Assembly: GCA_964106645.2 (NCBI GenBank)
Contig: OZ067039.1
Strand: one strand, 5' to 3'
Length of the DNA: 64,000 nucleotides
Source of the DNA: Podarcis pityusensis
Taxonomy: Eukaryota
Positions within the stretch are counted from its first letter, which is position 1; the number at the start of each line of letters is the position of its first letter. Made by a program: the position numbers and the translations under genes. The notes beneath the pieces were generated by a model. That model was not told the DNA's origin. It was given only the letters and a program-made list of their open reading frames with translations, and did not search any database. This document shows positions 1 through 64,000 of the stretch, piece by piece.

Positions 1-206
1 GATGCTATTTGATGTGGGATGGAAGCGGTCATGGACTCCCATAGCAGTTTATCTCCTGCGTCCAGGGTGGTGGTGGTAGTCAGGATCACGGTATTACTTC
101 TGCTTTGGAGGATCTCTCCTTCACTTCAGATGAGTCCCAAATGTCTTCAGATTGACCCACTTTGGTTCTGAATTTAAGATTCATCTGAAGCAATTGCACA
201 CCCATA

Positions 207-424
207 ATTTATTTATTGCATTTTTTATCCCAACCGTTTCTCCTAGGAACCCAAGTTGGAGTACACTGTTTGCCCCCTTCTTCAAGTAATCCCCACTGCA
301 ACTGTGCATGGTAGCTTAGGATGAGAATGACAAGACCGGGGTCACTCAGTAAGTTTCATGGCCGAGTGCAGATTTGAATCATGGTCCACCAGGTACAACC
401 CTCCACCTGCTAAACCACACTGGC
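207..424 (-). mobile_element. Degenerate tRNA-derived CORE/Squam3-like SINE
   Basis: The reverse complement reads agccagtgtggt...ttcaaat...tgagtgacc with an ...ataaaaaatgcaataaataaat tail. It resembles the + strand copy at 14997. Confidence 0.55.
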
Positions 425-2628
425 TTCCACAATTTTAACTCTTGATATTCATTCTGCATTTTAGTGTAGCTCTCTTTCAGAAACCAATGGGAATTCCTAT
501 CCATTGTCTCTTACTTTTGGATCGAACCAAGATGATGACTAGTTCTGCATCAAATTAGAATTGTTCTGTGACCAAGAATCGCTTAGGTGACAAAGCTGAT
601 GGTTGGCCAAGGCAGAATGCACCTGCTCTTACACGTTTTGAGCCCAGGTGTGCTTGCTTCCATTTAAAAACAGTTGACCTGATGGGTTTGAGAAGTAATC
701 CCTTTTATTGTGTGAAGTAAATTATTCACTGCTAGCCTTTAGAGAAGTAACCTCCTCCTTCTGTACCTTAGTGGTTGTAACAGAGGGAATAATTTTGCAT
801 TGCCACCTGCTTCTGAGTCATGGATATTTTGAGAATCCTGCGTCCTCTTGAAAGAGCATAATAGTTAAGCTGAGAATGGACTCCTTCCAGAACATTACAC
901 AGCGCTCCTGAATTGGGAAAAGGAACGAAAGCTCAGGTACACTTTTTGTAAGGTGATTTTCTGGACTGGAGACATAGCACTGGGCATAAGTGCAAATGAT
1001 TTGTATTCAAGGTTGTGACTGCAATGCTGGCAGTAATTCCTATGGAACCCAGCAAGGCTTATATCTGAGTAGACATGCAAAGGGTTGCGCTGTAAGTCAA
1101 ACAAGTGCCTGCAATAAGACCACCAAATGGCTGAAACACTGTAAGAGCTCTCTCTTTCCCATTTTTCTTTTTAAAACCACACATAGATTAAATAATTGAT
1201 ACAGAGCATTTCTGTGTTATCCTTCTTCTTTGGGATTGACACCATTAGTTCTCTCCAGGAACAGCGTTCTTGTCCCCCGCTCCCCCGAATGCCACCCCAA
1301 CTTTTGAATGGCTAGTTTGTAGTGATTCACATGGCTTTCATCACAATTGTGACACCATGTTTTCAGGAGCAAATTGATATGCTGTAATTAAATTAAGGCA
1401 TTTAAAATTATTGTATTTTCAGCTGGTTGAATGGTTTTATTTCTCTCACTTTTACAATATATTTTGTGCTGTTTTAATGTTGTGTTGCAGATTTTAAATG
1501 ATGCACACTGCCCTGAAATCAATTTCTGGATGAAGGTGCGGCTTATTGTCTATATATACTAATTAGGCACTGTCTGCTCCCCTTGTCACCCACGCCAAAG
1601 CCTCACTTACCAGGGTCGCACAGTTGCAGCTTCTGGTGTGATCATGTGAGAGCCCCAAGGTATCTCACTTGAGCCTGGAAGCTGCTGCAGCCACTTCTCC
1701 TTTCGGTAGCTGTAGGGACGTGCTAATGGAGATGCTCCTTGGATTCTGCCACCTGAGGCAGCTGCCACAGTCTTCCTCATGGGCAGGCCGGCAGTGGGAA
1801 AGGGCAGTTGACTGAGTACTTTGCTTATTTACTGCTGCTAATGTTTCTAGCAGAAACTAGGAAACAGCAGTCGGAAAGGTGATTGCTTGGACAAGGTCAC
1901 GAAAATATGTTATCCAGTCATGGTTCCACCCCAGCAGCAACTTATTCATTTCATCAGTATTTTGGAAAGCTTCAGCGCTCACTCTGAGTGCCTGCTCTGT
2001 TTTAGTGCCCCTGAAATGTTCTTGAGAGATTAGGATAACTTAGAGCTAAAACAAAAGAAAAGAATAAGCAGAAGTAATTTATTGTGAGCAATACAATAAC
2101 AGAGAGGATTATGTTGATAAGGGAATAGTTCTGGAAGATGGTAAATTCAAAAAGGAGTCCAACAGTAATGCACTGCATCTTTGAAAAGTACTTATATAAC
2201 AGCTGAACTCAAGAGGATGGTTCCCCAAAAACACAGTTTGTTCATTTCATCATCTGCAAAAACTGTTTCTGTCATGAAGACATTGTTGCTTTTTGATTTA
2301 CCCGTTTGTGAGACTGATCAAAAAAGAAAAGAAGGGAAATCCATTCTAATGAAATATTTTCTATATTTAATGAATTTATTTTGGAAGCTGATTTCAGGCA
2401 AAGCAGAAATATTTGAAAGTGGATAACTGCAAACCAATCAAAGCATTATACTATTATAGTTGGGTAGTTATGGCAACAATGACAAAAAGGAACCTGGAGG
2501 TAAGAAGTTGAAAAAGGATTGCAGCATGGATCTCAATTTATTACCAGCAGTGCCAGATCTACACGTTTTGCTATAGAGGGCAAATGTTTGCACTGTCACC
2601 CCACCCACAATCTATCAATATGCATGCA

Positions 2629-2632
<4 letters not shown>

Positions 2633-2701
<69 letters not shown>
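2633..2701. repeat. (CT)n(GT)n microsatellite
   Basis: Directly visible in the sequence. Confidence 0.95.
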
Positions 2702-3663
2702 ACATACATATACAGTGCTGCCAAAAACATTTTTCTTGATTTGCAATTCATGTAAATATTTCCCCAAGATTATACAAATTTTTATGTCACAAAGGCCACA
2801 GTCCTATACTTGCTTTCCTTTTGTAACTACCGTAGAATGATTAAAACTAATTGGGTTTAATTCTAAGTAGACATGTATAGGACTGTACTGCATTTAAAGA
2901 GAGAGGATATACAGAAAGGTCAAATTACTCTTGACTTCTGTCTTTCATTATAGAGACCCTTACACATGGAAAATTTTGGAGGATGCAAGGCAAAAACAAA
3001 AGGTGAAAAAATAAAATAAAATCCTCATTCATGCTCAGGTCTGGAAATAAATGACAAGAATTACACCACCACAGAAGATCATTCAAGTTCTCAAGTGTTT
3101 GGAACAAGGGAGGGAAGAAACAGGAACAGGCTTAAAAATAAAATAAAATCAAGGACAAAAGAGCAAACTTGTTGACAGGATCTCAAGAGAAAGGGGTGGG
3201 TTCCACAAACAGATTCAGAAACCCTACGCACTTGAGTATTTTGAATTATGCAGGAAGATCTCAGAACAAAATCTCAAGAAAAGTGCATCAGGGCGGCAAA
3301 TGAAGGGAATGAGCTGCAGCTGATCATAAGGCCACACCCAGCCTGTGCTTGTCCAATTCCACACATCCATGTAAAGTGACCTGCTAGGCTGAGAGAGGAC
3401 AGGGCCACCAGCCCAATCCTTTCCCATGCCTTTTTGTCACCAGGGGACCTCACTAGCCAATCCCCATGGCCACCTGTTGCTCTTGTGTTGCTGGGAAGGG
3501 TGCCTCACTCACTCCAATGATGCCTACGTCTGCCAGCAGGAGTGCTGCATTGCCATAGCATGCCAGCTGCTCTTGGAGATTACACTTCCTGATGCCTTCT
3601 CAACCAATCCTAGGCACGTGCATCTGCACACACTTGCAAATGCATGCTTGTGCTTCTTCAGTA

Positions 3664-4012
3664 CAGTGGTGCCTCGCAAGACGAAATTAATCCGTTCCGC
3701 GAGTGTCTTCGTCTAGCGGTTTTTTCGTCTTGCGAAGCAACCCTATTAGTGGCTTAGCGGATTAGCGCTATTAGCGGTTTAGCGGCTATTAAAGGCTTAG
3801 CGGCTTAGCTGCTAAAAGGCTATTAGCGCCTTAGCGGCTTAGAAAAAGGGGGGGGGGGAGCGAAAAAAATTCTCAAGACTCGCAAGACATTTTCGTCTTG
3901 CGAAGCAAGCCCATAGAGAAATTCGTCCTGCGAAGCGCATCGAAAAACGGAAAACCCTTTCGTCTAGCGGGTTTTCCGTCTTGCAAGGCATTCGTCTTGC
4001 GGGGCACCACTG
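3664..4012. mobile_element. Tc1/mariner (Tigger/pogo-like) MITE
   Basis: 22-bp TIRs CAGTGGTGCC(T/C)CGCAAGACGAA (21/22 match), TA flanking both ends, internal TTAGCGG tandem units. Confidence 0.9.
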
Positions 4013-4112
4013 TATTTGATACATTATGCAGACCAAGGATCAGATGGTGTTAATTTGAACCTCTCTGGGCAAAAATAGCAGTGAATGTTAGTTCTATTAT
4101 CCTTTCGTTAGC

Positions 4113-4558
4113 TGTCAGGATGCTGTCAGCAGCTCCCAGCTGGCTGCCCAGGAAAGAATAAAGACAAGGAAAAGTTTCTTATAGTCCTTTTTTATTTCAA
4201 ACTTTACAGAGAGAGGCTATAGAACCCAGCCTCTTGGATAATGGCATTGTCCTGAGTGAATCTCCACCCATCTCTCCCACTTCCTCATCACCTCCTCTGT
4301 CTTTGAACTCTTTGCTCTCCTACTTTTAAGGCTCACAGGGTTCTGGGAGATAGTGGGTCTGGAATGCTTTCTAATGCTCTGGCTCCCCCAATATTTCCCA
4401 ACTCCTTCCCCCCTCCCCATCTGCCTCTGAGCTGTGACCTCCCTCAAACCCCTGTTGTAAATCTGCACTGTCTTCCTTTTTGGAAGGATTCTTCGTTTTG
4501 GAAGGATCAGGATTGGGGAGGCAGTCTCCACCATTTCTCCTCTGCCCAGTCCCTGACA
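4113..4558 (-). mobile_element. Solo LTR
   Basis: TGTCAGG...CCTGACA inverted termini, 5-bp TSD ttagc/ttcgc (4/5), AATAAA on the minus strand near 4190. Confidence 0.65.
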
Positions 4559-5720
4559 TTCGCATTGATTCTTGTACTAACCATCTATTGCTATGTCCTT
4601 TTGAAAACTCTCCATCAACACTTCAGGTATGAAGGCCACTTCATGGCCTTGTAGTTGGTCCACAACGGCGAGGAAAGCAAATAAACAAAGCGCTGCTCTG
4701 AAAACAATCAAATGATACAGCAAAAACATTCCCATTGAGGGTCACAGCTGAAAGGTGGGAAGCAAGAGACCCTGACCTGTTTGATGAGAACCTTGGAAAA
4801 CAAAGCAAAATGAAATCCAAGATAAACAATATTTTCAAAAGCCCGTTACTCTCAGAGCACTGTGGCGTGTTCAGCTTCATATCACTTCACCCCAGGGTGA
4901 CATATTTGAAGCTGGAGCTATGTTTGCGGTAAATAGATTTGCTAGGAGGCAGATTTTCTGAAATGCCTGTCAAAGAGGGGTGGAGCACAACACAGGTTAA
5001 TGTTCATTTGCCCTCTTTAGGTTAAACGAATAAGCCTTTTTTTAGAAGAAACATTTTCTCTTTCCATGTTCAGGATGTTATATAAAAGACCACCTCTTCT
5101 TTCGGAAGAAGATTCAGGTTTGCCCATGTTGTTCCACATGCTCCTTGACCTGTAATAAGACCAACTCTCAAGAACTTTATTCACAATTTCCCAGAGGTGC
5201 AGAATCATAGCGAATCTTGACATTGGGCAGGCATCATTTCTACCAGCTGCAAGAGCAGGAATCGGTGCTGTTGGGCAGCTGTGGGGAAGCTTTGGACTAC
5301 AATTCCCAGCCACCCCTGGCTATGCTTGCTGGGTCTGATGGAAGTTGTAGTCCAACAACATCTAGAGGCCCTGCTGTAAGGCTTAGTCAATGTTACGTTA
5401 TTTTGTATTAAGGGCTCCCATGAACACCTTCATACATTGAAAGCAGGAGTGAGGGGATTTCAGGTTTGTGACAATTAGCTACACTTCCCACTGTCACTGT
5501 GTGTGTTGCCCGTGCATCTGGCAGGTGTGTGAAGTGGCGCTCCCTGGCTCAGTATTGTGTAGATTCAGTGTGTGAAGATTTATTTTGACACCAAGGCAAG
5601 AGATCAAATTAAGATGTCTTCCTTTAGAGGTACCCAATGAGTCTTATTACATTGAAGCATAAGCGATGCTGGTATCTCACTCCATTTTCATGCCATCAGT
5701 GAGTTTGTCTCTTCTTGGGT

Positions 5721-5856
5721 CACTGTTTCTCAAACTTGGGTCTTCGGTTGTTGTTGGACTACAACTCCCATCATCCCTATCTAGAAGGAGCAGTGTTCAG
5801 GGGTGATTGGAGTTGTAGTCCAACAACAGCTGGAGACCCAAGTTTGGGAAACACTG
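5721..5856. mobile_element. hAT-like palindromic MITE
   Basis: Near-perfect fold-back with GGACTACAACTCC...GGAGTTGTAGTCC. Related degenerate pieces lie at ~5290-5372 and ~5880-5975. Confidence 0.8.
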
Positions 5857-6039
5857 TGAAGGGCCACAAAACCAAAGGCTGTAGGTCATGATCAGGATTT
5901 TGACAGTAAAAATGTCCATTGACCATGCTGGCTGGAGCTGATTGGAGTTGAAATCCAATCACACCTGCAAGGGCAGTTCCACATGAAGACTCGTTCTTCC
6001 TTTTAGCCCACCAGAATATCCATTCCTTATTGGCCATGT

Positions 6040-6155
6040 CAGCCTTTGCCAGCCTGATGCCCTCCAGATGGCTTGGACTATGGCAGCCTTGTTGGCTTTG
6101 GCTGGTGGGAGTTGTAGTCAGAAACATCTGGAGGGCACCAGTTTGGCAAAGGCTG
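6040..6155. mobile_element. hAT-like palindromic MITE
   Basis: CAGCCTTTGCCA...TGGCAAAGGCTG termini and CCCTCCAGATG/CATCTGGAGGG subterminal inverted repeat. Confidence 0.75.
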
Positions 6156-7211
6156 CGCTGCACCTTTTCCAGTAAGCAGGCAGGCAAGTGTCTGATGCAA
6201 TTAACAAGAAAAAGCCACATTACACTGGCAGCTCCTTTTCCTGACCTTTCAATATCATCACTATATGCATAAAATTGAGAATGTCGCCTGCAGCATGAAT
6301 CCTGTTCTGCAACACTTAAAAACTGTTACGGCAGTGACCTGCATGTCGATGGGCTGTTTCCTCACCCCCAGTTGTTGTTGTTTTATTTAAAGTTGGGCAT
6401 TTGGATGAGGAGAGGGGAAGACAGAATCACTTAGGGTCAACCTTTGCATCGGTAAGGCAATGCCACCAGCATTCTCCCTTCCATAAAAACCATGCGACAC
6501 GTTCCAATTTTCAAATAGTAAGAAGAGGGAAAGACATTTGGTTGAATGCTATGCGGTATCTGTTGCTTAGGCAACCACCTCCTTGGAAACTACACGGCAT
6601 TCTCAGCATGCCTGTATATCAATTCATCTCATGTTCTGAAAGAGAAAAACCTGTGGTTTAGCAGGAACAAACATGCAAACACGATGAGTCATAACAATGA
6701 GCAAAGGAAAGGAAGAAGTGGCATGTTTATCACCTGCGGCTGAAATCTGGCCCAAAGTTACACTGTTTTACATACACTTGGCACCTGATGTCCGGTTTAG
6801 GTATCTTCACCATCTGATGTCGGGTCAGAAACTTCCAGCTCCAGGCAGCAGTGGATAGTGTGGTGGGGCAGAGATGCCTAAGTGACCTCCCAGCAGGTGG
6901 GGTGTCGCTAGTGGTGCGGTGCAAACGCACTGGTAGAAGCACCAGGTTGGTTCTACTGGTGTGTTTGTACCATGCCAGCCTCACTGATGCTTCAGTGGGG
7001 CAGTGACTCACCTGCTGGGAGGTCAGGTAAACTCTTGTGTCCCATCACACTGTTTGCTACTGGCTCCAGGGCCTTTTCAGTGGTGTCATCCTCACTGTGA
7101 AGCACCTTGTAAAATAAGGCCTGCCTCCCTGCCTCCCTTCTGATATTAGGATCTATGTAAAAACAACAACCAAAAATACCTTTAAAAGAGCAACACACAA
7201 ATGCATTGGGA

Positions 7212-7388
7212 CAGTAGTTCCCAACTGGTGGTCCGTGGACTCAGGAGGTCTGCATAACCCACCCAGGGGATCCGTGACACCATTCACAATACAAAAACTA
7301 CCACAGAGGTATCAAAAAGTTCAAAAGTCAATGGCTTGGCTTTTCAAAAACAAGGGGTCCACAGTAATTAGCTAATTGGGAATCACTG
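7212..7388. mobile_element. hAT-Charlie-like MITE
   Basis: CAGTAGTTCCCAA...TTGGGAATCACTG termini; 8-bp TSD cattggga/cattagga. Confidence 0.8.
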
Positions 7389-7989
7389 CATTAGGACGTT
7401 GAGGTGATACATATGAACTGGTTTAGAGTGGTTGGTTGCTGGGGCTCATCTGTTGGTAGATTGATTTTAAAACAGCATCATTTTAAATTTCTTAACAGGA
7501 TTATCGAAATCCAGGGGAAGTGAGATGTATTTGAGTCCCGTTGATTTCAGTGGTAATCCTTTGGAAAAATTGAGTGTTCTTAAAGAAAAAAATATGTTAT
7601 TTTTCTGATAACACCTTTTTGTCCGTCTCTCCATGCTTTTATGCTCTTTGTATGGAACCCGGACTGCACCCACTGGCCATGACTCCATCTACATCCCTAT
7701 AATTAGCGGGATGCCTGGAAAAGGGCACCTTCCATGTGCACAGCTGTATGCATGTAGGTGTTCAACCTGATGTTTATGCTCCCAGTTGTGTTGGTGCTCC
7801 TTTTCAGTTGGCCCACTGAATGTGCGGTTGTCAGGGGCATGGACAGTGGTGTCATCGCCCTGGGACTGGACCCTGCCATTTTCTTCAGGGTATGAAATTC
7901 AGAGCTCTAAAAGGGGGAATTACATAAAGGCTCAGCTCCAGAAAGCAGGTTGTATAAGATGAACCTGTGGTACCAGTGTCCCTCTAGTC

Positions 7990-8125
7990 CAGCCTCTCAA
8001 CCCGTGGGTCCCCAGATGTTGTTGAACTACAACTCCTATCACCCCTAGCTAGCAAGGCCAGAGCTCAGGGATGATGGGAGTTGTAGTCCAACAACATCTG
8101 GGGACCCATAGGTTGAGAACTGCTG
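7990..8125. mobile_element. hAT-like palindromic MITE
   Basis: Long inverted repeat of the same family as 5721 and 55304; imperfect 8-bp TSD ctctagtc/gtttagtc. Confidence 0.8.
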
Positions 8126-8930
8126 GTTTAGTCCAAGGATGTTACATTGCAGTCCTCTGACTCAGAGGACAGAAGACCCAAGATATTCAGAGTCTCCCCC
8201 ACTTTATCAGAGTGAGATTGCTGGTGTGTGCTGGGCCATTTTAACTGAAGAGGCACTTTTCAGTAAGGGCAGAACTTAACAATTGAGATAGAACTACTGC
8301 TGCTATGGAAGGCTCAGTCCAAAGCTCACTGTTGCTAAAGCAACATCAGACTTACCTCACCTTGAGCAGGGTGTGGTGATGCTCTCTTCCCTGTTCCCTT
8401 CCTGGGTGTAGACTAAATGAATGGAACACCTGAAGAGAAATTACTCAAGCAGTCACCTACCAATCTGACTCTGCAGAAAAAGCTGCAACAAATTTCCCCA
8501 TCCTGAATTTGTGATGAACTCACAATTAAGAGAGCAGGACTCATTGCCCACAGCAGATAATGCTATGAAGCCATTTCAGGAACAAGAACAACAAGAAAAA
8601 ACCCAAGATTTCATGGCGAGCAGATCAGTGAATTAATATAACAAAACAACATTATGGCAGTGAAAGGCACCTATTGGTTCCACCCAGGCAAAAACTGGAA
8701 ATTGATTTTCATCCTTGCCTCAGGATATATTTCTTCTTGCCAGCCAAGAAAGCATTGAGGTCAAAATGGAAACACATTTGCCAATAATTTAAAGAGAAAA
8801 TAGTGTAAAGTAATTCCCTTGCAGGAGATATTGCAGCTTCATTTGTAGAAAGTTTCAAATGAAGGAAATGGAAAACTCAACTTAGAAGGTTACAAGGCTA
8901 TTCGATGCCAGTGAGTTTTGGGAACTAGTA

Positions 8931-9285
8931 TGAGACGCAAGTGGCGCTGTGGGTTAAACCACAGAGCCTAGGACTTGCCGATCAGAAGGTTGGCGGTTCG
9001 AATCCCTGCGATGGGGTGAGCTCCCATTGTTCGGTCCCTGCTCCTGCCAACCTAGCAGTTCGAAAGCATGTCAAAGTGCAAGTAGATAAATAGGTACCGC
9101 TCTGGGGGGAAGGTAAACGGTGTTTCTGTACGCTGCTCTGGTTTGCCAGAAGCAGCTTAGTCATGCTGGCCTCATGACCCGGAAACTGTACGCCGGCTCC
9201 CTCGGCCAATAAAGCGAGATGAGTGCTGCAACCCCAGAGTCGGCCATGACTAGACCTAATGGTCAGGAAGTCCCTTTACCTTTAC
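8931..9285 (+). mobile_element. Sauria SINE (lacertid type)
   Basis: tRNA-like head GTGGCGCTGTGG...GGTTCGAATCC, body GCAGTTCGAAAGCA...AGATAAATAGGTACC, (ACCTTT)n tail; tatgagac duplicated at 8929 and 9286. Confidence 0.93.
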
Positions 9286-9488
9286 TATGAGACAATAGAG
9301 TCTATTGTCCTAGATAAAGAGATTGATCACTAACTCTTCAAGAGGCAACTATTCCACAGTATGAGTAGAATTTTAATTTTTATTATGGATCCTTTTCTAT
9401 CAAGGATTCAGGTGTGGTTTTGGCACGGAAACTGCCTTGGTCTCCTGGGGGATAATCTTTGCCAGGAGAAATACCATCAAAGGAACAA

Positions 9489-9860
9489 TGGCAAGAGAAG
9501 TTGATGAACTATGCAGAGTTGGCAAAGTTAACAGATAAACTGCATGAAAAAGACAATAGTGGTTTTGAAAAAGAATGGGAACCTTTTACATCATATTTGC
9601 AGAACCAACAACAACAAAAATAGAGTCATTGGCAGGATTTAAATAACCATTTGCAATTTTATTTATAAAAAAATAGGAAACCTAATAGTAGGACAATATA
9701 GAAGTATATATAAACAGCAGAATGTAATATGAGATGTAATAAACCAGGGATGGTAGTTGAGGGAAGTCAGTGGGGAAGGGGGAAATTGAAATTTGAATGT
9801 AATGAAATGATTACAGATATTGTTAAAGAAAAGAAAAGAAAAACCCAATAAAATGATTTA
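9489..9860 (+). mobile_element. L1-like LINE 3' fragment
   Basis: Translates as WQEKLMNYAELAKLT...FEKEWEPF, homologous to the end of the L1 fragment at 11458-11580, followed by an A-rich 3' UTR. Confidence 0.65.
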
Positions 9861-11004
9861 TTTTTTAAAGGAAAGGGGCAAACCCTGTTGATTCTCCTAG
9901 ATCTCTCAATGGCTCCTGAATCCTGATACCCTTGAACATGACATCTTTTGGGAGAGGTGGCGGGCATGCTCAGTCAGTGCCTGGATGCCAAGATGGAGAT
10001 ACTTTTGAAGGGTTTATCTGCCCAGGTAAGTGGCATTCAGCTTGTTCCAGAGGGGTTGCACTCACCCTAAAGGATCAGGGTAACCATCTGATCCATTTTT
10101 GTTGCTGGAGTTTCAGCAACTTAGGCTGGTATGCCAAGTGCAGCCTGGCCTTAGTTATCCATACATTTGGGTGATTCTATGGGCCTGCCTTTGAAATAAT
10201 TCAGAATATGAGTGCAAGATTGCTAAAGTGGACTGGGTGATTTGAGCACATCATACCAGTATTTCATTGTCTTCACAAGCAGGACCTGAGTGGAACTCTC
10301 CCCACCTGTGATTCTCTGCAGCTGGTATTCAGAGGCATGCATAATGCTTCTGACATTAGATTCAAAGCACCATTTATAAAGTGTGTGCTCTGCCACTGAG
10401 TTTATAGCTCTTCTTGCTATGTGTTCCTGAGTATTCAACTTTCTGAGCATAAATATTTTCCATGCTACAAGACACAAATTGTCCTAACAAATTAGTCTCA
10501 GGGAGAGGATTACCAAATTGTATAACCATTTCCCCACCACCTCACCAGATTCAATGGTGCTTGAAAACTCCTCTAACCTTTTCAGATTCCGAGCTTAACA
10601 TGCAAACACTCCAGATCTTCACAAAAGTCAGCTTAAGGAAACCATTTATTATTTATGAACCTTCAGGTCATGCATGAACTTTCTCAATGTCCAATGGATC
10701 TTTTTGGAGATTTCTTGGTTGTTGTCATATTAAAATTTATTTGGTTTTTCTTAGCGTGTGAGGGAGAGTGCAGATTCAGACATAATTAGGAAAATCTTCT
10801 TTAAAAGTCTGTCGCCTCCTCTTCCAGCAGATTCTTGACATTTTCCCTAATGTCATTCACAATGGTGATATTTACATTGTATGTCTTAGGGACGCATTTG
10901 GTTATTCCTTCTCAGTCCATGCTTTTGAGGTTAGAAACTATACTAAATGCAGTCTGTAACCAAATGCAGAGCATGACAAACAGAAAATTCAGGCCTGGGT
11001 GACT

Positions 11005-12140
11005 GTACAAGAAAACGGAGAGATGATTTGGGGTATAATATACAGTTTGCAGCATGGGAAAAACTATGGAGAGAGGATCTGAAATTTACAGCGTGTTATA
11101 CATTGAAATAAAATTATATGAAAATGATGTACCGCTGGTATGTAACCCCCAGTAAATTAGCAAAAATGTACAGGACAAGTTCCAATGTTTGTTGGAAATG
11201 TAACGAGAAGGAGGGCACCTTTTCCCATAAGTGGTGGAACTGTAAAGTGATCAAGGAATTCTGGGAAATGATATACAATGAATTGAAGAAAATGTTTAAA
11301 ATAACCTTTGTTAAAAAACCAGAAATCTTTTTTTGTTATGAATTATAGGTGCAGAGATACTGAAGGAACTGAAAAGTCTGTTTATGTACACGACAACAGC
11401 TGCAAGGATGCTGCTTGCACAGAGTTGAAAGATGGTTAGATACCTACGAGGGCAGACTGGCAGATGAAATTATTGGACTATGCAGAGATGTCAAGATTAA
11501 CTGGGAAAATCAGAAATCAGAAGGATCAAAACTTCAACAGAGAATGGGACAAATATAGATTGTATTTGAAAGACCACTGTAAACATTTGAACTCTTTGGC
11601 AGGCTTTAAATAACTTACATCGACTTTGGATATAATGAACAGGGCTGCCTTTACCCAGGGGTGCAAGGGGTGCGGGGCACCCGTGCGTCGAATTCTGGGG
11701 GGCAACAGGCACCCACTGCTGAAGCCGCTTAAGCTCTTAACTATCTACCTGTTATGAAATAATTATTTTGATCAAGCTAGAGAAACAAAATACATATATA
11801 CCTAGGTATTACCAAAATGTATACCTACTGTTTCACTAAAAGACTTTCGACTTTGTGCACTCATTTACCAAAGATGTGCCAGCGCCAGTGCCGGTGCTTG
11901 TCATTCACAAGGCTAAACTAAATTTGGGGGCACTGGGCAGATCTTTGCACCCCGGCGGCACATATGCTAAAGACAACACTGATAATGGAGGACTGTTAAC
12001 TAGATGTACTTATAATATGCAGTTGGAAAAGTTACTTAAAGAACCCATGGAGGGGAGGAGGGAAGTCTTAGGATTTGAAAGAATCTTATATAAAATTCAA
12101 ATATTTGGAAGAATATTATTTCTGTGGCTGAACTTGTAAA
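11005..12140 (+). mobile_element. L1-like LINE ORF2 C-terminus (zf-RVT region) and 3' UTR, interrupted
   Basis: ORF 11118-11348 YRWYVTPSKLAKMY...CWKC...H..WNC..IKEFW is typical of the L1 ORF2 C-terminal Cys/His domain. It carries stops and frameshifts and is split by an insertion at 11640-11981. Confidence 0.85.
11640..11981. mobile_element. Non-autonomous hAT (Tip100-like) element inserted in the L1
   Basis: Imperfect TIRs CAGGGCTGCCTTTA / rc CAGTGTTGTCTTTA; 8-bp TSD ataatgaa/ataatgga. Confidence 0.75.
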
Positions 12141-12184
12141 ATCAAATATATATAATATATATAAATATATATAAATATATATAT

Positions 12185-12550
12185 AAAGGTAAGGTAAAGG
12201 TACCCCTGCCCGAAGGCCAGTTGTGACCGACTCTGGGGTTGCGTGCTCATCTCGCTCAAGAGGCCGGGAGCCGGCGCTGTCCGAAGACACTTCCGGGTCA
12301 CGTGGCCAGCGTGACGAAGCTGCGTCTGGCAAGCCAGCACCAGCGCAGCACACGGAAATGCCGTTACCTTCCCGCTATAAAGAGGTCCCTATTTATCTAC
12401 TTGCACCTAAGGGTGCTTTCGAACTGCTAGGTTGGCAGGAGCCGGGACCGAACGACGGGAGCTCACCCCGTCACGGGGATTCGAACCGCCGACCTTACGA
12501 TCGGCAAGTCCTAGGCACTGAGGTTTTACCCACAGCGCCACCCGCGTCCC
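12185..12550 (-). mobile_element. Sauria SINE (second subfamily, CpG-rich and probably young) inserted in (TA)n
   Basis: The reverse complement starts GGGACGCGGGTGGCGCTGTGGGTAAAACC and ends (ACCTTT)n. Confidence 0.93.
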
Positions 12551-14023
12551 ATATATATATATATAAAACCGAGAGAAGAAATCCAGTACTGAAACATCCA
12601 TTGACGAATCATTCAGGGACAAGTTAAGGCTCAGCCAATTGATATTTTCCCCCAGTAACACTATAATTTAACATGGAATTTTATCCTGTCTTCTAATAAC
12701 AATATTCAGCAGCTTCATGTGCAGCTGGTTTTGAGCACCTCAACACTTGGAGCTACTTTAAAGTTTCTAAAGTTCAGATAAATGGATCTTCTAAGTAGGA
12801 GTCTAAAAACACCTGGACTTTTTTCTTCTGCTCAGGCAAATGGACAGTGACAGTGGAATCGGCAATTGCGGCGCAGGGCGAGGGGACTTTGGTAGTGATA
12901 ATAATCAATTTGGTGGCATGACTGTGGAGAGCTGCAATGGCCTTTGAGAGGAATCGGAATACTTTTTTCTGAGTTGCTAAACAAACAAACGAATCCATTA
13001 CTTTGAAATAATATCATATTGCTCAGCATTAGAGAAGCAAGGCATCTTCGTTTTACTGTCTGTTTTTATCATCCGTTGTGCCACTGTTAAAAAGCAATAG
13101 TTTTATAAGCTGTAGGAGCCAATCTGCTGTTGTCTGTCTGTATATTGCTGAAAACTTTACATAGTCTGACAGAGAAAATTGCCCTTTGCATTCACTGTTG
13201 GCAGAGGAAACAAGCTGAAAGTATGTCCAGTTCTTATAAAACACTGACAACCTCACAATGCACCAAGCAATAAAAAGAATAGATTTTCTATCCTATGCTT
13301 AAAGTGGTAGAATAAAAGGGAGCTGGAAGAAAAGGGGAAACTTTTCTAAGGGCCATGTACGCATCAGAGTTAAACTGGGTCACTCTGCAATGCAACGTAG
13401 ATTTTTACCGCATATAAATTTAGCAGCTTTCTTTGGCATTAGGTGTGTGCCAGCAGCATTTTTCTGTTATCTCAAGTTCAGAGCAGGTCCATTGAGGTAC
13501 TATGAAATTTGAGCCAGGTATCATAAATTGTAGTAGTTAGAATAGAAACTGTTGTCAATTATAAAAGACATGTTGGTTGATGTTGCACCTAGAGTAAGAC
13601 TGGGGAAATGTTAACTGAATCTGAAATTGGATAGATGCAAGTAGTTTTCCTGCTTGTTTTTCAAATGCATGACTGAGCACTCTCTCCTTAGCTGCATGTT
13701 AAAAAATAAAACAAAAAAATGCTTGCGAAGGCAAGGGATTCAAGCATCTTTTTCTGGAAGACTAATGAACATTAAGTTCTCTTTCAGGAGCTTCACAGAT
13801 ATGTATTTCCACTGGAAAATCAGGGATTTGTGCGCAGTTAGGAACAAACTTTCACAAGAGATGTGTCGCTGCCTCTGAAAACAGGAGCCTCAGTCACATT
13901 CCTGCCTTCTCTCTTCCCTGCTAACAATACCTCACCATACTGTGTGCTTTGCCACCCTGCTTCACTTCCTTGGTTGCTGCTTGGGGAGAGGGGCTGTCCC
14001 ACATATGTTTTTTACTAGTTATT

Positions 14024-14358
14024 TGAAATATGCTCGGAGTCGAGAGTGGTCATGCTTTTTATTCAGCTCATAGTGGTGAGGAGGAATGGAAATTCCCCCA
14101 AAATGTCTGCTTTATATACATTATTTACACAATGGGCCCCACGTGATTGGTTAATTCCGGGATTCTCCTGTAGGCCAATCAGGTTTCAGATTCACTTCCA
14201 CCTGGAGCTGGATTGGGTGGCTCCTGTGGACCAATCAGGCTGCTGCATTCCGAATCCTATTGTTCTAGGACCAATCAGACTGCTGCATTTTGGATCCTAT
14301 TGTTCTAGGACCAATCAGACTGCTGCATTTTGGATCCTAGTCAACTCAGTACATAACA
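14024..14358 (-). mobile_element. Solo LTR with 40-bp CCAAT-containing tandem repeat
   Basis: TG...CA ends, exact 5-bp TSD ttatt, minus-strand TATATAAA followed by AATAAA; ~3 copies of ggaccaatcagactgctgcattttggatcctattgttcta. Confidence 0.85.
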
Positions 14359-14996
14359 TTATTGCAGAGGGGAGGAGGAGTTGATTTGGGGTTGCTGCTG
14401 TCAAATTCATGCCATACATTTAAAGCGCATGGCTTCCCCCCAGAGAATCCTGGGAACTGTATCTCCCATCTCACAGAGCTACAATTGCTAGCATAGGTGC
14501 CAACTCTGTGGGGCCCTGGAGCACCCACAAAATTCCCCATGAAGAAGCCAGGCACCCACAAATTTTGGTGCCAGGGCCCTGCACGCTGCATGGGTACCCA
14601 TGGCCCCGGGCACCCAAGTCATGGGGCCAAGCTGGTACTCCTGATTCTGAGCATAGTTCCCAGGATTCATGTGGTGAAGTCACATGCTTTTAATGTGCAT
14701 TAGATGCGCTTTTAATATATGGTGTGGATCTGTATGCTGGCGGCTGCCTGTCTTACCTAGCATCTGATGAGCGCTCCAGGAATTGCACTTGGAGAGATCC
14801 CAATTTGATAATTAAATTCAGAGTGCTTACCTCAACTGTAAGTCATCAGCCGGTGACTAAATACACAAATGCATATTTTGACACGATACTACAGCTATGT
14901 TGCAGCCTCTGCTTTTAAGTGTGTGCTCCTTTTCATATTGTTTCGTCATTCCCCTTCAGACCCCATTTGATACCAAAACAGGAATGTGGTGAATGT

Positions 14997-15210
14997 GCCA
15001 GTGTGGTGTACTGGTTTAGGTGTTGGACTAGGACCTGCAAGACCAGGGTTCAAATCAGGCATGGAGCGCACTGTGTCTTGGGTCAGTTCCCTTCTCTCTC
15101 TCTTAGCCTAGCCTACCACACAAGCCTGTGGTGGTGATAAAGTGAGAGCGACAACCATGGATATCATCTTGAGTTCCTTGGAAGAGAGGTGGGATATAAA
15201 TGCTAAAATA
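14997..15210 (+). mobile_element. CORE/Squam3-like SINE
   Basis: GCCAGTGTGGTGTA.TGG A-box, GGTTCAAATC B-box, GGGATATAAAT + (TAA)n tail. Confidence 0.65.
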
Positions 15211-15614
15211 ATATTAATATTAATATTAATAATAATAATTTTAAACCCAAATGAATATCAACTCACCAAAAAACTGGAAAAAATACAGCAATCCTGTTCC
15301 AAAGCAGATCTTAACATGAATTTCCATGTGCAAGCTCACTGCTGAATTTTCTTTCTCAGAGGCAACGTTCAGGTTGGTTTCTATGCTATTTAAAACTCCA
15401 CAATTTTCCTCTTTGACTGAAACTGTGTTTCTTCAGAGCTTCCCATTCAGAAAGCGTGTTCTCCCTAACCAGAGAGCACGTGTTGCGGTTGGGGAAACAT
15501 GCCACCCTGCCATGACTAGGCAGATTTGAGAGAAAACCCAAGCCTTCTAAAGGGTTAAGATTGGGTTGCTGGGGATTTTTGTATGTTGCTAAATTCAGAG
15601 GAGGGGTTAGAGTC

Positions 15615-15620
15615 TATAAA
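15615..15620 (+). promoter_or_regulatory. TATA box of the retrotransposon promoter
   Basis: TATAAATATAAGGGG about 55 bp inside the inferred left end, followed by a nearly ATG-free leader. Confidence 0.6.
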
Positions 15621-16160
15621 TATAAGGGGCCAGAGGTTGGACTTCCTCTTGGCCGTTTTGCTTCGGATCAGGAGAGACGGTTGTATTTCTGAGCTTATTT
15701 GACTTCTACTTTCGAATTCCTTGGGCCTAGGTTTAAAAATCTTCCCTTTTTCCCTCGTGCTGCTCCGTATTTGATTTTCCTTCCCAAATCCCCTTCCCCT
15801 CCCCACCCCCCCATCCCGTGTGTATTAATTAATCCCTCATTTTAGTTATATATTTAGAGGAAGTTTTTAACGCCTAGGCTAGAGGGTGGGTACCCCCCCC
15901 CGGCCTTGGGGCCTGCCCCTGTTAGGGCCCGGCAGCCTGATTCCCGGGCGGCGGCCGCTGGCTGTTGGCCGGGCTCCAGCCACTTGTTAAGGTGGGAGGC
16001 CTGCAGCGAGCCGCCCAGGCCTCGCGGAAATTTTCTTGAATTTTAACAATAATAATAATAATATATAGAAATAAATAGAATCCTCCTCTTACCTTTCGCG
16101 GTTTTCCTGGTGCCGTGGGGGGAAGGTGCCTTGGTTTGGCCCCTAACCAGGGCCGCGGCA

Positions 16161-16420
16161 GCGCCCGCCATTTAAGGGGCACCCTTCACGGACCTCGTGG
16201 GTGCAGGGCTGCTTCGGGGAGGAATTGCCTTCCCCCGGTTTCGGCCGCTCGCTGCGAGAGCGGCTGAATTGTTAAAGGGTAGCGGCGGCTGCAGTGCGGC
16301 CAAGTTAGCGGCGGCCGGGCCGGGGCCAGGGCTCCTTGCGTGCCCGGCCTCTCCGTTAGGTTTGCGGGGCCGCCTCCCCTGGGGCTTGGGGCTGCGGCTC
16401 GTTGTTGCGCCCGCCATTTT
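16161..16420 (+). promoter_or_regulatory. Two YY1-like motifs
   Basis: GCGCCCGCCATTT occurs at 16161-16173 and 16407-16419; CGCCATTTT is the YY1 consensus. Confidence 0.55.
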
Positions 16421-16486
16421 CTGCTTCTTCGTGGCGCATCTCCGGGGGAGGAGGATTTCTCCACGGTGGTTGATTTTTTCCCTGCT

Positions 16487-16628
16487 CGCCCTCCGGTGGC
16501 CGTGCAGGGTTATTGCAGCTGAGCAGTGTGCCGGCGCTCCCCCTGGTGGCTCGGCTTGCTAGTGCACCTTCTCCAGTGTGAGTTTCGGGCTGGCTGGTGC
16601 CCCCTGCTGGCCGGGCTCAGGAAGTGCA
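16487..16628 (-). promoter_or_regulatory. Three co-oriented CTCF motifs with upstream module
   Basis: Cores CGCCCTCCGGTGGC (16487), CTCCCCCTGGTGGC (16537) and TGCCCCCTGCTGGC (16598), each followed 13-14 nt later by TGCA. Confidence 0.7.
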
Positions 16629-16972
16629 TTTATTTTATTTTAATTTTTAAGTTTATTTGATTTTATATGCTTAAAATAAAATAAAAAAATAAAAATAAAT
16701 AAATAAATAAATAAATAAGAAGAAGAAGAACAAGTACATAAAACAAATATAAACAAATAAGTAAAAGTAATAAAAAATAAAATAAAATAAATAAATAATC
16801 GAAATATATATATATATATAAAAAAATCATTCTGTTTTTTGCATTTATTTAGTTTTAATTTATCTGACAGCGATTGGTGTAATTCCTTCACTTCTGTAAA
16901 TTATTTAGTTGCGTTCAGCAGCGCCGCCTGGCTGCGGCAATCGTTAATTCTCATTTTGATCCAATAGCAGGT

Positions 16973-18497
16973 ATGCCTCCTAAGAAAGCCGCTGCTCGTC
17001 CCGCCTCGGCCTCTGGTGCTAAACGGCCTATTAGAGGTCCATCGCAGGCGCTTCGCTCTCCTACCCCAAGGCAACCGGTGGGACGGGTGCAATCCTTGGT
17101 AGAAAGTATGGCCGGCAATCCAGCAGCATTGTCTCGCTTCGCAGCCGAAATGGATGGTTTCCTGCAACACTGCTCTGCACAGCCTTCCACGTCTGGGAGG
17201 CGTCCTTGCCCAGTAGTGGCATCATCTCCAGCGTCGCCGTCCTCTAGTGAAGAAGGGAGAGATGGCTCATTATCTAGGGGTTTGATAGCCGATTCCCAGC
17301 TTGCTCGGTCCCGTGTCTTACCTGCTGCTCGCGGCCGTTCGCGGAGGCCGCGCCGTTCCGCTGGGAGGGCCGCGGGAAGGCAAAACCCCTTGGCCCCTTC
17401 CACCCGCCGAGCTGTGCGCACCCAACCTTCGGATGAGGTGGCATCGGGTTCAGGCCTATCACTGGTTGTTTCTCCTCAGTCTGCTCCAGGTACATCACAG
17501 CTGAGCCCTGATTCTGAGTCTTCCATTGAGGACAGCTTGCCGGTTCCCGCCAGGAAGTCTTCGGGCGGAAAACGTCGCCGCAGAAGGTCTTCCCGGAAAC
17601 ATGCCAAGCGAAGGAGGGGTGAATCATCTTCCTCGTATTCTGGTACGTCATCCTCCAGTTCTGATGATGAGTCTGGCAATTCCAGGGAACTTTATTGGGG
17701 TTTTGGAGAATCGGCCTCGGGATTGCCTCGGTGGGCTTGGGATCGGAGGGCCAACACGCACCGCGCAAGGTATGGGGCGGTCCAGGAGTGCAGGGATGGC
17801 GTGTTGGTGCCTGACGTTAAAGTCTCTACCAATTCTGCTAGGGACATTATCCCTGGTTTGCATTTGTCAACAAAACTGCGGTCCAGGATTCTGAACGGCC
17901 GTTATGTGGACATCTTCAAATTGGCCCCTCCTTCGGAGGACCAGGAGGCAGGGAAGTCGCCCAAAAAACGCCAGGGCACTCCCTCAGTAGACAGGACTTT
18001 CGAGCATTGGCTCGATTGTTTCCAGGTCTTTGCTGGTGTGGTGGTGGCAGCTTACCCTCGGAGATCTCTTCATTTGATAGTGTACTTGTCTATTGTTCGC
18101 TCTGCTTTCACCAAAGCTGGTGAGAAAGCTGCGATAAAATATGATGAGAACTTCAGGCGCCGCGCCGCTAGGATCCCCTCAGCACGATGGGATCGTAAGG
18201 ATCTCGACGTGTGGACCACCCATGTAGCTCCACATCGATAAGAAAGCGCCGGAGCAACAGAAGTCGAGGACTGGGGCGTTTAGGACTAGCCGTCGTTTCC
18301 CATGCTGGGATTATAATAAGGGTTCTTGTCAGCGGCAGGGGTGTAGGTATGCCCACATTTGTGAGAAATGCAATGGTTCGCATCCTGCCTCCTCTTGTTT
18401 TGGCAATCGGCGGCCCTTTCGTGGCGGAAAAGGGGGTTCTCAGCAAACCCCCAAGCAAAACACCCCTCTCGCTCCTGCCCCAGGCACAGGAAAATGA
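16973..18497 (+). CDS. Gag-like ORF1 of the YR retrotransposon, frameshifted at ~18230
   Basis: 422-aa ORF (Ser/Arg-rich N-terminus; I..GRYVD, W..CF..F, YDE.FR motifs) stops at 18241. The CCCH+CCHC zinc fingers (CWDYNKGSCQRQGCRYAHICEKCNGSHPASSC) continue in another frame, 18231-18497. Confidence 0.85.
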
Positions 18498-18510
18498 GCT
18501 TTTGTCAGCC

Positions 18511-20103
18511 ATGGCTCATACCCCTGTTCGGTTGCCGGCCCTGCAGCTTTGGTTGCAGTCTTATCCTAACAGGGATGCTGCAGGTTATTTGAGGGATGGT
18601 TTTTCTGTTGGTTTCCGGATTCCGGTAGCCATGCCTCCCGTGGCACGGAATCCGTCTAACCAAAAATCGATTCGTGAGCTACCTGACGTCGCTCGCAGAA
18701 AGATTGCAAAGGAGCTGGCCATGCATCGGATGGCCGGTCCTTTTGATGCCCCTCCCTTTCATAATTTGCATGTATCCCCATTGGGTATTGTCCCAAAGAA
18801 GGCTCCGGGTGAATTTCGTTTAATTCATAATTTGTCACATCCTAGGGGTACTTCAGTCAATGATGTTATCCCCCCGGAGCTTTGCTCCGTGAAGTATGCA
18901 TCTCTTGATCAGGCGATCAAGATGATTAGGAAGTTCGGCCACGCTGCCCTATTGGCAAAATGCGACATTGAGTCGGCATTCCGCCTTCTCCCAATTCACC
19001 CGGATGATTTTTGGCTACTGGGTTTTCAGTTTGAGGGCAAGTATTACTTTGACAAAGCCATGCCTATGGGTTGTTCAATAGCCTGCGCTGCCTTTGAATC
19101 ATTTAGCACCTTTCTCGAGTGGGCCCTTAAATTTAAAACAGGATTGGGCGGGGTCACGCATTATTTGGATGATTTTTTATTGGCCTCGGCTCACGATACT
19201 GGTGAGTGCTCGGTGTTGCTACAGGCCTTTGCTGACCTTACGCAGGAGCTGGGGGTTCCGCTTGCTTCGGAAAAGACCGAGGGTCCATCTACTCAGCTTA
19301 CGTATTTGGGTATCCTGTTGGATACGGTTGCCCAGACTTCTAGTTTGCCAATGGACAAGCTAGTAGCCTTGAAGAAGGTCATAGAGGAACTGCTCCCTTT
19401 GAAGAAAGCATCTCTTCTACAAATTCAGTCATTGTTGGGGCATCTGAATTTCGCGTGCAGGGTGGTGGCGCCTGGGCGCCCTTTCTGTTCGCGCCTGGCT
19501 CGCCTCACTGTGGGATTGAGGGCCCCTCATCATAGGGTGCGCCTATCTAAGGAGGTGAGGGCCGATCTTTCCATATGGCTGGAATTCCTGGAGGAATTCA
19601 ATGGGGTGTCGTTATGGCAAGACACTTTAAACTTGCAAAATGATTTTCAGGTACAATCGGATGCTGCAGGTTCCCTGGGTTTTGGTCTTTACTGGAAGGG
19701 GCGGTGGTGCGCAGAGCGTTGGCCGCCTGAGTGGCAGGGAGGAGAAATTACACGGGACCTAACATTTCTCGAGTTTTTTCCCATTGCAGTGGCTGTGCAT
19801 TTGTGGGTCGAGGAATTCAGGAACCGTCGTGTCTGCTTCTGGACCGATAATCAGGCGGTGGTGAACGTGCTGGCGAAACTGTCATCACGCTCTCCCAGGG
19901 TGTCGGCCTTATTGCGGGCCTTCGTGTTGCATTGTTTACGTCATAATATAGTGTTCTCTGCACGTTTTATTCCTGGGGTGTCTAACGAAATTGCTGATGC
20001 TCTGTCCCGTTTTCAGATGGAGCGGTTCAGACTTCTGGTTCCAGAGGCGCGGATACGTCCGGAGTATTTCCCGGATCATCTCTGGAACCTTGGCAGCAAT
20101 TAG
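18511..20103 (+). CDS. Reverse transcriptase / RNase H (DIRS/Ngaro pol)
   Basis: Motifs SPLGIVPKK, FRLIHNLS, KCDIESAFR, MPMG, YLDDF, YLGI; RNase H SDA...LE...TDN...ADALSR. ATG in GCCATGG context (the frame is open from before 18211). Confidence 0.95.
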   Translation: MAHTPVRLPALQLWLQSYPNRDAAGYLRDGFSVGFRIPVAMPPVARNPSNQKSIRELPDVARRKIAKELAMHRMAGPFDAPPFHNLHVSPLGIVPKKAPGEFRLIHNLSHPRGTSVNDVIPPELCSVKYASLDQAIKMIRKFGHAALLAKCDIESAFRLLPIHPDDFWLLGFQFEGKYYFDKAMPMGCSIACAAFESFSTFLEWALKFKTGLGGVTHYLDDFLLASAHDTGECSVLLQAFADLTQELGVPLASEKTEGPSTQLTYLGILLDTVAQTSSLPMDKLVALKKVIEELLPLKKASLLQIQSLLGHLNFACRVVAPGRPFCSRLARLTVGLRAPHHRVRLSKEVRADLSIWLEFLEEFNGVSLWQDTLNLQNDFQVQSDAAGSLGFGLYWKGRWCAERWPPEWQGGEITRDLTFLEFFPIAVAVHLWVEEFRNRRVCFWTDNQAVVNVLAKLSSRSPRVSALLRAFVLHCLRHNIVFSARFIPGVSNEIADALSRFQMERFRLLVPEARIRPEYFPDHLWNLGSN

Positions 20104-20987
20104 TTTTGCAGGGAGTAGCGGCTTCGGTTTCACCTTCTACCCTTAGATCTTACACAAAGGCTTGGACCGATTTTTTGACATTTACGCGCCAGACAACCTC
20201 TAATTTAGAGGGTGTTCCCCCCACCTCCTCGCAGGTGTTGAGCTATTTAGCACATTTATTTCAGTTAGGGCGGGCAGCAAGAACTATTAAGATACAGGCG
20301 GCTGCCATAGCCTTTTTCTGTAAGACATTTTATGATAAGGACCCTTGTGCGAGGTTTATAGTGCGCAGGGCCCTCGAAGGCTGGAGCAGACTTCGTCCGT
20401 CCCAGCCGGCCTCACGGTGCCCCATTTCCTTTGATTTGTTGAGTAGGATGCGCAAGAGGCTGCGGGTGGTATGCTGGTCGGGGTACGAGGCTCGCCTTTT
20501 CTCGGCTGCCTTTTCTATTGCCTTTTTTGGAGCCCTGAGAGTGGGTGAGCTGGTATTTGAAGATATCAGAGATGGTCGTTCCAGGGGCCTTTTGCTCAGG
20601 GACGTGCAGCTAACCCCCGCAGAATTGAAAATCACAGTCAGAAATTCTAAGACTGATCAGAAGGGTAGGGGTGCCGTCATTCGTCTCCCTGCTACGGGAG
20701 AGGCAGGCCCTTGCCCTGTGAAGGATGTCAGTAAATACTTAGCAGTACGCGTCACGGGTGATGGGCCTCTGCTTAGACATGAAAATGGGTCGCCCCTAAC
20801 GAGACGCCAGTTTGCACAGGTGATGCGTAAAGCGATTCTCGCTTGTGACGGCACGTCGGATGGTTTCGCCCCTCACTCCTTTAGGATTGGGGCCGCAACA
20901 ACGGCTGCTCATTGGGGTTTGTCGGCCGCTAGGATAAAGGATTTGGGGCGCTGGAAGTCGAATGCCTTTCGGGGCTATGTTCGTTAG
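19998..20987 (+). CDS. Tyrosine recombinase (lambda-integrase family); no initiating ATG
   Basis: Catalytic set intact: GALRVGEL (R), SKTDQ (K), HSFRIG (HxxR), GRWKS (W), GYVR (Y). The frame is open from 19998 and overlaps the end of RNase H. Confidence 0.93.
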   Translation, partial: CSVPFSDGAVQTSGSRGADTSGVFPGSSLEPWQQLVLQGVAASVSPSTLRSYTKAWTDFLTFTRQTTSNLEGVPPTSSQVLSYLAHLFQLGRAARTIKIQAAAIAFFCKTFYDKDPCARFIVRRALEGWSRLRPSQPASRCPISFDLLSRMRKRLRVVCWSGYEARLFSAAFSIAFFGALRVGELVFEDIRDGRSRGLLLRDVQLTPAELKITVRNSKTDQKGRGAVIRLPATGEAGPCPVKDVSKYLAVRVTGDGPLLRHENGSPLTRRQFAQVMRKAILACDGTSDGFAPHSFRIGAATTAAHWGLSAARIKDLGRWKSNAFRGYVR

Positions 20988-21603
20988 TACTTTCGGACTC
21001 TTATACTGTTTGTTTTTGTTTATCTCAGGTCTGGCGGCTGTTCGCATCTGGTTGGTGGGGCACAGCATCATCCATTGGGCTGCTGTCGCAGCACGGCAGT
21101 CCAGGCTGGGTCCAGGTCTCGGCTTCCCTCCACATGTGCAGCTGTCATGGCTGTCCAGACGGGGTATGCGCTGGTCAGAGTTCCTGCCGAGGATTCGGAG
21201 GCAGTTGCTCTTGGAAGGGCAGCCCACGGCTATTGTGGTGCAGCTGGGTGAGAACGACCTGGTATCCGTGGACTGTTTATCACTTCGTGCTGCAATTTTG
21301 AGTGACTTGGAGATGCTGCGAACATTGGTGCCGTCAGCTAAAATATTTTGGTCTAAGCTATTGCAACGCCGCATTTGGATGGGCAGTCGTTGCCCGGCAG
21401 CCACAGAAAGGGCCAGAAAACGCATCAATTCTGCGGTGGCTAAGAAGATTTCTGAGTTGGGTGGTGATGTGATTTCCCATCCGGTGATTCGTTTTCAAGC
21501 TGCGCCCCTTTTTAGGGCTGATGGTGTGCACCTCTCTGCCTCAGGGAATGAGGTTTGGCTGGGTGCAGTGGTGGCCAAGCTGAGGGCTTGGTTGGGGCTG
21601 TGA
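20962..21603 (+). CDS. SGNH/GDSL hydrolase (esterase-like) ORF
   Basis: Block I WLVGHS, block II RRGM, block III QLGEND, block V DGVHL. The domain probably begins at the acceptor at 21029. Confidence 0.88.
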   Translation: MPFGAMFVSTFGLLYCLFLFISGLAAVRIWLVGHSIIHWAAVAARQSRLGPGLGFPPHVQLSWLSRRGMRWSEFLPRIRRQLLLEGQPTAIVVQLGENDLVSVDCLSLRAAILSDLEMLRTLVPSAKIFWSKLLQRRIWMGSRCPAATERARKRINSAVAKKISELGGDVISHPVIRFQAAPLFRADGVHLSASGNEVWLGAVVAKLRAWLGL

Positions 21604-21940
21604 GTGGTTTGGCGGTGAGCTGGAGGCTCCATGGCGGTTAGGCATTGGTTAAAGTGGTGCTTGGAGGGGTAAGTGCCTACCCCTCCAAATGATGCGAAGG
21701 GAATTCCGTTAAAGGAATCCAGGGGCTTGCCATTCATTTCGTCCTTGTCCCTGGCATCGGACTTGGGCCGTGCAAGCCCCAAAGGAACATGAGGGTGAGA
21801 AGTGAGGGACTGATGCCCAGCTTCATTTTCTCACCCAATACTTGTTTCCCACTCTGGCTTCCGCTGGTGTCCGGAATGCCAGCTCTGTCCCTGAGGGCAT
21901 GGACAGATAGTCATAACCAATGCCTAAGCAACCACTCACA
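21599..21940 (+). other. Predicted multibranch structured RNA in the retrotransposon 3' region
   Basis: Perfect long-range stems of 11 bp (21599-21609/21930-21940) and 14 bp (21638-21651/21914-21927) enclose at least five hairpins. Confidence 0.7.
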
Positions 21941-21951
21941 TTTTTTGTATG

Positions 21952-21957
21952 AATAAA
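21952..21957 (+). terminator. Polyadenylation signal of the element
   Basis: AATAAA directly after the structured region, with a GT/T-rich tract at ~22000. Confidence 0.6.
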
Positions 21958-22554
21958 GTTGTGGCCAAAATTATGCCAAAAAACCTAAACAAAAATTGAT
22001 GTGTGAAGTGTGATTTATTTGGGGGGTGGCAATTGTGGGACTCAACACGCAATTGCTTCAGAGTCAAGTAGAAGCTCTTTATCTCATGATCTCTTGTTTG
22101 CAATTCAGCAGGATGCTGGCTTAATTACAGAATGTGATGGTGGCTGAGTTTACAGCCCACCAGATGGTTATGTCAGTTGTTAAAAGCGCAAGATCCCCAC
22201 CCATCCACTGGAATGTTGTTACAGCTCTCCTACGCTGGATTGGCATTAGTTAAGATGGCTGCTTTGTTTAGCAGTGAATGAAGTTAAGGAAAGATGGTGA
22301 GGTTTGCTGCACTTTTGTAGATGCCAAATGTGCAACAATATGGAGGATGCCATAGGTTGTGTGGTTTCAGCTCCCTTAGGAAAGCTGGAATTTAGATGAA
22401 GCTGCTTGGAAAAATTTGCAACACAGTGGCAAGGTGCATAATAAAGGTTAAAGGCATAGCCTGTATTGCCAGTACAATTTGCAAAAGGTGGCTTCTTGTA
22501 AAGGACAAGGCAATTTAGACCTGGTGCTGGACTTGCCGCACTAGACAGCCTATT

Positions 22555-22685
22555 CCCTTTTAAAATGTGTTGTTTTTATTTTGATTATGTATTTTGTGGT
22601 TTTATATTCTGATTTTATTCTGGGAACCACCTTGAGACCTGTGGGTGTAGGGCGGTATATAAATTCAATAAATTAATAAAATAAT
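22555..22685 (+). mobile_element. LINE (L2-like) 3' tail fragment
   Basis: T-rich tract followed by CCACCTTGAG...GGGCGGTATATAAAT and an (AATAA)n tail. Confidence 0.5.
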
Positions 22686-24257
22686 AGAAAAGTGAAAATT
22701 AAATCGTGTGTACAAGTGGAAGCATGAAATCTGAAAACATAGCACTGTAGGAAGTCCTGCATGACCATTTGTGGGAAGACCATTTGCCTTCCATTCATGG
22801 TATTATTTTGTTAACTCCCTGCTTTTTCTTCATTGTGTTTCTCTTCTCCTACTTCCTAGATTTAATGCTGGCTTTTTCTTTGTTATCATGAAAGTCAAAA
22901 CCTGCTCAGATATTGCATGATGGGCTATAATTTAATATGGTATTTAACCTTTTAAATGTGCTTATCCATTTGTCTTTTTTTTTGTCTACCGCTAAGTCAT
23001 TTCACAGTTGAGTTGCAGTAGTCAGCAAATGAACCCATTCACAATATCCACATGGATATCACTGAAATAAAACCAGCTATGAATATCAACCAGCTACTTC
23101 TTCTTCTGCCTTCATAAAACCTTCTATATTGGGATGATGCACAGGGATGCAAGATTTAGGCTGGGTTCTCTGCACGGCGTTGTGACTCTTGTCTATTTCT
23201 CGACTACTCCCCATGCTTGTCGAGACAATAAGCTCTTCTGTGCAATGCCTTCTTTCATTGTAAGTCCTCTCATATTTGCATAGATGGCATTATGTCAACA
23301 TTATACACAAAAGTGTATATAAAAACTCACCTCTGGGATCCCCACTCTTGTATGCTAACAGTGTTAGCATACAAATCCTACATATTTCTGTTCAGAAGTA
23401 AATCTTGCTGAGTGAAATAGGACTTAACTTTCAAGTGGGTATAGCTTTGCAGCCTGAAAAACTAAAACCAAAGCAGGGCTGTGCATTAGTAGGTGGCTTA
23501 GTGACCAGGGACTCTCACTGAATTCTGTGCAGCAAAACAAATAGGCTACAAATGGCAACAATATTGGGAGATAAATTGGGTTCATTGGGTACAGATTTAG
23601 CTCACATTCCAATAAAATTATTGGGAACACATCCTTTAATTTTTTTAATCCTTTAATTTTGCTTCCAGGGCATTTTGAGATGTATTTTCAACAAACATGG
23701 AAGATACTGCGCCAAACAGCTAGAAACTATTTTTTAAAAAGAAAAGAAAATTAATGGAGCCCTTGGATCACCTTGCAAAACTGTAGGTAGTTGACCAGTG
23801 TTCTGGAGGTACATGCATTAGACTTATTGCAGAAGTCTAATGCATGTACCTCCATCCTCATCCATGCACTGGTGTGGACGGTGCAAACCAGGGATACTGG
23901 CTCCAAATTGTGGCACAGACATAATTCTTTCTCACTGTTCATGGGCCCTTTTTTGCACTGAGATGGAGAAATGAACTTGTTTGGAAAAAATATGGGTTTG
24001 TTCCCACTGATAATAGTATAAGGTCAGTGGCAGAGAAATAGAGAGACAGATTAAGAGTGAATCAAATAATGAAATCCAAGCTTCAATTGTGCTCCAATTT
24101 AAGCTGTAAAAAAATCACCAATTGGAGACTATCCTCAAGGTTGTATATAGAGGAAATCCAGCAAGAGAAATATATGTAACTTGGCCTTTTACATATAGTC
24201 ATATTGCTACCACAGGGGAGATTACCTTTATTGTAAACCATCTTGGAAGTAAATTAA

Positions 24258-24422
24258 GAAATTGTCCAGTAGCATCTTAGAGACCAATTAAGTTTGTTCT
24301 GGGTATAAGCTTTCATGCGCATGCACACTTCTTCAGATACAAAGTTGATCTGAAGAAGTGTGCATGTACATGAAAGCTTATACCCAGAAGAAACTTGGTC
24401 TCTAATTTTTGGGACAATTTTT
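24258..24422. mobile_element. Penelope-like element terminal sequence as an inverted pair, each arm with a hammerhead-like motif
   Basis: Arms ~24258-24338 and ~24348-24422; each carries CTGAAGA-AGTGTGCATGxxCAT-GAAAGCTTATAC. Confidence 0.7.
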
Positions 24423-24499
24423 AATTTTTATTTATTTATTTCAACCGCGTCAGACCTACCTGCACCTTGGAAATATTTTATATTGAAAGGAGAGGTATG

Positions 24500-24859
24500 A
24501 GTCAAGAATAAAATCAAATATTCTTTTACATTTTCTTTATTTATATTTTTTTTAGTTTAAGAATTACACACTAGCCAACATTATTATATATTTACATGCT
24601 GAAACTGGCTGTAGTAAGTTTAGATTCAAGAAAATATCTCTTATGTGCTACTCAATTTACAATCATCATTTGACTACCTCCATGATCCCAGAGGTTAGCA
24701 GTCCTTTTGAGAAAAACATGAAAATCTGATGCAATGATATCCACTAGTATTTTGCATTTTCTAGCCATTGGAAAATGTGCATTATGTGCATATTAGAAAG
24801 GCTACAAGGTCATTAGTAAGGCTGATGATTACTACATTATGAAGTAAATAGTACTAAGT

Positions 24860-24890
<31 letters not shown>

Positions 24891-27800
24891 AGAACGGTGC
24901 AAAGACAGTACTAACAGAACCATTTAAACACCCATGCAAATTAAAATGTGAAAACTCAAAACATAGTCATCTTGATAGAATTTTTGGATGTTTTAAATGC
25001 CCGTGTTAACTAACTCAAACTGTACAATGAACCTTAAATATATTTCCGGGTGAAATTTTCTATAAATGGCATTAACAATGAAAACATATAAAATGCTGAT
25101 AAACTTGAATTAGATAACTTTTAGAGATGTGTGAAGCATTAAGAAAATAATTTAAACTAACTCTCCAACTAATATCAAACTGCAGCTAAGGTTGCCACCA
25201 TTTCAAAATAATAGTAATAACAAATTCATCATCAGAGCACTTACAGAAATAATTTGACGCATAAGGTATGTGTTGTATATAACCTGCAAAGATAACGAAT
25301 TCCAATGTATCAATTAATTAAAATGGATAGAGATGCTATCTGTATAAGCTAAAATATGGTAGTGATTAATTAACATTCCATTTATTCCTCAAAAATTCAG
25401 ACAAATGTTTCCTAGTGCATTTTGTTAAACTTTACCTTTGGTGTTAAGCAGTGTCTTGATAGTGTTCCCTTTAAATAAATTTCTAAAGTAAAGATTCTTT
25501 GGCATGGGGGGGCTGGAGTAGGGCTAGGTTGGTAAGGAAGAGACTACTATACACTGACAAATATGCCTTTCTGAAGACATTTACCTTCATGAAACAATGT
25601 CTAGAGGCCTGACCTTCATTTATACTCAAGGGGAATGACGCAAAGAGTATGTGGGGTTCTGATATGCACATGGAACTCTAAATGTGCACGACCCTGCTTT
25701 GGTGTTTGGTACGGAGGCACCAGGCCCATGGTAAATTCATTGGTAGAGGACGATCACACAGGCACAGTTCTTCTGTTCTAAGCCCACGTACTATAGCATG
25801 CATTGTCCGTCTGCATTGCCCATTGTGCAGACCGCTTGCCTTTTAATTCTCCCATAACTGGAAACAAGAGCTTTGCTCCTCTGTCATGATGGCAAAAAGC
25901 CACTATGTTCTAAAAGGTAGAGAATTTTTAAAGGAGCCCATCATAACACACAGGTCAGGTCTCCTCTCTCTACCCATAGGTATGCTCAGTCAACTACATG
26001 ACCTCATGTTGCCTGGGGTCTACTTTATAGCATGCTGATTAGCCCAAGGGTTAACTCAGAGCTGCCCATTAAAATGGAGTTGTACCAGCCCTATTCTCTC
26101 AAGATCATAGCTTTAGTGCAAGTGAACATCAAAGCACATCTTTCTGTTGCTGTGTCTACAAAATTCGGCTATGGATCTCCAATCTTATAAGGAGCACTGC
26201 GCCAGCAGTTACTGCCCAGTCTCTTTAGTGTTGAGAAAGCTGAAATATCAATCACTCAATATGTGCAGGTATTTACGAGATGCTAATGCGGATAGGGCAT
26301 GCGCACATGTACATCAGAGCCACTGGATGGGGTTGCTAACTGAAAACTCTCAGTCGCTTGATTTCTCTCTGCATTGTGTCAATGATCCAGCTAATGGTCT
26401 GTGCATTGACTGTTATAAAGTTGCACTTCCCACAGATTTGTGTATTAAAATTCTTTTCTGGAATCCAAGTCTTATGCAAAAGGGTGTTTAAATTATTCTG
26501 CTAGAGAACTGCAAATATTGTACTTGGTATTTTTAAAAAAATCACTGAACAATTACTGTTTCTATTGACTGCTCATTTACAGCTTATTTAAATATTTACA
26601 TGATTTTAGGACACTAACCTAAATCATAAATAGAATCAGCTTTTTGCCTTACATTAAGTACAAATTAGAAGTTAAAAATGTTAAGAAATCTGATAATATT
26701 TACACATGTTCGGTTTTAATTATGATTGCTCACTTTGTATGTTCTATGTACAGATAGCAAAATGTTATGACCACTACTTTAAAAGTATTGTACCCTGGCC
26801 TTCCTTTTCGCTTTTTTCCATATAAATATTTTGTATTTTTTAAGCTCATTCTAGGTATTAGGACTTTTTTTTTTAAGTTACTAGTGGACAATGTTTTTAT
26901 TTTAAAAAAAGAGAAGAAACAGGCAAGCAATGTGAGAGCTAGTCTACTTTGAGATGCTAGGAGGTACAGTACTATCATAATGTCAAACTGTGAAATGCTT
27001 CGTAAGAATTATATGCATTGATCTGCTGATATAGAAATGCCCAGTTACCCTGTATAGTAAGATTTTAATTACATTAATAATTTGCTTTCTCAAAAAAATA
27101 TTCACATATCATTTGAATATAGAAAGAAAACTGTTATTAGCTTATTCCTTTAAAACACCTATGTAAGAGTCTAGCCCAAATCCAGACAACCACAAGAGCT
27201 ACAGGAGGGAGGATGCTTGCCTGCATACCAAAAAAGAAAGAACGAAAGAAAGAAAGAAAAGAAAAGATAGGGCTCAGCAGCACTGTCTTAGTCTCAGCCC
27301 GGATCATCCACCAGGAAGGCAAGAGCAGGCAGTGCTTCCTTTTGACTCTGTGAGCCCTCTTCTCCTTTCCCATAACTGACTGGCAGTATAAGCATCTCAC
27401 CCCCTTCAGTACAGATCATCTCTTAAGAGGGGGGCAGGAGCATCAAGACAGAGTCCATGTGACCTTTTGCTTACTCCTCATTCCTGTTTCCTTCTCACTG
27501 TGCGGATGTGATATAATGGGAGAAACCACGATCCCACAACTCTGCTGGGGTTACAAACAGTTTGATAGATCTTGGAATTTCACCTCCCCGCCCCCCAAAT
27601 TCCTTTTGGCAACCTTCCTGCACCTCAATAAAGCAGATCTGTGGGCAGAAACCCATTTCCATGTGGGTCGCTCTCACTGGATTAGGATGTCTGTGTGCAT
27701 ATAGCACGTATATTACACGCACACACACACAGAGGAATATATATACACATATTGGCATACATGTCTATATATTCGTTGTTTGCTTGGATAATGTTTAGTG

Positions 27801-30654
27801 TTTTGTTTCGTTTGCTTACATTAACTTTGCTAACTATGAAATTGGAACACAGTTTCAGGTTTGCTTTTTGTTTGTTTTTTTAAAAAAACATTATTTCAGT
27901 TGCACTGTTAATGTACATATTACCTTAACTTAAATGGGCTTTGTTCCCCAGATATATCTATACTGTATATCTATCTATATATGCACTTACTCTCATGTTC
28001 TCTATGCATTGTGCTTTTGTGTCTGGCAGATTCTAAGTCCCATCCCACCCCCATATTAGAATATAAAAATTCTCAGATGTTTCCTTCAGTGCTATTATTC
28101 AAGACTTTTGTTTCCCCCTGGGGATGCTAACAGAAAATGTTCAGAATGACATTGCTTGGTTCTTTCTTCCCAGTCATTAAAACTGCAATAATATAGAAAC
28201 ATAACATTCCTTAGGCAAACACAAATATGCTGCATGATTCTTTTAGTTTGGAAAATGCATATTAGACTTACTAGCAGTCATATACAGAACATATTTACAG
28301 AGCATTGATTGCAAAGATATTGTTAAAACTGTGCCGTATTATATAGTAATTTTGCCATAAATTTCACAAAGATGAAGAGAAAACACCTTAATTGCTGGCT
28401 AGTATGCATCCTGAAACCTGAAAAGATGGAGTGATTATTATGTGGAAATATAGACCAAACAAAACTGTGAGAGAGTATATTTTAGCTCAATTCAAAGGTA
28501 ACCATGTATTTAAGTTTGCTTTATGCAACAATATTATGGTCCCCCACTTTTTAAAAGCTCAATCTAGTCTGTACACCTGTACACAGTATTTAGAATTAAT
28601 TAGCTCAGAAACAGGGTAGTCTGTCTATTCCTGGAAGCATCTTTTCCTTAATAACAAAAAGGACCTCATGGAGGTGATTGTTTACTTGCTTTGTTATCCC
28701 TGTGGGTAGAATTTCATCCTCTCATTGGCAAGGTCAGATAATATTATGGCTTGTACTATAAACTTCCAGATATCTTAAAGTGCAGTACTAGGAGCTGATT
28801 TTGTAGTTTTTATTATAGCTGACCTGTTGAACCAATGTGAGAAAAAAAGGTATTTTCTTTGAAGGCCTATAAATCCCGTGCATTAATTACAAGGCCAATA
28901 TTTTTCACACTCCTTAAACTTCATTTCTTAAAATAATAATGGGTGTTTGTACAAAGAAAATGAAAATCAGAAGAAACCATGAATACAGCATAGCTCAACT
29001 GTCACAAAAGATGTCCTAAGCAAGGGTTGTTTAAAACATGACTAGTCCAGTTGTGGATGACATCAAAAGACAGATGATGCCCTGACTTGTGAAGTGTACT
29101 CAGCCCCAATGCACATGGAAAAACATGAGTCACGTGATCAGTATTTTTTACAAATACATCATGATGTTCGAAATTCTCAACAATCATGTATGAACACTGG
29201 GTGCTCAGTTACCCCAGTTTTAAAATTCTTTACAGAGGAAATGCTCAAACACTCATAGTGCTACTATAAAGTCAAGTGGAGAAGATACACCAATAAATAA
29301 ACTCTGCAGAACTGACTGGAAGATTCAACAATACTTAGTGGATTTAACTTTTTGCCTTTATTTTGTCCCACCATTTCAGGAATGGGGACCATATAATAGT
29401 ATGAATTACTTGAAGGAAAACGGGGGCATTTCTATTGTTCATGATTTTGAGAAAAATAATTCAGCCTCTTCCACCAGAAGATGCTGGAGAATCCAGCTAT
29501 TTAAAATAAATATTCCCCCCCCCCCCAGTACTCCCTTAAGTATTGCGTCTAAAAAGAAACACTTCTCAAACTGAATGCAATGGAACTGGGTGAGGAAAAT
29601 AACCCAACTCTTGTAAGTTTATAAGCTGTCTGTCTTTTAAAATATATATTGTTTAAACAGCAGACGTGATTCTATTCCATCTATTTGATGTGGAAATGAG
29701 ATACAAATCAAAACAGCAACTGAGAATCCGTAAGAGAGGTTTATACTAACAAGCAAACTGACACCAATTATTTGTATAGTCTTTACCTGTCCCTTACATT
29801 TGGAAACATTTGCCACTGTTTTCTCTCTTCCACAGGGAAGGACTGAGCACCGAGAGAAAGCCACCTATGAAGTCACTTGCTGGCCTACTTACATTTGGCA
29901 CTTTACACTTTAGACATTATGCTTCATGGCACACTGTAGCACATAGTTGGGAATCTCTCAAACAACTCTAAGGGTCATTGTCACACAGCACGGTAACCAC
30001 AGTGCTGCATTAACTCTTTGCAATTTATCTTCCAAATGAAATGCTTTCAAGTTTCATGAAAACTCCTCACTCACCCAAAACTTCCCTTCTCTACATCAGT
30101 AACATCATCTATTTGGGAAACCTCTGATACTCATTCCGCATGGTATGACGGTAGGCACTACTTAATTTCAAGTTAATGCATTTGACAGGTAACACAGGAA
30201 GATGGTTTGGATTGCAACTATAACACTTCTCTCCATCCAGGTAATGTTGTGTATGCTCCAGATGTGAAGAGAGGCATGAGATACATTGCTCTTTGAACTC
30301 AAACCTATTTTCTTGCTTCCTCTTTCTGTGCTTAAACTTATGAGTGCTAAAAGGAGGGTGGAAACAACAGAATGAGGAAGTTTCAAATTCTGCCTCCAAA
30401 TATCAAATGCTATTATATATTTAAAGGTCATGTTGTATACATTTGTACTGTAACTTAAATATTTCACAATTTTGCAAAGAAAACCCAAACATTACAAAAC
30501 AGATTATAGAGTGGGCCAGCAACTAAGGTGTTTTAAAATAACTTTTTGTCCTGAATAGGTTTTTGTTTTTGTTTTCCCTAAGTCCCACATTTGGCTGTAC
30601 AACCGATTTTGAAGAGAAATCCAGTTCTTGATAGCTGTGTGGCTTTATTTTGTT
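24500..30654 (-). other. GABRB2: Probable long GABRB2 3' UTR (distal end uncertain)
   Basis: About 6 kb of AT-rich sequence with no recognisable TEs after the stop codon; candidate minus-strand AATAAA at 25381-25386 and 24536-24541. Confidence 0.5.
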
Positions 30655-31044
<390 letters not shown>

Positions 31045-32963
31045 TCAGACTCAGCCAATCATCAAGCAGGCAAGACCCAAGAAGTCCAACTCAATGTTGG
31101 CCTACGGAAGTATGCAACTTAAAGTGGCATACATACATTTACTTGTGGGTCCTGTATTTTGAAAGCACAGGCAAATACATTGTATGGCACTGTTAGTAGC
31201 CACATGTTTGTCTGGCAGATATCTCGGAAACTTGCGGCACTGCCACTATGCGTTTGCATGAAGTGCTGCACTTTGCTGGCCCAAAAGTTCTGTTCTGACA
31301 AGACTTCTCAGCATTTACAATTAGAATGAGCTCAAAAGAATGATGCAGCGATGAGATACATCAGGTATAACTTCTGCACTTCATCACAGGCCTTCTGTTT
31401 GGATGCAGTGTGAAATCCATTGGAACAATTTTGGAACTCTCATATCACTAGAGTTCAAAATGCATATTTTGATATAAAGATTAGATTCTGTGTTTAGAGA
31501 GAAAGCTGATGAGCTGCTTTACACCTGCGCTAGGACCTCTTTCAAGTTGCAATGCCCAGGATAACAGTGTTCAATTCATCGTGGAACATCTCATCAGAAC
31601 AGAAGGCTGGCCATGGCATTAGGCTGTACTTCAGAGGCAAGTCTAACCAGGCATTCATTTCAGAGTATAATCACATTAAATCTCAGCACTGGTTTTGAAG
31701 TGTTATTAGTAACTTTTTAAAATGTGAGATTATATAGTATACTGTAATAAAAAATAATAATGCCATGTTGTTTCTGGCATTAACTGTACAAAGGGAAAGT
31801 GGCAGAGCTCTCTGTTACTCTGAGGTAAATCTGTCACTATCTGCAATTTTTTCCTCAAAAAAGTTGCCATTTTGCTTGGCAGGAGATAAGTACCAATCCT
31901 TAATTTTAATAGCTGTTATAAACCAGTTTTCTTATCAGACAATTAAATTTAAATTGATGCTGAATATTATGTTAACACATTTTATAGCAATTCAGTAAAT
32001 TCTTTACATTTTCATTTGAAAAGTGATGTGTTTTATTGGGCTGACTTCTAATGGTGGACAGATTCCATTTTCATTACATGAACATATGTATAAATAGTTC
32101 AGAATAAACTGCATTTTTCTACTCTTTCACTCTAGCAATTCCTTACATGATTGTGAACTCAAATGTGTCTGCAGGATTCTCGCCCCATTTCCCAGGTCCT
32201 CACTCACTTGCATTTCAGCAATAGTTCTACTTCAAAAGTGCAGGCCCTCTGTTAATTTCTGCTGCTAGAGGGCTTGGAGAATTTTAATTCTCGTTTGACA
32301 GTATGTATGAAAATTTTCTATGGAGAATATTTATGGCAAGGTTTTCTCAAACTTTGTTTCTTATCAAATCTTGCCTTCATTTTTTATTCTTCCAAGCATA
32401 AACTAATGGAAAATGAAGACAACTAGATAGGTTTAGGTGGGATATAATACACACAAACAATGATATTCTGAAACCGCTAAAGAGAGCCACACATTTAAAG
32501 TAGTCTTCCACGACTGCCATTTGCTAGATCAGGAGCTGTGGGTGGGCATAAATCAAATGCGCATCTGAGTCTGGATGCTGTATGTCAACACTGCTTTACT
32601 TTCAAGGTCCATTTATTGATAAGAAATAAATAAATAACATTGCCAGCATGCAAATTTGATTCACGTGCGTTTAGGGAGGAGGCCATACTTTCAACCCCAT
32701 CCCCACTGTTGCCTGTTCTTCCTGCAATAATTGTCTGTGCTGCATGCTGTTTTCTGCAGAAAAATTCAAATGTGCACACAGCTACTTGAGTACACAGGTT
32801 ATGTGTGATAGGCACACTACAGGTGAGTACGTGCTCACACATTTGCATTTGTCTGCTAACAACTACAGACAACGGGGACAATATGGATGTACACATGAGT
32901 AATGAGTAGTTTGAAAAGCCAAAGTTTTACATATTTATGGGGTTATAGATTATCAGTGAGGAT

Positions 32964-32972
32964 TTATTATTA

Positions 32973-33013
<41 letters not shown>
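32964..33013. repeat. (ATT)n microsatellite
   Basis: Directly visible in the sequence. Confidence 0.9.
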
Positions 33014-33016
<3 letters not shown>

Positions 33017-34671
33017 TTAACTGATTTAACTCATTAAATGTTTATCATGATATTATATCGAAAAGTTGTTTTAAATCAAGGATTCTGAAGTAAGCTGAGT
33101 ATGTTAAATTTGAAGTTGTGCTGCTAAACCCATGTGGGACTTTGCTTCTTAATTTATGAACATTTAGGTTTCAACAGATCAAGGTGTAATTTAGTCAAAG
33201 TGATCCAATTTTGCTTTCCTATTAAAATCATGCGGAGTCGGGTATTGTTTGAAACCCCATATAATTTCTTTTTGAATATCTGGAATGAAATTGTAATTCA
33301 AAATCTGTTCCACTGTCACAAAATATGCCTGTTGCATAGGATATGTCTGAGCTGGAAAACATTTACGGTCTAGCCTGTAACAAAAGCAACTTAATTCTGA
33401 TCAGAATGCCTGGAGTAGGTTCTCTACCACTTCCCATCGAAACAAACAGCACATTATTTCTGCAGTCTCATAACAAACATTTATGTATGTATAAGCATAG
33501 CCATTTCATTTTACAAGACATTATTACTACCCCGTCACTGAATTTTGAAGTCAGCCAGCCAATCCCAAACAGGAGTAAACAGGCAGGGGTGAATATTCCG
33601 GGGCCCCCACAGTGGATAATTGCATATTTCAACATGTATTTCATGGCATCAAGCTTTATTAAAGAATTCACCATTTTGCAAACAGTAAATTCTTTATAAA
33701 GTTGTTTTTTTAAAAAATCATTTTAAAGAGAAGGAAGTTAGTCTTGTGACACAAAAACTGCAAAACAAATACGGCATTTTCAATTACATCCAAGGTTAAA
33801 GAACAGGAGCACTGGTTAATCTGAACAGCTATACTGGGGGTGGTGGGTAGGTTGGATGGGGTGAGTCACACAAGCAGGGTAGCAAAGCTATTTTAAAGTT
33901 TCATTTTCCATTTCCAGTCAGAGTCCAGACCTCAGGAGTTAAGCCAGTCTTCAGCCTTCTACACACTTCAGGTAAAATGGAACTGTGCACTTGGCCAGAG
34001 ATAAATTTGCTTGAATGTAAAATAGGGGTTGGTGTATTCTGACAAGGTAACTTTACAGAATATTGAGGGTATGAAACACTGAGTAAAAAAGTGCCTGGTA
34101 ATAAATATAAATCAAATTCTCAAATGGCCAGCTTTGGAGTCTTCTATGGCTGCTGCGGAGATGCGATTAACGGTTGCTGCAATGTGAATAACTTGTCACA
34201 CACCCAAAGAATTTAGGAGAAAAACAGCATATAAGCAATTTAGTATTACTCTTTTTTTCTTGTCATATGTTTTTCTGCTGTTATCAGACACTTGTCTGAT
34301 AACACCACAGTTTGAGAAGGCTGGAGGTCTCTACACCTTTTCCAAAGAGACATTGGAAATTACTACATAGCCGTAAATTAGTAATGGATGAACCTCCCAA
34401 TTGATTTACTGTATAGCAGTTAGAAAGTGATTGCACATGTCTTCAAGCTTTTCCTCGTTGGAAATTGGTCTACCTTTCATTTCCGAAACAGGAAATGCAC
34501 AAGGTTACGATAAAGGATAAAAGGATGAAAAGTAAATTGAGCTGATTTTTGGATCTGAAGTTTTAGGAAGGCAACTGAGAGCACCATTGCAATACAGCAG
34601 GTTCACCCATCCCTAATGAAAATGTATGCTTATAACTATATAGAAGCTTACAATACAACAGTGAAACACAT

Positions 34672-35010
34672 TAATTCTGCAGGGCGCCTTTTATCCAGAC
34701 GGATCCCAAAGCGCTTTACAGATTTTTAGAAAGCGACATCACTTCACCAACAAGTGCAATCACCTCTCAGGCGAAATGGGGTGGCTATCTAACATCGCCA
34801 AACAACGCATTGTATTTTAGTACAGGAAATGAAGAATGCTGTAGCCAATTAAAACTATGCAGTGGGTGGGTGAGTGGTGGGAATGGTTCAGAAGGTAGAA
34901 GACAACTTAGAATACAACTAAAACTTGGACAGGATCCTGGCATTAAGATGCTAGTTCTTGCAAAAAGTGCCGTGGGATCTTTAATTGACCACTAATGGTC
35001 CAAGATCTCA
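34672..35010 (-). mobile_element. AmnSINE1/DeuSINE remnant
   Basis: The reverse complement contains the Deu-domain-like GTGGTCAATTAAAGATCCCACGGCACTTTTTGCAAGA and the tail GGTGAAGTGAT...TGTAAAGCGCTTTGGGATCC...AAAGGCGC. Confidence 0.75.
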
Positions 35011-37525
35011 CTAGTAAGTCTCTAAGGATAGAATCATTAGAAAACAATAAAATATACCTTTGTTGAATACATTTCTGGACAATGATATGTGCCAATTATT
35101 CTTCTGTCCTGTAAGTTAATAAAATCAAGACCGGTTTCCATAGAGAAAAGGCAGCTGTTAGCTTTCATTAAAAATTAATGTACTATAGGCTATTATCATA
35201 AACGATGCACTTTAATTAAAAGCACAGGGCAATCTGAGCCAACAATCAGCAGAAGTATATCCTTGGTTTAGAGGTGCTGTTGTTGTCTTGGCCCTGACAA
35301 TGTAGACAACACAAATTTGTAATGGAAATGTACAGCCCCCGCACACACAAAAACCTGGTCATTTTTGACCAAGAAAGGAACGATGACATGTAAACATTAG
35401 TTAGGAGAGAGGGGAACAACATGGGGATTTAAAAGGTGGTAGGGGGAAGGAAGTCTGGGTGCTGATATGGTTCTTCAGCCACATAACGGGATTCTTGATA
35501 GGGCAAGACAGACTTTATGTATAAAAAACATCCACAGGGCAGGGAAAATAGGTAAACATGTGAAAGGGGGACAAGTAACAAAAACAGAAGATGAATAGTG
35601 CAAAATATTAACTTGAACATAATAATCATGGAGGTATCAAACAATCACTTTAAATGATAACATGATTAAGTGATAAAAATAGAATTCACTGTTGGGCCTA
35701 AAATCAGCTTGCAAAATGTAGACCACAGAGCATGGGACATTGCTGACCCTCCCAGCTCAAATAGCAGATAGACCTACATGGCAGGTGATTCCCAATATCT
35801 AGAAACTCCAAAATGATGGCTCTCTATAGGTGTTGACTCTTTAATATCAGCAGCACACAAATCTAACAAATTATTCAGGTATAAAATAATTATAACTATA
35901 TAATAAAGTGACAGTTTTTATTTAGTGGTTACATTAGTAGCTTTCTTGCTTTAAAAAAACAGCTTTATTCTTGTACTTCTGTAGTGCACATTTATTATTT
36001 ACTATCAAACATGCATCAAACTGACACAGTAAAGCATTCAGCCCTTCAATTCCATTGCCTGCAAGCAACTCACTTTTAAAACATGGACAAACAAAGCTGT
36101 CAATACAGTCATACTTTTTTGATTATTATCTCTGATTCTGAAATCAAATGAAACAAAGAAAACAATGTGTGAGAGCACTAATGCAACATTGTCAAAGTTG
36201 GCCCAATTATTGGATGGATTGTCTTATCCATTCAGCATTCCACCCCTAACAAAGCCCTTCAGTAAAAGATCTGACTGATTATTTCAAATCAGTATGTCTT
36301 CCTTACTGTCCTCCGCTCTACTCTTCTTTTCCATGTCTGCCCTTCCCTTTTCTCAATTTATTTAAGACTGCTCCTTCTGTCAAAACCTTCTGCTTTCCTT
36401 TCCCTGCTACCTTCTCAATTCCGGTAAAGAAAAGGAATTGAGAAGGTTTAGCCTGTGCTGGACATGGATTGCTCAGTCAATGGCAGTCAGAGAACCTTAG
36501 GATCAAAGCAGTTCAGTCAAGGGCAGCAAATGACTCTTTAGTTTGCTTGCCTTGTTGTTCTACAACAGTCAGTCCTTCCAGTCAGCTACTCTACAGCTAT
36601 CACAACAATATACCGTAGATTACCGGGCCTCTAATCTTGTGCACTTGACCCATTTTAAGATTAATAATTTTTCTGAGAAATTGTTTCATCGATGTACAAT
36701 TTACTATATAATTTTAACAACAACTGAAATAAAGCTGTCTGAAATTAGATCTGCGTTTACAAATGTGCACCAATAGGTGTGTGTAATTGCAACCCACTAT
36801 TTGCCCCAATGATACCACTGCTTCTGTCGAAGCATTATGCAGTTGTACTTTTCTACACTGTCTGAACTGCTACATTTGAACATTCTATTTGTGATAGCTG
36901 TATCAAAATGTATTCTCTATAAAAAGATCTTGAACAACAACAACAAAAAAGTACTTTCTGAGAATTTTTCTGTCATGGCGAAAGCTAATTATTTAGCTCT
37001 CTGAAAGAATTGGAAGGCAGGCTTTCAGATTATGTAAGATAACTGATGTATCTTAAACAAGCAGAAGCTGGATACACACTGTCCTTGTGCAAATTAAAGA
37101 TGGCATTCTGAGATTGTTACTATGGACAGAGAGCTTTACACAGCTGACTTGACCTTTTTTCTGATGTCACCAGGAATAGCACTACAGACTGTATGTAGAA
37201 GCTACCTTGTGACCTTTTCTGTAAGAGGCCACAGGCAAAGTCTGCTGCCACCACTGCCTCACATTACCTTCAAAGCAAATTCTTACATAATGCTAATGGA
37301 GAGATGGAAAACAATGGCGTGTACACTGCTGGTTTATAGAAAATTCTTACACAACAGCAATGCATAGTTATAAATAGTTGCTTTTAGGCACTTTCTTTAA
37401 AAAAAACCAACGAATTCAATGTGAAAAATATGGATCAAAGTAGTCATTTATTGCAGACTGTTTTAATTTTGGCAACTCTCTAAACCTGCGAAGTATGCAG
37501 TATAGATTTTGACCACGTTCAAAAC

Positions 37526-37663
37526 CAGAGCTGGCTAACCTATAGCCCTGCAGATATTGTTGGACTACAATGCCCATTATCCCTGACTGTTTCCCATGCT
37601 TGTTGAAGCTGATAGGAGCTGGAGTCTAACAGCATCTAGAGGGTTACAGGTTTTTCATCCCTG
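37526..37663. mobile_element. Degenerate hAT-like MITE
   Basis: CAG...CTG ends and TTGGACTACAA...GGAGTCTAAC; same family as 55304. Confidence 0.6.
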
Positions 37664-38602
37664 TTTTGAGCTGTAGCTTAACCATAAATATTTACATGGT
37701 GGAAAGTCATGTATACTTAAGCATATCAAAGCTTCATGATATCCTAAACAGTAGGAATAACTCAAGATAAAGGCAAACACTTAGCAGGATTCAACTAATG
37801 AGTGCTATCAGCAGGAACTCTGTGCAAGGAATTCCTCTAGCACAATGGGGTCCCCCCCCTCCAAATGGATGTCCCCGGGAATTGGCTCTGGGGGGGTTTA
37901 CTTTCCCAATACTCAATTTTTAAAGGCACTGGGATGTCAGAGGAAATGGAATTTCCTTTACGAATTCCCCATCCCTGTCATTCACAGTTTGCCACCTGAC
38001 ACTGATATAGCATCATCATACAAATACATCTGCATTTGTTGCACTTTTTCATTGGCATATTTATGGAAACTGTAATGAGCGGACCAGCTCTATGCTACAT
38101 TTATTTCAAATTCATTTGAATTTTTGGTTGTCATCATGGGAGTGCAAAAGGGATGCAAACTTGATAGGTAGCTAGAGGTTTAGTACTGAGCAGAACTGGT
38201 TCTATCTCCTTTGTGGCTACGAAATAGGTAGCCTTTATACTGCAATTATCTTTCCACTTTCTCGTGGACCTACGAAACTACTGAATGACACTGACAGCTG
38301 AAATGGGAGCCAAGAGCAACACAAAAAAGGTCTCCCACCATGTTCTTCAATCCTACCTTCACTAGCAAACTAAAACACAATGCTGGCTAAAGTCCCTCAG
38401 GCTTGCTCTTTCTTAATTATGCCCCTCTCCCACCTCTTATTCTGGCTAGGGAAATTTAACAAAATGACCTGGAACTGGTTGTCTGAGATGGAGACACTTC
38501 TCAAACAACATAGAAATACAAAAAGAGAACACATAATACTAAATAAAAACACAAACAAACTGATAACCCTCCCCCCCTCAAAAACATTTAAAAGGACATA
38601 TA

Positions 38603-38843
38603 CAGTGGTACCTCGGTTTACGAACTTAATCCATTCAGGAAGTCCGTTCTTAAACTGAAACTGTTCTTAAACTGAGGTGTGCTTTCCCTAATGAAGCTTC
38701 GCTCTGCAAGTGCCCTTCCACCATTCGGATTCCGTTCTTAGACCGAGGTAAAGTTCGCAAACCGGGACACTACTTCCGGTTTTGCAGAGTTCATAAACCG
38801 AATCATTCGTAAGCAGGACTGTTCTTAAACTGAGGTACCATTG
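38603..38843. mobile_element. Tigger-like MITE
   Basis: CAGTGGTACCTCGGTTTA...TAAACTGAGGTACCATTG TIRs with TA flanks. Confidence 0.85.
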
Positions 38844-39917
38844 TAATGTTAATCAGCCAAAGGCCTGGTTAAAGAGAAACTGGCGCCTAGCACCTAAAGA
38901 TATGTAATGAAGGCACCAGGTCAGCCTTAGTTGGTTGTTTCTGAGACAATGAACAGGCTTCCAAGTTTTCAAGCATGCTGTCCGTAGATATGTGACATAA
39001 TACAGAGACTACTGAGCCAAAGTTTATCATTATATGCAGAGTACTCTTAAATCACAGCCAACATGTCCACATAATATACCTTATCTAAAAGTGCAGATGC
39101 TGGCCACATCAGTTCAGACTATATTTTGAAGTGGGGTTTGCCTCATAGAATCAATAATGGAAGTTTTATTAACATATATTGAAATGATTTAATTGTCAAA
39201 GGAAGTGATTTCTATATGAACGCTTCTACAAAATAGCAGATCCTATTTGTGTATTATTGGACAATGATATTGTGGGATAAAAGTTTAGACAAGAAAAAAT
39301 GTGTTTATAAGTGAATAGACTTGAAAAACAAATAAATCTCAGGCAGTAAACTAAAAAGAAGTTTGCTAGTAGCAAAGGCAGTTGAACTTTTTCAACTTTT
39401 GCAACCAGAAAGAACATGTGCAAATCTGTACAATTCTGTAAAAGAACTGAATCTTGGCACAGAATTCTAGGCTCCCTTCTTCTACTAAACGCTGCTTAGT
39501 AAAAATCCTTCATTCTCACGTAAATACTGTTGCTTACTAGCTTGTTATAAATTACTACTGCTGTTATTACTGTTGCATCTTCATATAAGATAATAAGAGC
39601 ATGCAAGGTGCATCAAACAGGTTAGAGCAGTAGCAAGAGAGAAGAGATCCCAAAAGAGGAAGCAAGGGAAGCTCAGAATGTTAAATCTCATATAGGCATA
39701 AGCCCCAAAGAAGCTATCCAGAAAAAATTGCAGTGCTAAGAAGTTATTGATAAATGATTTACATACTCTGCATGGAAAATGAAGAGAAAAAAATTGCTCA
39801 CTGAAGGAAACAGAGTTGCACAATACCTGGAACAAAGCAAATCCAAGATGGTATGATATCCAAGCAGTGTGAAAAGTTTTATGGATTAAGATTTCTAGTT
39901 GGCTTTAAGTATGAATG

Positions 39918-39948
<31 letters not shown>

Positions 39949-40279
39949 TAGCTAGTAAGCCACAAATGGAAGAACAAAGCTCATTGGGAAATAGATTACA
40001 CAAAACAAGTAACTGCTTACACACACATATATACACATACACAGAGAGTCTCATAGAAATAAAAGACAAACTGAAATGCATCCAAAAAGAAACTTTTCAA
40101 CTTTCAGGCACTCCTCAATGAATCTGTGAAAAACTAATGAAGACTAAAATAATCTAGAAGGAGCCATAGTTCCTCCTAAAATTAGGAATAAGTTAAAATC
40201 GTGACTCCATACTAGAACCTTAGCAGTCAACTCCATAATAATAAAACAAATGGAGTATGGCTATATTCACAAAGGGCTA

Positions 40280-40830
40280 GATCAACATGGTTTAAAGCTA
40301 AACCTACTGAATTAATTCATAAATTGTCATTGCAACATAGATTATTTATATAAAAATTCTTTTGTTGCTTTTCTACTAAAAGAATTCAAAGTGACTTACA
40401 ATGTAATGGATGATGAGAAAACAGTGGATATTTTATCTGGGTTTTAGTAAAGCATTTCATACAGCACTATACAATAACTTATGGTTAGAAAGCCAACATA
40501 AGATGTCTTGGACAATTAGTACAATCAAATGGATCAAAAACTGGCTATCTAACCGTATTAAGAGAGTAATCGTAACTGGCAGTCCATCTAGATGGGGAGA
40601 GATTTCCAGTGGGATCCAGGGATCGCAATTCGGTCCCATTTTGTTTTATATCTTTATAAAAGATCTGGAAGACAAAGTAGAGAATATGCTAAATAAGTCT
40701 TTTGGCTTCTACTAATTAGGGAATGGTGAGCAGAGCTAGAACTAACATAGTAGTTGTAAAATAACTCTAAATACTTCTTTGAAATTGGATGATAGATTTA
40801 CAGACCATATTCTAAATTAAATGTGAGACA
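40280..40830 (+). mobile_element. Ancient CR1 LINE reverse-transcriptase fragment
   Basis: QHG; YLGFSKAFHT (cf. YLDFSKAFDT); [17 protein letters not shown]...[21 protein letters not shown] (cf. GVPQGSVLGPVLFNIFINDL). Confidence 0.85.
40554..40664 (-). CDS. GABRB2: GABRB2 cassette exon of the long isoform (beta-2L), 37 aa
   Basis: ctttgtcttccag|ATC...ACG|gttaga; 111 nt, phase 0-0. Translation [37 protein letters not shown] matches the recalled human insert [38 protein letters not shown]. Confidence 0.9.
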
Positions 40831-43039
40831 GAAGATAACAGAACACATGGGAGCTTCACAGAAGAAAACAATAGTAGGCTTTGCTAGTCATGTCTGTGTC
40901 AAATATCCAAAATGATTTGAGCCTTTTGGACTCAAATACGTCATATCTCTTAAAAAGCCAAAGACATTGTCACATGGAATGGCAGAAGAGGAAACGATCT
41001 CACATGGAGGTAAATTATAAGAGCTAAGTGGATAGAGAGCTTGATGAAAGTAAAGAGAATAAGGAATAACATGACAGTCAACTGCAGGAGATTCAGTCAG
41101 AAGTAGAGGTGTAAGTGCAATTAAAGCCATTAAAACCAATTGATCTGACAAAACAAGCATTATGGTAATCTTGACACTATCTTCCCAGGCTGAATGTGTG
41201 GTGTCAGCACTGAACAAATTACACATTTAGAACATAACAGAAAGGGAATTCATGGAAAATCAATGGAAGAGGGGCTTCAATGGAGCTGAAGCAGCTTTGG
41301 ATCAAGATTTAATGCGTAAAATATAATATAATTGATCTATGAATGCATGTTTTCTTGGTAAATGGCTGTGAAATCACCATATGGGCAAACCCTTATGTTT
41401 CTTTTGCTAGCAAAACTGAATTAAAGGAAGAATTGAGATGCAGAGTCAAATATATAAACACAAAGTTCACATACTTATAGCATGGATACCCAAAAAAGAA
41501 AAGAAAAAAAAGGAGATACTTGGTAAGAACAGAATGTGAATGTGAAACAGAACAAACAGGTTTCACAGTATATTTGATTCATGGGCAAACCTTTGAGCCC
41601 TAAACTCCACCCTGGAATGCTAAAAACCTGACAATGGCACTTGGGTAAACATCAAGCAGCTGCATTCAGGACAATAGACAAGAAGTAGAAAGGTGTTACC
41701 ACTAAGCATGTCTGAGGGCTGTCAATTACTAGGACAGGAGCAACAGGACACATTCTATTAGATTTTGCTTCTGTGCTGGCAATCATTATGTTGAGTAGAT
41801 TGCTTTCTGTTTTTTGTCCGGAGCTGGAACTTTAGGGACTGACTGTGGTTATAAAAATTAAATAACAAAAATATTTTGGGAGACACTGTTGAGAGGATCC
41901 ACAGCATCAATTCAGATAGGCTTATCTGGAATGGTATTAGGCCAAAACTTGACTGTTTTTGCAATTTATTCTGTGTCGAGTTAAGGGCTTCTTGTCTGCC
42001 TGTGAATTTGGTCTGCTTTTTTAGCAGTTGTCTTTTAGATTTTATCAGTTTAATGGGTTATAATTTACTTCTGGTATTTTTTTTGGTGTTGTTATTATAC
42101 AGCACCCTGGGATTCATTGGTATGGAAGGTGAATTAGAAACATTAGCAATAAAGTAATTAATAAAACCTGAGACTGATACCCTTCTTTATAATTTGTAAA
42201 AGCTTGAGAAACACCCCTTTGGCATGCACAATTCTTGTCCTCTCCTATTTGATTTCCTCTTCCTTTTCCTTTGTCTATAGCTTCCATGGCAACCATGGTT
42301 ACACTTGAAACTGATATTTGAAACCATAAATCAGGCATTCTAGCTGCACCCCCATCCTCATGGTTGCTGCCCTATTTGTGATGGCAGTGGGGAAGTCTCC
42401 TGTACTCATGGAGGCTTCTGAACATTTTAAAAACCACAAAACATGAGGGTTCCAAAACCTCCACAGATACAGGTCTCCCTGATGCAGACAGCCACTGAGG
42501 AACATTTAGAGGACGACGATGAGGAGGATGAACAGGCAGAACTAGTATGCTTGTGGACATTGTTCCCTCCTTACATGTTGACTTAAGCCCTATTCACTAT
42601 AGTGCTGTTTACAGTACTGAAAAGAGAAGGGTTGGGAGAATTCAGGCCAGATGGAGAAGATAGATCAGGTGGGCCCTTCAGGATTTAGGGAAATTTATAC
42701 TTGCACCAAGCTACACACAAAGGTTGTTGAAAGAATAAATGAAGCTATGCTGCTGTTGTTTCCAAGAAGGGTTTTCTGAAGAGTGAGAATTGTGACCCCT
42801 TAGAAAATAAGAAATGTTGCAAGTTACCTTTTATGAAACATCAGACAACTAATAGCACCACAAAACTGATACTTTGATTAAAAAAATCACAACAGTTTTG
42901 TCATGCCCTATGATACACTGGAGGAACACTTGGTTGTATCTAAAATGTTGGTTCATCTCTGGAGATAAAGTTCTGAAACCATTTTCCTTTGGCACCTGAA
43001 ACTTCACACTGGCTTCCATTGGCCTCTGGAAGCAGTGAC

Positions 43040-43495
43040 AAGTAGGCACCGATGTTCAAAGATCCTCAGTGGCTCCCAGTTTGTTTACAGGCTCAATTCA
43101 AAATACTGGTCTTGGTCATTAAAAACCCTAAGCCTGATACCTGTATATTTCAAAGTTCCACCTTCTACAATGGTAACTAAACAATTGGTTCAGATCTTCC
43201 CTAGAAGCCCTCCTCTGAGTGCCCCTGCAAGAGGCCAATGAAGAGATGGCCTTCTCTGTCACAGCACTCAAATTGTGGAACTGCTGCCCTACATATGCTC
43301 ATTTCACACCATCCATGTTTTTATTTTGTGTGGTCTGCTCTGTGTTCTTGAACTTTGACAGCCCTATTCTCTTTTTATACATCATCTTCTGTTATTATTT
43401 ATTTATGCTTCTATCTTCATTGGATATCTTGTTGTACTATAATTCACCCCAAGTCTAATTTACAAAAGGTAGAAATATATTAAATAAGCAAGTAA
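43040..43495 (+). mobile_element. Degenerate L2-like LINE 3' fragment
   Basis: WLPVCLQAQFKILV and AFSVTALKLWN motifs followed by a T-rich UTR. Confidence 0.6.
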
Positions 43496-46366
43496 GTAAT
43501 ATCCATCAGCCACAGTCTAAAAGGAGACAGTCTAGGCACAGAGAAAGGAACCATGTATGGAAATGGAGTTCCCTTCCCTCTTCTTTGGAAAGTTGATACA
43601 TATAGAGTATCATTGAGAAAACCTTTGCATAGAGCAAACCTTTGCATGAAAATGTAATATTTGAAATGGCTCTATGAGTGAATGGCTTCCACATTTCCCC
43701 AAATAAAACTTGAAATTATAATTTTGGCAGAAAATATTTAATATCCAAAAATTAATCATTTTTTGCCAATCGTTTTTATTGATTTTCCAATTTTAACCCA
43801 ATTACACAAATTAATTCCAAATTAATACAATTTTGTTTAAGAGGTTTTCCACAATCCATTCTTGATGCGTCTTTATGATCTAATACTACTGCATTTCATA
43901 TTCTTATTTACTTCTAGCACACTCCATATTACAAATTATCACATAGTCAACAGCTGCACTCTTAATGATTTCTATTCATTTTATTATATTATTGAACTTT
44001 CAAAAAACTTCAAGTGAGGAACAACAGATTTTCTTTTCTTTTTCAATCTGCATGCGCCCAAAATTAATTCTTAACCCACCTTTATTCATTGGTTTTCTTT
44101 GTAAGCACCTTCAGGCATTTTTGGCATGTTTTATTATTTGAAATGTTGAAAAAAAGATTTTAAAAATAGACATGTACATGCCAATACAGTTTTTTGTGTG
44201 TATGTGTTATATAAACTGTTTTTGAGCACCACTATGAGAAGATAAGGCTACTGTGATGGTTGCTTCCTGGTTTTATGCAGTTTACCTCTGTTAATTTGCA
44301 ACTAGAAGTCAAGCAAAATTACCATAGTACCATTATTGTAACAAGCTGCAGGTAGGGAACAGGGAAATGAAGGGTTGTATCCAACAAAGTACTCCCATTC
44401 ACAATAATTTCTGCTTGCACAACAGACCTCTCCCTTCCTCTTCTCTCTCTGTGCTCCCCCTTCCCAATCTGCTTGGGGGAGTTGAAGGAAATCCCAAAGC
44501 AGATTTAGAAGGATGCACAGGGAGAGAAGAGGGAGGGGACATTCCACTACATGAGGGAAAGTCTTTGCATAAAGGGGGAAAAAACCCCAGAAACATACCA
44601 AAACGTCTAGCCCAGAACCGTGTGAATCCAACAGTTATCTTTCTCCCTCAGTTTTCACACATTTGAGAAAATACGACATGGAATTTGGATTTTTTTTTAA
44701 AAAAAAATAAATAAACAATTTTCTATGAAATATTTCAAGTTTTACATCTATACAATTTTACAAATAAATCCATGCCATATTTGCTGAAATGATGCTTTTG
44801 CTGACATTATAAAAATGTAAGTATACTTATATTGATTCTATATTCTCTGTCAAGTTTATACCCCCTTTTGGTTCTGTTATAGAGTATCACACAGCTTTCA
44901 AGCACGTCGTAGTTTAGCCATCATTTTGGATTGTTCCTCTGAGGAACAGCTGGAAAACTCATGAATTTTTTAAAGTCTTCAAACCTTCTGCCTGACAGGT
45001 GACAGCAAAGCCTATAGTGAATACAATCCATCTTGTAAATCAAGCTTCAGAAAGAGGAAAATGCCACTAAGTGACAGTGTATCTAAAGCCCAAGGCATTC
45101 AAGGGCTTTCCAGATGATTTGGGGTGGGGGTTTTTTTGCATTATAAATAAGTGTACAGCTGTGACAATTGGTTGCTCAGGATCCAGGCATCTATGGATCT
45201 TCTTCCAATGTAGGAATATTGCATTTTTTACCACTGCACAACACCATGTTAAATGGGAAAAAGTTATTTTCTTCAGCTGCTACACTCTTGTGTTAGACTT
45301 TTAACAAGCTAGAGAATTCATGCTATGTAAAACCATGGGGAGGTCTGTTTAGAAGAATGATGAGCGACACTTTCTAGAAAGAATTTGCAACACCAATTCT
45401 TATAAGCTTGTGACACTTTTGATGTGTTTAATGCTTTTAGTAGTGCTGTGCATCTTATTAGACTGTTTTACTATTAAAATACTGTTGTGGCATTTATTGA
45501 ATGTTTATTGCTATTGTATTTTACTGTCAACCACCCACTATACAAAACCACAGCAGCAAATAAATATTTGTTGGGGGTGAGGGTGGGACACAAGCACATC
45601 AAAATTTGAAAATAGAAAAAAGGGAATACTAACAAAGTTGTCTATACTATATTAATGCCCCCACCATCTCATGAAACATTTGCATTGCTTTGATTATTTT
45701 TAAAAAGCCATCACAGCCATGCACTATTTGTTTCTTTTGCGTGGATATAAAATATTTTGTAAAGATCCACTAATGGATGTGGAGAAGTCTATTTTTGCTG
45801 ATTTCCCTTCTCATCTTCAGCCCCTAGAAAATATGCTGGGGGGGGGGGCGTTCTAGTTTGGAAAGTGTCATGGGCAACTGTAAAGGTAGCAGGAAAAACT
45901 GCCCCTTCTGTGAGCAAAGGCCTCCTCTAGATCAAATACTCTTCTATAAAAGCACTTCTTCAGTCTATGCAGAACTGACTGCATCCCTATATTTAGGTCT
46001 CTGAACATGGTGTGTTTATGTCCAGAGCACAGACACACAAATTTATTTTTCCCATGGCATATGGACTATCTTATCCCTTCCACAATGCTATATCTTCATC
46101 CATTATGTAAAGTTGGAAGTATCATATTATGAACATTGGTTTGGAGCTAGTTCAAGCTTATTTAATAAGACTATAAGGTGTTTTGTTTTGCTTTCCCCCC
46201 CTTTGCTTAGTTTTTTAAAAAATCATCTGGAAAGGCTGTATAGTGAAAGCCAAGATGGCCCATAAAATTCCTACTGGACTTGTGCAGCAGAAGAACCAAT
46301 GTAAAAAAAAAGCTCTGTTTGGAAGAAAATGAATTGTCTAATGCTGTAACTGTAAGAGGCTAATCA

Positions 46367-46642
<276 letters not shown>

Positions 46643-47209
46643 TCAAAAAATTCAAAATAGTGTGTGTGTATAGATATAGATAGATATAGATATATAGATA
46701 AAAATATTAGGGGGAGCTGGAGTTCACTCTAGAGTAGAACTAGAAGAAATATTTTCCATACTAGCTTCTTTTTGGTTTTTGGGTGGTGATGCTTATTACA
46801 GTAATGAGCAAAAAAACATTAAATGCTACGAATTCTCAAAGTCAACACCATGGAAATCTTTCCACTTGTGTATCGCACAGGTTATAAGGTGCACCTATTT
46901 CTTCAGTGTGCTGGTTTTGCTTAATATTTTTTTACATGTTGTCTTCTGGTTTGAATTCTCAGAAAAATCTTGCTTGAAGACCTTGTGCAATATACATTAG
47001 CTTGAATCGAGGGAACAGTAGAGAATGCATTCAACCTTCCTTTAGGTAATGTTTCTTCTTAAGAGCTATGGAAACTTGACAAGGCTTAAGTTTAAATTTG
47101 CATTAGAGTTGGATCCTTACCTGGAATGCAAGGTTCAGCAAACTCAAAAGGCTTGCTAATGTAAACTGATTTTAAAAGACCAGCTATATTAGTTTGTAGC
47201 AGCAATTAT

Positions 47210-47218
47210 TAATTAATA

Positions 47219-47266
<48 letters not shown>

Positions 47267-47340
47267 TTATTATTTATACCCCGCCCAGCTGGCTGGGTTT
47301 CCCCAGCCACTCTGGGCGGCTTCCAACCGAATATTAAAAA
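47210..47340 (-). mobile_element. 5'-truncated LINE 3' end with (ATT)n tail
   Basis: The reverse complement reads GCCGCCCAGAGTGGCTGGGGAAACCCAGCCAGCTGGGCGGGGTATAAATAATAA(ATT)n, a terminal stem-loop plus repeat tail. Confidence 0.7.
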
Positions 47341-49281
47341 CAAAGCAACATTTGTTGTAGCTGATCATTTATTGGATTACTGCGCCAGGAGGTTAAAAAT
47401 ATTTGTTTGCATTATCAGTTTTGTTGGAATGGCAACACAAAAACTCTTTCAACCTCTGATTTGTGTATAACTGTTGGGTGAATGAATCACAAGTTGAAAG
47501 AAAGTAAACAAACCATGACAAGGCCAGTGTCTTATGAGCTGTTCCTATTCTGCCTTGGGACACAATCTAGAGTCATCATTCACAGACCCACATAAAAGCA
47601 AAGTGACTTGTCAATTTTTCTGTCAGGGACAAGAGGGTTTGAACTAGGAATTGTGGGGTCTAGGTTTGGGACCTAAGCTGAACTGTAGACTGTGCATGTT
47701 CTCAGGCTTCAGAGCTTTCTTCAGGCACAAAGGGACTGTGCAACATCAAGTCGTGTGACAGGTGAAGCCTGATACAAATCCTAGAAGCCATGCCTTTTAC
47801 TGCTGTATGGTCACAGATGTAGAACCTATTTGCTACTCTTCAAGCCCAGACCTGGCGTTGGGTGCAGTTCCACTCAGCTCTGGACAGCCTTGGCAAATGT
47901 CAAGACAAGTCAACAAGGGCATGTGACTGAAGGAAGTGGAATTCCTTGTCTGCATTGCCTGGAGTTTTTACCCCAATGTAGCCAGAGGCAATACCACGGT
48001 GTAAATAAGTCCATGGTAACTGGTATTATTGGGATTCAGCTCGGTAAACTATTTTACTTGTGGAATTTGAAATGCCCATTAAGAGAAGAAGCCATACTCC
48101 TGCAAAGTAGAATCCTGTTTCAACCTTACCCAAATTTTACCTAAGAAGGCAATACTACATGTTGAGATAGGAGCGTAGTAAAAGATACAAAGTGACACCA
48201 TTGGTTCATTAGCTGGGTACTTCTCTATAACGATGGGCATAGAGGCTTTCCAGAGTTCAGGCAGGATCTTTCCCAGCCTTGTGAAACAAGAACCTAGAGA
48301 CTGAACTTGGGGTCTTCTGCATGCAAAATATGTTTTCTCTCCAGCTTTGAACCCTCCCCATAGTCTGAGGAATTACCAGCAAGGTAAGAATATTTTGTAA
48401 TTTTTAGATTAAATATATTGCAAGAAAAGTAGCTAAGGTTGCAAAACTCTATGGTCCCTGAAAAGGTGACCTAAGCCATATGGTCTTTTGGATCTCCCTG
48501 AAAAGAGAGGTCTGCTCTCTCAGGGGAAGATCTAGATTTATAAGCCTCTCTTTGAGGCAACTGAGAAGTCTGCCGCTAGTGCTCCTCCAACCAAATTAGA
48601 AAGGGGTGGAAAAATCCTGTGCTCCACACTTTCCACATGAACTGGCAGGGCATAGGTTCTTCTAATTTTATTTCTCCCCACTTCCCACCTCATATAGGTT
48701 TGCTCCACTAAGTAAACAGTGCTAATATAAATTGCAATGATTTTAAGCTAATTCGGAGAAGAAATTGTTTTAGCTGGGCTGTGATGACTCAAATTCTGAA
48801 TCATAAATGTAAATTTAATAGGTAGTAGTACACAACAATGCTGAACACCAGCACAAAACATCACACAATCTGGCTGAGCTGAAGCACTTGTATTTACTTT
48901 GATTTACTCACTTTAAAATTATCTCTAAATATTTTATCCAAACTGGTTCAAAAGAAAGCTTTTCAGTGCTTAAATATATGTAAACCTGACCAGCCTCCAA
49001 AATTAGTACAGGAAGCACATTCAAAGGGCAACAGCCAAAGTAACATTAGTGCCAGAAGAGCTGCTGCTGCACAGGTGAGCTTTGTTGTGTGATGGGTATC
49101 ACAAGTGGAAGTAGCATAATGGCACAAAAAGTAAATGATAGAGTTAAGCTGTGCAATAATTCCACCATTCTAAGTCACCCATTGGATTTGGCTGTTATGT
49201 TATGTTAGGAATGGAGCTTCTGTTATGGGTGGCTGGCACAACAGGATGGCACTCTATATATGTTGAGCAAAAAGTGCTTAC

Positions 49282-49434
49282 CTAAAGCCACTCTGGCAGC
49301 TGAAGCATCATAATTGATCCAGAATGAAACCCAGGAGAGAATAGTGATCAGAATGGAAGGCATGTAGGTCTGAAGTATGAAGTAGCCAATGTTTCTCTTG
49401 AGTTTGAAACTGAGCGACAGCCTTGGATAGGAAC
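49282..49434 (-). CDS. GABRB2: GABRB2 exon (pre-M1, TM1, start of TM2), 153 nt
   Basis: ttctag|GTTCCTAT...GCTTTAG|gtaagc; [50 protein letters not shown]. Confidence 0.97.
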
Positions 49435-51055
49435 CTAGAACATAATTTATGTTTAGAAGGTCAAGTTTCCGTTCTGTAGCCCTGCAAACACATTGTTAAC
49501 ATTTACAACCCGCAGACTTTTATTGTAATTCAACACCCATAAGGCAAAAATAAAATTTATTATTAAACAAACAAAATGTCAGTTTCTTTAATCTGTGCCT
49601 AAACAGAGATGTCAATGGTTCACTGCCCCTTTGCTAACAGGTGTGCATACACTGAAACCATTAAGCTTTGCAGTAGCTCAGCATCCAATACTGCATTTTG
49701 ACCTTTGCATGTTTTACCTTGCTATGGTCACTTTGAAATCACCTGAAGTGCTAGGCTCAGAAACTGGTTCATATACTCATAGCCACAAAATTCAGGTAAG
49801 CAGAGTTGTATTCATTCTGTACTAGCTGTCATATCAATCAAACATAACAAGTTGTCATGTTGGGTATTTATGGCATGATTCTGCTCCTTCATCATTATCT
49901 TCCTGGCAGGTGATGCCAGAACATGTAAAAACTCAAAATAGCCCCTGTGTAACCAAATAAGCAAAGAGTGGAAAAGACCGGGCTGGGAAAAGGGAAATGA
50001 AAGGGGATGAGAAGTAAAAACACCAGAAACAGAGAAATATTTAAAACTGTTTAGGCTCCGAGGTTTTTTTAGGCCTCCCACACAAACCTCCTGTGAGAGG
50101 AGCAAAATTCTGATCCTTATACTTTCAAACCACTGATCTCTGCTCCTAAGAAAAATCAAACTGGGACAACTGTTCTGCACAAATCCATGAAATGCAAAAG
50201 TGGTATTTGCAATCAGACTTGATTAGCAGTCCGGATAGTTACATCCTGTTCTCTTGAGGGTTGCTTGTTAGTTAAACCCCCCCCCCCAAAAAAAAACCAG
50301 CCCCACTGAACTAGGATTGGAAGTCTGTGTAGCAGAAGCAGGAGTTGCACATCCTGTTTCACTATCTGAGGAATGTACTGCCCCCACCGAAGCCTTACTT
50401 ATTGGGGTTGCACAACAGCTTCCGGCAAGATCTCACGAGAGTTGCATGAGATCTTGCTGGAAGCGGTGACTGCTTCTCCTCACTTCCATAGTGGTGGTGG
50501 CAGGGGCGCCACCCCATGGGATTCCACCATCCAAGGCAGCTGCCTCAGTCCGCCTCATGGGCAGCCTGGCTCTGAAAAAAAGGGGGGAGGGTAGTATCAA
50601 ATTATGATTCCATATGGTGTCATCAGGCATAAGAAAAGGGCATCCATATATTTTAATAATGAAAGTGTATGGGAAAAGTAGCTTGCTTTTTTATCAGCTT
50701 TGAGAGTGGCTGCAGAAAATAGAAAATAGCTTATTCGTTCAGGTCGATTAAGGTTGATACCCTTTTAAAACAACAACAACCCACATTGGCTGAATACAAA
50801 AGTATTTATTATATGTACACCACAGTCCTATACATGTTTGTTTATGTACTGTGTTCAATGGGACTAACTTCTAGGCAAGCATGCATAGGACAGCAGGTTT
50901 TAATAAAGAATAAATTGTATTGGTTTGCCTATTCAGTGCTCATTTGTTTATTCTTTATGCGATCCATGCAGTTAGTCATTATGTACTATCCAAAACAACT
51001 GATGCGAAGCTTTTCAGCGAGCAGATAGATGCATTTCCTTTGTGGCACCCCTTCA

Positions 51056-51274
<219 letters not shown>

Positions 51275-54200
51275 TCATTTTACTTCGGTTTATTCTTATT
51301 CGAGATAAATATTTACAAAGTTCAAATACACCGAGCAGTTCTGCTATGCATACTCTGTACATTTCAACTGGCCTTGATTTAATCTGGGACAAGTGAAACA
51401 GAAGCCGCTTAGGAACAGGAATCAGAAACCGCTTGGTAAGAATAGAGAAAGGGACTTTTTTGTTAATGGTACCTTGAGAGCAGCTAGAAGACTGTCTACC
51501 CTCACCCCATTCCACCTCACACTTTTGTTGTTTTCACTTGATATATTGTTTTGTTGTTTTAAAAACTTATGAAGGAGTGGGAAAATGGGTTAAAAATCCT
51601 GAGACAAATAAATAAGAGAAATAACTACTAGCTTATAGCCTAAACTGATGAGCCTAGCTAGTAGCTGACAGATTCAGATTTTTGACAGAGGAATCCAGAA
51701 GTACCAGGTGAAAAACAGATTTAACAAAAATGAAATCTGCATTTCTATTTTGCACTAATTTAATCCTCTTATACCCAGTTTGTACAACCATAGCAGCTGT
51801 TTAGAGCTTTGATTATTTATATACACATCTAATAATCATCTACCTTTTTTTTTTTTTAAAAAAACACTCTTAAAAGTTAAAACTCCTTTTTTCAAACAAG
51901 TATCACATTTCTGTCAATGTGCTTAGAAAGAATGTCAGGGAGTAATCATGGAAAGTGAGGAAGATTTACGGCAGGGCTGTTGGGCTGCAAATGAGATATT
52001 TCTTCTCATTCCTCCGAGGCTGCACTTGCTTCTTCAAGTCTGCTTTTCCAGTACTTACAGCATGTGCTAAACAGACTTTTCTGAGTCAGAGCTCATGACT
52101 GCTGGGTGTGTGGCGACCAGGAACACCGCACCAGCTCAACGATCATGCTAAACTGCCTCTCACCATTACTGGACTGCATCCCCCTGCAGGCAAAGTGCCT
52201 GAATGGAAAAGGAATGTCACTTGTGCAGCTTGTTGATGACACCAGCAAAGAAACTGTGGGACTGATGCAGGAAATGACAAGCGGCAATTGAGAGAAAAAT
52301 CAAAGGCTTGGCAGAGGAGTATCAACGTGATCCTCTAGTTTTAGATATACAGATCTGACTCCGATTCCTCTTATCTGATTCATGAGTTCTGTAGCCTGCA
52401 GACCCAACAGGGGTCTATTTAGCTATTTAGGGATGCTATTTAGCTAAAAATGAAGAATTTAAATTAGTTATGCTCAAGTGCAGTTTAAGTTCCACCGCAA
52501 TCCAATGAATATACTTTGGGAAATAATCAAAGGCATATTGATTTCTCAGAAATAGACTCTTCTGATTCATAGTAAGCAAGCAAATAAAATAGAGTAGAAA
52601 CAGAGCCCCCCTTTCTTTCCCCCACTGCACTCCCAAAATCTGCCCTGAAGGGTCCACCAACCCCACCCCCCATAGAGTGTGAAAGAGTGTGGGGAGATGC
52701 AGGGTAGAGGAGGGCAGGGGGAGGAAATGAAGGTGAATTCTTGTGTGCGTGGAATCTCGCACACAGATAGGTTTGAATACAGTGCTAATAACTATTTACA
52801 GGCCCTTCTGAGCCATTTACAGCACAATCCTATCCATGTCTGCTCAGAGGTAAACCCCACTGAATCCAGTAAACTTAATCTCTGGTGAATGGGTAGAGAA
52901 CTGCAACCTTAATTGCTTTTACTTCCCTCATTGCCATCATGGACTTAATTCTATACTGAAGCCTGAGAAATATTTCATACTTCAAAAATTTATGTTTTCA
53001 TGCTCTTAAGCCGCTATTAGCATCTCTGGAAACATTTTTCATTTTTCAAAAAAAAAAGAAGAAGTTATTTTGGTAGCATGAAATATGGAGCTTCAATCAG
53101 GGGCAAACATGATGATGTCCTTGAACTTTATTTCCACTATTGTTCCTTGTTGCCTGCAGCACTCACTCTTTGCTTTCGCTGGAAAAAGCGGACACCAACA
53201 TGCTGTTTCCTACTGAGTTAACCATATGATTGCTTCTCAAAGGCAGCTGGAAGCACTGATTAGTGACATCATCCTTTCATTCTGTTTCCATCAAAGGTGA
53301 GCACAGACCACATGTATAATATTTCTTTATGTTTCCTGTTTAAAATCTCCAAACAATTTTTGTATGCATCCTGCAGAGCTTTCTGACTATATCTCTAATA
53401 TATATCTGTGTAACCTTGTTATCATGGTGCAATCTACGTGGCTGACCACAGATGGCACACTACAGTAGAGTGACAATTACGAGGACATGACAGTGAAGAC
53501 TGGAAGACGGGGCAAGTCTAAGCCTGAGGCGGAGGAGGTAGTAAGGGCAGAGGAAGAAAGGTGACCCATTGAGGAGGCAGAGGTGATGTGTGAGGCAGAG
53601 CACAAGAAGAAGGAAGAAGGGGGGGGGCCTTCAAAACACACCACAGGCGTAAACATGCTGCTAAAAGGAAGGTGAAAAGAAGGTGCATTGAAATTCCAAC
53701 TTCAAGAGATCAAAGCATGATGTCAGTTGTTGAATTTGAACTGCAAGGCAGATCTTGATATGGATCCAGCACGCAGAACCAAAACAGTTCCCCACTTCTG
53801 GCCTAAGGTGGGGAGGAGGGCAGTGTGAGAGGTGCAAGTGGGAGAAGGGGGGTTTGCAAGGGGAGAAAACATGGGCACAGGTCCTGCAAGTTATAGAAGA
53901 ACATACAGAAAAAATGCATCAAATACAAATATAATCCTAAATACATTTATACAGAATCTAGCTTCTCCGACATCAGTGAAAATGGTTTCAATCTGAGGAA
54001 ATGTTTGAATGATGATTGAGTTGGAAATTCAATGTCCAACTTCTTTTATTAGGCCATACATAAACACATGCACACAACCACAGTAGTTTTATCAAGGCAT
54101 CAGCTCTCTCTTATCAATAATGAACTAGATTTCCCCATTGCCACCCAACAGAGGTCTGAATAAGAACTGTTTTAATACACAGGCTGCAGAATTTTCATCT

Positions 54201-55303
54201 GAACAAAATTCAGTGAATGAATCATTCATTTCTCAAGGATTAACTGGGTCATTATATTTAATCCTTCTCTAAACTGGTGGACATGTGTTCCGCTTGACTG
54301 TAACATTTTCACTGGATTTGTGTCACATTATGTTTACTTGCTTCTTAAAAGACTGAAAAACTAATGTGCTGTGAAAAACCAACTCTATTGCATTTTAAGA
54401 TCCATTACCTGATTTTTCTGTACACAAATATATATACTGTTTTAATGTACTTGCTGAGAACAGTAAGGAAGCACCACCACCAGGGACAAGTGCATAACTC
54501 CTAGTGCATGTGTGATCCAATTGTATGAAGGAGATAAATACAACAGTTCTAGCTTAAAATTAGACACAGCCCAATAATTGGTGATGGTGTCATGATTAGA
54601 CCTCTGATTCTTCCAATATCCTAATTTCTTGAAATATGTGGAGTCCCAAATTTTAATATATCCTTGAGAAAGCATCTGCAAAGGGTATTTAACAAGTCTT
54701 ATTTCTGAAACATTCACATCTCAGGGCAGCACCTACAGTCACGAGAAATTGACACTAAATTTATTTAGGAATGTTTTGTCATAGGACAGGCCCTCTGTGA
54801 GAGAAGGAGACCCTCATATGCTCTCTAGTGTTAATCTGGATTAGATATGGGTATGTCTTTATTAGGCTCTGCTCTTTTGCAATATCATTGTACCTATAAG
54901 TCCCCCATCTAGTAAATGTGGCCCACACCGCATAGAAAATATTATCTCTGAGAAATAATGAAAAAGCATACACTTGTAAACCAAAAATGATCAAAATTTG
55001 CAAAATTAATTCACTATACAGAATAACAGATTTTAATGCAAAAACTAAAAATTTAGAAACATATTGTTTCTGTTCAAGCGCTTAAAAAATCATTAGTATG
55101 GAAAGGTGGGGTTGGAACCCCATAATTTTTGTGATGTAGACCCTCTCCCCCAACAGCTACAGTTCTTAGCAAGGTGGAATGGGATCATGGCTTAGATACA
55201 ATTGGCGAGAGTCATGTGGTGGGATTTCTGGATTTCTTTAAGGGCACCCCTAACCATTTCTCCATAATCCAGCCCCCCCAATTTAATAAATAATAAATTA
55301 GAC

Positions 55304-55439
55304 CAGGCATAGGCAAACTCGGCCCTCCAGATATTTTGGGACTACAACTCCCACCGTCCCTGATCACTGGTCCTGTTAGCTAGGGATAATAGGAGTTGTA
55401 GTCCCAAAACATCTGGAGGGCCGAGTTTGCCTGTGCCTG
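55304..55439. mobile_element. hAT-like palindromic MITE
   Basis: CAGGCATAGGCAAACTCGGCCCTCCAGAT TIR; 8-bp TSD aattagac/gattagac. Confidence 0.9.
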
Positions 55440-57169
55440 GATTAGACAAATTAATGGAGGCTATCAGTGGCTACTAGTCTTCATAGCCATATGCTGCTTC
55501 CAGGATCAGATGCACCCAGCCTCTGAACACAGTTGCTGGGGATGGGGAATAACAGCAAGAGACTACTATTCCCACATGCCCTTGCTGTGAGCTGCCCATA
55601 AGCATCTGGTTAGCCACTGTCAGAAAGGGGTTGGGCTAGATTCGCCTTTAATCTGATCCAGCAGAGCTCTTCATGTATTCTTATGATTCAAAAAAGTACA
55701 CATACTTCTGTACTTCCTGGGATTATCTGGTGTTTTGGAACAGAAAGATTTGATATTTATATATTACTCATTTTTCTGAAAGGCTTACCACTGACACCTG
55801 AACATTCCCACAAATATACCACAAAAGCTAAATGCCATCACTCAAGTGAAAAATTCACACAAAATTTCAAATGCAGACACCAGTTGTTTGTGGAATGTTA
55901 CAGAATAGATTGTAGACATACTGAAACCTGCAGCCTGCCATTGCATCTCTCTTTCACTAAAAAGCGAAGAGAATGCAATTTATTGCAAATTCTATGTGTC
56001 GTTTATAAAAGTGCCCCAAATTTTCTTGTTTGCTTCAGTTGTAATTGGTTATTAAAACTGTAGGTTGGGCTGACCAAGCTATTCTTCCTGGGCTTATAAT
56101 TTGTTCACTATGTTTCACACCTGGACATAATAATTCATTCTTCTGTGCTGTACTGACTACTATCCCAGGTAACCTATGCTATTTCACAAATCCAAAGAAA
56201 ACAAGCATAATCTCCATGACCCAGATCAAGCTACTACAATAAGATAATTTTAACAATGTCTGCAGTACCTGCAGCACTTCTCGAAACACCATTTGAAATT
56301 CCCTTTTCATCGTTCTAATAACACCATTACTTGCTGTAGCAGAGCAACGAAGCTATGTAGTCCCTGATCCAAATCTCTACCCAAGGATGTTTTCCATCCC
56401 TGCTCAATATCAGATGCTATGGCATACTATGTGAATGCAGAAATGGTCCATCAAAGGTGCTTATTTTGCCATACAAAATATCATCAAGTGCTGTTGTACA
56501 GTACTCAGTTCAACTTGGACACACTACTTATAGTCTCTGCAGGCCATTTAACAATTTTGACTTTTGCTCTGAAGGAAATTGAAATCCAAAATAAGAGGTC
56601 AAATCAAAACAACAAACAAACAAACAACAAACCCAATTTGGCAAAAATAAATAAATAAAAGAGGGTTGGGGGAAGAGAAGTGGCATTATTTACAAAAGAT
56701 GATGGTTATGAACAATCTTAGCAGTGCCATTTTGGCACTGAAAAGACAACAAAAATGTATGTGCCTGCATATGCCAGAAACCCCAAAATTTTCATTCTAG
56801 CTTTCAGTAAAAAATTAAAAGATTAATGAAACATAACCAGTGAAATGAGGCACAACAATACCTTCTAAGTCAAGCTTTTCATACAAGCACACTAATATGT
56901 AACATCTAACCCCTATCCCCACTTGCTTGGCAGGCTAACGTGGTAGTGAATTAGAACCATGAATAGAAGAAGTGAATAACATCTGGCAGCTCCAATAATG
57001 CTGGCAGTGAAATTGCATTAGTGCTCTACTTTGCTCAATTATTCCACAGTTATATCACAAATATAAGTTGCAAGGAATAAAGCATAATTCCCAAACATAA
57101 TGCCCACAATGTAAAGTTACCAATTTCCTTTGTTATACAACGTGCCTATGGGGAATTTCCACTCTGTTC

Positions 57170-57830
57170 ACCAAACACTGTATTCTCGCAACTTGGGTTT
57201 TGGCACATGTGCCGTAACATGAGTGTGTTTCATTAATCTGCACTGTTTCATTAATCTGGTATGCCAATTGTTTCCCTTTCCTGGAGAGAGGTCTGCCTTA
57301 GCCACAGTAATCCATGCTCTAGTCATGCCGTGGCCTGGGTACTGTAATCTACGGTATTGTGCTCTCTGTTGGGGCTGCATTTGAACTTTCCTTCAGCTAG
57401 TTCAAAATACAGCTGCCAGAGTCCCGACAGCTCGACCATGTAATACCACTTGGGCATGGAAGTTGGCTCTGTTACAGCAAGTGCACTGTTTGTCAATGCA
57501 TTCCTAAATGCTAGCTTTAATAATTAAATATTTAATAAATTCGACTTGATATATCTGAAGGACTGTCTAAAGCATCGATATCAAATTGACCATAGGTTAA
57601 GATCAACAACAGAGCCCTCCTAGTCTGCCCACCAGTTAGTTCAGGGAGGTCCTTTTCTGTGGTGACCTCACAGCTCTTGAACTTCATAACAACTTATTTC
57701 TGGAAGGCTACCACACAACAGTGTTTTCAAAAGCCTTGGAAATCTACCTGTTTCAGGTAGTCTTCACATGACAGATATCTCTGAAGGCTTTATTGAGCTT
57801 TTAATTGTACTATGAAATTATGTTGTATTA
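57170..57830 (+). mobile_element. Degenerate L2-like LINE 3' fragment
   Basis: LATVIHALV...YCN and LQLVQNTAARV motifs with many disablements. Confidence 0.65.
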
Positions 57831-59959
57831 GGGTTGCCATATGAGGGGTACTCAGAAAAATGGCCTATTCATATTTAAAAATAAAAATAAATTTCCATCC
57901 GAGTTACGAGTAATTTTCATGAGTTGTAAACAAAGTAATTCATTCTGACGTTCCATTTTGGCCTTTCTGGACAGAGTAACCTGTTGCATGGTATCTTTAA
58001 GCAGTAACATGAAAGGGCACAGGGATTTCTTACTCATGTTCACAAAATGGTTTTCAATAGTATACATGGATTTCTTCCTTTAGCAGTTCATCTAAGTCTC
58101 AGCATGACAAGAGACAATAGGGCAACAACTCTAGATCCTGTATGGTGCCAGTCTATAAAGACCTGCATTTTGCAAGCAGATTCTTCCAAGAGGTTAACCT
58201 ACTCTTCCAAGTTCTCTCAGTGGTAGCCTCTTAATTATGTCAATATGCATATGAGTGTTACATAATCTTGCCTCCTGGGCTAGAAAAGGAGGATATCTGC
58301 ATGCAAATATTCATTAAAAAGAAGCCAGCAATAATATCGTAATATCTTTACATACATAAAAGGAACTTGGCCTCAAAGCAAAAGATGACACACTACATTT
58401 GTATGCAAAGAACACCACACAGGCTCATTTATGCCTGGGTATGTGAGTCTTGTACCGACAGCAGAATGTATTAATAATAAAACAATGAAATAAACTAGCA
58501 CAGGAGGGCTTCAGATTTAGGGGATGATTGGAGAATACTAAGCCATGATCTAAAGAAACCTGGGACTGTTGGAAACTTGATCATATGCTGCTGGAGCTCA
58601 GAGGAAGAATATGTGACTGCGTGCCTAGTCAAGTAAAAAAGTTTAGCAGAGCATAGTCTGGGGGCGATCCATATTCTAAAGAGTAATCCATAGTGTGGCA
58701 CAGGTACCTTACAGGGTTTATGGAACATGATTTTTCTTCCTGTCCTATCTCAGGCTTTTCTGTGCATAACACAGCAGAGCGTGGAAACTCATGTCTGCAT
58801 AGGGTTTCTCTTTGCTGGATCAGGATGATGGACTAAAATGAACTAGCCAAGAATGGATAAGAAGCCTCCTCTCAGGGGAGAGCTCAGAACTGTGAAACTA
58901 CATCACAGCAGTAGGGAAACTCAGGCAAATATGCCCCTCCAGGCCTCTCCATCGTGGGTACTTTCCCTAGGCCATGCTCCCCTCCTCAGGCCACACACCC
59001 CTCTTTTGAGGCTTCCCATACCCCTCACTACCTGTGTTCTGCATCCTCCCTGAGTGCTTTTGCCTGGTGAAATATGTCTGTGAACTGAAAATACCTATTT
59101 CTTGCCTGGATGGAGAGGTCTCTGTGTGCAGAAATCTCCGGCTTCTACATGGCTGCAGTACAACCTAGTCACATCTGTTGCCTAACCCGCTTTTGCCTCT
59201 GCCCTCTTCCTTCAGTGGAAGGTTGCTTATAAGCAAATGCAGCTTTTAGGCTAATAAAGGTTTCCAACTCTGCTATATAATTTAATGAGACTTCATTAAA
59301 TTTTGTCACCTAAGGTCACAAAAAGAAAGAAAGAAAAAGGACACAGCCTTAATTTATTTGAGCAGAAGTTTATCTTCCGGTAATCGTTTAAAACCGCATT
59401 CAGCACAGTTCCAAGTTTTCAACGATTTATCTGTACACTGGAAAAATGCCTGCCAGATTTTGGGAATATAGTGTATAAAAAAACAAGCCCCCCAAATACA
59501 ATTGGCAACTGCAACCACCCTTCCCGCTCTCAGATGGATTTCACCAGCTTTCCTTTTTGTAGCTCCCTCTTTTCTTCTCCGTTAGATGCTGTATTTGTTT
59601 GCTTGCTTCCTCCATACAGAACTTGGGGCTTTCTTGCCCTCTGCTGTCTACTCCACTTTCCCCTTTTCTAGCTATTTGACCCTTCTCTCTTAGGTCTTCT
59701 CCCACCACCCTTGTTGGCCCCACCTTCCCCACAACTCTCTTTTCCCCCCTAGGACACTAGTTTTGCCTAATACATCTCCTCTGAGGCACTTTGGAGGTAG
59801 TCATCCACAGATGCTCTGATCTGGATGCAGTATGAGCAGAGATGACTTGGCCACTGTCGGGATAAGTTCCAGTTCCCCTGGCACAAGGATGTTGACTCAA
59901 ATGTGTTTGTCCTGCCACATGTACTTCCTGACCGCTGCTGATCCCAGTTTATAAGAGCT

Positions 59960-60685
59960 AGCAGGAGGGGAGTGGCTGAATTTGTCCAGGGGTTGGTGAG
60001 ACACTGAAGGCACTGACCCAGAGCCTGGAGGTGCTAATGGCCTGGATGAGGGCCAATAAACTGAAAATGAATTGTGACAAGATGATACTCTACTGATGGG
60101 TTGCTTTGATGTCAAGGTAATGGGTAGATGCCCTGTTTTGGATTGGGGTCAACTCCCTTAAGAAGTACTCACAGCACCTGCTTCTTCAAGGGAGTTTAAC
60201 TTCTTGAAGAGTCCATGGAGGCTGCAGCTAGTGCAGCATGCTACCTATTCTCCATGATCTGCACATGGTGCAGGGACCAAATTCTTGATGAAGTGCCTCT
60301 TCTGGTATGTCCCAGCCTGGCCATGGAGATCAGTAGAGGGTACTATCAAAACAAGGCTAAGGGATAGCAACTTAGCTGAGGACCTTCTCTCTGTGGAATT
60401 CCCAGCCTCTGGAGGCCTGTCTGTCATCACCTATACTCTAATTCTGTTGGATACTGAAGACATGCCTCTTTACCCAGGCCTTTGAATCTTATTGAGGTTG
60501 CTCTTTAGGGTCAGTGAATTTAACAATCTATGGGAATGTTTTACATTGTTTGCTGTTTAAAGGCTTGAGATTATTTATTATGATTTTGTATTGTTGTCTA
60601 CCTGTGTATTTTATATTCTTATTCTGAGCTGCTCAGCAATTTTTAAAAATTAAGATTGATATATAAATGGATTTAATAAATAAAT
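59960..60685 (+). mobile_element. Degenerate L2-like LINE fragment
   Basis: WMRANKLK.N.DK motif, LKTCLFTQAF end, AATAAA-type tail. Confidence 0.6.
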
Positions 60686-63482
60686 GATCTAAATGAACTA
60701 AATAATGCTGTCATTGGTTTTCCTTCTCAGACATTATTTTGAGCTTAACAGTGCTCACTTTCTAAAATATATTCTCAGAAGAAATGTTTGAACAGCAATT
60801 TTGAACCAGCAAGAGAGCCTTTGGGGCATAATTTGTGCTGTGAAAATGCCACCTGTCTGTGTGTTGAAGGCATTTTCCTTCCAGCTCACTGCATACCTAG
60901 AGCATTTGGACACCCTAGTCAGAACTCTCACTCAGCAAATTCAATTATCCAGTCCCAATAATTCCTGAGCTCTTAGATACTATAAAAATAAAGTTCTTTT
61001 GCTTGTCATAAGGAACATGTGAGCTTCTGTAAAAACAAATAAATCATTTAATTGTTTGCACTGCTGTTTTTATATTATACCACTTAAAGGTTATTGCTAA
61101 CATTGCTTTCCAAGTGTGGAATCTAAGGTTTACTTTTGAGGTTCCAGTTCCAGAAGTATTTAGATATTTCAAGCTGGAAGACAGACTAAGAAAGGGAAGC
61201 TAGTGGGTCAGCTTCTGGATTTGTTTTGCTCAGCGTGTACAAAATGAGTGGCAGGCCAGATCAAGGTGCAATGAGGTTCTTAAAATGTGTTTGTTTATTT
61301 ATTTAACTGCAGACCTGACAGCTGGATGCTTACATAGTAATGTGAAGCAGGGGACCCAGATATTTGAATATATATATATATATTGTCCACATAATAGAAC
61401 TCTGTTTTAGATTTACACCTAAATACTTGAGGGTGCCTGTCAAAAACTTGTCATATTTATCCAGCTATGGATCAATATACCTTACTGTGATTGCTGTGAA
61501 ATAGGATTGTTATTAATGCCTTGGATTCATAAACCAACTGAAATTTTGTCTTTTAGCCTTTCATGATAAGCACATTTGCATTTTTGTCTATCAATTCCGG
61601 AGATATATTACACCATCTCTATGCCATTCTTCATCTCCCGTAATATCAGAAGAGGAAATTCTTCCTGGAAATAGGAAAAAGCTTATTGCTAGCATGACAA
61701 ATAGCCTTTTTGGCAACTTCTAATTTATTACAAGCCTGTCTCCCACCCTACACAAAGAGCATGCATGTGTGCACGCACGCAGGCACACACATTTGGATCA
61801 TTGTTCAGCAACTGAAACCTAGTGCTGATATGCAATATGCTTAGGTTTGGGCTTATTTGGAGCACATGCTGCACTTTGTCAGAACAAGCCAAGCTCCCAC
61901 CACAGGACTGGAAGTTGAATGCATTATGATTCCATCAGCGAGGCCTTAGGGAATACTCCATGGATATGGTAAGGTATCTAGACACCCAGCAAAGTATCTA
62001 TATACCCAGCTAAGATCTTTTACATCCCCTGCCACTGCACTCAGCACTGCCTCCTTTAGTTTCTTCCTATCCTTCTTGGCCTCTCTCTGCAGTGCTAAGA
62101 CCTTCCTATTTAGAGGTCAGACTTTAATTCCTGTTGGTGAGAACTACAGAGTTCTCCCACAGTCCATATCCTGAAGACCATAAAGCACACTTTTCATGCA
62201 TTTATGTATCTGTTGTAAGTTTCAGTATCTCCAATTTTAAATGCCAGGAGCGGTATCAAATTTCTTCATTTAAGTTCACACTGGAGTACCCTGGTGATGC
62301 AATTTCTGATCTTTGCTGGCTCCAATAAACATTTTTGTGAATCTATTTCCCCTCCATTCTAATGTTTGACCTTCTATTGCAACGTAGACATTCAGTGTCA
62401 TATTTTACACTATTTTCTCACCTGCTCACCCCCCATTTCTGGTCTGCCATCCTCCAGTGCCCAAAGCAATAACCCAAGACTATCTAACAGCTCTGCAGGG
62501 TTCCATTCAGAGAACTGCCAGTCCTTGGCAGAGCAGAGCACATAAGAAAACTTCTCTTTCTGTTTTCACAAATGTGCATTGAAGAAATATGCTATTGCTC
62601 AAGGTCTCATCGGCATTTACTTTCATCTTTCCTCACATTTGTACCAAAAATACAACATCTTTTTATTATCTTAACAAATTAACAAGACATGGCAGTTCTG
62701 CTGCAATCATGTTATATAAACATCTCCCATGAAGATATATCATTAGATTATATTTTAAGCTCCCATATGTCATCAGAATTCATGCTGAAGCAACCTTACA
62801 AAGCAATCTTTATGACAGATTTCTATGGATTAACCAGGTTCCCCTCCCCTCTCCCAACAATTTTCTCTGACATTTTGTTAAAACTTTAATACTCTAAGCA
62901 TTGACAGTTGACATCCTTTCTGACACTACTTTTACCAAACATCAGCATATGCTACAAAATAGTAAATGATGCCTTGCAGATTTAGGCCTCTTAGCTTGAA
63001 ATACACAGAAATGTGTTGGTAACCAATGGCACCACCAATTAAATAATTAACTCTATTAACTCTATTATGCACTATTCAGTTTTCTGGCTTCTTTCAGAAA
63101 TCACTTAGATCTTCTAGATTTCTTTGCATTGTGTTGTTCTTGCCGCTAGCTGCATAAACTTTACAATGTGCTGTAAACATTACAGCCTTTATTAATAGGC
63201 AGCATGTATTTAAATAGCCTTTTATACTCCAGCTGCTGGTGATGTACATGAAACACGTCATTCGATGTAACTGGAGCTTATGGTGGGAAGGTGAGGGAGT
63301 GTAGAAGGGATCTTAATGGCCATTTGCAGGCCTAACAGCTTTTAGTTTTTTACAGACTAGAGCTGCCAACATACACAGATAGGGGCAAATCATAAGCATC
63401 ACCATTATGGGCCAGTGCAACTGGTAATTAACAGTTGCATCACACAAGCATTTCTGGATTGGTTCCCTATAATACATGTTTC

Positions 63483-63518
<36 letters not shown>

Positions 63519-63529
63519 ATCTATCTATA
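63483..63529. repeat. (CTAT)n microsatellite
   Basis: Directly visible in the sequence. Confidence 0.9.
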
Positions 63530-63530
63530 T

Positions 63531-63878
63531 GGGGTCATGGTGGCGCTGTGGTCTAAACCACAGAGCCTAGGGCTTTCCGATCAGAAGGTCGGCAGTTCGA
63601 ATCTACGCGATGGGGTGAGCTCCCGTTGCTCTGTCCCAGCTCCTGCCCACCTAGCAGTTCGAAAGCACATCAAAGTGCAAGTAGATAAATAGGTACCACT
63701 CTGGCGGGAAGGTAAACGGCGTTTCCATGTGCTACTCTGGCTTGCCAGAAGCGGCTTAGTCATGCTGGCCACATAACCCGAAAGCTGTACGCCGGCTCCC
63801 TCGGCCAGTAAAGCGAAATGAGCGCCACACCCCCAGAGTCATCCGCGACTGGACCTAATGGTCAGGGGTCCCTTTACC
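63531..63878 (+). mobile_element. Sauria SINE
   Basis: Closely similar to the copy at 8931; ends GGGGTCCCTTTACC. Confidence 0.93.
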
Positions 63879-64000
63879 ATAATATTTGAAGAAGAAAAAG
63901 GCTTCTCAATGCTTTGAGATGGGAAAGGCTTTGTTTCGAATGAAACTAGTTCACATTTCTATGGGAGATTGAGGTGCAGAGGGATTTTGTTTAGAGGAAG

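Follow-up and report, generated by a model that had tools for sequence, protein, structure and literature searches.

CTCF of mammals reads a two-part motif made of a core and an upstream module. The CTCF proteins of lamprey and chicken (PMC5504073) and of zebrafish (PMC7182764) read the two-part motif as well, and its parts occur at two preferred spacings that are one base apart (PMC3368268), in agreement with the first-pass annotation of the present DNA, which had noted that CTCF zinc fingers 9-11 bind a TGCAG-like module at two such spacings. CTCF sites that bear the module show stronger binding and are characteristic of insulators, the module being needed for insulation, and one insulation screen required two to four tandem CTCF sites (PMC12885311). 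In mammals, lamprey and fish, transposons are known carriers of CTCF sites, and CTCF has been proposed to shield transposons from repression as a survival strategy (Schmidt 2012, PMC3368268). Transposons spread CTCF sites, and it is still debated whether the elements benefit from these sites or carry them as passengers. Among the 40 CTCF-enriched repeat types of zebrafish, defined by ChIP-supported sites, five have DIRS names, including DIRS1a_DR with 538 copies (p 9.9e-144; PMC7182764 Table S3); the main text of that paper, in its accessible part, never names DIRS.

The leader of a Ngaro-like element in a 64-kb stretch of lizard DNA (the window) carries three predicted sites of this two-part type, all on the minus strand and located between a TATA-like box (15615) and the start of gag. 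A literal string check placed the beginnings of the 13-nt CTCF-like cores at 16487, 16537 and 16598, with spacings of 50 and 61 bp, exactly where three co-oriented cores had been noticed in the first pass. The gaps from core to TGCA, given there as +14, +13 and +14, are likewise exact (14, 13 and 14 nt for sites 1, 2 and 3) and match both known upstream-module spacings; site 1 has one additional TGCA at +3. On the minus strand, the order within a site is upstream module, linker of 8 or 9 nt, core. Site 1 (16485 to 16518) combines module TGCAATAAC at the long spacing with the weakest core, which has one conserved-position mismatch, site 2 (16535 to 16567) has module TGCACTAGC at the short spacing, and site 3 (16596 to 16629) has module TGCACTTCC at the long spacing and a near-optimal core (relative score 0.95-0.98) whose 15 bp are free of CpG.

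The string TGCANTNNC is common to all three upstream modules and adds two positions to the TGCA noted earlier. The modules deviate from the TGCAGTTCC-type consensus at 3, 3 and 1 of 9 positions, and the T and C of that consensus are present in all three. When compared with a 12-nt IUPAC core, the cores show 0, 1 and 1 mismatches across the three sites, and the differences between cores fall mostly at tolerated positions, whereas the flanks are dissimilar. Taken together, the motifs are predicted two-part (core plus upstream, M1+M2) CTCF recognition sequences. Each site spans 33 or 34 bp without running into its neighbour, so simultaneous occupancy of all three would be possible.

Scoring used the JASPAR matrix MA0139.1, in a version with consistent column sums. 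With a background of 41% GC the three sites rank first, second and third in the window (p 4e-11, 2e-7 and 5e-7), their ranks become 1, 2 and 4 at 50% GC, and at 66% GC they are 1, 4 and 13, site 1 then being marginal (p ~1e-4). When 15860-16660 was dinucleotide-shuffled 3000 times, three co-oriented cores never arose at a cut-off of 13.5 bits, chosen to sit just under the weakest array site; at 10 bits they arose in 1 shuffle and at 8 bits in 20. Single cores of at least 8 bits were frequent in these leader shuffles (1393/3000). A matrix-free two-part pattern, defined as TGCA, a gap of 13 or 14 and the IUPAC core with at most one mismatch, matches exactly these three sites in the 64-kb window. 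Among 20,000 GC-matched shuffles of the leader, 20 had one such site and none had two; among 20,000 shuffles confined to the 160-nt array, 12 had one and again none had two. Twelve sites in the window score at least 8 bits, and the upstream TGCA accompanies all three of those in the array and none of the nine others. The rarity of two-part sites in shuffles places the motifs far above a GC-matched background, with site 1 alone marginal at 66% GC.

A recent origin of the units by tandem duplication was rejected, since their flanks are identical at only 37 of 121 non-motif positions. The earlier statement that the intervening sequences are not tandem duplicates thus stands for the flanks, but the linkers agree at 13 of 25 positions and one of three spacer comparisons between units reached p 0.0125. 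An ancient duplication is a possible origin of the array.

Upstream of the array, the 13-nt repeat GCGCCCGCCATTT occurs at 16161 to 16173 and at 16407 to 16419, both on the plus strand, and nowhere else in the window. Shuffled sequence contained some exact repeat of at least 13 nt in 77 of 3000 trials but never two copies of CCGCCATTT (0/3000), the latter test being post hoc. Scored with a YY1 matrix, the second copy, which contains the YY1-like CCGCCATTTT, takes fourth place in the window at 41-50% GC but is no longer among the top 14 at 66% GC, and the first copy, a weak match, is outside the top 14 at every GC background. Of the paired YY1 sites proposed in the first pass, the repeat itself is present twice, but the matrix favours only the copy at 16407 and loses it at 66% GC; the scores do not support a notable YY1 pair, and the repeat is at most suggestive of one.

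The element that contains the array is read from the plus strand. Its TATA-like box (15615 to 15622) is likely the element promoter and is followed by a GC- and CpG-rich leader (15861 to 16483; 62% GC, CpG o/e 0.79). A gag-like ORF with a CCCH-type zinc-finger tail extends from 16973 to 18497 and is frameshifted near 18233 in the present copy, and three further ORFs are open: a reverse transcriptase/RNase H ORF (18199 to 20103; YLDD present, PF00078 E 1.8e-12), a tyrosine recombinase ORF (19998 to 20987) and an SGNH/GDSL hydrolase ORF (20938 to 21603). The last of these matches PF13472 at E 2.8e-6 with 28.4 bits, under the curated cut-off of 32.9, and has GHS, GEND and DGVH motifs. As in the Ngaro superfamily (order DIRS), the gag, reverse transcriptase/RNase H and recombinase ORFs overlap and the hydrolase ORF lies 3' of the recombinase. 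The Xenopus elements DIRS-53_XT and DIRS-54_XT likewise have four overlapping ORFs for gag, RT/RH, YR and SGNH, and no methyltransferase according to the accessible text of PMC9210276. No family match to a methyltransferase was found in the present element at E 0.1.

Split direct repeats of the form A1...B1-A2-B2 were absent from a repeat search of 13000-26000, a self-BLAST in which 15001-22500 was compared with the whole window and an end-to-end local alignment; many Xenopus copies are reported to have lost them (PMC9210276). No terminal inverted repeats matched above shuffles at the element ends; with no inverted terminal match and no methyltransferase, the element does not fit the DIRS1-like superfamily, which is marked by inverted terminal repeats, an internal complementary region and a methyltransferase. 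We classify the element on its coding content as a Ngaro-like tyrosine-recombinase retrotransposon, and we use Ngaro-like rather than Ngaro because the split direct repeats are absent. Its tentative extent, 15477 to 22049, follows the CpG profile and one CACG on each side (15477-15480 and 22046-22049), a pair that weakly suggests the element ends. The CACG pair might also, on weak grounds, be a recombinase crossover core, though it may have arisen by chance.

The first-pass annotation had called the array a possible mobile insulator, and mobile at best fits the family: because the present copy has a frameshifted gag and no terminal repeats, we doubt that it could move autonomously. With three ORFs open and one frameshift, the copy looks young. 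Downstream of the ORFs, a 3' UTR with a predicted closed multi-branch fold (21599 to 21957) ends in AATAAA (21952-21957). The fold at 21599-21940 has z scores of -6.5 on the plus strand and -7.2 on the minus strand and no Rfam match, and z fell below -5 in 2 of 21 tiled windows, this one and 18506-18850 within the reverse transcriptase; the modelled 3' UTR fold is a possible replication or packaging signal. An Rfam scan of 15000-22500 gave two matches, both at chance level (E 2 and 3.6), and a bacterial promoter scan, irrelevant here, gave none.

CpG content also places the array within the element. The leader has an o/e ratio of 0.79, compared with 0.55-0.79 for the ORFs and 0.21-0.30 for the flanks, and since the leader is continuous with the ORFs and unlike the depleted flanks, we infer that the array lies inside the element. 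The first pass had further proposed that the sites may protect the CpG-rich promoter from silencing. No trace of protection from methylation was found in the sequence: CpG/GpC in the leader (48/72) does not differ from that in the ORFs (241/358, p=1.0) under composition control. Composition-controlled dinucleotide tests found no extra CpG protection of the leader relative to the ORFs (p=1.0 and 0.91) or to the 3' UTR (p=0.18 and 0.89); the uncontrolled CpG/(TpG+CpA) ratio alone differs.

Relatives of the element were found through its proteins. The gag protein gave 39 matches, of which the named ones are all lacertid, so that the host is likely a lacertid, and a Podarcis muralis model is 86% identical over the length of gag; identity across lacertid copies is 55-87%, and the zinc-finger tail lies within the same gag ORF in 22 of the 39. 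These 39 matches show that the family is multi-copy in lacertids. By translation, no convincing relative of the leader was found in 159 YR and gag hits, and four leader reading frames recovered 0 of 8000 candidates at E 10, a search whose power is low below ~65% identity and which is uninformative on conservation. Six distant loci with 39-46% RT identity were found in prokaryotic (marine) genome bins and are likely host DNA of animals. Three of the six reach upstream of gag, and in none of the six was a CTCF array or an upstream module found; they have scattered single cores of 7-11 bits. As judged from predicted motifs, a CTCF array is not universal among Ngaro-like relatives. The bins that hold these Ngaro-like contigs (L001-L006) are labelled Sedimenticola and Mariprofundus, so the contigs are likely eukaryotic contamination, and in L001 (1-6415) a hydrolase-like ORF upstream of gag suggests a tandem or permuted assembly.

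The gene next to the element is GABRB2, as the first pass had recognized. Its last coding exon (30655 to 31002, minus strand) lies outside the element, and 112 of 115 residues match beta-2 in PDB. From the stop codon at 30655 the distance is 14.0 kb to the array and 8.6 kb to the element 3' end, so the earlier figure of ~8 kb beyond the GABRB2 3' end holds only if the 3' UTR of the gene reaches ~24.5-25.4 kb. The upstream exons and promoter of GABRB2 lie rightward, the promoter outside the window. The three minus-strand motifs point to lower coordinates, toward the element promoter and left flank and away from GABRB2. This orientation, together with the convergent-loop rule, implies that the array would halt loops coming from the left across the element promoter and not those coming from GABRB2; a statement on the orientation of CTCF motifs is also found in PMC12885311. 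A new loop anchor relevant to GABRB2, as had been suggested, is unlikely with the motifs facing away from the gene.

Other repeats are present in this neighbourhood. Two near-perfect palindromes between the element and GABRB2 (24290-24396 and 23804-23854, with 49-nt and 22-nt arms) are likely small non-autonomous DNA transposons. Left of the element, 12175-12550 and 8982-9275 resemble what we take to be Sauria SINEs, which is consistent with a squamate host, 14228-14339 holds 2.8 copies of a 40-bp tandem repeat with CCAAT boxes, and 3745-3839 is a short tandem array of TTAGCGGC type; the last two are each probably part of another repeat.

The function that we favour, with about even confidence, is that of a chromatin barrier: bound by CTCF, the array would keep the CpG-rich promoter of the element open to transcription at whatever site a family member inserts. 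The array would belong to the element family, selection on the element would retain it as a CTCF cassette, CTCF in lizard cells would occupy it, and once bound it would set the promoter apart from the element body and the flanking chromatin; any host loop anchor would be a by-product, here one that faces away from GABRB2. Binding by lizard CTCF is very likely by analogy, because the proteins of lamprey, chicken and zebrafish read the two-part motif, and selection on the array sites, which the first pass had also proposed, is a fair inference from a single copy. Lying 3' of the likely promoter, the array could not itself block silencing from the left flank. The barrier reading is also weakened by its derivation from a single copy, by the null result of the controlled CpG tests, by the marginal score of site 1 at 66% GC and by the marine relatives that have no array. 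It need not act alone, as roles in insulation, splicing and activation and a passenger origin can coexist.

The main rival, in our estimate unlikely, is that CTCF sitting on the transcribed leader would influence how RNA polymerase II advances and how the transcript is spliced, and so would balance unspliced genomic RNA against spliced mRNAs. The array does lie downstream of the TATA-like box, and the family appears to splice its RNA. In the present copy, an in-phase GT donor in gag (17642/17643) and an AG acceptor before the SGNH domain (21028/21029) would yield a 414-aa fusion, and 12 of the 39 gag matches, which are predicted Podarcis gene models, are gag-hydrolase fusions, four of them exactly 414 aa. 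The Ngaro hydrolase is thus likely expressed as a spliced gag-hydrolase fusion, a route for which no prior description was found in the literature searched. A spliced pol mRNA that bypasses gag is possible as well, as an acceptor-like TCAG lies just 5' of the first ATG (18511) of the conserved RT region (18500-18513).

Splice signals in the leader itself are less telling. Donor-like sites occur at 15992, at 16578 between sites 2 and 3, and at 16971, and acceptor-like AGs at 16852-16970, but these are consensus matches only, and 16 of 354 GT sites score equally. The TAG-CAG-GT-ATG ahead of gag (16965-16975) is readable as a tandem acceptor or a donor, so that its CAG|GTATG is ambiguous evidence. 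The closest parallel for a splicing role is the latency-control cluster of KSHV, where three CTCF sites in ~136-140 bp lie in the first intron, in the 5' part of the multi-ORF, alternatively spliced latency transcript of a parasitic genome, and where loss of the sites alters polymerase state and splicing (PMC3158054, PMC4517120). The KSHV cluster has experimental proof and belongs to an unrelated DNA virus that is episomal, whereas the intronic position of the lizard array is only putative.

Distinctly unlikely is an activating role in which the cluster would dock upstream host enhancers through cohesin loops, or in which CTCF and CTCFL/BORIS would open a germline start site. The motifs face the promoter and left flank, so by the convergent rule loops ending at the array would enclose the promoter. 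CTCFL prefers sites that lack the upstream module, which counts against its involvement here. It does favour clustered CTCF sites, and these are convertible to germ-cell start sites (review PMC11488495), but module-bearing sites have been tied to insulation and not to activation (PMC12885311).

We give little credence to a functionless passenger, a GC-rich block derived from a host insulator or promoter and either captured ancestrally or already present at the insertion site. No terminal repeats fix the 5' boundary of the element, and its distant relatives have no array, as such an origin would allow. However, the block sits between the TATA-like box and gag, and in CpG content it resembles the ORFs rather than the flanks. 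A passenger would also be expected to have decayed over the time in which lacertid gag copies fell to 55-87% identity, a process invisible from one copy.

That the array is chiefly a host boundary regulating GABRB2 seems highly improbable: it lies 14 kb from the stop codon and holds the sole module-bearing cores of at least 8 bits in 64 kb, but its motifs face away from the gene, the gene promoter is beyond the window on the far side, and the young look of the copy makes long-term host exaptation unlikely. Chance matches in GC-rich DNA, as which single 8-bit cores and the marginal site 1 might pass, have a negligible probability and were rejected by the shuffles, where two two-part sites never occurred together in leader or array.

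As far as the accessible literature shows, what is new here is the arrangement, a statistically firm array of three predicted two-part CTCF sites in a Ngaro-like leader of a lizard, as transposon-borne CTCF sites were already known. For Ngaro-like elements and for elements of squamates, no report of a CTCF array was found in that literature; the accessible portions of five background sources (PMC10484683, PMC7192593, PMC3783388, 10.1101/2021.10.18.464293 and 10.1101/2024.03.05.582530) report no such array. Its interest does not rest on a specific effect on GABRB2. If the sites are bound, every insertion would add a directional boundary, which could bring rapid change to chromatin architecture in reptiles, and the combination of three diverged two-part sites with many divergent lacertid subfamilies makes the question of benefit versus hitch-hiking testable. 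More broadly, and only tentatively, vertebrate tyrosine-recombinase retrotransposons may carry compact, high-affinity CTCF cassettes of their own that are integral to the life cycle; the lacertid array would then be conserved among subfamilies, control the promoter and spliced RNAs, and have seeded many strong directional loop anchors throughout the genome.

The known systems closest to this locus each share part of its design. The tandem upstream-module insulators described in PMC12885311, including that of IL3, likewise consist of tandem module-bearing sites, and the IL3 site has a core-to-TGCA gap of 13 nt, equal to that of array site 2; unlike the lizard array, they are conserved loci fixed in the host, and their enhancer blocking has been measured. 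The Ngaro-like elements of Xenopus resemble the present one in coding capacity, and a CTCF array is not among the features described for them in the accessible text of PMC9210276. In zebrafish, DIRS1_DR, DIRS1a_DR, DIRS-1_DR, DIRS-8_DR and DIRS-10_DR are CTCF-enriched with 59-538 copies each, in a table that gives names and enrichment but neither how many CTCF sites an element has, where they lie and of what type they are, nor whether the family is of the DIRS-like or the Ngaro-like branch (PMC7182764 Table S3). The link between the DIRS order and CTCF thus has a buried precedent in that table, which hints that the link is wider than discussed. Rodent B2 and other mammalian retrotransposons also carry CTCF sites, and the rodent repeat has the two-part motif (PMC3368268); in contrast to these mammalian cases, the predicted sites described here are three, diverse in sequence, of both spacings, and placed in the leader of a protein-coding tyrosine-recombinase element of a reptile.

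Follow-up and report, generated by a model that had tools for sequence, protein, structure and literature searches.

Candidate splicing of a gag donor to the recombinase and hydrolase genes of a Ngaro-like retrotransposon from Podarcis pityusensis, with a predicted +1 frameshift into pol

RESULTS

A Ngaro-like element with four gene frames

The window, i.e. the whole stretch of 64000 nt of Podarcis pityusensis DNA that was analysed (contig OZ067039.1 of assembly GCA_964106645.2), carries a copy of a tyrosine recombinase (YR) retrotransposon. Its bounds were set from composition and signals, with a TATA-like site at 15615 and an AATAAA at 21952 as the approximate ends, and its genes lie as follows.

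~15615..22050, + strand: Ngaro-like YR retrotransposon copy
16973..18241, + strand: gag (ORF1), main part; residues 1-223 are the predicted shared N-terminal exon
18228..18497, + strand: gag C-terminus with a CCCH zinc knuckle (zf-CCCH_10, E 1.2e-4)
18199..20103, + strand: pol frame (RT and RNase H), +1 relative to the gag C-terminus
20017..20987, + strand: predicted tyrosine recombinase exon, with a SAM-like N-domain upstream of the first ATG at 20448
21029..21603, + strand: predicted SGNH/GDSL hydrolase exon, from a domain match and fusion gene models

The presence of a tyrosine recombinase in place of a DDE integrase, beside RT/RNase H (Pfam matches RVT_1, Phage_integrase and Phage_int_SAM), and the invariant columns R, H-S-F-R and G-R-W support membership of the order DIRS. 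Neither a DAM methyltransferase in pol nor a LAP2alpha domain in gag, described in PMC9210276 as DIRS-like markers, was matched by its Pfam family at E<=0.1, as is the case for Ngaro-like elements, and the SGNH hydrolase ORF after YR (Lipase_GDSL_2, E 2.8e-6) is that of the amphibian-type Ngaro. The order Gag, RT/RNase H, YR, SGNH is shared with the Xenopus elements DIRS-53_XT/54_XT as described in PMC9210276, but in contrast with that group the window's copy has no split direct repeats and its gag is broken, the main part and the C-terminus being out of frame owing to a frameshift near 18230. A search of the copy for terminal repeats, including split direct repeats of the form A1...B1 A2 B2, found none, and the copy is possibly truncated; DIRS-54_XT is likewise described as being without split direct repeats (PMC9210276), and both repeats in the A1...B1 A2 B2 layout were found in three (L082, L083 and L067) of the 28 related loci of at least 5 kb. 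A DIRS1-like assignment was rejected, as inverted terminal repeats with an internal complementary region and a methyltransferase were not found in the copy. The Ngaro-like label thus rests on domain content, ORF order and comparison with published descriptions, the FastTree phylogeny being built only from homologues found in this analysis, without named Ngaro or DIRS1 references. Thirteen distant viral_contigs matches were left out of the comparisons, and the families counted below are mutually related, so that their counts are not independent. Because its gag is broken and terminal repeats are absent, this copy may itself be unexpressed.

Strength and phase of the candidate signals

An initial annotation of this DNA had proposed that all four frames of the element follow a splice acceptor in phase 1 and that one gag donor might serve pol, YR and the hydrolase alike. 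The signals considered, with a slash marking the exon boundary of donors, are as follows.

16948..16970, + strand: TAG/CAG tandem upstream of the gag ATG, a weak acceptor-like site of putative function
17487..17495, + strand: alternative phase-1 donor CAG/GTACAT, last exon base 17489
17640..17648, + strand: phase-1 donor CTG/GTACGT, last exon base 17642, at which gene models join
18414..18422, + strand: CCC_TTT_CGT, read in the gag frame; predicted site of +1 ribosomal frameshifting into pol
18499..18508, + strand: earlier-claimed pol acceptor, weak, unconserved and likely due to chance
19994..20016, + strand: predicted YR 3' splice site (CTGAT ... CAG), within RNase H codons A-D-A-L-S-R-F-Q
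21007..21028, + strand: predicted 3' splice site of SGNH, located in the spacer that follows the YR stop; the element's strongest acceptor

Acceptor-like sites do end at 16970, 18508, 20016 and 21028 in the window, each in phase 1 to the downstream frame. When the 296 AGs of the element were ranked with approximate human splice matrices (not MaxEntScan), 21028 came first (10.8 bits) and 20016 eighth (8.7 bits), whereas 18508 was 74th (3.2 bits) and 16970 was 83rd (2.9 bits), in agreement with the view that the gag and pol sites are the weaker pair. Of 4400 positions, 287 (6.5%) have a phase-1 AG of at least ~3 bits in the 13 nt upstream of them, so that these two sites are within chance. No meaning attaches to the phase of the gag site, because gag has its own ATG 2 bases downstream and the phases found before gag ATGs in relatives are random (16/12/8 for phases 0/1/2), and a common phase before gag was therefore rejected; the site may be where an AT-rich intron of the 5'-UTR ends. 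In related families, the CAG of the YR acceptor and the phase of the SGNH acceptor are conserved, but the position of 18508 is not.

A donor within gag and its use in public gene models

Both phase-1 donors previously noted in gag were confirmed, and that ending at 17642 is the likely shared donor. It follows 223 codons of low complexity that include a basic tract, and read-through gag encodes Gly (G/GT) across the junction. The alternative at 17489 was rejected, since the close gene models examined join at 17642. Across families, the best donor of gag is in phase 1 in 29 out of 35, against 18.4 and 22.9 expected in two shuffles, and the same test applied to pol as a control gave phase 1 in 14 out of 33.

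In public gene models, the homologue of 17642 is the point at which gag is joined to YR or SGNH. Among long SGNH matches, 14 out of 16 are fusions of the gag N-terminus (gagN) at this junction, eight of the SGNH fusion models matching the predicted length of ~414 aa; the gag to YR join of P0019/P0135 gives 544 aa as against 546 predicted, and the junction is common to the read-through gag/fusion pairs P0164/P0026 and P0187/P0067. Long YR models with N-termini other than pol come from lizards, a snake, frogs, a caecilian, molluscs and sea urchins. Every fusion protein traced to its source proved to be a gene model from an annotation pipeline, and such pipelines can join exons ab initio. A search for intron-free fusions called on contigs gave none: of the 63 new long YR representatives of at least 380 aa, 20 were looked up, and 0 came from Logan, ENA or JGI contigs.

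Entry into pol

The pol frame is +1 relative to gag in 53 out of 61 families. A gag-frame TTT_CG occurs within the gag/pol overlap in 37 out of 51 families and is absent from 14, compared with an expectation of 20.4 (at most 30 in any of 300 shuffles), or 18.4 under synonymous shuffles, and no other 5-mer is more strongly over-represented; in a looser set, 42 out of 74 families have it in the gag frame, the other frames giving counts of 2 and 3. The UUU_CGN sites lie in the 5' half of the +1 overlap in 35 out of 44 cases, and in close pol homologues the pol frame reads P-F-[V/A/G/E], as the motif predicts, in all eight such readings. Frameshift sites of the PA-X type are characterized by a zero-frame UUU_CGN that is retained more often than the amino acids require and is followed by an open +1 frame, and the motif in the overlap shows these features. 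The pol frame is also open over a long distance inside gag (median 78 codons compared with ~58-64 in synonymous shuffles; P=0.02), although this is weak evidence because gag composition accounts for most of it. The ATG at 18511 was rejected as a pol start, Met being found there in 2 out of 11 sequences shown, with the window counted. These data suggest that pol is probably entered by frameshift rather than by splicing.

The unlikely, but best surviving, alternative is the full model of the initial annotation, in which pol too is spliced, at 18508 or at another phase-1 site in the overlap. Use of 18508 would give an open gagN-pol protein of 754 aa, and the best phase-1 CAG acceptor in the gag/pol overlap exceeds shuffles by 1.5-2.1 bits (P=0.003 and P=2.5e-4 in two shuffle analyses). 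Moreover, a phase-1 acceptor of at least 6 bits is found in 10 of the 14 families without TTT_CG as against 12 of the 37 with it (P=0.025; P=0.057 with CAG only), and the Zootoca model P0161 fuses gagN to pol, although inside pol and not at 18508. However, 18508 itself was rejected: besides its rank and its unconserved position, the homologous codon makes it impossible in six out of ten close pol homologues, including the five closest (Ser), and the Leu codon of L-A/G-x-T/S-P is A-ending (AG) in 7 out of 23 families by eye, against a background of 36%. In addition, a gagN-pol join at the 17642 donor accounts for one out of 120 among the pol matches listed, and the element in the window does have the TTT_CG motif.

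Acceptors of the recombinase and hydrolase

The Gln codon at the YR acceptor is CAG in 63 out of 64 related families, whereas the background is 47% and two further conserved Gln columns have 38 and 43%. The preceding Arg codon is of the form CGN in 70 out of 74 families, compared with 40-68% at other Arg columns. Where the CAG has been lost, an in-phase CAG no more than three codons downstream is found in eight out of 11 families, as against nine of the 63 that keep it (P=2e-4). On the evidence of these codon choices, the acceptor at 20016 is under nucleotide-level selection. The long YR ORF is opened by the phase-1 frame only and, as had been noted, lacks an early ATG, the first being at 20448, 114 codons after 20106. 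A CTAAC proposed as the branch point is indeed present, starting at 19982, but just five out of 74 families keep it, and its role as a branch point conserved among them was rejected; 33 out of 74 retain a CTGAY match located 23 nt upstream of the junction. Upstream of the SGNH motif, the best acceptor is in phase 1 in 26 out of 29 families, mostly 14-29 nt upstream of the catalytic G[HDS]S.

According to a published proposal (Poulter and Butler 2015, as quoted in PMC13003380), YR would instead be expressed by programmed ribosomal frameshift in the pol/YR overlap, so that the acceptor-like sites would be by-products of RNase H codons. The YR frame does overlap the end of pol (19-43 codons) in the -1 frame, several bases of the site are fixed by the conserved RNase H motif in which it lies, and four out of 29 long YR models are fused to pol. 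Nevertheless, we regard this view as very unlikely: the synonymous choices CAG and CGN are fixed far above the control columns, which coding in the overlap fails to explain because the residue that the YR frame encodes across the junction is variable; loss of the CAG is made up for by in-phase CAGs nearby; in the families scored, the SGNH acceptor is located beyond the YR stop, in a spacer; and -1 slippery heptamers occur in 2 out of 46 pol/YR overlaps, so that a conserved slippery site was rejected. More improbable still is that YR and SGNH have their own ATG or near-cognate starts on internally promoted or re-initiated RNAs, the fusions (known from gene models alone) being annotation artefacts, since, although an ATG occurs within the first 37 YR codons in 19 out of 46 families (ten at codon 21, where the window has CTG) and SGNH-frame ATGs lie at 20962 and 20977, upstream of the acceptor, in the window, no such ATG exists in 27 out of 46 YR and 12 out of 29 SGNH ORFs, the ATG at codon 21 is a consequence of the x-Trp codons of pol (the preceding codon is A-ending in ten out of 25 families, near background), and the donor excess and acceptor conservation would be left unexplained.

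DISCUSSION

The reading that we prefer, at a probability of roughly 0.72, is that one gag donor is spliced to the YR and SGNH acceptors, with Gag made from unspliced RNA and Gag-Pol by +1 frameshifting. The phase-1 donor at 17642 would be joined to 20016 to give a 546-aa gagN-recombinase and to 21028 to give a 414-aa gagN-hydrolase, whereas unspliced RNA would yield Gag and, by a predicted +1 shift at CCC_UUU_CGU (18414), Gag-Pol. The earlier idea of a single donor fusing the gag N-terminus to downstream genes is thus retained for YR and SGNH, but not for pol. The observations consist of the sites with their phases, the conservation of these sites in relatives and the public gene models that match; from these, splicing to YR and SGNH very probably takes place in vivo, and there is an even chance that the common basic N-terminus would target the recombinase and hydrolase to the nucleus or the Gag particle.

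In simple retroviruses and gypsy-type errantiviruses, env is expressed from a spliced subgenomic RNA and pol by recoding. As proposed for the present element, their unspliced RNA provides Gag and Gag-Pol and their spliced RNA the 3' genes; unlike them, the element has its donor 223 codons into gag, so that its 3' products would have a long gag N-terminus, its spliced genes would be a recombinase and a hydrolase rather than env, and it has neither LTRs nor a DDE integrase. The Ty1 frameshift motif, CUU_AGG_C, differs from the TTT_CG of the element. Splicing reportedly sets retrotransposon protein ratios in Ty1/Copia elements, through a subgenomic gag RNA. In Copia, splicing removes pol to give Gag alone, whereas the present element would fuse gag to downstream enzymes.

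The +1 frameshift motif UCC_UUU_CGU/UUU_CGN of the PA-X type is described for influenza A (PMC3498833) and UUU_CGN also for amalgaviruses (PMC5052127), with the zero-frame UUU_CGN at the 5' part of the +1 overlap, as in the element. Those cases are RNA viruses, whereas here the site is predicted from sequence in a cellular retrotransposon and its E-site codon is variable. The efficiency given for PA-X is low, about 1% (PMC3498833), which by analogy would suit a Gag:Gag-Pol ratio. Ty1 and Ty3 also shift +1 from gag into pol (PMC3498833), like the shift predicted here. The main text of PMC9210276 mentions no splicing, introns or frameshifts, and our literature search found neither spliced expression nor UUU_CG in Ngaro/DIRS elements; the Goodwin/Poulter papers, Poulter and Butler 2015 and the Repbase entries could mention splicing.

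Extended to animals at large, our interpretation is tentative, its parts taken jointly falling a little short of an even chance: Ngaro elements would share acceptors in the RNase H codons and before the hydrolase, one gag donor and PA-X-type Pol expression, with some lineages repeatedly exchanging the frameshift for an acceptor; recombinase and hydrolase would carry a Gag-derived targeting tail; and this would be the first widespread cellular use of the PA-X-type motif. Use of UUU_CG motifs in cellular gene expression is a question that PMC3498833 leaves open, and Ngaro-type elements are candidates for it. For the start-less, overlapping ORFs of DIRS/Ngaro elements, the present analysis supplies precise junctions that can be tested, together with a candidate slip site. 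If our reading is true, the published guess of a frameshift for YR would be corrected for a widespread class of elements, and many animal gene models labelled 'xerD homolog' or 'uncharacterized' would be spliced retrotransposon products. The real YR and hydrolase proteins would then be fusions with gag, a point that any biochemical work would have to take into account, and the hydrolase would travel with Gag, a first clue to its function.

Element, genes and related families

The Ngaro-like element comprises the following features.

about 15615-22050, + strand: Ngaro-like element
from ATG 16973, + strand: gag, with its CCCH-knuckle end (18228-18497) out of frame in the window copy
18199-20103, + strand: pol frame (RT and RNase H)
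19998-20987, + strand: tyrosine recombinase (YR) frame
20938-21603, + strand: SGNH hydrolase frame

Among named proteins the closest homologues come from lacertid lizards, with up to 90% identity in pol, and the gene set equals that of the hydrolase-bearing Ngaro elements described in PMC9210276. Searches of the element copy for a methyltransferase, a LAP2alpha domain and terminal repeats were negative. A frameshift at 18228-18241 interrupts gag immediately 5' of the zinc knuckle, the pol, YR and SGNH frames being unbroken, and this copy, with its gag broken, may be inactive. Elsewhere in the window lie short MITE-like elements with long terminal inverted arms, several of one family (5721-5856, 7995-8118, 24290-24396 and 55303-55440).

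A pol alignment search retrieved 80 of 457 metagenome loci and 18/18 genome-collection loci, which with the window formed 86 families at 80% nucleotide identity and which we infer to be carried-along eukaryotic host DNA. Loci L081-L098, Ngaro-like eukaryotic elements inside contigs catalogued as MAGs of prokaryotes (Sedimenticola and Thiodiazotropha among them), are likely host contamination; split direct repeats are present in L082 and L083.

Splice-like sites in the window

The initial annotation had placed acceptor-like sites before gag (16970), pol (18508), YR (20016) and SGNH (21028) and two donors within gag (CAG|GTACAT and CTG|GTACGT, last exon bases 17489 and 17642), and the window sequence bears out each position and the phase 1 common to all. 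The gag and pol acceptors are also the weaker, as had been stated, ranking 83rd and 74th of 296 AGs on approximate human splice matrices, whereas the YR and SGNH sites rank 8th and 1st; an in-phase AG as weak as those at 18508 and 16970 precedes 6.5% of positions. The phase of the gag site carries no meaning, as the best AG before gag ATGs is spread over phases 0/1/2 with counts of 16/12/8.

An AT-rich stretch (16578-16970) within the otherwise GC-rich 5' region has a donor-like AGT|GTGAGT (16577, 6.1 bits) at its 5' edge and TAG/CAG before the gag ATG at its 3' edge, and may be a 5'-UTR intron ending at 16970, where CAG|GTATGC scores 8.4 as a donor. Directly 3' of the SGNH stop is an imperfect 28 nt palindrome (21661-21688), overlapped by a strong donor-like GGG|GTAAGT at 21668.

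Entry into YR

The SAM-like N-domain of YR (frame residues 42-114) lies upstream of the first ATG (residue 151), so YR requires another entry. Its acceptor overlies the RNase H residues S-R-F-Q. Among 74 families covering the site, Gln is encoded by CAG in 63/64 (background 47%; 38% and 43% at two further conserved Gln columns) and Arg by CGN in 70/74 (40-68% elsewhere at Arg columns); for Ser, TCN is used in 73/74, which is less telling because other Ser columns reach 96%. Where CAG was lost, an in-phase CAG occurs within three codons downstream in 8/11 families, compared with 9/63 that retain it. The phase-1 frame leads into the YR ORF, which spans about 320-340 codons when intact; 6-13 codons upstream of the site, this frame is mostly closed. 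An early ATG is absent from 27 of 46 intact YR ORFs and present in 19.

Poulter and Butler (2015), as quoted in a passage of PMC13003380, held that Ngaro YR probably arises from a programmed frameshift. A −1 slippery heptamer was present in only 2/46 ORFs, and our data argue for splicing over that view.

Gene models joining gag to YR or SGNH

The fusion proteins whose source was checked are annotation-pipeline predictions, which agree with splicing but are not direct RNA evidence. Sixteen SGNH matches exceed 333 aa. In 14 of them, all Podarcis models, the N-terminal part of gag (gagN, residues 1-223) runs into the hydrolase at the homologue of 17642->21028: eight measure 413-416 aa (414 predicted), four begin at the second ATG of gag, and two are longer variants. 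The two remaining matches have N-termini derived from YR. In Podarcis models P0028 and P0040, sequence derived from YR (window 20448-20987) is connected to the SGNH acceptor, which suggests additional donors within YR.

YR matches of at least 380 aa numbered 29/120, with a non-pol N-terminus in 25 and a pol fusion in four; a profile search added 63 such representatives out of 139 new ones, 59 with a non-pol N-terminus. Sources of the 20 long representatives looked up include abalone, sea urchin, clams, oyster, lizards, snake and frogs, and none of the 20 was an intron-free contig call. By BLASTP 11 long YR models match the window gag, strongly only in the case of P0019. In P0019/P0135 the switch directly follows the basic tract and the run of serines, in line with 17642->20016 (544 aa; 546 predicted), and read-through gag models have a Gly (G|GT) at the exact switch point of sister YR or SGNH models (P0164/P0026 and P0187/P0067), with a homologous correspondence in P0165/P0007/P0134.

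SGNH acceptor and gag donor

Of 34 families with an SGNH match, five without the motif were dropped; of the other 29, 26 have a phase-1 site as their best acceptor and 12 show no ATG before the motif. A closed gag of at least 300 aa together with pol in frame +1 was available in 35 families, and in 29 of these the best gag donor was phase 1, against 18.4 and 22.9 in shuffles (pol control 14/33). The best phase-1 donor scored 1.5-1.7 bits above shuffles; phase 0 did not exceed them.

Entry into pol

The proposal that one gag donor serves all downstream ORFs is supported for YR and SGNH, with their conserved acceptors and gene models, but not for pol, as the position of 18508 is not conserved in relatives. 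ATG 18511 as a pol start was likewise rejected as not conserved. In 53/61 families pol is in frame +1 relative to gag, and at 18414 the gag frame of the window contains CCC_TTT_CGT. TTT_CG occurs within the gag/pol overlap in 37/51 families (20.4 and 18.4 in synonymous shuffles, 7.9 in codon-order shuffles) and in each main clade of the tree, and accounts for 44/71 Phe-Arg pairs in the overlap, 23/73 in upstream gag and 76/229 in pol. UUU_CGN is known as a +1 frameshift motif from influenza PA-X (PMC3498833) and from amalgaviruses (PMC5052127).

Two results speak against an exclusive frameshift: TTT_CG is missing from 14/51 families, 10 of which offer a good phase-1 acceptor within the overlap, and CAG acceptors of phase 1 are in excess over shuffles in that region (p=0.003). 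Splicing into pol may therefore occur in some families. Families without TTT_CG (L063, L055, L043, L051, L040, L048, L060, L030, L018 and L092), mostly with a phase-1 overlap acceptor, are scattered over several separate clades, and repeated switching between frameshift and splicing is possible; L063 and L055 encode their Phe-Arg pair as TTC_AG.

Proposed expression programme

The unspliced RNA would act both as genome and as Gag mRNA, and a small fraction of ribosomes on it would shift +1 to yield Gag-Pol, a step that we consider somewhat more likely than not. Splicing from 17642, to which we give a probability of about 0.9, would remove 2374 nt to produce gagN-YR or 3386 nt to produce gagN-SGNH. 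The 223 residues common to these products end in the basic tract, which may be a nuclear or particle-targeting signal.

In the open literature, with the original Goodwin/Poulter papers and Repbase outside the scope, we found no account of Ngaro elements being expressed by splicing or carrying UUU_CG. The proposed expression programme is a feature of the element family; the element class is known, and its programme is widely conserved and apparently undescribed.

Follow-up and report, generated by a model that had tools for sequence, protein, structure and literature searches.

Within the window, a stretch of 64,000 nt from the lizard Podarcis pityusensis, a multibranch RNA structure of about 340 nt had been claimed between the last stop codon of a retroelement and its poly(A) signal. 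The locus raises the question whether such a fold is real, to which kind of element it belongs and what it could do there. The element consists of the following genes and signals:

15615-15625, plus strand: TATA-like box, followed by a GC-rich leader, at the presumed 5′ end of the element
16973-18497, plus strand: gag-like gene, interrupted near 18238, with an internal phase-1 donor-like site at 17643
18511-20103, plus strand: RT/RNase H open frame, starting at an ATG in strong context
20017-20987, plus strand: tyrosine recombinase (YR) frame, preceded by a phase-1 acceptor-like site whose last intron base is 20016
21029-21603, plus strand: coding exon of the SGNH/GDSL hydrolase, preceded by a phase-1 acceptor-like site whose last intron base is 21028

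The Pfam search of the element reported RVT_1 (E 1.3e-12) as well as Phage_integrase (E 0.001) and Lipase_GDSL_2 (E 2.4e-6), the latter two below the curated cut-off. No methyltransferase family was reported, and the 530-aa pol model ends with RNase H. Because the gag-like gene has no Pfam match, its identity is taken from its position and its zinc-finger-like end. After the interruption at 18238 this zinc-finger-like C-terminal part runs on in another frame and stops at 18497, leaving 13 nt to the pol ATG. The GC-rich leader covers 15850-16620 and is followed by a long A/T-rich tract up to 16860; near 16534-16551 and 16597-16613 the leader contains two motifs which we take to be CTCF-like. 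The structural model of the RT (pLDDT 95.9) has an RT plus RNase H fold and aligns with the RTs of MMLV, Ty3 and HIV from residues 3-4 onwards (MMLV: Z 20.0, rmsd 6.6, 378 aligned). HBV polymerase models matched it by Foldseek at rank 17 (TM 0.51, rmsd 5.7), not ahead of caulimoviral RTs.

The order gag, RT/RH, YR, SGNH with overlapping frames, and with no methyltransferase seen, is also found in Xenopus DIRS-53_XT and DIRS-54_XT, but the passages of PMC9210276 on these elements describe neither a 3′ RNA domain nor splicing. Split direct repeats of the type A1...B1A2B2 were detected neither by self-BLAST of 14000-23500 nor by repeat finders, and there was no terminal redundancy. Many Xenopus copies and the DIRS-54_XT consensus likewise have no split direct repeats (passages of PMC9210276). 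Since these repeats are absent here, we call the copy Ngaro-like rather than a proven member. The hits to its RT included no named Ngaro reference. Judged by gene content and order, the folded region is the 3′ UTR of a Ngaro-like tyrosine-recombinase retrotransposon copy with gag, RT/RNase H, YR and SGNH. The best SGNH relatives are Podarcis proteins with 74-87% identity. An identical 10-mer (a T-run, then GTATG) occurs at 15577-15586 and 21942-21951, near both presumed ends of the element, and is possibly a remnant repeat or chance.

The minimum-energy fold of 21599-21940 (342 bases) is a nested multibranch structure in the 3′ UTR with three closing stems and seven hairpins. Its parts, and those of the 3′ end behind it, are:

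21599-21609/21930-21940, plus strand: outer stem P1, 11 bp, p 0.95; its 5′ arm holds the SGNH stop codon at 21601-21603
21612-21635, plus strand: small hairpin between P1 and P2, from the minimum-energy fold
21638-21651/21914-21927, plus strand: stem P2, 14 bp, p 0.98
21653-21657/21849-21853, plus strand: stem P3, which closes the inner junction, p 0.94
21661-21671/21678-21688, plus strand: arm a, 11 bp; loop 21672-21677 AGUGCC, a UGCC-type face
21700-21720, plus strand: arm b, a short hairpin; loop GUUAAA, without a strong partner
21722-21780, plus strand: arm c, stem 21722-21730/21772-21780; loop 21751-21758 CUGGCAUC, a GGCA-type face
21784-21848, plus strand: arm d, stem 21793-21801/21828-21836; apical region 21808-21820 with GAUGCCC
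21854-21882, plus strand: arm e, 10 bp; loop 21864-21871 CUGGUGUC
21884-21907, plus strand: arm f, 7 bp, stem 21884-21890/21901-21907; apical region 21891-21900 with GGGCAU
21941-22022, plus strand: poly(A) region with a U-run, UGUA at 21946, AATAAA at 21952-21957 and a GU-rich tract at about 21998-22022, all of which we take to be poly(A) motifs
22029-22058, plus strand: separate 10-bp hairpin with near-palindromic arms near the presumed 3′ end of the element, a candidate recombinase site

Comparison of the folding energy with dinucleotide shuffles had been named beforehand as a check that could refute the structure. The predicted region reaches -161.7 kcal/mol (z -6.6), none of 100 shuffles being as good, and tighter ends of the domain gave z -9.6, -8.2 and -7.4 in the shuffle tests. 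The claimed structure ahead of the poly(A) signal is thereby upheld. Its main helices keep probabilities of 0.97-1.0 across contexts of 470-1100 nt; the longest has 14 bp, and many are short and nested. Six of the seven stems originally named are found at their proposed positions in the minimum-energy fold, with helix probabilities of 0.85-0.98. The seventh, 21863-21870/21876-21883, is only a minor alternative with a pair probability of 0.03, being outcompeted for the shared 3′ strand by the 10-bp arm 21854-21863/21872-21882 (p 0.97). The coordinates also bear out that the structure overlaps the SGNH stop codon, a TGA spanned by the outer stem, and that it ends 11 nt 5′ of AATAAA. On these folding statistics we regard a compact, self-folding seven-armed domain in 21599-21940 as a confirmed prediction. 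An Rfam search of 21599-21960 with E up to 5 yielded no match in the domain and two weak matches outside it, a tRNA gene scan was empty, and inspection of the fold by eye showed no U-rich internal loop that could form a triple helix with poly(A). The original prediction was also right that a hammerhead core is absent: CUGANGA does not occur, and there is no plus-strand GAAA in 21560-22080. With core motifs missing and no Rfam match in the domain, a hammerhead or other Rfam ribozyme was rejected.

The loops of the domain are complementary to one another. UGCC is carried by loops a (AGUGCC) and d (GAUGCCC), GGCA by loops c and f (GGGCAU), and perfect Watson-Crick matches of 6 bp exist between c and d and between d and f. 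The GAUGCCC of arm d is complementary to loops c and f and, with G-U pairs, to e, the GGGCAU of arm f is complementary to d and a, and loop e is identical to loop c at six of eight bases. Loops a, c, d and f can be fully matched in two ways (c-d plus a-f, or d-f plus a-c), so that their pairs could be intramolecular, act as a switch or join two molecules. The loop test was devised after the motif had been seen, and loops d and f were widened for it by melting two to three weak closing pairs. Under these terms, there are two 6-bp matches where 3000 loop shuffles predict 0.04-0.06 (p about 0.001), and the best two disjoint loop pairs reach -16.8 kcal/mol (p 0.015-0.023, likewise post hoc); with strict loop limits, p ranges from 0.007 to 0.23 depending on the statistic. 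Twenty-two further folded segments of the window, each with at least five loops, contained no 6-bp match, and their best two-pair energy was -10.6. We consider it likely that the predicted tertiary kissing pairs brace the seven-armed fold. Mutually complementary loops in the 3′ UTR domain of a Ngaro-like element are a new feature. A 3′ RNA domain, kissing loops and such splicing as is described below are unreported for Ngaro-like elements in the literature searched, whose scope did not extend to the main reviews, which may mention them; PMC3783388, searched by term, treats neither hairpins nor splicing nor direct repeats.

Of 92 candidates in a scan over prokaryotic genomes, three loci were retained (L001, L002 and L003). 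Two of them, L001 and L002, are distantly related YR-SGNH elements with an SGNH identity of 31-33%; they are likely animal-type retrotransposon contigs in bacterial symbiont assemblies, that is, host contamination. L003 (E 3e-4) lies mid-contig in a bacterium. After the SGNH stop, L001 and L002 have modest hairpin arrays with best z of -3.0 and -3.9 in stop-anchored windows and of -1.75 and -1.09 in longer spans; overall, their best folds behind the stop are weak, with z from -2.4 to -3.9. Their 3′ regions have neither homology to the lizard UTR nor an Rfam match. The comparison shows that the architecture is not shared at 31-33% SGNH identity, and it neither supports nor refutes the domain. 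Plasmid and phage BLAST searches gave only two short chance matches each, and a protein-level search with two spurious frames across the UTR found no relatives. Several observations on the two contigs may be added. The L002 contig (1-6616) starts and ends with the same sequence, as a circularly permuted YR-SGNH unit, only about 770 nt separate its SGNH stop from gag, and five copies of a short hairpin-forming repeat lie at 1620-2111 in its long YR-SGNH spacer. In L001 that spacer holds a 19-nt tandem array (3207-3434), and a strong hairpin cluster (4588-4947, z -7.0), which belongs to the element or its flank, lies 600 nt past the SGNH stop.

Folding and loops have no strand preference. The minus strand reaches z -6.55 as RNA, comparable to the plus strand, and does better still as DNA, at z -7.67; G-U pairs make up 7 of 121 pairs on the plus strand and 4 of 109 on the minus strand, and loop complementarity is equal on both. 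For this reason a function as RNA is inferred from position. The claim of a cis-acting RNA domain accordingly stands as far as folding statistics, position and loop complementarity go, while for action as RNA rather than as single-stranded cDNA it is the position that speaks.

Splice-like sites, identified by simple consensus counting, suggest how the downstream genes may be expressed. The donor-like site at 17643 in gag and the acceptor-like sites at 20016 (YR) and 21028 (SGNH) are all in phase 1; gag has eight donor-like sites, six of them in this phase. A predicted Podarcis gene model, P0001, exits gag exactly at the equivalent of donor 17643 and enters SGNH, and two further predicted models (P0009 and P0017) are gag-SGNH fusions as well. 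The YR acceptor is located at the identical RNase H codon in the window element, L001 and L002, and a slippery heptamer is absent from the pol/YR overlaps of all three. Of 83 aligned RTs, 43 have Gln at the residue whose codon supplies the acceptor AG. L001 shows a phase-1 acceptor ahead of SGNH as well, but L002 failed that test. The in-phase sites in the distant relatives are:

L001, 2233 and 3455: in-phase splice-like sites
L002, 508: in-phase splice-like site

This pattern suggests that Gag-YR and Gag-SGNH fusions may be made by alternative splicing from one donor rather than by frameshifting. Frameshifting is favoured for YR in the published view (as quoted in a passage of PMC13003380). 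Given in-phase splice sites and no slippery site, the element would need export of intron-retaining RNA. No obvious Rev-like gene was found, the sole long plus-strand frames being gag, pol, YR and SGNH.

In simple retroelements, such export is brought about by a structured RNA that follows the last gene and precedes the 3′ repeat. We favour, with a probability of somewhat below 40%, the reading that the 3′ UTR domain works by analogy as a putative transport element for unspliced element RNA; that the domain is functional at all is predicted with high confidence. Among the roles offered at the outset (packaging, RT priming, export of unspliced RNA and poly(A) read-through control), export fits the anatomy best, and poly(A) control has gained little, AAUAAA lying in no stable helix. 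The element would produce an unspliced RNA serving gag, pol and as the genome, in addition to spliced Gag-YR and Gag-SGNH RNAs. UGCC loops a and d would pair with GGCA loops c and f in one of the two matchings, and the folded surface would bind a host export factor, which would carry the intron-retaining RNA out of the nucleus. The motif AAGACA, presumably the CTE loop motif, is absent from the domain.

Export is our best guess because in position, in size and in its predicted kissing loops the domain resembles the MusD transport element, which has about 400 nt, adjoins the 3′ LTR and requires a kissing interaction (passages of PMC4588558 and PMC5767303). Both are located near the 3′ terminal region and have many stem-loops and a kissing interaction, which is predicted here, and the lengths are similar (about 340 nt in the lizard). 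The MusD element nevertheless belongs to an LTR element of mice and contains a complex pseudoknot, and the likeness drawn here is one of description. The CTEs of MPMV and of SERV-K/MER11 likewise follow the last gene, ahead of the 3′ end, in elements with spliced and unspliced RNAs, as would be the case here, but the MPMV CTE has 162 bp (passages of PMC11379458) and the lizard domain has no Rfam match. Export elements can arise anew and be unrelated in sequence, as the same passages state. Hepadnaviral epsilon and retroelement hammerheads are also folded cis-acting RNAs in reverse-transcribing elements; here, however, there is neither a terminal-protein-like RT domain nor a CUGANGA/GAAA core on the plus strand. 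By our reading, the domain would resemble the MusD transport element in its mode of action, and no described family is matched. A point against export is that the distant relatives, at their 31-33% SGNH identity, share no similar 3′ architecture.

A packaging or dimerisation signal is an unlikely reading, though the foremost of the alternatives to export. UGCC and GGCA loops would pair between two RNAs, with up to four kisses, and Gag would select the dimer; template jumping, by which the ends are rebuilt, would be helped in this way. The degenerate matching, in which a and d each fit c or f and e is spare, is as expected for intermolecular pairing, and dimerisation of Ty1 RNA is initiated by kissing loops (passages of PMC5454406). 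However, no loop is strongly self-complementary (best -5.2 kcal/mol), and the domain, being present on spliced RNAs as well, could not single out the genome. Better placed for this is another fold, because it would be on unspliced RNA only:

18572-18778, plus strand: second multibranch fold at the 5′ end of pol, expected on unspliced RNA only

None of 200 synonymous-codon shuffles of 18572-18778 was as stable (z -4.5), and 18537-18887 reached z -7.2. Its hairpin 18714-18738 displays the same 8-mer as loop c, and GCAUCGGA occurs in the element only twice, at 18723 and 21754. At this fold the RT carries His72, against Gly in 57 of 83 aligned RTs. Folding inside pol is not shared by the matching segments of L001 and L002 (z -0.6 and -2.2). 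A structured 5′ pol region is also known from the post-transcriptional element of MLV/XMRV, which overlaps 5′ pol but extends over about 1400 nt and lies outside the 3′ UTR (passages of PMC4588558).

Slightly more doubtful than packaging is an origin of the minus strand, where the domain would position RT and a primer (a tRNA or a self-primer) just 5′ of the terminal B repeat; after a single jump between the A copies, from the 5′ one to the 3′ one, the product would be a unit A-ORFs-B circle. Loops c and e start with UGG, as a primer-binding site might. Together with the bases following it, loop e presumably agrees at about 12 of 14 positions with what would pair to the 3′ end of a vertebrate tRNA-Leu, a likeness to which we assign a rough chance probability of about 0.1. 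No terminal redundancy is seen in the window copy, while L002 consists of one terminally redundant unit; both suit the model, and passages of PMC7192593 treat the DIRS-order primer as unknown and suggest a 3′ hairpin. The model leaves the regeneration of B1-A2-B2 ends unexplained, however, and the RT is of retroviral type from residue 3 on, with no terminal-protein or extra RNA-binding domain. Protein priming was rejected on this plain RT and the lack of an invariant N-terminal tyrosine; of the 79 alignment rows with a residue at the candidate Tyr18, 56 have Tyr and 18 have His. Priming of the hepadnaviral epsilon type was likewise rejected (no terminal-protein domain, Tyr18 in only 56 of 79 rows), and an R2-like RNA-binding extension is unsupported by the RT model, which has no added domain. 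Just as doubtful as the minus-strand origin is a composite scheme in which the 3′ multi-kissing-loop RNA would both dimerise the genome and prime the minus strand upstream of the B repeat, and the pol fold with its GCAUCGGA face would mark unspliced RNA by long-range pairing.

It is improbable that the domain has no function and is a foldback insertion or chance structure. Such strong folding is not unique to the domain, since among the 30 lowest-energy local folds, those scored of 40 kept in the 64-kb window, six other segments reach z of -8.2 or lower:

24089-24449, 55272-55632, 7829-8186, 5508-5865, 6720-7074 and 3660-4017: long-arm foldback segments, z -8.2 to -13.5

The six segments are probably small inverted-repeat transposons or paired SINEs. 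They are foldback-like with arms of 21-45 bp, unlike the 3′ UTR domain with its short nested helices and matched loops. The outer arms of the domain have no flanking target-site duplication, and no second copy was found within the window. Furthermore, the stop codon in the 5′ arm is at a shared column: the SGNH C-terminus ends there in 16 of 18 relatives (51-87% identical), with Leu in 15 and Val in one. A recent insertion supplying the outer arm is disfavoured by this common column, which we count as weak evidence for the outer stem itself. A foldback or MITE insertion was rejected on the 11-bp arms, the missing target-site duplication and the shared stop codon.

Tuning of polyadenylation, by which some transcripts would read through B1 into A2-B2, is still less probable. 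The domain stops 11 nt before AATAAA, and the Ngaro architecture would need read-through if the signal were in B (passages of PMC9210276). Nevertheless, AAUAAA lies outside the domain with an unpaired probability of 0.2-0.87 per base that varies with context, UGUA and the GU-rich tract are free, and no B repeat can be defined in the window copy.

A role in single-stranded cDNA, as second-strand origin or folded recombinase substrate, has the slimmest chance: minus-strand DNA folds well (z -7.67), the long helices are nearly without G-U and DIRS-1 accumulates such cDNA (passages of PMC7192593), but a recombination site would be expected at the element ends, about 100 nt further on, and several short helices and two loop pairs use plus-strand G-U.

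Returning to the export reading and its setting, the splicing scheme, if right, would revise the frameshift view of YR, and gene expression of the element would then be retrovirus-like. If the composite of 3′ domain and pol fold were true, it would be the missing replication signal of tyrosine-recombinase retrotransposons, and priming and genome selection would become testable in DIRS-order elements. DIRS-order elements are widespread. A 340-nt domain with defined loop pairs would give a direct handle on them, as each loop can be disrupted and then restored in assays of export, dimerisation and cDNA.

What the first reader, a model, noticed from the sequence alone, without database searches (positions are those of the whole stretch)
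40280..40830. The GABRB2 long-isoform exon is the antisense strand of a CR1 LINE reverse transcriptase
Seen: the 111-nt exon (40664-40554, minus strand, canonical AG/GT, phase 0) encodes [37 protein letters not shown]. The same bases on the plus strand read [35 protein letters not shown], inside a longer decayed CR1 RT (YLGFSKAFHT, WIKNWL). Known: CR1 RT has RVV.NG..S.W..V.SGVPQGSVLGP.LFNIFINDL, and mammalian beta-2L carries a 38-aa insert of nearly this sequence. Inference: a CR1 insertion older than the mammal-reptile split was exonised antisense and kept as a coding cassette in the M3-M4 loop of a neurotransmitter receptor. I cannot tell whether this origin has already been published.
Basis: partly seen in the sequence, partly recalled or inferred. 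Interest (0 to 1): 0.82.

Follow-up and report, generated by a model that had tools for sequence, protein, structure and literature searches.

The report
GABRB2 cassette exon from antisense CR1
The optional 37-codon exon of the GABA-A receptor beta-2 gene lies on the opposite strand of a 270-base fossil of a CR1/L3 jumping-gene reverse transcriptase; this is real and very old, but the human exon was already noted in print as lying in an L3 LINE fragment.

Summary
Window 40664-40554 (minus strand) is an open 111-nt, phase-0 exon with AG/GT. It sits between the GABRB2 M3 exon (ends 46385) and the last exon (starts 31002). Its last 31 residues align to the 38-residue insert of long-form beta-2 chains in the PDB (E 5.5e-7).

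The plus strand holds a 101-codon open frame, codon-aligned with the exon. Positions 40428-40697 match CR1-type endonuclease-plus-RT proteins of birds, turtles and a frog:
- phmmer down to E 3.6e-26 against 1.84 billion proteins;
- tblastn E 7.6e-18, the only RT hit in the 64 kb;
- profile E 2.8e-26.

The 126 intronic bases outside the exon are significant on their own (22.9 bits against at most 5.9 in 2000 shuffles).

The RT alignment and the receptor alignment place the only length difference at the same codon. There the mammalian Trp codon is the reverse complement of the RT's conserved Pro codon.

A second species (L001) keeps this block at 93-95% identity, while sequence beyond the wider 40396-41129 region does not align.

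Use of the exon in this species could not be tested, because no RNA runs were found. Zhao et al. 2009 (PMC2741204) already reported human exon 10 and its flanks as annotated LINE3. The origin is therefore known in outline.

The parts
40554..40664 (-). GABRB2 alternative cassette exon ('exon 10', long isoform): 111 nt, 37 codons, phase 0
   Evidence: Open translation. AG/GT read. Residues 7-37 align to residues 366-397 of 512-residue beta-2 chains, E 5.5e-7 to 3.4e-6.
40665..40697 (-). 3' end of the upstream intron: pyrimidine tract and acceptor AG (40666-40665). It is the antisense of purine-rich RT codons following motif B.
   Evidence: Still inside the RT match. 31 of 33 bases identical to L001.
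40428..40553 (-). First 126 nt of the downstream intron, including the weak donor GT (40553-40552). It is the antisense of RT motif A and the linker.
   Evidence: The intronic flank alone scores 22.9 bits (E 1.7e-9) on the RT profile at collinear positions 181-221; the best of 2000 shuffles scores 5.9 bits. 92.9% identical to L001.
40428..40697 (+). Relic of a CR1-clade (L3-type) LINE reverse transcriptase, motif A through motif B, ending just before motif C
   Evidence: phmmer. tblastn with 12 long APE+RT proteins, E 7.6e-18 to 7.8e-14, the only hit in the window. Profile HMM positions 181-270 of 510, E 2.8e-26. Pfam RVT_1 positions 67-144 of 205, E 0.0015, below the cut-off.
40410..40715 (+). 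Stop-free 101-codon plus-strand ORF left over from the RT frame, in the same codon register as the exon
   Evidence: The substitution pattern against L001 gives no sign of protein-level constraint in this frame: 21 non-synonymous and 7 synonymous, with a stop in L001 at 40422.
40396..40864 (.). Block conserved with a second species (L001, Logan SRR22184598); its core at 40428-40697 coincides with the RT relic
   Evidence: blastn 86% over 479 nt. Identity by segment is 75%, 93%, 95.5%, 94%, 76% and 71%; it is about 29% to the left (40300-40395) and 37% to the right (40865-40983), then 69% again at 40984-41129.
46385..46629 (-). GABRB2 exon encoding M2-M3 and the start of the M3-M4 loop (upstream neighbour of the cassette)
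   Evidence: Best PDB matches are beta-2 chains (166 bits, against 143 for beta-3 and 123 for beta-1), covering residues 279-359 of the 512-residue chain.
30655..31002 (-). GABRB2 last coding exon (rest of the loop, M4, stop codon)
   Evidence: Beta-2 scores 241 bits, against 155 for beta-1 and 140 for beta-3. It starts at residue 360 of 474-residue chains and at residue 398 of 512-residue chains, which leaves a 38-residue insert slot.
49282..49434 (-). GABRB2 exon encoding M1-M2 (153 nt)
   Evidence: Motif scan and splice-site reading; boundaries read by eye.
40480..40557 (-). Inverted repeat (two 16-nt arms, 88% complementary, 46 nt apart) that could pair the 5' splice site with downstream intron
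   Evidence: It is part of the MFE fold, but the fold z-score is only -1.06. The two L001 differences inside the arms weaken pairs rather than compensate. Speculative.

Best explanation
A CR1-clade (mammalian name L3) LINE inserted, in the orientation opposite to the gene, into the last intron of GABRB2. This happened in an ancestor shared by this animal (probably a squamate) and mammals.

On the gene strand, the antisense of the RT-coding sequence supplied every part of the exon:
- an open frame in the same codon register as the RT frame;
- a pyrimidine tract plus AG, which is the antisense of the purine-rich acidic/lysine codons and of a Leu codon just after RT motif B;
- a weak GT donor, which is the antisense of an Asn codon in the linker between motifs A and B.

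The spliceosome adopted this as a 3n, phase-0 cassette. It adds 37 residues here (38 in mammals) to the M3-M4 cytoplasmic loop of the beta-2 subunit.

Selection on the exon and on about 160 nt of flanking splice-control sequence froze 270 nt of the element. The rest of the LINE decayed beyond recognition.

Shown here: the RT homology, its extent, the codon register, the gene context, homology with the long-form insert, and conservation in a second species. Inferred: the timing, actual inclusion in mRNA in this species, and the selective reason.
For: Exon and splice sites. Flanking exons are beta-2, not beta-1 or beta-3.

RT match for the plus-strand ORF:
- 7413 phmmer hits, about 40-45% identity over ORF residues 7-96.
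- Hits are APE+RT proteins, named from Limosa, Mycteria, Grus, three sea turtles and a frog.
- It is the only RT hit in the 64 kb. Profile E is 2.8e-26.
- The intronic flank is significant on its own.

Link to mammals. The exon aligns to the long-form insert with one gap at Trp. The RT alignments have one gap at the Pro of the conserved V-P-Q-G motif. In the codon-aligned antisense register these are the same codon, and TGG is the reverse complement of CCA. The 38-codon form is therefore the more RT-like, ancestral state, and this lineage lost exactly one codon.

Conservation. L001 keeps the same 111-nt frame, AG and GT. Identity is 93-95% in the relic, against 29-37% in the poorly aligned stretches beside the conserved region.

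Literature. PMC2741204 reports that human exon 10, from -85 to +66, is annotated LINE3. It also reports exon 10 in mammals and lizard.
Against: - Inclusion in this species is unproven.
- The window's taxon was not established by a tool.
- Pfam RVT_1 alone is below its cut-off (18.7 against 29.6 bits).
- CR1 versus L2 was not tested against labelled references.
- All five exon differences from L001 are non-synonymous in the exon frame. This pair therefore gives no dN/dS support for protein-level constraint. The invariance of the first 70 nt, synonymous sites included, points to RNA-level constraint at least as much as to protein constraint.
- The mammalian CaMKII site Thr365 (PMC2741204) is Ala here.
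Confidence: 0.9

Rival explanations
1. The conserved block is kept for a non-coding reason, such as an intronic splicing or transcriptional control element. The 'exon' is not spliced into mRNA in this species, and its open frame is a by-product of slow change.
For: The flanking intron is as conserved as the exon (93-95%). The first 70 nt of the exon have no change at all, not even synonymous. All five changes are non-synonymous. PMC2741204 reports that rat brain lacked detectable exon 10 expression despite having the sequence. There is no RNA evidence here.
Against: AG, GT, the 3n length and the open frame are intact in both sauropsid sequences. The only length change against mammals is exactly one codon. 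21 of the 31 compared residues are shared with the expressed mammalian insert. Strongly conserved flanks are typical of regulated cassette exons (established knowledge).
Confidence: 0.15
2. The plus-strand 101-codon ORF is itself functional, as a domesticated RT fragment or an antisense gene. On this view, that is why the RT frame stayed open.
For: 101 codons without a stop at about 33% GC is unusual. A gene caller predicted the orthologous ORF as a protein (P0001).
Against: Changes in this frame against L001 are 21 non-synonymous to 7 synonymous, and L001 has a stop at 40422. The motif A Asp is replaced by Gly. Motif C is decayed and followed by a stop in the window. The fragment is only about 90 residues of an RT. 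High nucleotide conservation since an ancestrally open frame explains the openness.
Confidence: 0.02
3. The RT resemblance is chance. Alternatively, CR1 elements captured a receptor exon rather than the reverse.
For: None beyond the short length of the match.
Against: E-values run from 1e-14 to 1e-26 against 1.84e9 proteins. The intronic flank is significant on its own. The matched motifs are the universal RT motifs A and B of thousands of elements from many animals. [quoted passage not shown]
Confidence: 0.01

Closest known systems
Human GABRB2 exon 10 (beta-2L cassette) annotated as LINE3 in the UCSC RepeatMasker track, as noted by Zhao et al. 2009, PLoS One 4:e6977 (PMC2741204)
   Same: It is the same gene and the same intron slot. 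The peptide is homologous. The LINE annotation likewise spans the exon plus tens of bases of intron on each side: -85/+66 in human, and 33 nt upstream plus 126 nt downstream in gene orientation here.
   Different: This copy is a non-mammalian orthologue with 37 rather than 38 codons. It lacks the Thr365 CaMKII site. The paper gives no strand, RT-domain, codon-register or dating analysis.
Exonised ancient LINE/SINE fragments in mammals (MIR, L2, CR1/L3), surveyed by Sela et al. 2007, Genome Biol 8:R127 (PMC2394776)
   Same: An intronic transposed element supplies the splice sites and the coding sequence of an alternatively spliced cassette. That survey counts 18 CR1 exonisations in human (12 + 6 in its two orientation columns).
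   Different: The survey found only six TE exons orthologous between human and mouse, and none was CR1. This exon appears shared across amniotes and is in-frame coding. GABRB2 was not found in that paper's main text or in its supplements held as text.
LF-SINE-derived ultraconserved alternative exon of PCBP2 (Bejerano et al. 2006; from my own knowledge, and cited as 'ultraconserved exons from an old SINE' in PMC2394776)
   Same: An ancient retroposon fragment is preserved at very high identity, together with flanking intron, because it became a regulated alternative exon.
   Different: The source there is a SINE, not the protein-coding RT region of a LINE. Here the exon reads the antisense of RT codons, codon for codon.
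Antisense Alu exonisation (established knowledge; PMC2330237 among the hits)
   Same: In both, the antisense strand of the element supplies the pyrimidine tract and the AG.
   Different: In Alu the tract comes from the antisense of the poly-A tail, and the exons are young, mostly non-coding or frame-disrupting, and primate-specific. Here the tract comes from purine-rich RT codons, and the exon is old and in frame.

Membership tests
CR1-clade (L3) non-LTR retrotransposon, RT domain | Significant similarity to reverse transcriptase, with motifs in the right order | tested here: met
   ORF residues 7-96 match RT motifs A to B without rearrangement. Evidence: phmmer, tblastn E 7.6e-18, profile positions 181-270, E 2.8e-26. 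Pfam RVT_1 falls on the right profile segment (67-144) but is below the cut-off.
CR1-clade (L3) non-LTR retrotransposon, RT domain | Closest relatives are CR1-type elements (APE + RT ORF2) rather than L1, R2 or other clades | tested here: inconclusive
   The long hits carry Exo_endo_phos + RVT_1. The named hits come from birds, sea turtles and a frog, where CR1 is the dominant LINE (established knowledge). No solved chain with an RT name (L1 ORF2p or R2 included) was among the eight hits at E<=10. No labelled L2 or Rex references were available to exclude sister clades. The human orthologue is annotated L3 (PMC2741204).
CR1-clade (L3) non-LTR retrotransposon, RT domain | Intact catalytic residues (motif A Asp, motif C FADD), i.e. 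a potentially active element | tested here: not met
   Motif A has Gly where the relatives have Asp. The FADD region is unrecognisable and is followed by a stop. This is a dead relic, not an active member.
CR1-clade (L3) non-LTR retrotransposon, RT domain | Rest of the element (APE, C-terminal region, 3' UTR hairpin and microsatellite tail) | tested here: not met
   Nothing collinear was found within +-3 kb, even at E<=20 or with a 510-position profile. Only 270 nt survive.
GABRB2 long-isoform cassette exon (beta-2L insert) | Lies in the intron between the M3 exon and the last exon of the beta-2 gene, on the gene strand | tested here: met
   The flanking exons score best to beta-2 chains. The insert slot is residues 360-397 of the 512-residue chains.
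GABRB2 long-isoform cassette exon (beta-2L insert) | Peptide homologous to the 38-residue mammalian insert | tested here: met
   Residues 7-37 align to residues 366-397, E 5.5e-7, with 21 identities and one 1-residue gap.
GABRB2 long-isoform cassette exon (beta-2L insert) | Canonical splice sites, length a multiple of 3, phase 0 on both sides | tested here: met
GABRB2 long-isoform cassette exon (beta-2L insert) | Alternative inclusion in brain mRNA | not testable with these tools
Expression in human, monkey and mouse, but not rat, is from PMC2741204.
GABRB2 long-isoform cassette exon (beta-2L insert) | CaMKII consensus site at Thr365 (mature numbering), proposed to underlie faster current run-down | tested here: not met
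   In the alignment the position of Thr365 (488-residue chain numbering) is Ala in the window. It is also Ala in L001.

The most novel reading that the evidence does not exclude
This may be one of the oldest transposon-derived protein-coding cassette exons, about the age of amniotes. It would also be an unusually clean case: the reading frame, the pyrimidine tract with AG, and the donor GT were all supplied by the antisense of LINE RT codons around motif B. It would then have been conserved codon for codon in a neurotransmitter receptor. Such a case has not been analysed explicitly beyond a one-line RepeatMasker remark, and it was absent from a genome-wide list of human-mouse orthologous TE exons, which contained no CR1 exon.
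Probability: 0.45. Interest if true: 0.45.

Novelty: already known. Interest (0 to 1): 0.3.

Why it matters
The case shows how a receptor gained a regulated intracellular-loop segment from junk DNA read backwards. It also dates that event to deep amniote history. Because the frozen 270-nt block marks what selection actually protects, it points to the flanking intron as splice-control sequence worth testing. That bears on GABRB2 long/short isoform ratios, which have been linked to schizophrenia in the human literature. The absence of the Thr365 site in this lineage suggests that the conserved role of the insert lies in its N-terminal two-thirds or in splicing itself, not in that phosphosite. 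The core fact, an L3 annotation over exon 10, is already public, so the finding is confirmatory rather than new.

Tried and rejected
1. Looking for more of the LINE around the exon. tblastn at E<=20 with 12 long RT proteins, and a 510-position profile on all six frames of 39000-42000, gave only 40428-40697. Two weak collinear tblastn matches near 40887-40991 (E 0.47 and 4.5) were not supported by the profile, and I rejected them.

2. RNA family or structure as the reason for conservation. There was no Rfam match and the fold z-score was -1.06. The splice-site hairpin has no compensatory support.

3. dN/dS in the exon frame versus the RT frame. With only one orthologue and five exon differences, the test is uninformative.

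5. The protein cluster of P0007 (73% identical to the ORF, more RT-like, and with the extra codon). I take it for the mammalian, possibly human, orthologue of this antisense ORF. I therefore did not fetch its contigs or compare it further.

6. The spliced receptor model was never joined. Exons were searched one by one by reference.

7. PDB search with the ORF gave only chance coiled-coil hits.

8. Paper searches for GABRB2 with exonisation or transposable-element terms found nothing beyond PMC2741204. The supplements of PMC2394776 held as text do not list GABRB2.

Full report
**Observation.**
- The bases just outside are AG (40666-40665, after a pyrimidine tract) and GT (40553-40552, in a weak GTTAGA context).
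- The upstream receptor exon ends on a full codon at 46385 followed by GTAAGT.
- The last exon begins on a full codon at 31002 after AG. The cassette is therefore phase 0 on both sides, and both inclusion and skipping keep the frame.
- On the plus strand the same bases, in the same codon register, sit inside a 101-codon stop-free ORF at 40410-40715.

**Gene identity.** I searched each exon separately by reference and never joined them.
- The 81 complete codons (46385-46627) of the exon at 46385-46629 score best to solved GABA-A beta-2 chains: 166 bits, against 143 for beta-3 and 123 for beta-1.
- The last exon scores 241 bits to beta-2, against 155 for beta-1 and 140 for beta-3.
- In 474-residue chains the two exons abut at residues 359/360. 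In 512-residue chains they are separated by residues 360-397. That is the 38-residue long-form insert slot.
E is 5.5e-7, with 21 identities and one single-residue gap opposite a Trp.
- An M1-M2 exon lies at 49282-49434.

**Reverse-transcriptase homology.** Pfam alone is suggestive but sub-threshold. RVT_1 gives E 0.0015 and 18.7 bits, on profile positions 67-144 of 205.

The exhaustive phmmer search of 1.84 billion representatives is decisive. It found 7413 proteins at E<=1e-3 and 162 at E<=1e-10. Typical hits are 40-45% identical over ORF residues 7-96.
- The long hits have the endonuclease-plus-RT architecture of non-LTR elements.
- The named hits come from birds (Limosa, Mycteria, Grus), sea turtles (Lepidochelys, Natator, Eretmochelys) and a frog. 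In those genomes CR1 is the dominant LINE (established knowledge).
- Pairwise alignments show the classic CR1 pattern from motif A, through the W-I-x-N-W-L linker, to motif B.

**Extent of the relic.**
- Twelve long RT proteins hit the 64-kb window only at 40428-40697, with E from 7.6e-18 to 7.8e-14.
- A profile of eleven RTs gives one domain there, positions 181-270 of 510, E 2.8e-26. Nothing else appears in six frames of 39000-42000.
- So the relic is 270 nt: the 111-nt exon, 126 nt of downstream intron and 33 nt of upstream intron (gene orientation).
It fails. The 42 purely intronic codons score 22.9 bits (E 1.7e-9) at the collinear profile positions, against at most 5.9 bits in 2000 shuffles. 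They also match all twelve RT proteins collinearly.
- The relic is dead. Motif A has Gly for the catalytic Asp, and motif C is unrecognisable and followed by a stop.

**A cross-check that ties in mammals.**
- The RT alignments need one gap in the window, at the Pro of the conserved V-P-Q-G motif.
- The receptor alignment needs one gap in the window, at a Trp.
- In the codon-aligned antisense register these are the same codon position, and TGG is the reverse complement of CCA.
- Two independent alignments on opposite strands thus agree on a one-codon deletion in this lineage.
- They also show that the 38-codon form is the more RT-like, ancestral state.

**Conservation.** The best phmmer hit, P0001 (87% identity), comes from a 1200-bp Logan contig of another organism (L001).
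- L001 aligns to 40396-40864 at 86%.
- Identity is 93% in 40428-40553, 95.5% in the exon and 94% in 40665-40697.
- It is 70-76% in the next tens of bases on each side.
- It is about 29% at 40300-40395 and 37% at 40865-40983, where the sequences effectively do not align, with a weaker patch (69%) at 40984-41129.
- The highly conserved core therefore coincides with the RT relic. Ancient similarity survives only where selection froze the sequence.
- L001 keeps the 111-nt frame, AG and GT.
- All five exon differences lie in the last 41 nt and are non-synonymous in the exon frame. The first 70 nt are invariant, including synonymous sites.
- In the RT frame the changes are 21 non-synonymous to 7 synonymous, plus a stop in L001. 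So the plus-strand ORF is not under protein constraint.
- Conservation looks partly RNA-level, as is usual for regulated cassette exons.

**Mechanism.**
- A CR1-type LINE inserted antisense into the last intron.
- The antisense of purine-rich codons after motif B gave a pyrimidine tract and AG.
- The antisense of an Asn codon in the linker gave a weak GT.
- The antisense frame happened to be open. The result is a 3n cassette in the M3-M4 loop.
- In mammals the insert changes current run-down, and Thr365 was proposed as a CaMKII site (PMC2741204). In the alignment that position is Ala here, and also in L001. The conserved function is therefore unlikely to be that phosphosite.

**Prior art.** Zhao et al. 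2009 (PMC2741204) report three relevant points:
- Human exon 10, from 85 bp upstream to 66 bp downstream, is annotated as a candidate LINE3.
- The intron is 14-19 kb in non-mammalian land vertebrates. It is 15.4 kb here.

They give no analysis of strand, RT domain or age. Sela et al. 2007 (PMC2394776) count 18 CR1 exonisations in human. They found no CR1 exon among the six human-mouse orthologous TE exons. The origin is thus known in outline. The codon-level anatomy and the sauropsid orthologue are added detail.

**Limits.**
- No RNA run holds the locus.
- I take the P0007 cluster for the mammalian, possibly human, orthologue. I did not fetch its contigs or compare it further.
- The window's taxon was not established by a tool. 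An earlier unchecked note of this scan calls the genome a lizard.
- CR1 versus sister clades such as L2 was not tested against labelled references.

Noticed in passing
window 16973-21603 (+): Four consecutive long ORFs (422, 630, 293 and 213 aa). The second has RVT_1 (E 1.8e-12). The third has a weak tyrosine-recombinase (Phage_integrase) match and the fourth a weak GDSL-type esterase match, both below the Pfam cut-offs. The first matches no family. It looks like a nearly intact tyrosine-recombinase retrotransposon (DIRS/Ngaro type), downstream of GABRB2 on the opposite strand.
   Followed up: partly
window 40480-40495 and 40542-40557: A 16-nt inverted repeat (88% complementary, 46 nt apart) straddles the cassette exon's 5' splice site and could sequester it in a hairpin. 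The two differences in L001 weaken rather than compensate it.
   Followed up: partly
window 40984-41129: A second, weaker patch conserved with L001 (about 70% identity) lies in the upstream intron, about 320-465 nt from the cassette exon. It shows no RT similarity and its function is unknown.
   Followed up: no
proteins P0007, P0151-P0154: A cluster of gene-caller 'proteins' seen on dozens of Logan contigs and one ENA contig. They appear to be the antisense RT-frame ORF of the same exon in mammals. This illustrates how this frozen LINE frame gets mis-predicted as a protein. I left them alone because they are possibly human-derived.
   Followed up: no
window 32964-33014 and 47214-47266: Two (TTA)n/(TAA)n microsatellites of about 17 copies lie in the GABRB2 introns. 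TA- and TCTA-rich simple repeats occur near 39920-39950 and 46650-46700.
   Followed up: no
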